Assembly (NCBI RefSeq): GCF_023371205.1 | Contig: NZ_JAMCCO010000001.1 | Span: 34,662 to 58,661 of the forward strand | Source: Parvivirga hydrogeniphila | GTDB lineage: Bacteria; Actinomycetota; Coriobacteriia; Anaerosomatales; Anaerosomataceae | Direction of reading: 5' to 3' | DNA length: 24,000 nt | The notes under the pieces: generated by a model | What the model was told of the DNA's origin: nothing | Databases searched by the model: none | What the model saw: the letters and a program-made list of their open reading frames with translations, nothing else | Shown here: positions 1-24,000 of the stretch, one piece after another | Layout of the letters: every line of letters starts with the position of its first letter | How positions within the stretch are numbered: position 1 is the first letter of the stretch | Program-made: the position numbers and the translations under genes

Positions 1-155
1 CTGGTGCCGTCGGCCACCTCGAGCTGCACGTACTTGCCGATCCGCACCGAGCGGACCTCGTCGTAGCCCAGGTGCTGCAACGCACGCTCGGCAGTCGCCC
101 CCGGCGGGTCGAAGATGCCCTTCTTGTACGTCACATACACGTCGAACCTGGCCAC
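1..155 (-). CDS. purS: Phosphoribosylformylglycinamidine synthase subunit PurS (N-terminal part; the gene runs off the left edge)
   Basis: Absent from the ORF track because it is truncated by the window. My reverse-strand translation from GTG at 155 gives VARFDVYVTYKKGIFDPPGATAERALQHLGYDEVRSVRIGKYVQLEVADGT. This fits the PurS pattern (V-Y-V-x-x-K-x-x-x-x-DPxG ... AL..LGY..V..VR.GKY.EL). An AGGGAAG SD-like element lies about 6 nt upstream. Confidence 0.85.
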   Translation of the reverse strand, partial: MARFDVYVTYKKGIFDPPGATAERALQHLGYDEVRSVRIGKYVQLEVADGT

Positions 156-167
156 TGCCGCTTCCCT

Positions 168-461
168 TCAGTCGAGGTCCACACGCGCCGCGTCAGCAAG
201 CTCGCGCTTGCGTGCGCGCACGGCCGCGTCGATCCGCTTCCTGCCGTACCACGTGATGATGAGCCCGGCGATCCATGCGAAGATGGCCGAGTACGCGCCC
301 CACGGGATGTCGCGGTGCACGCCGACCGCCCAGCGCGATGGCCCGGCAACGTCGTTGAACGACAGGAAGAACCCGAGGATGCCGAGCGCCGAGAGCCCCA
401 TCCCCGCCCAGGTGAGGTACACGTGCGCGCGGACGTGCCGCGGCAGGTCGTTCAGGCTCAC
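168..461 (-). CDS. Small hypothetical membrane protein (97 aa, about 2 TM) inside the pur operon
   Basis: This is the C-terminal part of track ORF 168..677, starting at GTG 461. The peptide is VSLNDLPRHVRAHVYLTWAGMGLSALGILGFFLSFNDV...AIFAWIAGLIITWYGRKRIDAAV. The GTG overlaps the TGA of the upstream ORF (GTGA). The upstream part of the 169-aa ORF is Arg/Gly-rich and looks non-coding. No family recognised. Confidence 0.55.
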   Translation of the reverse strand: MSLNDLPRHVRAHVYLTWAGMGLSALGILGFFLSFNDVAGPSRWAVGVHRDIPWGAYSAIFAWIAGLIITWYGRKRIDAAVRARKRELADAARVDLD

Positions 462-871
462 TTCTTGTCCTTCTTCTGGCTCTTCTGCTGCTTGATGAGG
501 TCGTTGCGCAAGCGGCGGATGACCACGAGCTCGATGTACATCGCGGGAAAGAACGCCGCAGTAAGCACGGCCATCCCCACGCGCTGCGCAGTGACGTCGT
601 GACGGAGCGACGGGAGGTAGCTCACGGCGGCGGTCGCCACCATCACGGCGAACAGCGCCCACCACACCCGGCGCCACCGCTGGATCTCAGGCGATGTCGG
701 GAGAGCCGGTATCGCGCTCTTCTTCTCGGCCGCCTGCTTCGGCGCGGCCGAGACAGTGCTCGTGGCAGAGCCCGCCTCTCGCTTAGGCTTGAGCGACGAC
801 GCGCTGCGCTTGGTCGAACCGACCTTCGCATGCTTCTGGTAGCGCGGGTTGAGCGGGCTTCGTCTGGCCAT
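458..871 (-). CDS. Hypothetical membrane protein (137 aa) with a basic disordered N-terminus, 2 TM and a Lys-rich tail
   Basis: Track ORF 458..871. The ATG at 871 lies 3 nt after the purC stop (TGAgagATG). Hydrophobic segments WWALFAVMVATAAVSYL and GMAVLTAAFFPAMYIELVVI. No family recognised. Confidence 0.6.
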   Translation of the reverse strand: MARRSPLNPRYQKHAKVGSTKRSASSLKPKREAGSATSTVSAAPKQAAEKKSAIPALPTSPEIQRWRRVWWALFAVMVATAAVSYLPSLRHDVTAQRVGMAVLTAAFFPAMYIELVVIRRLRNDLIKQQKSQKKDKK

Positions 872-874
872 CTC

Positions 875-1759
875 TCACTCGTTCTCGGGGACGAACGGCT
901 CGCCCGTGATCGCTTCGTACGCCTCGACGTACTTCTCGGCAGTCATCACGATGACGTCTTCTGGCAGCGACGGCGCGGGCGGCTTCTTGTCCCAGCCGCT
1001 CGCCTCCAGCCAGTCACGCACGAACTGCTTGTCGAAGCTCGGCTGGCCGTGGCCGGGCTCGTAGGAGTCCGCTGGCCAGAAGCGCGACGAGTCCGGCGTG
1101 AGGACCTCGTCGATCAGGGCGACCTCGCCATCGATGAGCCCGAACTCGAACTTCGTGTCCGCGATGATGATGCCGCACGAGCGCGCGTGCTCAGCTGCCC
1201 GCGAGTACAGTTCGAGCGAGACGTCGCGCAGGCGCGTGGCGTGCTCCTCGCCGATGATCTCGCACATCCGCTCGAACGAGATGTTCTCGTCGTGCTCGCC
1301 GATGGCGGCCTTCGTCGACGGCGTGAAGATCGGCTCCGGCAGCCGGTCGGACTCCACGAGGCCGGCCGGGAGCTTCTGCCCGCACACCGTGCCGTGCTCG
1401 CGATACTCGTTCCAGCCAGAACCGGCCAGGTAGCCCCGGACGATGCACTCCACGGGGAACACCTGCGCCTTGCGAACCAGCATCATGCGGCCTTTGAGCG
1501 CCTCAGCGTACTCCGCGTACTGCTCGGGCAGGTCGCGCACGTCCGCGGAGATGAGGTGGCTGGCAACGACGTCTTTCAGGTGGTCGAACCAGAAGAGCGA
1601 GATCTTCGTGAGCACCTCGCCCTTGTACGGGATCGGGTCAGGCAGCACGACGTCGAACGCACTGATGCGGTCGGTGGCGACGATGAGCAGCTCATCGCCC
1701 AGATCGAAGATGTCTCGTACCTTGCCCTGCGCATCGGGAGTCAGACCCGGCAGCTGCAT
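875..1759 (-). CDS. purC: Phosphoribosylaminoimidazole-succinocarboxamide (SAICAR) synthase
   Basis: Track ORF 875..1801. I recognise the PurC sequence (GKVRDIFDLGDELLIVATDRISAFDVVLP...IIADTKFEFG...VLTPDSSRFW). I place the start at ATG 1759 (MQLPGLTPDAQGK) because GAAAGGGG sits 5 nt upstream. The 14 extra codons up to 1801 have no RBS. Confidence 0.95.
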   Translation of the reverse strand: MQLPGLTPDAQGKVRDIFDLGDELLIVATDRISAFDVVLPDPIPYKGEVLTKISLFWFDHLKDVVASHLISADVRDLPEQYAEYAEALKGRMMLVRKAQVFPVECIVRGYLAGSGWNEYREHGTVCGQKLPAGLVESDRLPEPIFTPSTKAAIGEHDENISFERMCEIIGEEHATRLRDVSLELYSRAAEHARSCGIIIADTKFEFGLIDGEVALIDEVLTPDSSRFWPADSYEPGHGQPSFDKQFVRDWLEASGWDKKPPAPSLPEDVIVMTAEKYVEAYEAITGEPFVPENE

Positions 1760-1806
1760 GGTGCCCCTTTCGATGCCCTCCAGATCGCGCGTCGTGCGCA
1801 CATCGC

Positions 1807-1835
1807 ATTGTAGGGCAAGGAGGCGCCGCCGTCAG
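1807..1835 (-). promoter_or_regulatory. Candidate sigma70-type promoter for purC
   Basis: The minus strand reads CTGACG (1835-1830), a 17 nt spacer, then TACAAT (1812-1807), about 45 nt upstream of the purC ATG. Pattern match only. Confidence 0.4.
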
Positions 1836-2031
1836 GAGCGGACAGCGAGACGAACGACTGCTTGGTTCGGTGCCTCAGCCGATCACGCCTAAGAAGGCGA
1901 GCCCCGCGAGAGCGTGGAACACCGCGGCGGCGGCGAGCACGAACGCGACGGCCTTGTGGACTTGGAGGTGCAACCGGCCTTTCAGCCGGATGACGCGCAG
2001 GCCCTGGAAGGAGGCCCGCCCAAACCTGGCG

Positions 2032-2919
2032 TCACAGAGCACAGGCACCGCTCCACGCGCAGAGGTTGTCGCGCAGCACGTCAGGCAGAGCGGCCACGAG
2101 GTCGCGGGCCCGCATCGCCGGCGTAGCGCCCATGACCCGACCCGCCTCGCGGTTCGCGCGCGCCGCGCACACGGCGGCGTCCAGCGTCGGGAACCCCGCC
2201 GCCAAGAATGCGGAGGCCAGCCCTGCAAGCGTGTCGCCCGTCCCGCCTATCGCCTCGAGGGCCGGGACCAGGGGCTCAGCGACGGTCGCCACGACTTCGC
2301 CTTGCTCGGCTATGTGGTCGATCTCACCCTTGACGATGAGCACGCGCGCTGCGCCGCCCCGCTCGTGCGCCAGGCCGCTGAGCTTCACGGGGTCGAACCC
2401 GTCCGTGCCGAAGAGATAGTGCGAGACGTATGCAGGGTGTGTGGCCGCAGGGTCTGCCAGGAAGCCGAGCTCGCCGACGTCCGGCGTCATCAGCTCGAAG
2501 CGAGACGCGAGCCCCGCCGCCTTCGCGGCGTACATCCCCCCAGCGTCCGCGACCAAGAGCGCTCCAGGCGCCTCGCGCTCGACCGCGCCGACCGCCTCGC
2601 GCATGAGGGCCATGATCGGCTGCAGGTAGTGGAACGCGACGACAGACGGCCGCGCCTGCGCGAGCGCTGCTGGCAGAGCATTGAAGACTGCGCGCGTGCC
2701 GTCGCCGCGTCCGATGTCGCCCGCGATGAGCGCCCAGGGCGCGGAAGTCCCGAGGTAGCGCGACGCTGCGCACGCCGCCCCGAGCATCGCGGCCGTGCCC
2801 TGGGCATGCGGGACGGCTGCATCGCCCACGCGAAGCGAACCGTCGGTTTCGAGGAACGCTGGCCCGAGCACCAGCGGACCGCCTTCGACCGGATACGTCG
2901 CGACCACGAGAAGCGTCAT
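2032..2919 (-). CDS. Carbohydrate-kinase-fold protein, NAD(P)HX-dehydratase-like (YjeF C-terminal / NnrD-like); last gene of the yedE operon
   Basis: Track ORF 2032..2982, with the start placed at ATG 2919 (MTLLVVATYP), which overlaps the upstream stop as ATGA. Motifs seen by eye match B. subtilis YxkO/NnrD-type proteins: GTAAMLGAACAASRYLG, VADAGGMY, LMTPDVGELGFL (compare TPHPGEF), VLIVKGEIDHI (compare VLKG..T.I) and AIGGTGDTLAGLASAFL (compare GGTGDTLTG). Confidence 0.8.
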   Translation of the reverse strand: MTLLVVATYPVEGGPLVLGPAFLETDGSLRVGDAAVPHAQGTAAMLGAACAASRYLGTSAPWALIAGDIGRGDGTRAVFNALPAALAQARPSVVAFHYLQPIMALMREAVGAVEREAPGALLVADAGGMYAAKAAGLASRFELMTPDVGELGFLADPAATHPAYVSHYLFGTDGFDPVKLSGLAHERGGAARVLIVKGEIDHIAEQGEVVATVAEPLVPALEAIGGTGDTLAGLASAFLAAGFPTLDAAVCAARANREAGRVMGATPAMRARDLVAALPDVLRDNLCAWSGACAL

Positions 2920-3464
2920 GCCGGCTCCACCCCTAGAAGAGCGCACGCCTCTTCGTACGCGCGGTCGAGCATCAGCCCGCACAGCGTATACCCCAGCGAC
3001 TTCGGTCGCGGAGCCTCGTCCAAGCGCCTGCCGACCAGCTCCACGTTGAGGTACGGGATGTCAGGGCAGCCGCCGCCGGAGGTGTTGACGATCACCAGCG
3101 TGTTCTTGTCGACGACGATCTTCATGTTGCCCGCACGCACCATGAGGTGGTCTCCGAAGTCCACAGTCGTCACGAGGTCGACAGGTGCGGCCGACGAGCC
3201 TGGATCGTCGACCCAGCCCCGCACGGGCACGCCTGACTCGCGCAGCAGACGCTCGGCGCCCACGTGCTCGACGCGCGGCACCGCGACGGCGAGATCGCAG
3301 CCGGCCCGCAGGTGGTGCGGGGGCGCAACGAGCGCGTAGTCGTACCCCGCTCTTTTCAAGACGCGCTCCGCCCACAACGCGTCCGGGACTTGGTCGAACA
3401 GGAAGAGCCCGGACGCCTCGTGGGCGTCCGGGGCCTCCCTGCGGTCTTTCTTCCGGAAGAGCAT
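2916..3464 (-). CDS. DUF3343 (putative Se/S-carrier)-like domain fused to an uncharacterised Cys-containing C-terminal domain (182 aa)
   Basis: Inner part of track ORF 2916..3647. The ATG at 3464 (MLFRKKDRRE) overlaps the yedF-like stop (TGATG). The N-terminal 80 aa (GLFLFDQVPDALWAERVLKRAGYDYALVAPPHHLRAGCDLAVAV) look like DUF3343. I do not recognise the C-terminal roughly 90 aa (VDFGDHLMVRAGNMKIVVDKNTLVIVNTSGGGCPDIPYLNVEL...LCGLMLDRAYEEAC). Confidence 0.7.
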   Translation of the reverse strand: MLFRKKDRREAPDAHEASGLFLFDQVPDALWAERVLKRAGYDYALVAPPHHLRAGCDLAVAVPRVEHVGAERLLRESGVPVRGWVDDPGSSAAPVDLVTTVDFGDHLMVRAGNMKIVVDKNTLVIVNTSGGGCPDIPYLNVELVGRRLDEAPRPKSLGYTLCGLMLDRAYEEACALLGVEPA

Positions 3465-3676
3465 CACGACGACTTCTTGCCGATGATCGTCCAGCCCTCG
3501 GCAGTCTCCTCGATCGCTACGTCGTACGAGCTGTCCTTGAGCAGGTTCACGACATTCGCCTTCGCCGTCCCGCTGTCCACGAGCACGGTGATCGCCTCCG
3601 GCTCTGCCTCGAGCGCCTTCTTCGTGCGCATCAGCGGGACCGGGCACGAGAATCCTCTGACATCGACCTCGACCAT
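3464..3676 (-). CDS. yedF: TusA/SirA/YedF-like sulfur(selenium)-transfer protein (70 aa)
   Basis: Inner part of track ORF 3464..3901, starting at ATG 3676 with GGGAGGAGG 6 nt upstream. The peptide MVEVDVRGFSCPVPLMRTKKALEAEPEAITVLVDSGTAKANVVNLL carries the TusA-family CPxP active-site motif. Confidence 0.85.
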   Translation of the reverse strand: MVEVDVRGFSCPVPLMRTKKALEAEPEAITVLVDSGTAKANVVNLLKDSSYDVAIEETAEGWTIIGKKSS

Positions 3677-3690
3677 GTGCGCCTCCTCCC

Positions 3691-4953
3691 TCACGCCGTC
3701 CGCTCGCGCTTGATGAGCGCGATGGCGACGAGAACGACTGCCATGACAGCGAGCGCCGGCCATCCGTACTGCGACAGCCCCTTCGGTGAGGACGCGATGC
3801 CGTACCAGTGCGCGAACAGCGCGCCTCCCATCATGCCCAGGACGGCCGCGAACGCGTCGGCATCGCCCTCGCCGGACATGATGACCTGCCGGAACGGGCA
3901 TCCACCGAGCATGACAGCAGCGAGGCCGGCCACAGTCATCGCCGCGAAGTTGCCGAGCGCGTCGGTGTGCGCGATAGGCTGGTTCTCGAAGCCGAGATTG
4001 AACTGGCCGAGCACGAGGTTGGCAACGAACGCGCCGACGAGCAGGCCGATCACGCCGAAGAGCAGGTCGAAGCGCCGCACCAGCACGACATCACGGATGC
4101 CGCCGATGGAGCAGAAGCGGCTTCGCTGCGCCACGACGCCGAGGACGAGACCGGCAACGAGCGCGATGTACAGCGGTGCACGCTTGCCGCCTGGCTGCGG
4201 CTTGGCCTTCGCCACTGCCTCCGCAGACGCGACGACTGCGCCATCGGCACCTACGACCGAGCCGTCTTCGGCAAGCGTGGCACCTTCCGGCTTGAGAATC
4301 GTCGCCGGTTTGCCATCAGGGCCTTTCAAGAAGACGGCGGGGGGCGTCGTGCCCGTCGCGAACGCCTTTGCCTTGGTGACGGTGAAGCCCATCGGAGCGG
4401 AGCCCGAGGACGATGCGAGCGCGAGAGCCAGCAGCACGATTGCGAGCACGGGTCCAAGCCATCCCACGGGCGCAGGCAGCTTCACGGACCTACCGAGGTT
4501 GTAGCCGCTCTTCAAGAACAGAGCGCCCACGGTGACCCCGACGATGATCCCGAGGATGCCGTAGACGGCGTTGAGGTCGCCGCCGGCCAGCCGCAGCCAC
4601 GCCCTGACGGTGCAGCCCAAGAAGATGAGCGCCGAGGTCATGAAGATGAATCCGAGCACGAATCGAAGCGGCGTGCTGGATCCGCCACGAGGCCGGAACT
4701 CCTTCGTGGCGAGGGAGGCGGCCATCGCACCCAGCATCAGACCGACGATCTCCGGCCGGATGTAGGCGACCGCCCCCATGTTGGCCTTGGTCCCGCCGAA
4801 GAAGCCGACCGTATCGCGCAGGAAGCACGCGATGCACAGACCCATGTTCCCCGGGTTGCCCTGGCTCACGAGCCAGGCCGCGACGACGCCGATGAACGCC
4901 CCGGCCGCGCCGAAGACCCACGCAGACGGCCCTACCATGCGCCTTCCAGACAT
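3691..4953 (-). CDS. yedE: YedE/YeeE-family membrane transporter (putative selenium/thiosulfate-type uptake protein)
   Basis: Track ORF 3691..4953. Hallmark sequence QGNPGNMGLCIACFLRDTVGFFGG, plus conserved Cys motifs in the second half (RSRFCSIGGIRD, GGCPFRQV) and many TM segments. An alternative start at ATG 4938 (MVGPSAW) is also preceded by GGAAGG. There is a hydrophilic insertion of roughly 80 aa at residues 181-259. Confidence 0.88.
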   Translation of the reverse strand: MSGRRMVGPSAWVFGAAGAFIGVVAAWLVSQGNPGNMGLCIACFLRDTVGFFGGTKANMGAVAYIRPEIVGLMLGAMAASLATKEFRPRGGSSTPLRFVLGFIFMTSALIFLGCTVRAWLRLAGGDLNAVYGILGIIVGVTVGALFLKSGYNLGRSVKLPAPVGWLGPVLAIVLLALALASSSGSAPMGFTVTKAKAFATGTTPPAVFLKGPDGKPATILKPEGATLAEDGSVVGADGAVVASAEAVAKAKPQPGGKRAPLYIALVAGLVLGVVAQRSRFCSIGGIRDVVLVRRFDLLFGVIGLLVGAFVANLVLGQFNLGFENQPIAHTDALGNFAAMTVAGLAAVMLGGCPFRQVIMSGEGDADAFAAVLGMMGGALFAHWYGIASSPKGLSQYGWPALAVMAVVLVAIALIKRERTA

Positions 4954-4991
4954 GGCACCACCCCATTCAGTCGATGACTGCGCTTGGAGTG

Positions 4992-5021
4992 ATGCTATCT
5001 ATAAATGTGATGAATAGTCAA
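4992..5021 (-). promoter_or_regulatory. Candidate promoter of the yedE operon in an AT-rich island
   Basis: The minus strand reads TTGACT (5021-5016), an 18 nt spacer, then TAGCAT (4997-4992). This sits within the only clearly AT-rich stretch in this part of the window (about 4990-5025), starting right after the stop of the upstream ASKHA gene and about 40 nt before the yedE ATG. Confidence 0.35.
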
Positions 5022-5024
5022 CAA

Positions 5025-6620
5025 TCAGCGCGGGTTCTTCGGCGGGAAGTCGAGCGCCCGGACGAAAGCGCCTTGGAACTGCGGTGCCGATGCGAGGTCC
5101 AGCGTGCGTATGCTCGCGGCCACGCGGTCCGCCTCGCGTCGCGCGGCGCGCGAGACGCACGCGGCACGAGCGCCCTCGAGCGCCGCATTCCCGACGAACG
5201 AGAACCGCGTCTCGAGGCCGTGGGGCACCATCCCGATGCGCACCAGCGAGGACGCGTCTGCGTGCAGACCGAAGCCGCCGGCCACCACCACGCGCTCCAC
5301 CTGCTCCGCTCTGATGCCGGCCTCGTCGAGCAGAAGCTCGATCGCCGCCCGTATGGCGCCCTTCGCGAGCTGGACGGCCCGCACGTCTTTCTGGGTGAGG
5401 ACGACCGGACGGCCGGCGTCCACCACGAAGGCCCGGACGCCGTCGCGCTCGATCACTCGCTCATCGAGCGGACCGCCCGGCGCTTGAAGCCTTCCGCTCG
5501 GGTCGAGCACGCCCGCGTCCAGCAGAGCCGCAAGCAGATCGAGCGTCCCTGAGCCGCACAACCCGAGCGGCGGCACGCCGCCGATGACGTCGAGCTCGAG
5601 CCCATCTTCCGTCCGACGCACGCGTTCGATGGCTCCTGGCGCGGCGCGCATGCCGCTCGTGGTGCCCGCCCCCTCCAGCGCCGGACCTGCCGCAGCAGAC
5701 GCCGCGAGAAGGCCGGAACCGGTCGCCAGCACGACCTCCGCATTCGTCCCGAGGTCGATGAAGAGCGCGGGCCCTTCGCTGAGCGCGAAGCGCGTCGCGA
5801 CGATGCCGGCGACGACGTCCGCGCCGATGAACGCCGAGGCGCAGGGAAGCGCGTGCACCGAGACGTGCTCGAGCCCCGCCAGCCCGAGCTCAGCCCCCGA
5901 TGCGTCGCGCGCCGCCAACGGCACCCCTTCGTACGGCGCGGCGCCGAGCGGGCCCACGTCGTCGCCGAGGAAGATGCCGCGCATCGCGGTGTTCCCGCAC
6001 ATCACGAGCTCCGAGACCGCAGAGGCCGGAGCCCCGGCGTCGGCCATCACGGCGTTCGCGAGGCGCACGACTTGCGCGACGAGCGGCGCTCGGAGCGCCT
6101 CGAGCCCTTCGTGCTGGACGGCAGCGACGCGCGACATGACGTCGGCGCCCCACGGGAACTGCGCATTCAGCATGCTCCGCGTGGCCTCGACGTCGCCGGT
6201 GGATAAATCGACCAGCGCGAGCACGACCGTTGTGGTGCCGATGTCGAACGCGAGCCCGAGCGACCCGGCCCCCAGGTGCTTTCGGCTGTCCGGCTCCCAG
6301 AAAGATGCCTCCGTCGCGTGCGCGACCGCCCGCACGGGCGCGACGTCCGCATCGTGCACGCGCACGTCTCCGAGCACCCGCGCCCGGCACGCCAGACGAT
6401 GCCCGCTCGCGACCGCATCGACGCCGAGCACGGCGAGCTCCTCCTCGGCGGGCGCCGACAGCGCTCCTTCTGCGCGGACCACGCACCTGCCGCACGTCCC
6501 TACGCCGCTGCACTGCGCATCGATAGGCACGCCTGCCGCCCGGGCCGCCGCGAGGAGCGTGGCGTGCGGCTCGACGCACACGTGCACACCGTGACGGGGG
6601 AACTCGACTCGTGGCGACAA
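5025..6620 (-). CDS. 2Fe-2S ferredoxin-domain / ASKHA ATPase protein (DUF4445; RACo-like reductive activator of corrinoid enzymes)
   Basis: Track ORF 5025..6620. The N-terminus has a plant-type ferredoxin Cys pattern (CSGVGTCGRCVV ... ACRA). ASKHA motifs are LAFDIGTTTVVLALVD, FIDLGTNAEVVL, GLCGSG and VVAGGFG. The start codon is TTG at 6620 with AGAGG about 9 nt upstream; the exact start is uncertain. Confidence 0.85.
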   Translation of the reverse strand: MSPRVEFPRHGVHVCVEPHATLLAAARAAGVPIDAQCSGVGTCGRCVVRAEGALSAPAEEELAVLGVDAVASGHRLACRARVLGDVRVHDADVAPVRAVAHATEASFWEPDSRKHLGAGSLGLAFDIGTTTVVLALVDLSTGDVEATRSMLNAQFPWGADVMSRVAAVQHEGLEALRAPLVAQVVRLANAVMADAGAPASAVSELVMCGNTAMRGIFLGDDVGPLGAAPYEGVPLAARDASGAELGLAGLEHVSVHALPCASAFIGADVVAGIVATRFALSEGPALFIDLGTNAEVVLATGSGLLAASAAAGPALEGAGTTSGMRAAPGAIERVRRTEDGLELDVIGGVPPLGLCGSGTLDLLAALLDAGVLDPSGRLQAPGGPLDERVIERDGVRAFVVDAGRPVVLTQKDVRAVQLAKGAIRAAIELLLDEAGIRAEQVERVVVAGGFGLHADASSLVRIGMVPHGLETRFSFVGNAALEGARAACVSRAARREADRVAASIRTLDLASAPQFQGAFVRALDFPPKNPR

Positions 6621-6706
6621 TCCTGCACGCCTCTCGAAACGCCGTGGCCGTGGTGCGATTCTACCCGCTCGCTCCAGAAACGCGCATCAAGAGCCGACAA
6701 TGGGTG

Positions 6707-6712
6707 TATAGT
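6707..6712 (+). promoter_or_regulatory. Possible -10 element (TATAGT) for the sensor kinase gene
   Basis: TATAGT lies in a locally AT-rich patch (gggtgTATAGTatcg) 45 nt upstream of ATG 6757. I found no convincing -35. Confidence 0.25.
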
Positions 6713-6756
6713 ATCGTCGCCTATGTGCATGGCGACCGGCATCGCTCTCGCACGGA

Positions 6757-9228
6757 ATGGATACGGTGGTGACCCCCGACAAGGCCCGGACCCCGCTTCT
6801 CGTTCAGAGGGCGACGCCGCCCGCGTGGCTCGTGTGGAGCGTCGTCGCAGCATTCCTCGTCACGCTCATCGGGGGAGCCTTCTTACTCAAGGCAGAATCC
6901 GAGCAAGAGCGCGCCTCCGTAGTGCGAGAGCTCCAGACCACGGCTGCGTACAAGGTGTCGGAACTCCTCCAGTGGCTCGACATGCACAGGCAGGCGCTGA
7001 CCGTTCTAGGGAGCGCGAAGCCCTTCACGTCCGCCGTCGCCGCGATCACATCAGGCAGCGCAACGGCGGCAGACGAGGCTCTCGTGAAAGACCACCTGGC
7101 GTCGTTCAAAGTCCGATACGGGTGCACCGACGCCCGGATCACCGATGCTGAGGGTCGTCCGATCCTTGCACCGTATGCCGTAGACGCCCATGTGGCGCCG
7201 TCGCTTCGGGATGCGATCGAGCGCGCCGTGGCTTCGCGGGAAGTGGCGTTCTCGACCATCCATCGCTCCTCGCCTGATGAGCCGCCGCACGTCGATTTCG
7301 TGGTACCCCTCCCCGAGTATTCGGCCGGACGACCAACGGCGCTCCTCGTTGCGAGCGTACGCGCAGACGACTTCCTGTATCCGCTGATCGGCACGTGGCC
7401 GACCGCATCCGAAAGCGCAGAGACCCTGCTTCTCGAGCGCGACGGTGACGCGGCACAGATACTCACACCGCTCCGTCACGCGAGCAATCCGCCGCTTTCT
7501 AAGTCGATCGACCGCGCGTCCGGGTCTGTGGAGGCCCTCGCTGCATGGGGGGCGAGCGGGATCCTTGAAGGACGCGACTACCGCGGCGTCCGGGTCATCG
7601 CCTTCGCGGAGAAGCTGGAAGGCACGCCGTGGGTGCTCCTCGCAAAGGTAGACCGGGCGGAGGCGCTGGCCGCCTGGCGGTCCGAGGAGGCCGCCATGCT
7701 CCTCGTCATCGCCCTGCTCGAGATCACGATAGTGGGCAGCAGCGTGGGACTGTGGTCCCGGTGGCTGGCAGCGAGGCGGAGAGTCGACGCGCAGCGGCTC
7801 GCGACGGTGCTGGAGACTCTGCGATCCAGGCCCAGCTCGACCCACGATCTGCTGGTGCGCCTCCTCCGCGCAGTCATGGACAGAACGGGAAGCCCGGCCG
7901 GTGCGGTGTACCGGTACGACGCGGAGCGCGACCGTATGCGCCCCGAGGTCCGGCTGAGCGACAGCATCGTCCAGCCCGGACCGCCGGATGTGCGCTCGAT
8001 CGACTGGATCCCCACCGCAGAGATCGGCGCCTGGGCAGAACCGCTCGCGTCAGGTGAGCCGCTCATCATCAATAGGGACGCGGACCGGGCGCTTGAAGCG
8101 CGCGGTCACCCTCGGCACCACCTTCCGCTTTCCACCTTCCTCGCGGTGCCGGTCGTTGTGGACGGAACGCCGGTCGCAGTGGCCGGGCTTGCCAACAGGG
8201 CTTCCGGTTACGACGAGCAGGACGCGGTCGAGCTCGCTCTGGTGTTCGAGGCCGCCTGGCACGAGGTCGAGCGGCTTCGTGCGCTCGAGGAGCTGGAGGC
8301 GCTCAACGCCGAGCTCGAGCAGCGCGTCCAAGAGCGCACCGAAGAGCTTGAGACCGCCAACGAGGAACTGCAGGCGCAGGCAGAGGAGCTCGCCGCGTCG
8401 AACGAGGAGATCGCTGCCGCCAACGAGGAGCTGCTCGCCCAGACCGAGCAGCTCAACGCTGCAAACCGCGAGCTGGAAGCGCAGGCAGAGCAGCTCGAAG
8501 AGCAGGCGCGGGAACTCGAGCAGCGCACCCGCGAGCTCGCCGAATCGAATGAGGCCAAGACCCGCTTCTTGCGCACGATGAGCCACGAGCTTCGCACCCC
8601 GCTCAACTCCATCATCGGATTCACGGAACTGCTGCTCCAGGGCCTTGCCGGCCCGCTCAACGACGAGCAGCGCAAGCAGCTCTCGATGGTGAACGCATCG
8701 GGCCACCACCTGCTCACGCTCGTGAACGACCTGCTGGACCTTTCGCGTATCGAGGCCGGCGCGGTCGTCTTCTCACGCGAGCCCATCGACGTCGCCGAGC
8801 TCGTGCGCGACGTGACAGAGACGATTCGGCCAGCAGCTGAAACGAAGGGCCTCGCCCTCGCCTGCGAGGTCCCCGATCCCGTGCCGCCGCTCACTTCAGA
8901 CAAGACCCGGGTCCGGCAGATCCTGCTCAACCTGCTCACGAACGCCGTCAAGTTCACCGACACCGGCTCTGTGTCCGTGATCGTCTCCCGCGACGGCCAC
9001 CGGACCGTCTCGTTCACCGTGAAGGACACCGGCCCCGGCATCCCGAAGGAGCGCCTCGGCGACATCTTCCAGGACTTCGTGCGCCTGCAGGACGGCGGCG
9101 CGCGCGAAGGGACCGGCCTGGGTCTCGCGATAGCCAAGCAGCTCGCGTGCGCCCTCGGAGGGTCCCTTACCGTCAAGAGCACCGTGGGCAAGGGCTCCGC
9201 GTTCACGCTCACGCTGCCCCAGGAGTGA
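6757..9228 (+). CDS. Sensor histidine kinase: TM, extracytoplasmic Cache-like domain, TM, GAF, long coiled coil, HisKA, HATPase_c
   Basis: Track ORF 6757..9228. TM segments lie near residues 22-44 and 313-335. A GAF-like region spans about 350-500. The H-box is RFLRTMSHELRTPLNSIIGF (His610). The N/G boxes are QILLNLLTNAVKFT, VKDTGPGIP and GTGLGLAIAK. Confidence 0.92.
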   Translation: MDTVVTPDKARTPLLVQRATPPAWLVWSVVAAFLVTLIGGAFLLKAESEQERASVVRELQTTAAYKVSELLQWLDMHRQALTVLGSAKPFTSAVAAITSGSATAADEALVKDHLASFKVRYGCTDARITDAEGRPILAPYAVDAHVAPSLRDAIERAVASREVAFSTIHRSSPDEPPHVDFVVPLPEYSAGRPTALLVASVRADDFLYPLIGTWPTASESAETLLLERDGDAAQILTPLRHASNPPLSKSIDRASGSVEALAAWGASGILEGRDYRGVRVIAFAEKLEGTPWVLLAKVDRAEALAAWRSEEAAMLLVIALLEITIVGSSVGLWSRWLAARRRVDAQRLATVLETLRSRPSSTHDLLVRLLRAVMDRTGSPAGAVYRYDAERDRMRPEVRLSDSIVQPGPPDVRSIDWIPTAEIGAWAEPLASGEPLIINRDADRALEARGHPRHHLPLSTFLAVPVVVDGTPVAVAGLANRASGYDEQDAVELALVFEAAWHEVERLRALEELEALNAELEQRVQERTEELETANEELQAQAEELAASNEEIAAANEELLAQTEQLNAANRELEAQAEQLEEQARELEQRTRELAESNEAKTRFLRTMSHELRTPLNSIIGFTELLLQGLAGPLNDEQRKQLSMVNASGHHLLTLVNDLLDLSRIEAGAVVFSREPIDVAELVRDVTETIRPAAETKGLALACEVPDPVPPLTSDKTRVRQILLNLLTNAVKFTDTGSVSVIVSRDGHRTVSFTVKDTGPGIPKERLGDIFQDFVRLQDGGAREGTGLGLAIAKQLACALGGSLTVKSTVGKGSAFTLTLPQE
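8341..8556 (+). repeat. Ten consecutive 21-nt (heptad) repeats encoding EEL-x3-N/A-type units inside the kinase coiled coil
   Basis: The translation reads EELETAN EELQAQA EELAASN EEIAAAN EELLAQT EQLNAAN RELEAQA EQLEEQA RELEQRT RELAESN, immediately before the HisKA H-box. Confidence 0.8.
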
Positions 9229-9248
9229 GGCGGCCCTGACGGGCCGCC
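9229..9248. terminator. Hairpin between the convergent kinase and copA genes (possible bidirectional terminator)
   Basis: GGCGGCCC-TGAC-GGGCCGCC: an 8-bp GC stem with a 4-nt loop, starting 1 nt after the kinase stop and ending 10 nt before the copA stop. There is no clear U-tract. Confidence 0.45.
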
Positions 9249-9257
9249 CCTCGTTGC

Positions 9258-11618
9258 CTACCGGACGCTCGGCTTGAACCGCTTCAGCATGAGCGAGCTC
9301 GTCACCACGCTGACGCTCGAGAGCGCCATCGCAGCGCCTGCGATCTCGGGCCGCAGCAGACCCAGTGCCGCTACCGGAATGCCGAGCGTGTTGTACCCCA
9401 GCGCCCAGACGAAGTTCTGCCGGATCTTCCGCATCGTCGCCTTGGAAAGCTCGAAGGCTGACACCACGTCGCGCAGGTCGTTTCGGACCAGCACCACATC
9501 GCCCGCTTCGAGCGCGACGTCAGTTCCGGCCCCCATCGCGATGCCCACGTCCGCTTGCGCCAGAGCGGGGGTGTCGTTGATGCCGTCCCCGACCATCGCC
9601 ACCACGCGGCCTTCGTCCTGCAGCCTGGCGACCTCGCTCGCCTTGCGCTCCGGCATGACCTCGGCGAGCACACGCTTCGGGTCGATGCCTGCCTGCTCGG
9701 CGATCGCGCGGGCAGTGCGAGCGTTGTCACCGGTGATCATGTAGACCTCGCGGCCTGAGCTTTCGAGCAACCGGACGACCTCGCGGCTCTCCGGCTTGAT
9801 GGTGTCCGCGACAGCGATCAGCCCTGCCAGGCGTCCGTCGACCGCCACGAGAAGGACGGTCTCGCCGCTGTCCTCGAACGCCTCCACGCTCGCCTCAGCC
9901 CGCGAAAGGTCGATGCCCTCCTCTGCGAGCAGCTTCCGCGTGCCGCACACGACGCGCACGCCCTCCACGGAGCCAGCCACCCCCCGCCCTGGGACAGCCT
10001 CGAACGAGTCCGGCTTGTCGAGAGCAAGCCCACGCGAGCGCGCTCGTTCCACCACCGCATCGGCCAAGGGGTGTTCGGAGGCGCGCTCCAATGACGCAGC
10101 GAGCCGAAGCAGCTCGTCGTCGCTGATGCCGAATGCGAGCGTCCGGGTGACCTGCGGCTTGCCGAGCGTGAGAGTGCCCGTCTTGTCGAAGACGACCGCG
10201 TCCACCTTCTCCAAGCGCTCGAGCGCCTCGGCGGTCTTGAACAGCACCCCGAGCTCGGCGCCCTTCCCGGTGCCGACCATGATGGCGGTCGGTGTCGCCA
10301 GCCCCAAGGCGCACGGGCACGCGATGACGACGACCGCTGTGCCCGCAAGGAGCGCCTTGACGAACGGCGTGACCTCCGCGTACAGGCCGGGGTCCGCGAA
10401 GCGCGGCACGATCAGCAGCCACACCAGGAAGGTCATCGCCGCGGCAGCGAGCACCGCAGGCACGAAGATCGCGGAGATGCGGTCGGCGAACCGCTGCACG
10501 GGCGCTTTCGAGCCTTGCGCCTGCTCCACGAGGCGCACGATCTGCGCAAGCATCGTGTCACGACCGACCTTGGTGGCACGCATCGTGAACGACCCCAGCT
10601 TGTTCACCGTGGCGCCGATCACCGCGTCCCCGGGGTTCTTCTCGACGGGGATCGATTCGCCAGTGAGCATCGACTCGTCCACTGACGAACGCCCCTCCAC
10701 GACCACGCCGTCCACCGGGACCTTCTCGCCCGGCCGCACCACGATGAGGTCGCCGGGGACGACCTGCTCGATCGGCAGGTCGACTTCCGCGCCGTCTCGC
10801 ACGACCCTTGCGGTCTTGGCCTGAAGACCCATCAGTTTGCGGATGGCATTGCCCGTCCGGCCCTTCGCCCGCGCTTCGAGGAGCTTCCCGAGCAGCACGA
10901 AGGTGATGAGCAGCGCTGCGGTCTCGAAGAACACTGGCTCGTTCTCGAGCGCTGGCACGAACGTCGCAGCCGTCGAGTAGAGGTAGGCCGCGCTCGTGCC
11001 GATAGCGATGAGCGTGTCCATGTTGCCGGTCCGCTGCTTGAGCGCGTGCCAGAAGCCGCGGTAGAACTGCCGGCCGGCGATGAGCTGGACCGGGGTCGCG
11101 AGGACGAAGCCCAGGTACTTGGCCACCATCATGGGGTCCCACATGCCGCCGAATACGCGTTCGAGCAGCGCGGCCAGCGCTCTGGGGACGGTCTCCATGA
11201 ACGGCGGCACCATGGAGATCAAGAACAGCGGCACCGAGAGCGCTGCCGAGAACACCAACAACCGCTGCTGGCGGCGCTCGTGCTCTCGCTGGGCCGCGCG
11301 CTGGACGTCTTCTGCTTCGGATACCGCCCCTGGCGCCGAGGACGCCTCTTCCAAGGGCGCGGCGCCGTACCCGGCCCGCTCCACCGCCTCGACGATCTCG
11401 CGCACGGCCACGACGGCCGGGTCGAACGACGCGGTCATCTTCTCGCTCGCCAGGTTGACGTTCACGGCCTCGACGCCCGGCAGTCTGCTCACCGTCTTCT
11501 CTATCACGGCAGCGCACGCGGCACAGGTCATCCCGGTGAGGGCGAATGCGGCCTCCTCAGCCACCTGCTCCTTTTCGCTCGTCGCATCAGATCTCGGCTC
11601 TTCCACCGGTTCCTCCAT
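9258..11618 (-). CDS. copA: Copper-translocating P1B-type ATPase
   Basis: Track ORF 9258..11618. It has one HMA domain ([13 protein letters not shown]), the TM CPC motif ([12 protein letters not shown]), DKTGTLT, SEHPLA and [10 protein letters not shown]. The annotated ATG at 11618 has no good RBS. GTG at 11606 is preceded by GGAGGA at 4 nt and may be the true start. Confidence 0.95.
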
Positions 11619-11645
11619 TCACAGGTGGGCTCTCGCCCACTGATC

Positions 11646-13076
11646 TCACTGAACCACTATCTTCCCGAACACCATGCGCATCCCGCAGTTGAACCCGATC
11701 TCGCCCGGCTCCAACGCTGGAAGCGTGATGGTCACGGGCCCCTCGGTCAGGTCGCGAGCGATACCGAGATCCGGTATCTCGACCACCGAAAGACAGCCCG
11801 TGGACTGCGTGAAGGTGATCTCGGCCGGCACGCCGCGCTTGAGCACCACGATGTCGGGCACGTAGCGTCCCGACGAGGTGTCGATGGTGATGCGCTGCAC
11901 TCCGGCGTCTATCGTGGCCGTGCCGGTCACCGACGGCCCGCTCGCGCCGCCTCCGCAGCACGCGCACGAGTACGACGAGCCGGCTGGCGAGCCGGCCGCG
12001 TCCGCCGTCACGGACGTCCGGCCGCCGTTGCCGCCGCGCGACGCAGCTCCGCCCGTCGGAACCGCACGGATCTCGCCGCTCATCATGCCCATCCCGCACG
12101 TGAGGGTGTACGTCCCTTCGGGCAGCGCGGGGAGGTCGACCGTCGTGGTGCTGAAGGCGGCGAGGTCCACCAGCACCCCGGCCTGCGGCACTGCGAGCTG
12201 GGCCGAGCATGCGTTGTCCTCTCGCCGGTCGACGACGAGCCGCACCGGCCTGCCTGCAGGCACCTCGATGGTCTGGGGCTTGAACTGCACGTTCTCGATC
12301 ACCAGCGACACTTCGGCCACACCGTCGGCTGCGACTGCGTAGGTGCTGCTCGACGAGCTCGGTCCGGTCACCGCGCTCGCGATTCGCGAGAACGACACCG
12401 GCGAGCCGATCAGATTGAGCCCTCGGTCCAGCATCACGAGCCCGAGCACCGCGACCAGCACGGCGGCGAACGCCATCATCCTGCGCTTGAACTGCGCGGA
12501 GAGCAGCCCTGATGCCGCTCCGAAGCCGAGCATCAGGGGCATCGTTCCCAGTCCGAAGCCGAGCATCGCAAGCGCGCCGCCCGCCGCCGAGCCCGCACCT
12601 GCGGCCGCGATCTGCGCCGAGAGCAGCGGACCGCACGGCATGAGCCCCGTCATCAGCCCGAACACCGCCGGCGTGGCCAGGCTCGTCTCGGTCCCACCGC
12701 TCCTGCTGGTGCGACGGAGCCGGCCGAGCGCGTTCATGAGCGGTCTGGGCATGCGCGGCACGAGCCGGGTCAACGCCGGGAACTTGCCCGTCATCTGGAG
12801 ACCGAGCAACACCATGATGATCCCGGCCGCGACGGTGACCCACCCGCGGAAGCGGCCGAGCCCCAACAGCCCTCCGATGGAGCCCATCAGAAGGCCGACC
12901 AGGACGTAGCTGGTCAAGCGTGCAGATTGGTACACGACGTGAGGTACGAGGCGTCCCACGCCGCTCGCGCCGTCGGCGCCCCGCACAGCATAGGTGAGCA
13001 CGAGCGGACCGCACATCGCCACGCAGTGCACGCTCGTGGCGAGTCCGATGCCCACCATGGGCCAGAACAGATTCAT
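11646..13076 (-). CDS. DsbD_2-type membrane domain fused to two cupredoxin-like (Cupredoxin_1-type) domains; metal-handling partner of CopA
   Basis: Track ORF 11646..13115. I place the start at ATG 13076 (MNLFWPMVGIG) because of AGAGGAGGA 4 nt upstream. The membrane half carries VHCVAMCGP and LMPCGPL. The two C-terminal beta domains end in TLTCGMGMMSGEIRAV and GFNCGMRMVFGKIVV. The linker contains SCACCGGG. Confidence 0.85.
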   Translation of the reverse strand: MNLFWPMVGIGLATSVHCVAMCGPLVLTYAVRGADGASGVGRLVPHVVYQSARLTSYVLVGLLMGSIGGLLGLGRFRGWVTVAAGIIMVLLGLQMTGKFPALTRLVPRMPRPLMNALGRLRRTSRSGGTETSLATPAVFGLMTGLMPCGPLLSAQIAAAGAGSAAGGALAMLGFGLGTMPLMLGFGAASGLLSAQFKRRMMAFAAVLVAVLGLVMLDRGLNLIGSPVSFSRIASAVTGPSSSSSTYAVAADGVAEVSLVIENVQFKPQTIEVPAGRPVRLVVDRREDNACSAQLAVPQAGVLVDLAAFSTTTVDLPALPEGTYTLTCGMGMMSGEIRAVPTGGAASRGGNGGRTSVTADAAGSPAGSSYSCACCGGGASGPSVTGTATIDAGVQRITIDTSSGRYVPDIVVLKRGVPAEITFTQSTGCLSVVEIPDLGIARDLTEGPVTITLPALEPGEIGFNCGMRMVFGKIVVQ

Positions 13077-13146
13077 GCTTCCTCCTCTGGAAAGAGACAG
13101 GCCGTATTCCCGCACTCACGAAGCGCGGCACGCAGAGGAGGAGCTA

Positions 13147-13551
13147 TCAGATCACAAGACGACAGAAGCGCGGATCCGGAGGTGGAGATGGCGGCGCGTC
13201 GGTGCGCTGCGCGAAGGGCACGGCGCGCTCGAGCGCAGCAAGAGCATGCGGCGCCGCGCAGGTCGCGACCGACCATCGGGGGCCGTCGACGCGTGCGTTC
13301 GACACCGACACCGCCGGCTGCTCGTGCCGCATGACGCTCTCGTCGCACGATGGCCCTCCGGCGCGGTCGTCGGCACCCTGGCCGCACGCGCTCTTGAATC
13401 GGCTGCTCGCCCGCTCAGACGGCGCTGACGGATGCGAGCACGCGGGCCCGTTGCACTCCGGCATCGTGCATATCGGGACGACGACGGAAACGAGCAGCGC
13501 CGCTAAGACGAGCACTGCTGCCGCATGCGAGCGTGTTCGGTGACCAGGCAT
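13147..13551 (-). CDS. Hypothetical Cys-rich protein with an N-terminal signal/anchor helix (134 aa)
   Basis: Inner part of track ORF 13147..13746. The ATG at 13551 overlaps the panD stop (TGATG). The peptide begins [41 protein letters not shown]... and has 8 Cys in total. Third-position GC is about 78% by my hand count, which is consistent with coding. No family recognised. Confidence 0.5.
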   Translation of the reverse strand: MPGHRTRSHAAAVLVLAALLVSVVVPICTMPECNGPACSHPSAPSERASSRFKSACGQGADDRAGGPSCDESVMRHEQPAVSVSNARVDGPRWSVATCAAPHALAALERAVPFAQRTDAPPSPPPDPRFCRLVI

Positions 13552-13952
13552 CACGACGTGGAATCCGCAAACTGCGTGCCAACCTGCACGCTCTCCGTGC
13601 GGACCTGCGTCACGCGATTGCGCTCGTCGACGAACACCACTTTCGGCGACCAAACGCGCGCCTCTGCGTCGTCCAGCATCACGAAGTTCGCGATGATCAC
13701 GGTGTCTCCCGCTTCGACCAGATGTGCCGCTGCACCGTTGACGCACACGACGCCCGAACCGCGCGGCCCCGCGATCGTGTAGGTGCGCAGACGAGCGCCG
13801 TTCGTGACGTCCCAGATCTCCACTGCCTCGCCGACCAGCATCCCGGCAGCCTCGAGCAGGCCTTCGTCCACGGTGATGCTGCCCTCGTACTGCACGTTCG
13901 CTTCCGTGACTGTGACGCGATGGATCTTTCCTCCGAGCATCGTTCGAAGCAT
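13551..13952 (-). CDS. panD: Aspartate 1-decarboxylase (pyruvoyl-dependent)
   Basis: Track ORF 13551..13952. The peptide [37 protein letters not shown] includes the G-S self-cleavage site. GGAAGGGAG lies 5 nt upstream of the ATG. Confidence 0.95.
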
Positions 13953-14139
13953 GCTCTGCTCCCTTCCTGGTGCCCGCCGCGGCGCGGTCGAGCCCTGGCC
14001 TGTGGTGTGCAGAGGAAGAATACCTGAGCCGCTCGCACGCTGCAGCCGAACGCCCGGAGGACTACACTAGCGAACGGGAGCGACCGCTTCATTGCGAGGC
14101 GGGCCCCGCTGGGTCCGACAACCAGGAAGGGAGGACGGG

Positions 14140-14943
14140 ATGCGGGTCTCAGGCAAGACGATCGCGGTCACGGGCGGAGGCAACGGCATCGGGCGCGAGT
14201 TGGTGCTGCAGCTCTTGGACCGGGGAGCCCGCGTGGCCGCGCTCGACATCAGCGCGGAGGCGCTTCAGGAGACCGTCCGGCTCGCAGGCTCCCGGGCAGA
14301 GCGGCTCTCCACCCACGTCGTGAACGTCACCGATAGGGCGGCCATCGAAGCATTGCCGGACGCGATCATCGCAGCACACGGCCAGATCGACGGGATCATC
14401 AACTGCGCAGGCATCATCCAGCCGTTCGTGAAGCTCAACGACTTGGACTACGGCGCCATCGAGCGCGTCATGAACGTCAACTTCTGGGGCGTCATGTACA
14501 TGACCAAGACATTCCTGCCCCATCTGCTCAAGCGGCCCGCAGCGCACATCGTCAACGTCTCGAGCATGGGAGGCTTCCTGCCTGTGCCCGGGCAGACGGT
14601 CTACGGCGCGTCGAAAGCGGCGGTGAAGCTGCTGACCGAGGGGCTGCACTCGGAGCTGACCGCCACCACCGTCTCGGTCACCGTCGTCTTCCCCGGGGCG
14701 ATCGCCACCGACATCTCCAAGCACTCGGGAGTGGAGGCTCCTGCGAGCGCTGAGGCAAAGGCCCCGAAGATCAAGACCACCTCGCCGCAGGAGGCTGCCC
14801 GCACCATCCTCGACGGCATGGAGAACGACGCCTACCGCGTCTTGATCGGGAGCGATGCGAAGATGATGGACCGCCTATACCGCCTGATGCCGGAGCGCGC
14901 CGCGGCGATCATCTACAAGCAGATGCGCTCGCTGCTGGGGTAA
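14140..14943 (+). CDS. Short-chain dehydrogenase/reductase (classical SDR)
   Basis: Track ORF 14092..14943. I place the start at ATG 14140 (MRVSGKTIAVTGGGNGIGRE), preceded by GGAAGGGAGGA. It has the TGxxxGIG cofactor motif, NVSS and the YGASKAAVK (YxxxK) catalytic motif. Confidence 0.9.
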   Translation: MRVSGKTIAVTGGGNGIGRELVLQLLDRGARVAALDISAEALQETVRLAGSRAERLSTHVVNVTDRAAIEALPDAIIAAHGQIDGIINCAGIIQPFVKLNDLDYGAIERVMNVNFWGVMYMTKTFLPHLLKRPAAHIVNVSSMGGFLPVPGQTVYGASKAAVKLLTEGLHSELTATTVSVTVVFPGAIATDISKHSGVEAPASAEAKAPKIKTTSPQEAARTILDGMENDAYRVLIGSDAKMMDRLYRLMPERAAAIIYKQMRSLLG

Positions 14944-15123
14944 GCACGCCAGAGCCCCGCGCCTGAACGAGCGCCACAGCACTCGGCATGCGCCCATGGA
15001 TCATCGCGAGCGGTTCATCGCGGGGCATGGATCGGCCTGCCCGCGCAGCAGCCTCCCGCACATGACAGCACCGAACCAGGCCCCGCTGAGAGTCGCACCT
15101 TCTATCCGAGTCCCGCTGGCGTC

Positions 15124-15882
15124 TTACGGCACCAGCACGTTCGCGAACACGAGCCAGGCGAGCAGCGACTTCGCCGCGAGGCTCAAGAACACGTATGCGG
15201 ACTCGCCGAACAGGTAGTCCTTCCACTTCCCGACCTGCTTGTACTGCAAGAACTGGTTGAGGGCGAAGCTGTTGAAGAACAAGAAGATCGAGACGAAGAT
15301 CCAGTACACGAACGAGGGCGTCAGGTCGCTTGCACCCGGCCCCCACAGGTACACCGCGATCGCCATCCACGGGAAGATGCCCGCGATGCACCCGAAGATG
15401 AACGGCGTCCAGTCCGGCTTCCCGGGCTGCTCGTACTTCTCCATCAGCCAGCCGAAGAGGATCATCGACGCGTTCACACCCGCGATGGCCGTGAGTGCGG
15501 CGATGTCGGTGATGCCGGTGATCGATGCGATCAGCACGACCATGAGCGAGGAGCTGAAGGCGTACTCGATCCAGCGGTAGTAGTTGTGGCTCTTCTTCAA
15601 GCCATCGACGTACCCCCTGAATGCTGGCCCGGCGATGACGAAGTGGGCGAGCGCCGACATGAACAGGAAGAGCGCAACTGCATATCCGAGCTCGTACTCG
15701 AAGTAGAGCTTCGGCTGGCTGAACACGCCCGAGCCGGGCCGCGTGTCGAGCCACGACGCGGTGACCGCCACCTTGTACGAGCGAGTCATCACCACGATGG
15801 CCAGACCCTGGGCCAGGTGGAAGAAGCCCATGACGAGGTTGTAGAGCCTGAGCCGCTTGAACCGGGATTCTGTGTCGCTCAT
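15124..15882 (-). CDS. Heliorhodopsin (7-TM retinal protein, inverted-topology rhodopsin family)
   Basis: Track ORF 15124..15882, with AAGGAG 6 nt upstream of the ATG. The protein is close throughout to my memory of HeR 48C12: FFHLAQGLAIV, MSALAHFVIAG, YRWIEYAFSSSLMVVLIA, IAGVNASMILFGWLMEKYEQP, FGCIAGIFPWM, LFFNSFALNQFLQYK and YVFLSLAAKSLLAW. The Schiff-base Lys (K238), counterion Glu (E106) and the two conserved His (H22, H80) are all present. Confidence 0.93.
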   Translation of the reverse strand: MSDTESRFKRLRLYNLVMGFFHLAQGLAIVVMTRSYKVAVTASWLDTRPGSGVFSQPKLYFEYELGYAVALFLFMSALAHFVIAGPAFRGYVDGLKKSHNYYRWIEYAFSSSLMVVLIASITGITDIAALTAIAGVNASMILFGWLMEKYEQPGKPDWTPFIFGCIAGIFPWMAIAVYLWGPGASDLTPSFVYWIFVSIFLFFNSFALNQFLQYKQVGKWKDYLFGESAYVFLSLAAKSLLAWLVFANVLVP

Positions 15883-15902
15883 GGACGCTCCTTTGTCGTG
15901 TC

Positions 15903-15918
15903 AGGTGCGGCCGCACCT
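15903..15918. promoter_or_regulatory. Perfect 16-bp palindrome AGGTGCGGCCGCACCT, 21 nt upstream of the heliorhodopsin ATG (candidate operator or 5'-UTR hairpin)
   Basis: Read directly: the sequence at 15903-15918 equals its own reverse complement. It sits between the heliorhodopsin RBS and the rest of the 252-nt divergent intergenic region. Confidence 0.35.
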
Positions 15919-16134
15919 CGCGTTGGTGGGCGCCGCGCCTGCATCCAACGCGACCTTGCAGGCGCACGCTTCCATCTATTCCCGTTTCGGGCTTCACCGA
16001 GCGAATGGAAACCTCGGATTCGCCTCGCGACGCTTTCGGCGGAGGGGCGCACGCACGAGCATGATGCACCAATGGGGAACATACGACACGACCGGTGACC
16101 GCCGGACGCACGACCGCTTGATCGAAGGAGCCCC

Positions 16135-17040
16135 ATGAAGCTGAAGCCGTCAGAGGTACTCGCGACCCCCGCAACGATCGCCATCGCGGCCGCAGTGGCC
16201 TGGGCCGGTTCCCAGGGCAGCGCGCGCATCGGCCAGATCCCCGTGTTCGCCGTGGCGGTCGCCCTGGCCTTCTTGGTGCAGATCGCGGCGTTCGTGCCCG
16301 CGTACCTCATGCAGACCGAGCGCTTCTACGACCTCGCTGGCAGCCTCACCTACATCGTGGTTACGGTCCTGACGGCGTTGCTCAGCAGGCCGCTCGACGC
16401 ACGGTCGCTTCTGCTCGCCGCGCTCGTGATCGTGTGGGCTGGCCGTCTCGGGTTCTTCTTGTTCAGACGGGTGCTCAGGGCAGGCAAGGACAGCCGTTTC
16501 GAGGAAATCAAGACCTCGTTCGTGAAGTACCTCAACGCCTGGACCATCCAGGGGCTGTGGATCACCTTGACCGCCGGAGCCGCCCTGGCCGCTATCAGCT
16601 CGACGACGCGGTCCCCCTTGGATGCCTGGGCCGCTGTCGGACTTGCCGTATGGCTTGCCGGTTTCGTGATCGAAGCTGTCGCGGACACTCAGAAGAGCCG
16701 GTTCCGGGCCGACCCCGCGAACAAGGGCCGATTCATCCGCACCGGCCTGTGGTCGTGGTCACGCCACCCGAACTACTTCGGCGAGATCACACTGTGGACG
16801 GGCGTGGCGCTGATCGCCTTCCCCGCCCTGCGCGGATGGCAGCTCGCGACGCTCGTCTCCCCGCTGTTCGTCTTCCTGCTCATCACGCGCATAAGCGGCG
16901 TGCCGATCCTCGAACGCCAGGCCGACGAGCGCTGGGGCGGGCAAGACGACTACGAGGAGTACAAGACGCGCACCTCCGTGCTCATGCCGCTTCCTCCGCG
17001 GAAGCGCGGACGCACCCGGCCCGGCCGTGCAACCAGATAG
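16135..17040 (+). CDS. DUF1295 membrane protein (steroid 5-alpha-reductase / ICMT-like superfamily)
   Basis: Track ORF 16135..17040, with GAAGGAG 5 nt upstream. It has multiple TM segments and the family signature near the C-terminus: QKSRFRADPANKGRFIRTGLWSWSRHPNYFGEITLWTG. Confidence 0.85.
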   Translation: MKLKPSEVLATPATIAIAAAVAWAGSQGSARIGQIPVFAVAVALAFLVQIAAFVPAYLMQTERFYDLAGSLTYIVVTVLTALLSRPLDARSLLLAALVIVWAGRLGFFLFRRVLRAGKDSRFEEIKTSFVKYLNAWTIQGLWITLTAGAALAAISSTTRSPLDAWAAVGLAVWLAGFVIEAVADTQKSRFRADPANKGRFIRTGLWSWSRHPNYFGEITLWTGVALIAFPALRGWQLATLVSPLFVFLLITRISGVPILERQADERWGGQDDYEEYKTRTSVLMPLPPRKRGRTRPGRATR

Positions 17041-17547
17041 CAACTCCTGATCGACAGCCTGCGCTTCGGCACGCAGAATGGGCTGCGCACCGCCACGATG
17101 GGCGAGACGCTCCGGGTTCGCCCTGGCTCGAACGTGCGCGTGTCCATCCGCTTCCACGTGCCGATGGAGAACACCAACGGTGACGCTCCGAAGGTCGATC
17201 ACATCGACTTGATCAAGGGCCTCGTGGGCCCCAAGGCCCTCCCTGGCACTCCCGAGTACCAGAGCGAGGTCAACACGACGACGGCCGTCATCGCCCGCTT
17301 CTCGTCCCCCGACTGGGCCGGGCAGCCGAACAAGGGGACGTGGCACACGGTCTCGTACGTGCTGACGAACGTCGATCACGACTGCTACCTCCGCCTGAGA
17401 GGCACCAACCTCGGCCTCGACGTTCCGAACGAGACGGACGCTCAGGGCAACCCCTTGATCGACGACCTTGTCGGCACGAACGACGGAGCCAAGGCGTTCG
17501 CGGACCTGTGGTTCTATTCGAATCCCATCTTCATCGACGTCCAGTGA
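17041..17547 (+). pseudogene. Probable 5'-truncated remnant of a larger gene (beta-rich C-terminal domain ending DLWFYSNPIFIDVQ)
   Basis: Track ORF 17098..17547. The reading frame is open back to 17041, directly after, and in the same frame as, the DUF1295 TAG stop. There is no RBS before ATG 17098. The peptide (QLLIDSLRFGTQNGLRTATMGETLRVRPGS...CYLRLRGTNLGLDVPNETDAQGNPLIDD...DLWFYSNPIFIDVQ) reads like the C-terminal end of a longer secreted hydrolase-type protein. I am not sure of the family. Confidence 0.4.
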
Positions 17548-17572
17548 CCTGAAGCACCGTTCTCACGACAGT

Positions 17573-17614
17573 GCGGGCCGCTCTGGCGGATGTGCCGGGC
17601 GGCCCGCTCTTTCC
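17573..17614 (+). terminator. Rho-independent-type terminator between the remnant ORF and the convergent purB
   Basis: GCGGGCCGC-t-CTGGC-ggatgt-GCCGG-GCGGCCCGC forms about 14 bp of stem with one G-U pair and one bulge. It is followed by TCTTTCC. Confidence 0.5.
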
Positions 17615-17679
17615 GGCAGGATCGCGCTCCACGCCGCGGACCGAACTCACAAGCGTGCACCGACCGGAGGCCTGCCGGA

Positions 17680-19020
17680 TCAGAACTCCAGCGCCTCCAG
17701 CCGCTCGAAGATCACGCCTGCGCGCTTCAGGAACGCACGGGGATCGAAGATGGCGTCAAGCTGGTCTGGGCTGAGCACGCAGTCGGTGTCGGACTCGAGC
17801 ATCTCACGGAAGCTCGGTCCGCTTCGCGCGTGCTGGATGTCGTCCCACACGCGCATCGCGTTGCGCTGCACGATAGCGTACGCATCCTCGCGCTTCATAC
17901 CCGCGTCGACGAGCGCCAGCAGCACGCGTGAGGAGTAGATGAGCCCTCGCGTCTTCTCCAGGTTCGCGCGCATGTTGTCGGGATAGACGCGCAGTCCGTC
18001 CAAGATCCAGGCCAGCTTGTCGAGCAGGTAGTCGAGCGCGATGAACGAGTCGACCAGCACGACGCGCTCCGCGCTCGAGTGCGAGATGTCGCGCTCGTGC
18101 CACAGCGCCACGTTGTCGAAGCCGACCTGCGCGTTCGCCTTCACCACGCGCGCGAGCCCGCAGACGCGCTCGGCGGTGATGGGATTGCGCTTGTGCGGCA
18201 TGGCCGAGGAGCCCTTCTGGCCCTCAGCGAACGGCTCTTCGACCTCGATCGTGTCGGTCTTCTGGAGCGCACGGACCTCGGTCGCGATGGCTTCGGCGGT
18301 GGCCGCGACTGTGGCGAGCACGGCGAGCACGTGCGCGTGCCTGTCCCGCGCGATCACCTGCGTCGAACACGGATCGGGAGCGAGCCCCAGCTTCTCGCAC
18401 ACGTACGACTCCACGAACGGGTCGATGTTGCTGTACGAGCCGACGGCACCAGAGATCGCGCCCCACGCACAGGAGTACTGGCGTGTGGCGATAAGCCTGC
18501 TCTCGGCGCGCTTGAGCATCCACGCCCAGCTCGCCCACTTCTGGCCGAACAGCATCGGCTCAGCATGGATGCCGTGGGTGCGCCCGACGCACACCGTGTC
18601 GCGGAACTCCAGCGCGCGGCGCTTGCAGATGCGCCCGAGGCGCCTGACGTCTTCGATGATGATGTCTTGGGCCTGCGTCATCTGGACGCACAGCGCGGTG
18701 TCGCCGAGATCCGACGAGGTCATGCCATAGTGCACCCAGCGGCTCGGTTTGGGATCTTCCGGGCCCAGGCCGGCGTCGATGTGCTCGGCCATGTTCGTGA
18801 GGAACGCGATGACGTCGTGGTTCGTGGTGCGCTCGATCTCCTCGATGCGCGCTACGTCGAACGCCGCCTTCTCGCGGATGACGGCGAGGTCGTGAGGGGG
18901 GACGATGCCGATCTCGGCAAGCGCCTCGCACGCCAGGATCTCGATGCGCTTCCAGATCTCGAACTTGTTCTCGAGCGACCAGATGCGGCCCATCTCGGGG
19001 CGCGTGTAGCGTTCGATCAT
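17680..19020 (-). CDS. purB: Adenylosuccinate lyase
   Basis: Inner part of track ORF 17680..19443. I place the start at ATG 19020 (MIERYTRPEMGRIWSLENKF), with GAAGGAG 6 nt upstream. The PurB sequence is typical throughout (SSAMPHKRNP signature loop). Confidence 0.95.
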   Translation of the reverse strand: MIERYTRPEMGRIWSLENKFEIWKRIEILACEALAEIGIVPPHDLAVIREKAAFDVARIEEIERTTNHDVIAFLTNMAEHIDAGLGPEDPKPSRWVHYGMTSSDLGDTALCVQMTQAQDIIIEDVRRLGRICKRRALEFRDTVCVGRTHGIHAEPMLFGQKWASWAWMLKRAESRLIATRQYSCAWGAISGAVGSYSNIDPFVESYVCEKLGLAPDPCSTQVIARDRHAHVLAVLATVAATAEAIATEVRALQKTDTIEVEEPFAEGQKGSSAMPHKRNPITAERVCGLARVVKANAQVGFDNVALWHERDISHSSAERVVLVDSFIALDYLLDKLAWILDGLRVYPDNMRANLEKTRGLIYSSRVLLALVDAGMKREDAYAIVQRNAMRVWDDIQHARSGPSFREMLESDTDCVLSPDQLDAIFDPRAFLKRAGVIFERLEALEF

Positions 19021-19108
19021 CGTCGGCTCCTTCGTCGAGTCGGCGTGCAGCGCATGGCTCCGATGCGCATTATCGCCGACCGGGCCGCCGGGGTCACGCG
19101 AGAACGCC

Positions 19109-19347
19109 TCAGCGCGTGGTCGGTTTCTCGCCTTCGACGAAGCCGACGTCCCAGTGCTTGCCGTCGCAGAAGGCTTGTTGTGCGACGCTCCACACCGGCC
19201 GAGCACCGCCGTCTCGCTGCACGCGATGTCGGAGCGGTCGTCGGCCAAGAGCGGCGCAAGATCCTGGGCGTCGATCCTCCTGCGGTACACAAGCGGGCCG
19301 TTCTTCAGCGGCTCGATGGGTGGTCCCGTGTGCGCGTCAAAGGCCAC
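19109..19347 (-). pseudogene. CDGSH-type iron-sulfur domain gene interrupted by a 1-nt frameshift (or an assembly error)
   Basis: GTG at 19347 is preceded by GGGAGGGAGGAG at 6 nt. The translation is VAFDAHTGPPIEPLKNGPLVY...ETAVLGRCGASHNKP. At about 19170 the frame must shift by one base (AAGCCTTCTGCGAC, expected AAGCCnTTCTGCGAC) to continue FCDGKHWDVGFVEGEKPTTR-stop at 19109-19111. Without the shift the frame runs on into purB. The first Cys of the CxC pair reads Gly. Confidence 0.6.
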
Positions 19348-19392
19348 GGTGCGCTCCTCCCTCCCGGCCGTCGAGCCCTTGGGAAACTGAGA

Positions 19393-19428
19393 GGCCCCGC
19401 GCCAGTATCGCAGAGCCGGCGCGGGGCC
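19393..19428 (-). terminator. Rho-independent-type terminator after the peroxiredoxin gene
   Basis: The minus strand reads GGCCCCGCGCC, a 14 nt loop, then GGCGCGGGGCC (a perfect 11-bp stem), followed by TCTCAGTTTCCC. It starts about 19 nt after the stop at 19447. Confidence 0.6.
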
Positions 19429-19446
19429 CCTGGGCTGTACCATGTT

Positions 19447-20055
19447 TTACTCGTCGCCGGGCTTCCAGACCTCCCACACGCGACCCACCAAGTCCGGACC
19501 GGGCTTGAGGACCTTCTTGCCGGGCTCCCACCCGGACGGGGTCACCTCGGCGCCTTTCGTTTCGCGCACGTGCTGGAATGCCTTTATCTGCCGGAGCGTC
19601 TCGTCCACCCTGCGGCCGACCGGTGGCGTCAGCACTTCCATTGCCTGCACGACACCGTCGGGGTCGATGATGAATCGGCCGCGGACGTTGACGCCCGCCT
19701 CGTCGTCGTACACGCCGTAGGCTTTCCCGAGATGGCCGGCGGCGTCCGCGATCATCGGGAACGGGATGCCGCCCTCGATCATCTTCGAGAGCTCTTGTTC
19801 GTCCCAGATCTTGTGCACGAACTGCGAGTCCACACTCACGGCCATGACCTCGACGCCGAGGGCCTGGAACTCGCCGTACTTGGCTGCGACCGCAGAGATC
19901 TCGGTCGGTCAGACGAACGTGAAGTCGCCGGGATAGAAGCACAAGACGACCCACTTGCCAAGGTAGTCCGAGAGCTTCACCTGCTTGAACGAACCCTTAT
20001 GGTATGCAGGAGCCACGAAGTCTGGCGCATTCCGACCGACCATGATGCTGCTCAC
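19447..20055 (-). CDS. Peroxiredoxin (AhpC/Prx1 type) with in-frame TGA at the peroxidatic Cys position: probable selenocysteine peroxiredoxin (PrxU-like)
   Basis: Track ORFs 19909..20163 and 19447..19845 are in the same frame and are separated only by TGA at 19909-19911. The joined sequence is ...[16 protein letters not shown][TGA][32 protein letters not shown]..., which is the universal FYPxDFTFVCPTE active site. I place the start at GTG 20055 (AGGAGG 5 nt upstream). The total of 202 codons is normal for a Prx. Confidence 0.85.
19887..19907 (-). promoter_or_regulatory. Candidate SECIS-like hairpin immediately 3' of the in-frame UGA
   Basis: The mRNA reads UGA-C-CGACCG-AGAUCUCUG-CGGUCG: a 6-bp stem and a 9-nt loop containing G and U. 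The stem starts 2 nt after the UGA, which is closer than in classical E. coli-type SECIS elements, so this is tentative. Confidence 0.35.
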
Positions 20056-20217
20056 TGCCGCCTCCTGACGCTTCTCATCAGATGGTTGACCTTCCACGCT
20101 TTTCGGCTCCGCTCCAACGACTGATCCTGTAGGACGCGCACATCCCACGACATCGTCTGCCACAGCATCCTCCTTTCATCGAGCTCGAGCCGTCGCCGTG
20201 TGACGCAGGATGGATAC

Positions 20218-20242
20218 GTGCAAGCGGGTATATACCCTGCAC
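20218..20242. promoter_or_regulatory. Inverted repeat GTGCA-agc-GGGTATATACCC-TGCAC in the prx/rubrerythrin divergent region (candidate peroxide/redox-regulator operator overlapping a TATATA -10-like core)
   Basis: GGGTATATACCC (20226-20237) is a perfect 12-bp palindrome flanked by GTGCA/TGCAC. It lies about 40 nt upstream of the rubrerythrin ATG. Confidence 0.35.
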
Positions 20243-20276
20243 ATCTCTTCAGGCCAACACGACGAACGGAGGCTCT

Positions 20277-20852
20277 ATGCCGAGCATCAAGGGCACGAGA
20301 ACCGAGCAGAACCTCTTGAAGGCGTTCGCCGGCGAAAGCCAGGCCCGCATGCGGTACACGTACTTCGCAAGCGTTGCCAAGAAGGAGGGCTTCGAGCAGA
20401 TATCCGCGATCTTCACCGAGACCGCAGACAACGAGAAAGAGCACGCCAAGGTCTTCTTCAAGTACCTCGAGGGCGGCGACGTCGAGATCACGGCCTCCTA
20501 CCCGGCCGGCGTCATCGGCACCACCGCCGAGAACCTGCTCGCTGCCGCCGAAGGCGAGCTCATGGAGTGGGGCACGCTCTACCCGGAGTTCGCACGCGTC
20601 GCCGAGGAGGAAGGATTCCCGGAGATCGCCGCCTCGTTCCGGGAGATCGCGAAGGTGGAGTCCTACCACGAGCGTCGATACCGGAAGCTCCTGGACAACG
20701 TCAACGGCTACACGGTGTTCAAGAAAGACGGCGTCGTGTACTGGAAGTGTCGCAACTGCGGCTACGTGTACGAAGGCGCCGAGGTCCCGCTGGAGTGCCC
20801 TGCCTGCAAGCACCCGCAGGCGTACTACGAGCTGTGGTGCGAGAACTACTGA
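20277..20852 (+). CDS. rbr: Rubrerythrin (diiron four-helix-bundle domain plus C-terminal rubredoxin-like CxxC...CxxC)
   Basis: Track ORF 20277..20852, with GGAGG 5 nt upstream. The peptide is TEQNLLKAFAGESQARMRYTYFASVAKKEGFEQISAIFTETADNEKEHA ... WKCRNCGYVYEGAEVPLECPACKHP. Confidence 0.95.
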   Translation: MPSIKGTRTEQNLLKAFAGESQARMRYTYFASVAKKEGFEQISAIFTETADNEKEHAKVFFKYLEGGDVEITASYPAGVIGTTAENLLAAAEGELMEWGTLYPEFARVAEEEGFPEIAASFREIAKVESYHERRYRKLLDNVNGYTVFKKDGVVYWKCRNCGYVYEGAEVPLECPACKHPQAYYELWCENY

Positions 20853-20876
20853 GCAGAGAAGATCGCGCTGACGAAG

Positions 20877-20905
20877 GAAGCGCCCCGGCCAGGCCGGGGC
20901 GCTTC
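20877..20905. terminator. Near-perfect GC-rich hairpin between convergent rubrerythrin and PAS genes (bidirectional terminator candidate)
   Basis: GAAGCGCCCCGGCC-a-GGCCGGGGCGCTTC: the 14-nt arms are fully complementary. There is no U-tract on either side. Confidence 0.55.
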
Positions 20906-20931
20906 GCGTTGCGCCGCACCGCAGCAGAGGC

Positions 20932-21315
20932 TCAGGACGCACCTTTCACGTGGTCAGTGACGTCGTGAGCGATCAAAAGGACGCCGTATACATCGCCGTC
21001 CTCGCACTTGAGGGGGGTGAGCGAGACGTCCATGAGCCGGCTTCCCCGCTGCTCGGAGGTCGTGTGCGTGTAGCGCGCGGCTTCGCACGTCTGTGCCACC
21101 TGTTCGATCCACGCCTGGAGCGGTTCCATCACCTCGGCGGGATACGCGAGGTCCCGCCAGTGGCTGCCGATGACTTGGACGGGGTCGTCGCCGAGGAACG
21201 CGGCCGCCGCGTTGTTCACGTACAGGTAGCGGCCATCCGGTGTGAAGACGAACACGAGGTCAGGAACGTCAGCGAGGATCTCGGAGATCGCGTCTATCGG
21301 GCTGTAGTCGCGCAT
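20932..21315 (-). CDS. Stand-alone PAS-domain protein (127 aa)
   Basis: Inner part of track ORF 20932..21459. I place the start at ATG 21315 (MRDYSPIDAISEILADVPDLVFVFTPDGRYLYVNNAAAAFLG), with GGAGGG 5 nt upstream. The PAS pattern runs through ...VIGSHWRDL...MDVSLTPLKCEDGDVYGVLLIAHDVTD. Confidence 0.8.
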   Translation of the reverse strand: MRDYSPIDAISEILADVPDLVFVFTPDGRYLYVNNAAAAFLGDDPVQVIGSHWRDLAYPAEVMEPLQAWIEQVAQTCEAARYTHTTSEQRGSRLMDVSLTPLKCEDGDVYGVLLIAHDVTDHVKGAS

Positions 21316-21362
21316 GTGCGCCCTCCGAACTGTCGCGGGTCTCGCTCGTGAGTCGTTCACAC

Positions 21363-21371
21363 ATGATAACA
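21363..21371 (-). promoter_or_regulatory. Candidate extended -10 promoter (TGTTATCAT) for the PAS gene
   Basis: The minus strand reads TGtTATCAT, about 45 nt upstream of ATG 21315. Pattern match only. Confidence 0.3.
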
Positions 21372-21503
21372 CCCAGTCATCATGCGAGCGCTTCTTCTCT
21401 CGGACTGTGGTTGCGCGGGCTCCCCCCGTCTCGCTGTCGAGCGCGGCCCTGTTCTTCATCGCCTCCGGCGAAACCGAGGCCGTCTCCTAGAAGCGCCGAG
21501 GGC

Positions 21504-22019
21504 TCAGAGCATCCCTAAGCGATCAAGCAGCCCGGATGTCCACGCACGCACCGCGGCCTCGTCGCGGAAGTCGCCGTCCGGCGCTTTGAGCGCTTTGAGC
21601 ACGAGCCGCTCGGGGAGCGTGAAGCGCTTCATCTGGCTCCAGCCGGCAAACAGCCCGATCTCGACGGGCGACAGGCCGATCTGCTGGATGAGGGCGTCAG
21701 TGTACCCGCGCACCTCGGCAGCGTTCTTCTCCGATTCGGCCATCTTCAGACCGACGGTGAAGAAGGCCACGGGCATCGTGCGCAGGGCCTCGGCGTTCCG
21801 CACGACCCACCGCCTGGCCTGCTTGTGCCAGGCGCCGGCGCGTACCCCGCTGCCGACGATCGCCGCGTCGTAGCCTGCGCACGCTGGATCATCGTCGGCT
21901 GGACGGACGTCTGCCGTCACGCCGTTCGCTTCCAGCTCCTCGGCGATCCATCTCGCCACGTCCTCCGTACAGCCTGAGCCGGTCGCGTACACCACGAGAC
22001 AGCGCTTCTGTTCGCCCAT
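21504..22019 (-). CDS. Flavodoxin-domain protein (flavodoxin_5 / HemG-like family)
   Basis: Track ORF 21504..22019, with GAGGAAGG upstream. The peptide is KRCLVVYATGSGCTEDVARWIAEEL...YDAAIVGSGVRAGAWHKQARRWV... Confidence 0.8.
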   Translation of the reverse strand: MGEQKRCLVVYATGSGCTEDVARWIAEELEANGVTADVRPADDDPACAGYDAAIVGSGVRAGAWHKQARRWVVRNAEALRTMPVAFFTVGLKMAESEKNAAEVRGYTDALIQQIGLSPVEIGLFAGWSQMKRFTLPERLVLKALKAPDGDFRDEAAVRAWTSGLLDRLGML

Positions 22020-22031
22020 GTCGCACCTTCC

Positions 22032-22388
22032 TCATCGAGACGCACGCTTCTGCGCCGGTCGGCAACCTTGAGGAGCGTAGGAGCTTTCGCCCTTCGCGCC
22101 TGCGGAAGCTGCCGCCTCCCTTACCGGTGGATGAGCCGGCCGATCGGGGGCACCAGACACGACGGCAATGATGCCGAACGCCACGAGAGGCGCAACCTCC
22201 AGGATGCCTTCGGTGCGCCGGGCGCTGATGAGTATCGCGCAGATGGCCTGGGCCATGGTGGAGCCCTTCGTCGAGAGCACCGGCACGAGCAGGTAGCCTG
22301 CCGGGCTACGCCGCCACAGCAACGCTGCGGCGACGAGAGCCAGCGGCACGATAATCGCTAAGTCGAGCGCCTTTCGTGCCGGCGGCAC
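22032..22388 (-). CDS. Hypothetical small membrane protein (118 aa), possibly the C-terminal remnant of a larger membrane protein
   Basis: Track ORF 22032..22388 starts at GTG. Its stop lies 12 nt before the flavodoxin ATG, inside that gene's RBS. Hydrophobic segments are LDLAIIVPLALVAAALLW and APLVAFGIIAVVSGA. No family recognised and no clear RBS. Confidence 0.4.
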   Translation of the reverse strand: MPPARKALDLAIIVPLALVAAALLWRRSPAGYLLVPVLSTKGSTMAQAICAILISARRTEGILEVAPLVAFGIIAVVSGAPDRPAHPPVREAAASAGAKGESSYAPQGCRPAQKRASR

Positions 22389-22490
22389 CCGCCTGCCGGA
22401 GCGGGCGTCACGGCGTACGCTTCAGGTGGTATGCGCAGATACCCCGCCCGTCGCTTTCGCGGGCACGGCGGGCGACGATATGATGTGCTC

Positions 22491-23714
22491 ATGGACGCAG
22501 CCTCCATCAGTGGGCGCCTCCGGCGCGCCGACCCGCTCCTTGTCGACGCGACGGTCGCGACCGCCCTAACCGTGTCGGTGTGGCTCGTCATCGCGTTCTT
22601 CTCGCACGCGCGCCCACAGCACCTGCCTCCGGTGCCGAACTTCGCGTTGAGCCCCGAACAAGCCCGGCCGCCCGCTTTCGTGGCCTACGCGCTCGCGGCG
22701 CTCACGTTCATGCCGCTCGCCGCCCGCCGCACGGTTCCGTGGCTCGCGCTCGTGCTCAGCACCGGTGGTGCACTCGCCTACCAGCTCACCCGCGGCCTTG
22801 CGCCCGCACCGGTCACGTTCGGACCGATGCTCGCCATGTATTCATACGCCGCCTACACCTCCCGGCGCCGCGGAAGCCTGATCGCGCTGCTCGTCGCAGG
22901 AACACTGTTGGCGGTCGTCGCCTTCGCGTTCTCATCGAGCGTCCGCTGGGTGGCAGAGGCGGCCGGGACGTTCGTGATGCTCGCGGCAGCGGCGCTGCTC
23001 GGTGAGGCCGAACGCAACCGGCGCAAGTACATCGCAGAGGTCGAGCGGCGCGCTGAGCTCGCCGAGCGGACCCGCGAGGAGGAAGCGCTGCGCCGGGTCG
23101 ATGAGGAGCGCGTGCGGATTGCTCGCGAGATTCACGACGCGGTCGCGCACTCGCTGTCGATTATCGCCGTGCAGGCGAGCGCGGCCTCAGCGATGCTCGA
23201 CAAAGATCCGGCCAGGGCGCGTGAGTCAATCGACCACGTTCGAAGCGCGAGCAAGCAAGCGCTCTCGGAGCTCCGCTCCACGCTCGGGGTGCTGCGGACG
23301 GGAGAGCCGAACGCGCCGCTCGAGCCCGCCCAAGGCCTCGCCGCCCTCGATCACCTGGTTGAGCGCGTGCGCGCAGCCGGCCTGGCGGTGGACCTCCGGG
23401 TGGCCGGAGACACGGTGCGCGTCCCCGCGTTCGCGTCGGTCTCCGCGTACCGCATCGCACAGGAGTCGCTCACCAACGTCGTACGGCACGCTCACGCGAG
23501 CGCAGCGGCTGTGACAGTGATGGTCACACCCAATGAGGTCACGGTTGAGGTGGTCGACGGCGGCACCGGAGCCGCCGCTCCGTTCGAACCCGGGCACGGC
23601 ATCCGCGGTATGCGGGAGCGGGCCGAGGCGCTCGGTGGCGTGTTCGAGGCGGGACCCCGTATCGACGGCGGGTTCCGGGTCTTCGCGTCCATCCCGTTCG
23701 TCAGGAGCGAGTGA
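22491..23714 (+). CDS. Sensor histidine kinase, HisKA_3 (NarX/DesK/LiaS-like) class, with a multi-TM N-terminus
   Basis: Track ORF 22431..23714. The H-box is RIAREIHDAVAHSLSII, and the ATPase motifs are ESLTNVVRHA and GHGIRGMRERAEALGG. The start is uncertain: ATG 22491 (MDAASISGRLRRADPLLVD) or ATG 22431, and neither has a strong RBS. Confidence 0.88.
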   Translation: MDAASISGRLRRADPLLVDATVATALTVSVWLVIAFFSHARPQHLPPVPNFALSPEQARPPAFVAYALAALTFMPLAARRTVPWLALVLSTGGALAYQLTRGLAPAPVTFGPMLAMYSYAAYTSRRRGSLIALLVAGTLLAVVAFAFSSSVRWVAEAAGTFVMLAAAALLGEAERNRRKYIAEVERRAELAERTREEEALRRVDEERVRIAREIHDAVAHSLSIIAVQASAASAMLDKDPARARESIDHVRSASKQALSELRSTLGVLRTGEPNAPLEPAQGLAALDHLVERVRAAGLAVDLRVAGDTVRVPAFASVSAYRIAQESLTNVVRHAHASAAAVTVMVTPNEVTVEVVDGGTGAAAPFEPGHGIRGMRERAEALGGVFEAGPRIDGGFRVFASIPFVRSE

Positions 23715-24000
23715 TGGCCATCCGGGTCCTCATCGTCGACGACCAGGCGCTCGTGCGCGCAGGCTTCCGGGTGCTGCTCGAGTCGTACGAAGACATCGAG
23801 GTCGTCGGGGAAGCCGAGGACGGCGAACGCGCGGTCGAGCTCGCCTCCGATCTGGCCCCCGACGTCGTGCTCATGGACATCCGGATGCCCGTCATGGACG
23901 GCCTCGAGGCAGCCCATCACATCCTCGCAAGCGCGCAGCCGCACCCGTCGCGCGTGCTGATGCTCACCACCTTCGATGCGGACGAGTACGTGTACGAAGC
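23714..24000 (+). CDS. Response regulator, NarL/LuxR family (receiver domain; runs off the right edge)
   Basis: Absent from the ORF track because there is no stop inside the window. The ATG at 23714 overlaps the kinase TGA (GTGATGG), with AGGAG 6 nt upstream. The translation is MAIRVLIVDDQALVRAGFRVLLESYEDIEVVGEAEDGERAVELASDLAPDVVLMDIRMPVMDGLEA... Confidence 0.9.
   Translation, partial: MAIRVLIVDDQALVRAGFRVLLESYEDIEVVGEAEDGERAVELASDLAPDVVLMDIRMPVMDGLEAAHHILASAQPHPSRVLMLTTFDADEYVYE

Follow-up and report, generated by a model that had tools for sequence, protein, structure and literature searches.

We confirmed that the minus-strand genes at positions 2032-4953 of the window (the whole 24,000-nucleotide stretch of DNA that was analysed) form a real four-gene operon, as first described. 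The last two genes of this operon, which encode a DUF3343-DUF8182 protein and a kinase-fold protein, are the most tightly conserved unit of a module that occurs in both bacteria and archaea. In our reading, which we put at a probability of roughly 60%, the module consists of a channel, a cysteine relay and an ATP-dependent trapping step that together would feed SelD. The features of the operon and its upstream side, in the direction of transcription, are as follows.

5025-6620, minus strand: RACo-like gene, 531 aa, with 2Fe-2S and ASKHA ATPase domains
4992-5021, minus strand: candidate promoter TTGACT-18-TAGCAT from a consensus scan, within the 71 nt that separate yedE from the next gene upstream
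3691-4953, minus strand: yedE, 420 aa
3682-3690, minus strand: Shine-Dalgarno-like GGGAGGAGG, read directly from the sequence, which opens the yedE-yedF spacer
3464-3676, minus strand: TusA-like yedF, 70 aa
2916-3464, minus strand: DUF3343-DUF8182 carrier gene, 182 aa
2032-2919, minus strand: kinase-fold gene, 295 aa

Read from the minus strand and the list of open reading frames, the three junctions are, in order, a 14-nt spacer and overlaps by TGATG and by ATGA. The yedE stop codon TGA is at 3693-3691 and the yedF ATG at 3676, so the spacer runs from 3690 to 3677 and is 14 nt long, not 12 nt as the first-pass annotation had it. That annotation was right about the two stop/start overlaps, which we found at 3466-3462 (TGATG, yedF and carrier gene) and 2919-2916 (ATGA, carrier gene and kinase gene). 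Three of the genes have longer upstream GTG or ATG starts in the mechanical ORF list, and the alignments of homologues start at the coordinates used here. The consensus scan gave two promoter-like sites in the region where 0.3 were expected, each being a consensus match only, and we found no terminator-like site on the coding strand within the operon. Four-nucleotide gene overlaps are frequent in operons generally. It is the conservation of the junctions, and not the overlaps as such, that exceeds chance, and the "obligate stoichiometric coupling" that had been claimed for the four genes is too strong a phrase for what overlapping genes show.

For the conservation of the operon we used 54 species-level genomes, in which 52 loci could be scored for junctions and which include six or more bacterial phyla. 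The bacterial lineages are Actinomycetota, Bacillota, Cyanobacteriota, Gammaproteobacteria, Desulfobacterota and Thermodesulfobacteriota, and the archaeal ones are Methanococcales and Methanopyrus. The kinase gene directly follows the carrier gene, with a gap of at most 20 nt, in 51/52 loci, and the two overlap in 46/52. The junction between yedF and the carrier gene is overlapping in 33/40, and the median length of the yedE-yedF spacer across the surveyed loci is 14 nt. Carrier and kinase remain paired even where the cyanobacterial, proteobacterial and archaeal proteins are down to 34-45% identical, and at a locus with an altered gene order (L049) the pair has shifted together. A YedE gene adjoins the pair in nearly all loci. 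YedE, DUF3343-DUF8182 and the kinase are the universal core. YedF is missing from several lineages and is dispensable. Across the 54 genomes the arrangement thus extends far past close relatives, into both bacteria and archaea.

Some members of the core are joined into single proteins. There are in-frame YedE-DUF3343-DUF8182 fusions in Nostoc, Calothrix and one gammaproteobacterium, and DUF3343-DUF8182-kinase fusions of 514-588 aa in five cluster representatives. Since the fusions physically join the components, they offer clear experimental targets in tractable organisms, for example Methanococcus and Desulfovibrio-type bacteria.

All four family assignments of the first-pass annotation passed in profile searches, with the provisos that YedF matches as TusA only and that the last protein falls below the NnrD cutoff. 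YedE scores 383.8 bits against TIGR04112 (equivalog cutoff 200), in two stretches that correspond to the two halves of the model, and it also matches PF04143 in a Pfam search. The protein consists of two halves that are homologous to each other and both contain conserved cysteine/glycine motifs; between them lies an insert of some 75 aa that is specific to this clade. Five cysteines are invariant in 12 diverse homologues, among which are fused forms and split archaeal forms that keep all five: C40 and C43 (GxCxxC), C114 (GC), C281 (RxxC..GG.R) and C352 (GGCPxR). With 25.2 bits against the TsuA/YeeE model NF041049 (cutoff 645) it is not a TsuA member, and from these matches we regard it as a YeeE/YedE-family protein that is a putative channel for selenium.

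YedF matches PF01206 (TusA) with 56.9 bits against a cutoff of 28.6, over model positions 2-70 of 70. The active-site motif CPxP is present as C11-P-V-P, and C11 is invariant in 43 homologues. We rejected a full-length YedF (TIGR03527), which is a protein of about 194 aa with a TusA-like N-terminus and a C-terminal domain: the score was 51.9 bits against a cutoff of 110, covering model positions 1-65 of 194, and the protein has only 70 aa. The window's "YedF" is the TusA/CPxP domain alone.

The carrier matches PF11823 (DUF3343/Se_S_carrier) over aa 20-84 with 47.6 bits against a cutoff of 25. Its second domain, at about aa 95-180, is DUF8182 (PF26554). This match comes from precomputed annotation of the identical protein, P0121, and of 120/120 listed homologues, while our own Pfam search gave no PF26554 hit. 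In 55-57 homologues three cysteines never vary: C56 within "GCDLA" of the DUF3343 domain (55 homologues), and C133 within "SGGGCPD" and C162 within "TLC" of DUF8182, which also features "NMK". The AF2 model of the carrier (pLDDT 83) resembled no PDB structure at E<=0.001 in a Foldseek search. In the model a strand is followed by a Gly-rich loop, C133 and a helix, and C162 opens the next long helix.

The first three families have been placed together before. Lin et al. 2015 (PMC5322559) predicted YedE, YedF and DUF3343 to be selenium-trafficking genes associated with selD, and proposed that they act as transporter, redox/carrier protein and chaperone. The genes Shel_25130-25110 of Slackia heliotrinireducens in that paper (YedE, SirA/TusA-like, DUF3343) have the families and the order seen in the window. 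However, DUF3343 is described there as a small protein of 80-100 aa, whereas that of the window is fused to DUF8182, and the paper has no DUF8182 and no kinase-fold partner ("kinase" appears once, for PSTK). We did not find the kinase or DUF8182 mentioned in the literature that we searched, which agrees with the earlier statement that the kinase link is outside the published yedE/yedF picture. The DUF3343-DUF8182 protein and the ribokinase-fold enzyme are two strictly co-inherited, uncharacterised additions to it.

The product of the kinase-fold gene belongs to a distinct small family, is not an NnrD orthologue and is predicted to be a ribokinase-like ATP/ADP-binding enzyme. Its match to PF01256 (Carb_kinase; 44.9 bits, cutoff 27) covers only aa 113-271, and against the NnrD equivalog TIGR00196 (yjeF_cterm) it scores 47.5 bits, below the cutoff of 129.85 and over model positions 128-275 only. 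The AF2 model (pLDDT 92) has matches of probability 1.00 to the structures of NnrD, ThiD, PdxK and ThiM. The PDB entry with the most similar fold is that of the TM0922 NnrD domain, 3rss (TMq 0.61, rmsd 5 A), and a profile search against the PDB aligned about 90 C-terminal residues and no more. At E<=1e-30 the family comprises 58 clusters among 1.84 billion representatives. Comparison across phyla gave the invariant motifs D68xG, H97Y, ADAGGMYA (124-131), P146DxxE, LAD (154-156) and H161PxY in the first half and K197GxxD, GGTGD (225-229) and N256R in the second. GGTGD and KG are nucleotide/catalytic motifs of the superfamily that the kinase retains, and the GGTGD aspartate (D229), KG and NR are kept without exception in every lineage compared, archaea and actinobacteria included. 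A cysteine invariant across phyla was not found in the kinase.

The kinase shares with NnrD the ribokinase-like fold and the TPxxGE, KG and GxGD motifs. It differs in having 110 N-terminal residues outside the model and motifs of its own (H97Y, ADAGGMYA, HPxY), and it lacks a YjeF_N epimerase partner, being always paired or fused with the cysteine carrier. More than 1,000 database entries bear the name "NAD(P)H-hydrate dehydratase" or "sugar kinase", probably wrongly.

In the mechanism that we propose, YedE, with its five invariant cysteines and without obvious energy coupling, would pass a selenium species through the membrane. On the cytoplasmic side the cysteine carriers YedF (C11) and the DUF3343 domain (C56) would trap the selenium covalently, and it would then be handed to the DUF8182 domain (C133, C162). 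The ribokinase-fold enzyme would form a complex with the carrier and transfer a phosphoryl group from ATP (or ADP) onto the carrier-bound selenium species. This step would render the capture irreversible, as in group translocation, and its product would be usable by the selenophosphate synthetase SelD. What our data show is how the genes are laid out, which families they belong to, their conservation across domains of life, the fusions, the invariant residues and the selD link. We infer which species is transported, how the relay is ordered and what chemistry the ATP step uses, as we do the nucleotide-dependent activation itself. NnrD, the nearest enzyme that has been characterised, is an ADP/ATP-dependent NAD(P)HX dehydratase that phosphorylates a hydroxyl so that the hydroxyl leaves, and this is our model for the proposed ATP step. 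In the most conservative chemistry after NnrD, Se-OH would be O-phosphorylated and attack by a thiol would expel the phosphate, with ATP driving the formation of the S-Se bond.

Two other known systems resemble parts of this scheme. TsuA/TsuB (YeeE/YeeD) has a YeeE/YedE-family channel with cysteines (essential in TsuA) and an adjacent small TusA-like partner. Uptake by TsuA requires the cytoplasmic partner TsuB, and its driver is cytoplasmic capture rather than an ATPase or ion gradient (PMC11582611); we propose the same for the window's module, although TsuA/TsuB is without a DUF3343-DUF8182 carrier and without a nucleotide-dependent enzyme. SelD (TIGR00476) is an ATP-dependent enzyme of selenium activation, as we propose the kinase to be, and some genomes encode both in one operon, but its PurM-like fold is unrelated to that of the kinase. 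Because the kinase and SelD co-occur and do not replace each other, the step of the kinase most likely comes before that of SelD.

It counts against the proposed ATP step that, to our knowledge, all characterised members of the ribokinase-like superfamily phosphorylate carbon-bound hydroxyls of small molecules, and none acts on protein-bound or inorganic selenium or sulfur. A bolder version of our reading, rather unlikely, is that the ribokinase-fold enzyme has a reaction new to its superfamily, ATP-dependent phosphoryl transfer to inorganic or protein-bound selenium (Se-OH or a DUF8182 cysteine perselenide). With YedE and the carrier it would then be the first dedicated high-affinity group-translocation uptake of selenium and the missing physiological donor for SelD. 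According to a 2026 review, prokaryotes are without any identified specific high-affinity selenium transport system (PMC13188914), and the module may be a means by which cells scavenge selenium at trace levels.

The kinase-fold protein might instead bind a nucleotide without being a catalyst of selenium chemistry. It could be an ATP/ADP-sensing gate, a scaffold between YedE and the carrier, or a kinase acting on some small molecule, a co-substrate with which selenium would react afterwards. This would suit a protein whose only recognisable motifs are the nucleotide-binding and general catalytic ones, whose family-specific invariants (H97Y, ADAGGMYA, H161PxY) have no known meaning, which has no cysteine kept across phyla, and whose fold matches ThiD, PdxK and ThiM are to enzymes that use small alcohols. 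We judge it unlikely, since the strict invariance of the GGTGD aspartate, KG and NR goes beyond the needs of binding alone and the fusion with the carrier suggests that the carrier is the substrate or product acceptor and not a distant pathway neighbour.

On local evidence, it is supported that the module tracks selenium use, and so is the selenium and relay interpretation of the first-pass annotation overall. We checked the three refuting conditions that it had set, and none of them came true. A selD gene is within 8 kb of the module in 9/54 loci. At L024 and L026 it comes after the kinase gene and has the same orientation, and at L026 a Sec-type selD begins 27 nt past the kinase stop. No selD was found in the window's 24 kb. 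In Methanothermococcus, archaeal SelU subunit genes are 5 kb from the module, and the archaeal homologues with names are from Methanococcales and Methanopyrus only, which are the Sec-using archaeal orders. In M. maripaludis, where the gene order agrees with our locus L057, selenium starvation raised yedE by 5.3-5.4 log2-fold and the neighbouring DUF3343 gene by 2.3 log2-fold (PMC11097638 supplement). A kinase in M. maripaludis is putative: none of the named archaeal homologues is from this species, and MMJJ_12980 is missing from the differential-expression table of the same supplement. When yedE alone was deleted there, no clear selenium phenotype was seen (PMC11097638). This counts against our reading, as does the small share of loci with a nearby selD, although the module may help account for the lack of a phenotype.

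The same architecture could also carry sulfur, as thiosulfate, sulfane sulfur or a persulfide for a thio-cofactor or tRNA thiolation, and selenium would then be no more than a side substrate. YedE shares homology with TsuA/YeeE, a transporter of thiosulfate (weak NF041049 match; PMC11582611), a split YedE1E2 has been reported as an importer of zero-valent sulfur (PMC10812762), and DUF3343 and TusA are not specific to selenium, being present also in organisms that do not use it (PMC5322559). At locus L052, sulfur-carrier genes (MoaD-like and MoeB/ThiF) lie downstream, beside the module. However, YedE passes the selenium-associated TIGR04112 and reaches only 25 bits where TsuA requires 645, selD is close by at nine loci, and the selenium-starvation response in M. 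maripaludis includes the yedE and DUF3343 genes. The named archaeal homologues are also restricted to Sec-using orders, yet sulfur metabolism is universal. We therefore consider a sulfur cargo quite improbable and keep to selenium. That the last gene is an ordinary NAD(P)HX dehydratase NnrD, whose position after selenium genes is meaningless, has the public names, the PF01256 match and the top fold match to TM0922 in its favour, but is very hard to maintain given a score far below the NnrD equivalog cutoff, partial Pfam and PDB alignments, a modest fold match, a small and separate family, and a place next to DUF3343-DUF8182 that is kept across domains of life and fused in five clusters.

The RACo-like gene upstream of yedE may be an accessory to the module, and its membership is uncertain because its own promoter-like gap separates it. 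The protein has Fer2, RACo_middle and RACo_C_ter domains in a Pfam search, and scores 320.7 against NF040756 AcsV (cutoff 800) and 125 against TIGR04270 (cutoff 500). We found no corrinoid protein gene near it. Among the 54 loci, 18 have a RACo-like gene as the immediate upstream neighbour of yedE and one further locus has it 4.7 kb upstream; all of these are of the Coriobacteriia type.

The window comes from Parvivirga hydrogeniphila (Coriobacteriia). The module consists of four minus-strand genes at 2032-4953, and the ORF list and a direct reading of the sequence put them at the positions reported in the first-pass annotation. We set start codons by where the homologue alignments begin and not by the longer mechanical ORFs.

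3691-4953, minus strand, yedE, 420 aa
3464-3676, minus strand, TusA-like yedF, 70 aa
2916-3464, minus strand, DUF3343 fusion gene (the carrier), 182 aa
2032-2919, minus strand, kinase-fold gene, 295 aa

The TGATG at 3466-3462 and the ATGA at 2919-2916 are stop/start overlaps, both as first described. The spacer between yedE and yedF does have a leading GGGAGGAGG followed by the yedF ATG, but we counted 14 nt there instead of 12 nt. A consensus scan found a promoter-like TTGACT-18-TAGCAT in the 71-nt gap 5' of yedE. Rfam and tRNA scans found no riboswitch, SECIS-type match or tRNA-Sec in the window, and there are no selenium genes in it outside the module.

We scanned the kinase alignment at one genome per species, which gave 54 loci, and then searched these loci by tblastn with the window proteins. 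The neighbourhood is conserved: the carrier gene (DUF3343-DUF8182) is immediately before the kinase gene in all loci apart from those truncated at a contig end, YedE is present in nearly all of the 54, and YedF in 41-43. The bacterial loci come from Coriobacteriia and other Actinomycetota, a Eubacteriales MAG, a gammaproteobacterium, Nostoc, Calothrix, and Desulfobacterales and other Deltaproteobacteria. Methanothermococcus represents the archaea in the scan, and contig look-ups found the same core in Methanopyrus, Thermodesulfobacterium, a Methanococcus and Desulfonauticus. Carrier and kinase genes overlap in 46 of 52 loci and are no more than 20 nt apart in 51 of 52, and YedF overlaps the carrier in 33 of 40. 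The conserved core is YedE, DUF3343-DUF8182 and the kinase; cyanobacterial, gammaproteobacterial and Methanococcales operons have no YedF. One Desulfobacterales locus (L049) has the order carrier, kinase, YedE-N, YedE-C, YedF, so the carrier-kinase pair moves as a unit.

Fusions join the same proteins. YedE runs in frame into DUF3343-DUF8182 in Nostoc, Calothrix and the gammaproteobacterium (ORFs of 543-588 aa), and five cluster representatives are DUF3343-DUF8182-linker-kinase fusions of 514-588 aa with all family motifs intact. We take them as evidence that the carrier directly contacts both the channel and the kinase.

Some loci have unusual surroundings. In a deltaproteobacterial MAG (L052, 8845-14813), yedE and the carrier gene are separated by an inserted MFS transporter gene, and the kinase gene is followed by a MoaD-like gene, an unassigned gene of 189 aa, and Glu-dehydrogenase-like and MoeB/ThiF-type adenylyltransferase genes. 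In Calothrix (L048, 1479-12365), the YedE-carrier fusion, the kinase and a TPR gene sit between xanthine-dehydrogenase-like small-subunit and Mo-subunit genes, which looks like an insertion because there is a second, 34-aa copy of the Mo-subunit N-terminus at 2911-3012. The copy on a Nostoc carneum plasmid (L050, 7822-10482) is decayed and comes with IS elements and xanthine dehydrogenase fragments. We keep a functional tie to xanthine-dehydrogenase-type molybdenum enzymes only as a lead, since the arrangement is insertion-like and belongs to one lineage.

The family calls mostly hold. YedE scored 383.8 bits against TIGR04112, above the equivalog cutoff of 200, and five of its cysteines are invariant among homologues. 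YedF has the TusA domain, with a CPVP motif and an invariant C11, but it is a bare TusA domain and not the full TIGR03527 protein; that model, whose cutoff the window protein does not reach, describes a two-domain protein of ~194 aa. The two homologous halves of the window YedE are also separated by an insert of ~75 aa with many Ala, Gly, Lys and Pro residues (window 4170-4400, aa ~185-262); this is a feature of the window clade and is missing in proteobacterial, cyanobacterial and archaeal homologues.

For the carrier, publicly named 'DUF3343 domain-containing protein', the fusion call stands and the partner domain now has a name: precomputed Pfam annotation places PF26554 (DUF8182) at the C-terminus, and the DUF3343/Se_S_carrier domain is at aa 20-84. 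No variation across phyla is seen in C56 (in GCDLA), N113-M-K, S129-G-G-G-C133-P-D or C162, and the three cysteines are invariant in 55-57 homologues. In the AF2 model (pLDDT 83), C133 is preceded by a beta strand and a glycine-rich loop and followed by a helix, and C162 is at the start of the last long helix, a predicted geometry that would be typical of anion-binding, low-pKa cysteines. None of the loci searched had Sec (an in-frame TGA) in place of an invariant cysteine.

We believe, with a probability of roughly 0.6, that the module combines a channel, cysteine capture, transfer to DUF8182 and a nucleotide-driven step that feeds SelD. A selenium species would cross the membrane via YedE, be captured by cytoplasmic cysteines of YedF and DUF3343, and be transferred onto the C133/C162 site of DUF8182. 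The carrier-bound kinase-fold enzyme would then carry out phosphoryl transfer with ATP or ADP, giving irreversible capture and readiness for hand-off to SelD. The least exotic chemistry, by analogy with NnrD, would be that Se-OH is phosphorylated and the phosphate is then displaced by a thiol; alternatively, the kinase may phosphorylate a perselenide, or its nucleotide may have a purely regulatory role. The kinase most likely acts before SelD and not in its place, because selD shares the operon in some genomes.

The kinase-fold protein might instead be non-catalytic, or a small-molecule kinase, which we consider unlikely. It retains P146-D-x-x-E, K197-G-x-x-D, G225-G-T-G-D229 and N256-R, and the family adds H97-Y, A124-D-A-G-G-M-Y-A and H161-P-x-Y. 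Its AF2 model (pLDDT 92) has a ribokinase-like fold, with the NnrD domain of TM0922 as the top PDB fold match (TMq 0.61, which is modest) and ThiD, PdxK and ThiM next. No cysteine is conserved across all kinase homologues. C287-x-W-x-G-x-C293 (aa 287-293, window 2035-2061) is kept in 35-37 Coriobacteriia-type homologues, and those from other phyla lack it; this may be a thiol pair specific to the clade, and its restriction to Coriobacteriia led us to reject it as a catalytic one.

Selenium genes are found near the module. In 9 of the 54 loci selD (by TIGR00476, 362.6 bits) is within 8 kb, and in two Actinomycetota MAGs it comes after the kinase gene, in the same orientation (L024, 8971-9906; L026, 3410-4453). 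The L026 gene begins 27 nt past the kinase stop; the in-frame TGA in its 'SGAGUACK' stretch marks it as encoding a Sec-type SelD. Both archaeal SelU subunit genes are ~5 kb from the module in Methanothermococcus, and NiFeSe hydrogenase genes abut it in Methanopyrus. All named archaeal homologues belong to the genera Methanocaldococcus (including MJ1337), Methanotorris, Methanococcus, Methanothermococcus and Methanopyrus, and the orders of these genera are the archaeal orders that make selenoproteins. When M. maripaludis JJ is starved of selenium, yedE transcripts go up 5.3-5.4 log2-fold and those of the adjacent DUF3343 gene 2.3 (PMC11097638 supplement). That supplement includes MMJJ_12990 (DUF3343) and the yedE genes and does not include MMJJ_12980. 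The JJ gene order (TctA, OB-fold protein, YedE, YedE, DUF3343) is that of Methanococcus L057 over those five genes, and in L057 the kinase is next.

We think it quite improbable that the cargo is sulfur and not selenium. The module shares the YeeE/YedE plus TusA-type layout of chalcogen uptake, and TsuA/TsuB uptake requires a cytoplasmic TusA-like partner (PMC11582611), but the DUF3343-DUF8182 carrier and a dedicated ribokinase-fold enzyme are extra here. YedE scores only 25 bits against the model of the thiosulfate transporter TsuA. The interpretation in the first-pass annotation came through all three of the challenges it had set itself, and the observation is real.

That the last gene is an ordinary NnrD placed there by chance is very hard to believe: 'NnrD-like' was right for the Carb_kinase family and the ribokinase-like fold but not for orthology, as the protein scored 47.5 bits, below the 129.85-bit cutoff of the NnrD equivalog. 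It passed the PF01256 Carb_kinase gathering score over aa 113-271 only, and a profile search of PDB sequences aligned only ~90 C-terminal residues. A profile search of 1.84 billion representatives gave 58 clusters at E<=1e-30 and 582 at E<=1e-3; judged by sequence, the family is small and separate from true NnrD. The window kinase is publicly named 'NAD(P)H-hydrate dehydratase', and more than 1000 database entries of the family carry this name, 'sugar kinase' or 'hydroxymethylpyrimidine kinase', which are probably mis-annotations. The M. jannaschii member, MJ1337 (Q58733), is listed as uncharacterised and had no literature matches.

YedE, YedF and DUF3343 were predicted as selenium genes by Lin et al. 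2015 (PMC5322559), whose Slackia trio of YedE, SirA-like and DUF3343 is as here, although the kinase and the second carrier domain are not listed there. Later reviews, the selenoneine paper and the M. maripaludis study (PMC11097638) add nothing on either, and according to a 2026 review a high-affinity transporter specific for selenium has yet to be identified (PMC13188914). The extension by a DUF3343-DUF8182 carrier and a ribokinase-fold enzyme is not described in the published work searched. The module makes trace-selenium capture and delivery to SelD in prokaryotes a directly testable question.

Directly 5' of yedE in the window is a RACo-like gene (5025-6620, minus strand) with a 2Fe-2S domain and an ASKHA ATPase. 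Eighteen of the 54 loci, each of them Coriobacteriia-type (within L001-L025 and L054), have it in this position, and in one further locus, L018, it is 4.7 kb upstream. Methanopyrus and Thermodesulfobacterium have HGD-D and a BcrAD_BadFG activase beside the module instead (L055, 3991-6283; L056, 1562-3595), as does the Slackia STRING table of Lin 2015 (PMC5322559). Proteins of both types use ATP to donate low-potential electrons, a hint that the pathway includes a reductive step.

Elsewhere in the window are a copper ATPase, a DsbD-cupredoxin protein, an SDR, purB and sensor kinases, with purC according to the first ORF reading. At 9258-13115 (minus strand), the gene for an HMA-domain heavy-metal P-type ATPase adjoins one for a DsbD-like membrane protein with two cupredoxin-like domains, and this looks like a copper-handling pair unrelated to the module. 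A large sensor histidine kinase (6757-9228, plus strand), divergent from the RACo-like gene, has a long coiled coil with repeated 'EEL..NEEL' units.

Follow-up and report, generated by a model that had tools for sequence, protein, structure and literature searches.

The question raised by this locus is what a heliorhodopsin (HeR) would do among genes that look like those of an anaerobe, and how its product would obtain retinal there. The preliminary description of the 24,000-nucleotide stretch of DNA analysed here (the window) had placed an intact HeR gene at 15124-15882. Those coordinates are exact, and the strand, which had not been given, is minus. The gene and its functional positions are as follows:

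15124..15882, minus strand: HeR coding sequence, 252 aa plus a TAA stop (ORF list and sequence)
15888..15893, minus strand: Shine-Dalgarno element AAGGAG, 5 nt 5' of the HeR ATG (direct sequence reading)
15817-15819, minus strand: HeR residue H22 (alignment to 48C12)
15643-15645, minus strand: HeR residue H80 (alignment to 48C12)
15565-15567, minus strand: HeR residue E106, the counterion (alignment to 48C12)
15169-15171, minus strand: HeR residue K238, the Schiff-base Lys, codon AAG (alignment to 48C12)

The ORF comprises 759 nt, from the ATG at 15882-15880 to the TAA at 15126-15124. This ATG is the most upstream start within the open frame, and its position is aligned with that of the relatives, where a purine-rich GAGAGGGG/AAAGGAG element occupies the Shine-Dalgarno position.

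Profile searches were performed with the translated protein. The Pfam search returned PF18761 (Heliorhodopsin) with an E value of 7e-96 and 320.6 bits against a cutoff of 26.7, covering profile positions 1-242 of 242, and this was the sole Pfam family found for the protein at E<=0.01. The NCBIfam HeR equivalog NF038020 scored 323.2 bits against a cutoff of 100. Among PDB entries, the best matches were those of 48C12 (9ljj, 6su3 and 6uh3; E about 3e-78), and the search also retrieved TaHeR (E 5e-59) and the eukaryotic Cv06 HeR 9vfc (E 1e-43). In the HMMER alignment to 48C12 (6su3), residues 4-252 of the query were paired with residues 5-255 of the chain at 52-53% identity, which bears out the full-length likeness to 48C12 reported beforehand. 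The register of this alignment places K238 on K241, E106 on E107, H22 on H23, H80 on H80 and S234 on S237, so that the Schiff-base Lys, the counterion Glu and both conserved His residues named in the preliminary description were correctly assigned, with no offset at the Lys or the Glu.

Conservation was analysed in an alignment of the window HeR with 48C12 and 80 HeRs translated from species-representative genomes. Of the 78 columns with a conservation of 90% or more, the window protein kept the consensus residue in 77, the sole departure being a conservative one (M32 for Leu). All six positions of the lateral fenestration were also kept (F161, C165, G168, F203, N204 and A207); in 48C12 numbering, this motif consists of aromatic residues at 162 and 206, small residues at 166 and 210, G169 and N207 (bioRxiv 10.1101/2025.11.27.691015). 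An AlphaFold2 model built with 45 homologues as input (pLDDT 77.9, pTM 0.76) showed seven transmembrane helices, a TM1-TM2 beta-hairpin (strands 37-41 and 59-64) and a short helix at 88-96. Foldseek superposed this model on 48C12 with a TM score of 0.89 (6su3, rmsd 2.8 A) and on TaHeR with 0.88 (6is6), whereas type-1 rhodopsins reached only 0.53-0.66, with 10-17% identity. The loops carry 11 Lys plus Arg residues on the N-terminal side versus 4 on the opposite side, and by this positive-inside count an inverted topology with a cytoplasmic N-terminus is predicted. A type-1 microbial rhodopsin (PF01036) was considered and rejected, given that only PF18761 was matched, that the structural TM scores were low and that the loop charges predict a topology opposite to that of type-1 rhodopsins. 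The preliminary description had proposed a profile search against HeR references and a structure prediction as checks on an intact heliorhodopsin gene; both speak for it, as do the alignment to solved structures and the family-wide conservation, and the gene almost certainly encodes a functional HeR.

In order to place the protein within its family, we compared it with database proteins, of which 6101 were homologous at E<=1e-20. The top homologues, 74-91% identical and 252-253 aa long, belong to MAGs of uncultured Coriobacteriia or Actinomycetota, and several of them had already been named 'heliorhodopsin HeR' by NCBI (e.g. P0003, P0007 and P0020); the HeRs of Anaerosomatales came next, at 63-65% identity. 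An exact-sequence look-up of the 252-aa protein gave no record, the nearest known sequence being 91% identical. Since the closest homologues and the syntenic loci belong to Coriobacteriia and Actinomycetota MAGs, the gene is assigned to a monoderm host, a taxon deduced from relatives and not from a marker gene. A HeR cluster of sediment Coriobacteriia and Thermoleophilia (C5) was already described by Bulzu et al., who also discussed HeRs in strict anaerobes (bioRxiv 10.1101/2021.02.01.429150, 10.1101/2021.02.16.431466). Cultured Anaerosomatales are obligate anaerobes of subsurface sites, and rhodopsins are not mentioned in their description (PMC9686372). The gene is thus a routine addition of one member to an already described HeR clade. 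Against the 6101 homologues, the many HeRs of Coriobacteriia and the anaerobe HeRs already in the literature, the earlier view that a HeR in an anaerobe-like genome is notable proved overstated. As one more sequence in a family of thousands, from a catalogued clade, it changes little alone, and its modest value is that of a clean, minimal test case for what heliorhodopsins do, especially in anaerobes.

The GC content of the HeR gene is 0.62-0.63, compared to about 0.67 for the window. The preliminary description had noted that the gene is lower in GC than its flanks and had offered the composition of transmembrane proteins as a possible cause. This explanation holds, because the dip is confined to codon positions 1 (0.51) and 2 (0.40), while GC3 reaches 0.92, the highest value among the window genes. 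Horizontal transfer as the source of the dip was ruled out by the same GC3 value together with the conserved synteny described below, and the codon usage appears native and fits poorly with a recent acquisition. Against L081, whose HeR is the nearest (91% identical), the dN/dS ratio was 0.075; against relatives of 74-83% identity it was 0.13-0.27, and these more distant comparisons are rough, with dS of 0.5-0.9 under a strong GC3 bias. Judged by these sequence measures, the HeR gene is native and under strong purifying selection.

With regard to the supply of the chromophore, none of the 21 window ORFs that were scanned belongs to a carotenoid or retinal-synthesis family, in agreement with the earlier remark that no blh or crt gene is found in the window. 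The cleavage reaction of Blh requires O2. It has been reported that blh is rare beside HeR genes and that genomes containing only HeRs mostly lack a complete pathway (bioRxiv 10.1101/2021.02.01.429150, 10.1101/2021.02.16.431466). From these three points, the most economical inference would be that exogenous retinal is taken up through the intact fenestration.

Next to the HeR gene we distinguished the following features:

14092..14943, plus strand: classical SDR, convergent with HeR (adh_short E 1e-51)
15883..16134, no strand: divergent intergenic region between HeR and DUF1295, 252 bp (ORF flanks)
16135..17040, plus strand: DUF1295 membrane protein of the steroid-5-alpha-reductase/ICMT superfamily (PF06966 E 2e-65; weak Steroid_dh and ICMT matches)

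The HeR gene thus appears to be monocistronic, lying between a convergent SDR gene and a divergent DUF1295 gene. The true start of the SDR is probably the ATG at 14140. With respect to its substrate, including a possible role as retinol dehydrogenase, all NCBIfam matches fell below their cutoffs and the PDB matches were generic SDRs. For the DUF1295 protein, a putative reductase or methyltransferase, the only PDB match was a marginal one to the bacterial steroid 5-alpha-reductase PbSRD5A (7c83, E 0.006). Both promoters must sit within 15883..16134. This region contains two interleaved 9-nt inverted repeats and a perfect 16-bp palindrome (15903-15918); as estimated from base composition, chance alone would produce about one such palindrome in each window. 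Within 14900-16200, the promoter consensus scan found no sigma-70-like site and the terminator scan a single terminator-like site, at chance level. The 5' region of HeR showed no significant RNA fold (z -1.36), and when the HeR-DUF1295 intergenic regions of six loci were aligned, nothing beyond the ribosome-binding site proved to be conserved. Scans of the window for Rfam families at gathering thresholds and for tRNA and tmRNA genes gave no match.

We also examined the 18 closest species-representative loci, 16 of which had enough upstream sequence to be judged. DUF1295 was divergent from HeR in half of these 16 (L001, L003, L008, L010, L011, L015, L016 and L018), and the same pair was found in L020, L081, L082 (on a 2.04-Mb contig) and L085, while DUF1295 was absent at all 60 of the more distant HeR loci. 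The complete order DUF1295, HeR, SDR and DsbD-cupredoxin gene is identical in L081, the locus with the 91%-identical HeR; the SDR position is kept only in L081 (88%) and L001 (73%). DegV adjoins DUF1295 in L003, L011 and L085, and the ORF family scan found neither DegV nor DUF2177 in the window. In nine close relatives, HeR is immediately preceded by a MarR gene of the same orientation; this gene is absent from the window, where the best tblastn hit had an E value of 0.04. Published HeR neighbours comprise DegV, DUF2177, DUF1295, AhpC/TSA and SOUL, according to Chazan et al., and adh_short, redox and two-component genes, according to Bulzu et al. (bioRxiv 10.1101/2021.02.01.429150, 10.1101/2021.02.16.431466). 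The neighbours found here and in the relatives match the published links of HeRs to lipid remodelling and oxidative stress. DUF1295, the most conserved neighbour, is the best candidate for a functional partner of HeR.

The wider surroundings had been described as anaerobe-like from a rubrerythrin, a RACo and a selenocysteine peroxiredoxin, all of which are present in the window:

5025-6686: RACo (window ORF family scan)
19447..20055, minus strand: candidate selenocysteine peroxiredoxin with an in-frame TGA at 19909-19911, motif DFTFV-U-PTE (AhpC-TSA match)
20277..20852, plus strand: rubrerythrin, an anaerobe-typical peroxide reductase (PF02915 E 6e-32 plus a rubredoxin-like domain)

The AhpC-TSA match of the peroxiredoxin begins at profile position 42, right after the TGA, which occupies the position of the peroxidatic Cys. 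Folding of the sequence after the TGA demonstrated no SECIS hairpin (z +0.45). This gene and that of the rubrerythrin lie 3.6-4.4 kb from HeR. A flavodoxin-like protein is also encoded in the window. The RACo, the rubrerythrin, the flavodoxin-like protein and the TGA-containing peroxiredoxin fit, as far as gene content goes, an anaerobic organism that would use selenocysteine. A small PAS protein (20932-21486) was considered as a second photoreceptor; it is without the LOV motif NCRFLQ and is not an obvious one. Redox genes also flank HeR in the relatives, where they vary between loci: in L002 and L005, HeR is preceded at a distance of 17-33 nt by a redoxin gene whose frame contains a TGA (U-P-F-C), such a redoxin gene adjoins DUF1295 in L001, and a Fur-family regulator and KatG are found directly downstream of HeR in L008 and L014.

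Taking this evidence together, we propose, with a probability of about 0.8, that the gene encodes a canonical HeR which would work as a slow-cycling, non-pumping light sensor that uses scavenged retinal and regulates a partner protein. By analogy with the family, the protein would bind all-trans-retinal, scavenged from outside through the fenestration, and would photo-isomerise it; the Schiff-base proton would be moved only within the protein, which would then persist in a signalling state of long lifetime and carry out no net ion transport. That it acts as a sensor or regulator rather than as a transporter is likely, if somewhat less so than the reading as a whole. Partner regulation by HeRs through charged cytoplasmic loops has been reported (PMC11109279, PMC9529153, PMC9769723). 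In the window HeR, the activity of a partner would be altered via the positively charged cytoplasmic loops (R88/K95/K96 and K215/K219/K221/D222), with a contribution of loop 2 through D157-W158, at positions comparable to those of OcHeR. The window contains no gene for any of the experimentally supported partner types (glutamine synthetase, photolyase, OmrDE-type ABC exporter), and the divergent DUF1295 membrane enzyme would be the best partner candidate.

As to the output, the context suggests that light would be, to an oxygen-sensitive bacterium, a proxy for oxic, photo-oxidising surface conditions, and that the response would most likely be protection of the membrane or against peroxide. 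A link of the HeR output to DUF1295 or to oxidative stress in particular is a tentative idea that we consider less likely than its opposite. It is weakened by the divergent, not co-operonic position of DUF1295, by the absence of DUF1295 beside HeR in roughly every second close relative, by redox neighbours that change between loci and by intergenic regions with no regulatory motif in common. Light may also be scarce where the relatives live, as they derive from sediments and the subsurface. More speculative still, and rather doubtful, is the proposal that HeR and the divergent DUF1295 form a light-triggered membrane-protection module in anaerobic, selenoprotein-using Coriobacteriia, in which HeR would switch on a DUF1295-dependent lipid modification. 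Light caught with scavenged retinal would in that case warn the oxygen-sensitive cell of photo-oxidative danger, and in the relatives the module would add a Cys-bearing MarR regulator, DegV, Sec-redoxins or Fur/KatG. Such a module fits with the fact that DUF1295 and DUF2177 are both published HeR neighbours and members of the SAK1-dependent singlet-oxygen-acclimation genes of Chlamydomonas (PMC4067076). The HeR neighbour study makes no mention of singlet oxygen or Chlamydomonas. A DUF1295 gene was also sought in the sigma-E singlet-oxygen operon of Rhodobacter sphaeroides; the candidate, RSP1088, was discarded as a 186-aa lipoprotein-like protein.

The same neighbourhood could be explained if HeR itself acted light-dependently on membrane lipids or lipid-like molecules, DUF1295 and DegV serving the same pathway instead of being regulated partners. 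Chazan et al. published such a 'light-dependent enzymatic activity / lipid remodelling', and HeR crystal structures were found to contain lipids within the fenestration (bioRxiv 10.1101/2021.02.01.429150, 10.1101/2021.02.16.431466); the DUF1295 gene adjoining HeR here, and the DegV-DUF1295 adjacency in three of the relatives' loci, would be in line with it. However, neither catalytic residues nor an activity were ever shown for any HeR, the window is without DegV or DUF2177, and the HeR functions with experimental support all consist in the regulation of a bound partner, so that we regard direct action on lipids as improbable.

Similarly improbable is that the protein serves as a 'two-antenna' harvester for dim sediment light, in which an exogenous xanthophyll held in the fenestration would feed energy to the retinal. 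All six carotenoid-site positions are kept, as required, but the antenna claim for HeRs was derived from docking and motif statistics in a 2025 preprint of Kornilov et al. (bioRxiv 10.1101/2025.11.27.691015), and the motif is present in 91% of HeRs, hence says nothing specific about the window protein. An antenna role would in any case be compatible with the sensor model and not exclusive of it.

Proton transport of the viral type, known in one HeR subgroup (PMC9448325), is very unlikely here, since the window protein groups with 48C12 in identity and in fold, and no transport has been reported for 48C12; moreover, the V2HeR3-type viral subfamily is reported to be without the fenestration/carotenoid-site motif, which is complete in the window HeR, and the gene has bacterial neighbours and bacterial nearest relatives, unlike viral HeRs. 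Hardly more credible is the idea that the gene has lost its function, or is a contaminant introduced during assembly or binning, the host being an anaerobe that lives in the dark and is unable to obtain retinal: the window is devoid of retinal-synthesis genes, cultured Anaerosomatales live as obligate anaerobes in the subsurface and Blh-type retinal formation depends on O2, but the ORF is intact, with a good ribosome-binding site, 77 of 78 conserved residues, a low dN/dS and a GC3 like that of its neighbours, and the gene order recurs in independent assemblies. These last two explanations are disfavoured by clade membership together with the completeness of the motif, the purifying selection and the shared synteny.

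For a light sensor that regulates a partner, interest would reside mainly in the conserved HeR-DUF1295 pairing and in its redox and selenoprotein surroundings. If the link between HeR and DUF1295 were true, the family would gain a fourth class of partner, and HeRs in anaerobes a physiological rationale, with light as a signal of oxidative danger.

Among known systems, 48C12, from a freshwater actinobacterial fosmid (6su3, 6su4, 6uh3 and 9ljj), is similar to the window HeR over its full length. Both share, in 48C12 numbering, K241, E107, H23, H80, S237, S76 and N101, as well as R104, W105, Y108, N138, M141, E149, E230 and the fenestration positions. The window protein is 3 residues shorter, with a 1-aa indel in the hairpin that joins TM1 to TM2, another following TM2 and two more within the TM5-TM6 loop, and the hosts also differ, a presumably uncultured, anaerobe-type member of the Coriobacteriia in one case and an aerobic freshwater actinobacterium in the other. 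Closest are the HeRs of the Coriobacteriia MAGs (e.g. UBA2272, L001; cluster C5), of nearly the same length (252-253 aa, 74-91% identity) and accompanied in about half of the cases by the divergent DUF1295; the SDR neighbour is common to the window, L081 and L001, and the DsbD-cupredoxin gene to the window and L081. TaHeR, from the Thermoplasmatales archaeon SG8-52-1 (6is6 and 7u55), is more distant (41-42% identity, TM 0.88) and has an archaeal host, likewise a sediment anaerobe without an obvious retinal pathway. The HeRs with established partners, AbHeR with glutamine synthetase (PMC9529153), TfHeR with photolyase (PMC9769723) and OcHeR with the OmrDE ABC exporter (PMC11109279), belong to the same family as the window HeR. 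None of their partner genes adjoins the window gene, and the basic residues of its cytoplasmic loops 1 and 3, together with the Asp-Trp pair of loop 2, stand at positions comparable to the binding residues of OcHeR.

Selenoprotein-type redox genes were found both in the window and at the heliorhodopsin (HeR) loci of relatives, which were drawn from species-representative genomes (L001-L080). The window carries a peroxiredoxin gene with a GTG start at 20055, preceded by an AGGAGG ribosome-binding site, and the gene is a candidate for a selenocysteine peroxiredoxin; no convincing SECIS hairpin was found for its TGA (simple fold, z +0.45). A second redox gene of selenoprotein type is linked to the HeR locus in this clade: three close relatives encode a small redoxin of the AhpC/TSA type whose U-P-F-C motif (U, selenocysteine) contains an in-frame TGA. 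In L002 and L005 this gene directly precedes HeR by 17-33 nt on the same strand, and in L001 it lies beside the DUF1295 membrane protein gene. Two further relatives, L008 and L014, carry a Fur-family regulator followed by the catalase-peroxidase gene katG directly downstream of HeR.

Redox genes in the window and at HeR loci of relatives
Window 19447-20055, (-) strand: peroxiredoxin, in-frame TGA at 19909-19911 as the peroxidatic cysteine codon, within the motif DFTFV-U-PTE
L001 7969-8448; L002 7213-7689; L005 9441-9920: AhpC/TSA-type redoxin with in-frame TGA
L008 2119-4853; L014 10825-13603, co-directional with HeR: Fur-family regulator, then KatG

Eight loci show a recurrent pairing, in which HeR stands directly next to the gene for a protein of about 490-510 aa that joins an NmrA-like NAD(P)-binding protein to DUF2867. 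Six of them (L032, L039, L042, L060, L063 and L065) are more distant actinobacterial loci, with HeRs 48-57% identical to the window protein, and the remaining two belong to the close clade (L012, 77%; L025, 64%). The Coriobacteriia MAG JTS-AC241, from which L012 derives, encodes two HeR paralogues on separate contigs; the one at L012 shares 77% identity with the window protein and the one at L021 63%. HeRs of the window's actinobacterial type also occur on contigs labelled Aeromicrobium, Acidobacteriota or Bifidobacterium breve (L009, L010 and L030). These labels are probably binning or naming errors in public MAGs; L009 also has a purB 85% identical to that of the window.

Other genes in the window were also inspected.

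9258-13115, (-) strand: fusion of DsbD_2 membrane and cupredoxin domains, adjoining an HMA-domain P-type ATPase
17098-17547, (+) strand: 149-aa ORF just downstream of DUF1295

The first of these looks like a copper-handling cluster, and the same pair also stands beside the short-chain dehydrogenase/reductase gene in L081, the locus of the closest HeR homologue. The 149-aa ORF, with native-like GC3, had no Pfam or NCBIfam match, and none of the 80 HeR loci from genomes (L001-L080) had a homologue of it nearby. Its product, ending ...DLWFYSNPIFIDVQ, resembles the C-terminal portion of a larger soluble protein, and the ORF may be a fragment of a gene.

The 252-bp intergenic gap between DUF1295 and HeR contains the following elements.

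Within 15903-15965: perfect 16-bp palindrome AGGTGCGGCCGCACCT, 21-36 nt upstream of the HeR start codon
15918-15926/15945-15953 and 15935-15943/15957-15965: two interleaved 9-nt inverted repeats beyond the palindrome

About one palindrome of this kind is expected by chance per window, and this one is not conserved in relatives. The window also lacks a MarR-family regulator gene that nine close relatives (L001, at 9430-9945, L003, L004, L010, L011, L013, L015, L016 and L018) carry directly in front of HeR and in the same orientation, in the arrangement DUF1295 <- -> MarR-HeR. The MarR proteins of these relatives conserve an N-terminal Cys (LLC[AST]Y), and the regulator may be an OhrR-like redox sensor.

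Follow-up and report, generated by a model that had tools for sequence, protein, structure and literature searches.

A probable selenocysteine-recoded peroxiredoxin of the PrxU family, with an invariant N-terminal cysteine and a putative internal start

Peroxiredoxins that contain selenocysteine (Sec) have been listed as a selenoprotein family since 2001-2005 (PMC1088965, PMC9312934, PMC13188914). The TxxU type was founded experimentally by Sohling et al. 2001, according to the passages of PMC13188914 and PMC9312934 that cite this work, and a 2005 report listed 43 Sec-peroxiredoxin genes from the Sargasso Sea (PMC1088965). Two other described systems bear on the locus presented here. In Escherichia coli, the minimal SECIS element covers nt 15-31, lies 11 nt from the UGA and carries G23 and U24 in its loop (PMC8659212). 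In the methionine sulphoxide reductase MsrB1, thioredoxin cannot reduce the selenenic acid directly; instead, a flexible N-terminal cysteine, Cys4, first forms a selenenylsulfide (PMC1278935).

The DNA that we analysed is a single stretch of 24 kb (the window) with a GC content of 67.3%. On its minus strand, translation gives a long reading frame at 19447..20163 that comprises 238 codons, including Sec85, and is followed by the stop codon TAA (19449-19447). Reading from 20163 to 19447, its sole interruption is a TGA at 19911-19909. A mechanical list of open reading frames holds this gene as two halves in one frame, 19909..20163 (-) with 84 aa and 19447..19845 (-) with 132 aa. An earlier interpretation, made from the letters of the window and here called the sequence-only reading, had described these two frames and the single TGA between them, and our translation agrees. 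It had also placed the stop codon where the catalytic cysteine of the peroxiredoxin active site belongs. The peptide and an alignment with human Prx2 bear this out: the UGA (19909..19911, minus strand) takes the place of the peroxidatic residue in the motif T82-F-V-U85, and in all 80 related loci the aligned codon is likewise TGA.

The same reading had set the span of the gene at 19447-20055. The frame and the stop were right, but position 20055 is a putative internal start, and the gene reaches up to a GTG at 20163-20161, as shown by the open frame, the conservation of the peptide that it encodes and a strong Shine-Dalgarno sequence. The Shine-Dalgarno sequence AAGGAGG (20169..20175, minus strand) lies 5 nt ahead of this long-form start, and a match of at least 5 nt is found at the equivalent position in 72 of 77 orthologous loci. 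In annotation, both fragments should be entered as a single selenoprotein gene of 238 codons, prxU, which needs its start at 20163 and a transl_except at 19911-19909.

The predicted protein scores 406.2 bits against the NCBIfam equivalog model NF040737 (peroxi_PrxU), for which the cutoff is 270, and residues 6-235 correspond to positions 2-231 of the 233 in the model. When a cysteine is put at the stop, the Pfam matches are AhpC-TSA (2.4e-40), Redoxin and 1-cysPrx_C. In the PDB, the best relatives are enzymes of the Prx1/AhpC type with human Prx2 at the head (1.6e-50); residues 40-224 are about 50% identical, and the active-site motif is aligned. The catalytic pocket, formed by P78, T82, U85 and R161, is intact; its columns, aligned to Prx2, are invariant in 79 family members. 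Models of neighbouring families stayed below their cutoffs. The AhpC model of typical 2-Cys peroxiredoxins, TIGR03137, gave 201 bits against a cutoff of 272, and a threonine, Thr208, stands in the motif EVTPSGW. The 1-Cys (Prx6-type) models NF009668, NF009669 and NF009670 gave 137, 122 and 109 bits against cutoffs of 261, 211 and 374. The match to PF10417 concerns a C-terminal domain that members of the AhpC/Prx1-type family match as well.

We believe that the locus encodes a functional Sec-recoded, thioredoxin-dependent peroxiredoxin of the PrxU kind with an AhpC/Prx1 fold, and we put the probability of this at about 85%. The main remaining doubt lies in the weak SECIS of the window copy and in the Sec machinery, of which the window shows nothing. 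The sequence-only reading had likewise proposed a Sec-recoded peroxiredoxin and not a pseudogene, and this view is supported by the family model, the universal TGA, purifying selection, a covarying hairpin and the adjacent tRNA-Sec genes of spirochaetes. It had named the PrxU of Eubacterium acidaminophilum as a known case. Its remark that few such cases are known does not hold, as the family has been listed since the early reports and has an NCBIfam model of its own. The window gene belongs to an already known, curated and widespread bacterial selenoprotein family. It adds nothing fundamental, Sec-peroxiredoxins having been known since 2001.

The E. acidaminophilum (Peptoclostridium) enzyme reportedly has 203 aa with Sec at position 47 (U47). 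It shares with the window protein the family defined by the curated model, the TxxU motif, the AhpC/Prx1 fold and a UGA at the peroxidatic position, and the internal start of the window gene would lead to a product of similar size, about 200 residues. The two differ in their sources, as the window derives from a 67% GC genome, tentatively actinobacterial, and not from a clostridium, and the best database identity of the window protein is 84%. A possible further difference is the N-terminal cysteine tail of the window frame, which also has a threonine at position 208. Compared with human Prx2 (PDB 7kj1/1qmv) and bacterial AhpC, the window protein has a core of about 50% identity, the PxxxTxxC(U) pocket, the arginine and the C-terminal arm EVxPxxW in common. 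However, its peroxidatic cysteine is replaced by Sec and its C-terminal resolving cysteine by threonine, and the solved structures all lack its extra 40-residue N-terminal tail.

The 80 related loci come from a scan of GTDB with one genome per species and show 64-82% identity. They are spread over more than ten phyla, including Actinomycetota, Thermodesulfobacteriota, Spirochaetota, Myxococcota, Acidobacteriota, Zixibacteria, Ignavibacteria, Gemmatimonadota, KSB1 and Chloroflexota; the nearest ones, at 79-82% identity, belong to Coriobacteriaceae, Thermoleophilia and Actinomycetota MAGs. Over the 100 codons after the TGA, dN/dS relative to the four closest loci is about 0.04-0.14, which equals the value for the 44 codons ahead of this codon. 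The 153 codons downstream of the UGA contain neither a frameshift nor a further stop. In five spirochaete loci (L010, L011, L012, L017 and L028), prxU is followed at a distance of 60-420 nt by a tRNA-SeC gene.

For the SECIS, we aligned 75 nt from the UGA onward in the window and 79 loci, gap-free and locked to codons. The family shares a helix of columns 14-20 with columns 25-31, closing a loop at 21-24, in which 92.5% of the cells are paired. Its covariation score is 0.371 compared with 0.121 ± 0.013 for shuffled alignments; none of 500 shuffles reached it, and it is far above all slid controls. Pair 18-27 is GC in 53 sequences, AU in 19, CG in three and UA in two, with one unpaired, and pair 15-30 is GC in 34, AU in 23, CG in ten and UA in four. 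As columns 15, 18, 27 and 30 are third codon positions, these changes reflect selection on the RNA and not on the protein. RNAalifold predicted the same helix independently. The family loop is GGUC, or AGUU in some members, and its G22 and U23 are invariant. In four Cys-form controls (L081-L084), only three to five of the seven pairs can form; none of the four has an intact pair 18-27, and their loops are not related to that of the family. A modestly useful by-product of this analysis is a definition of the family-wide SECIS, backed by covariation, as a minihelix with a GGUC or AGUU loop at +14..+31.

In the window, the corresponding minihelix is present but weak (19881..19898, minus strand). 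Its stem pairs CUGC (19895-19892) with GCAG (19887-19884) around the loop GGUC (19891-19888), with a possible closing pair U19898-A19881. The resulting structure of 4 bp includes a compensated U-A version of pair 18-27. With GCC (Ala) and not GAG, GAC or GGC as codon 28-30, the two lower pairs of the stem are gone. Only one of the 80 copies is weaker than this one at -4.0 kcal/mol (median -8.9), and the stem of a sister sequence, L001, is equally short. We predict that the minihelix is the SECIS of the window gene.

A different hairpin, of 6 bp at 19887-19907, had been noted in the sequence-only reading. It is present on the minus strand, with CGACCG (19907-19902) pairing with CGGUCG (19892-19887) in columns 5-10 and 20-25, but it does not behave as a conserved element. 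Four of its pairs are invariant because codons fix them, each of the two variable ones fails to form in about one third of the sequences, and the helix covaries no more than shuffles do. In naked RNA it is the minimum free energy structure (-8.3 kcal/mol) and would sequester G22 and U23, the G-U of the family loop. With the UGA in the A site, its 5' arm (+5..+10) should sit inside the ribosome. The reading had looked to the fold of 19840-19911 for an answer. This single-sequence fold does return the 6-bp hairpin, but shuffled sequences fold just as stably (z = 0.07), and it was only comparative analysis that told the two hairpins apart and brought out the overlapping, covarying one. A search of Rfam gave no SECIS family, either at the gathering threshold over the whole window or at an E-value threshold over 19780-19960. 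The sole Rfam hit, Guanidine-III, is a chance match on the wrong strand.

The PrxU minihelix resembles the E. coli fdhF-type SECIS in several ways. Both lie within coding sequence, start about 11-13 nt past the UGA, span roughly nt 14-31 and expose an apical G-U, which is G22 U23 in PrxU and G23 U24 in E. coli. They differ in that the PrxU consensus helix is uninterrupted and is without the bulged U17, that its loop has 4 nt (GGUC or AGUU) and that the stem in the window has only 4 bp. It is possible that the bulged U17 is specific to the SelB of E. coli.

Circumstantial support for the use of selenium comes from an operon at 2916..4953 on the minus strand, which appears to serve selenium or sulfur trafficking. 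It consists of a YedE gene (3691-4953; TIGR04112 seleno_YedE, 384 bits), a TusA-like gene of 70 aa (3464-3676; PF01206) that ends in TGA at 3466-3464, and a Se_S_carrier gene (2916-3464; PF11823) that overlaps the end of the TusA-like gene (GTGATG), all on that strand. The sequence-only reading had called it a selenium-type yedE/yedF operon. We can endorse YedE on the strength of TIGR04112, but the supposed 'yedF' has only the TusA domain and reaches 49 bits against a cutoff of 110. We also considered whether YedF might be a second gene split by TGA and rejected this, as the separate TusA gene and the overlapping PF11823 gene are found instead. The 24 kb window holds none of selA, selB, selC and selD, and ARAGORN found no tRNA, hence no selC, within it.

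Beside prxU and divergent from it lies a rubrerythrin gene (20277..20852, plus strand; Pfam Rubrerythrin and RUBY_RBDX). Rubrerythrin is also found about 1-3.5 kb from prxU in seven other loci (L005, L014-L016, L020, L021 and L073). In a tblastx comparison of the window with the 80 loci it was the sole recurrent neighbour, and no extended synteny with the actinobacterial MAGs was seen. We suggest that prxU, placed next to rubrerythrin, may be part of the peroxide defence of an anaerobe.

The rival explanation that survives best is that prxU is a decaying or recently inactivated selenoprotein gene. In such a gene the UGA would be ancestral, Sec insertion would have become inefficient or been lost through the SECIS or the machinery, and most of the product would be a truncated peptide. 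The weakness of the window minihelix, whose lower pairs disappeared when a Glu codon (GAG) became one for Ala (GCC), fits this account, as does the fact that Sec machinery was not seen in the window. In addition, the closest database homologue, P0001 (84% identity), has switched to a Cys form, so Sec/Cys switching does occur in the clade. However, the reading frame past the UGA is undamaged and under purifying selection. The apical 4 bp and the GGUC loop are intact, with the compensatory U-A at pair 18-27, and the sister sequence has the same short stem. The YedE operon likewise speaks for continued use of selenium. We therefore regard decay as improbable, though it deserves more weight than the other alternatives.

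A second possibility is that the TGA took the place of a TGC or TGT cysteine codon, either through an error in sequencing or assembly or through a nonsense mutation private to this genome, in which case the gene would be an ordinary Cys peroxiredoxin or a pseudogene. TGA is one base away from either codon, and Cys forms exist in the family. Against this, the aligned peroxidatic codon is TGA in all 80 of the independent related assemblies, and the GGUC-loop hairpin downstream goes with TGA and is not found in the Cys forms. An error or a private mutation is thus very unlikely.

Homologues in protein databases raise the question of the genetic code. A search of a collection of 5.8 billion proteins returned thousands of homologues, and in the best 120 of these the residue at the Sec position was scored as Trp in about 89, Gly in one and Cys in 25. 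Tryptophan and glycine arise at such sites when gene callers adopt genetic codes 4 or 25 to read past a TGA. For two Trp-type entries, L085 and L086, we recovered the DNA, and both have TGA. It follows that the Trp of these homologues results from translation of TGA with table 4, and as a by-product we note that public protein databases hold many PrxU proteins with this artefact. In the window, TGA ends 14 of 19 confidently identified genes, tryptophan is encoded by TGG throughout, and no gene except prxU, which itself ends in TAA, has a TGA in frame. TGA is therefore an ordinary stop codon here. Despite the W or G that database entries of homologues show at this site, we give hardly any credence to a reassignment of UGA in this organism to Trp (table 4) or Gly (table 25), which would contradict the use of TGA and TGG in the window and would abolish catalysis, as a Trp or Gly in place of the peroxidatic residue does by the established peroxiredoxin mechanism. 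Taken together, the shared TGA, the selection on the frame, the use of TGA as a stop and the neighbouring tRNA-SeC genes leave pseudogene, sequencing error and reassignment all poorly supported. Decoding of UGA as Sec by the source organism is very probable.

For the functional Sec-peroxiredoxin that we favour, we propose the following sequence of events. A hairpin in the mRNA about 13 nt past the UGA would recruit SelB with Sec-tRNA(Sec), so that Sec is inserted and translation does not terminate. As P78, T82, U85 and R161 are intact, reduction of peroxide by the selenolate is expected. In this pocket, the selenolate would reduce H2O2 or organic peroxides and would itself become a selenenic acid.

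Where the canonical resolving cysteine of the C-terminus would stand, the window protein has Thr208 (ACC, 19540..19542, minus strand), within EV-T-PSGW. The sequence-only reading had observed that the usual motif EVCPAxW reads EVTPSGW, and the translation gives the same result. From this it had concluded that the enzyme relies on Sec alone, which is doubtful because two invariant cysteines, Cys8 in the tail and Cys75, were overlooked. Cys75 (TGC, 19939..19941, minus strand) lies 10 residues before the Sec in the beta-strand VVLCFYP. It is invariant in 80 of 80 loci and in 79 of 79 proteins, and aligns with a phenylalanine in human Prx2. Position 208 itself varies among the 80 orthologues, with Thr in 35, Cys in 35 and Met in five.

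Because the C-terminal resolving cysteine is a threonine here, we propose, by analogy with MsrB1, that Cys8 serves as a tethered resolving thiol. Carried on a flexible tail of about 35 residues, Cys8 would probably capture the selenenic acid to form a selenenylsulfide, which thioredoxin could then reduce. The mammalian MsrB1 is likewise a selenoenzyme that lacks the resolving cysteine of its Cys-type relatives and uses a flexible N-terminal cysteine to reach a selenenylsulfide open to reduction by thioredoxin, and it serves as the model for Cys8. The fold and the reaction of MsrB1 are unrelated to those of PrxU, however, so the likeness is one of mechanism only. Several observations argue against Cys8 as a simple replacement. 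In 35 of the 80 Sec orthologues, the canonical C-terminal cysteine is kept in addition to the tail, the tail is present in Cys forms too, and an AF2 model shows no docked conformation of it.

The tail itself is well conserved. Residues 5-17 (20113..20151, minus strand) form a motif in which the codon of Cys8 is TGT at 20142-20140. The cysteine is found in 80 of 80 loci, within the pattern V-G-C-[AG]-[RK]-P-T-G-x-V-V-G. Over these loci, codon positions 1 and 2 of the motif are conserved at 0.94 or more and position 3 at 0.3-0.6, which shows that the motif is translated. The tail cysteine is also invariant in 79 of 79 aligned database proteins, including Cys forms and clostridial 'YCDRP' variants. 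After the motif follows a variable linker rich in Lys and Glu, and the median distance from this cysteine to the Sec is 77 residues. In an AF2 monomer model (target P0001, 79 sequences), the core has a pLDDT above 90 and residues 1-35 have values below 50, consistent with a flexible tether. The NCBIfam model NF040737 takes in the tail without mentioning it. A reading of the 'GC' in the tail as a lipoprotein signal was rejected, as no hydrophobic signal segment precedes Cys8.

Between the tail and the core lies a second potential start. On the minus strand at 20053..20066, an internal Shine-Dalgarno sequence AGGAGG (20066-20061) is followed, after a spacer of 5 nt, by an in-frame GTG (20055-20053), which would open a nested short form of 202 codons; an alternative ATG lies at 20043-20041. 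Upstream of the internal start, there are 36-40 extra N-terminal residues. AGGAG or GGAGG falls into a single 15-nt bin, -165..-151 from the UGA, in 74 of the 80 loci, whereas every other bin has at most 27 of 80. Relative to the reading frame, the motif is seen in two codon phases, and an ATG or GTG comes 5-8 nt after it. Two tail-less members, L085 with Sec and L082 with Cys, start exactly at this site with the same Shine-Dalgarno sequence. Some 'short' entries in the databases, such as L086, are no more than truncations by the gene caller.

The simplest reading of these sequence features is that two in-frame initiation sites probably give both a tailed product of 238 aa and a tail-less one of about 202 aa. 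The internal ribosome-binding site and the start at 20055 would thus provide an isoform like the tail-less family members of about 200 residues. We tentatively extend this to a nested two-start PrxU in which tailed subunits, with Cys8 as the tethered resolving thiol, and tail-less subunits might enter a mixed oligomer, their ratio tuning recycling by thioredoxin. We consider this extension less likely than not. The searchable literature gave no description of the PrxU tail or internal start. Mild novelty in this gene is confined to the cysteine tail and the nested start; together, an invariant Cys tail and a conserved internal start lead to a testable hypothesis on how a Sec-peroxiredoxin without the canonical resolving cysteine is recycled.

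A scan for consensus promoters and terminators returned nothing relevant, and it did not flag a GC-rich inverted repeat, GGCCCCGCGCC...GGCGCGGGGCC, that can be read from the sequence at 19393..19430 on the minus strand. This repeat lies 17 nt past the stop codon of prxU and is a possible terminator without a U-tract.

The position of the selenocysteine in PrxU is widely misread in protein databases. Among the 120 top-ranking homologues of PrxU from the public protein collection, this position is stored as Trp in about three-quarters and as Gly in one (entries P0003-P0120; additional family loci L085 and L086). These Trp and Gly entries are the result of gene callers switching to genetic code 4 or 25, in which TGA is read through. 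The read-through is a systematic artefact that conceals selenoproteins. The same artefact may also mislabel the genetic code of the contigs carrying such entries.

PrxU may be produced in two forms. An internal Shine-Dalgarno sequence with an in-frame start lies within prxU (window 20053-20066, minus strand), and the equivalent position is conserved in 74 of the 80 related loci. When compared with the family loci, members lacking the N-terminal tail were found to begin exactly at this internal start. This conservation and coincidence suggest two nested PrxU isoforms. Another conserved feature is Cys75 (codon at 19939-19941, minus strand), located ten residues ahead of Sec in the buried beta-strand VVLCFYP. 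Cys75 is invariant across all PrxU family members examined, whereas human Prx2 has a Phe at this position.

Five loci from Spirochaetaceae/Spirochaetales MAGs carry a tRNA-SeC gene (anticodon TCA) directly downstream of prxU, within 60-420 nt of it: L010 (10932-11021), L011 (11102-11193), L012 (10769-10860), L017 (6942-7033) and L028 (1796-1887). No linkage of selC to prxU was found in the remaining loci of the set. In Parvivirga hydrogeniphila, prxU is followed by approximately 425 nt without an identified gene (19021-19446), extending to the likely start of purB (MIERYTRPEM, at 19020). An 11-bp GC-rich inverted repeat without a U-tract (19428-19418/19403-19393) opens this gap, and a 587-aa ORF (17680-19443) over-extends purB across it.

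The 'yedE/yedF' operon (2916-4953, minus strand) consists of three genes, encoding YedE, a TusA-like protein of 70 aa that scores under the YedF cutoff, and a protein that has a PF11823 Se/S-carrier domain and contains the motif GGGCPDIPY. The latter two genes overlap by GTGATG. The window also encodes a RACo-type protein for the reductive activation of corrinoid proteins (5025-6620, minus strand; Fer2, Raco_middle, RACo_C_ter), with no adjoining corrinoid protein gene visible there. At 9258-13115 (minus strand), a copper-type P1B ATPase gene (HMA, E1-E2 ATPase) adjoins a 489-aa fusion of unusual architecture, with a DsbD_2 membrane domain and two cupredoxin-like domains. Lastly, a heliorhodopsin gene (15124-15882, minus strand; NCBIfam NF038020 HeR, 323 bits versus a cutoff of 100) lies in an otherwise anaerobe-like setting of rubrerythrin, flavodoxin, the RACo-like activator and the selenocysteine peroxiredoxin.
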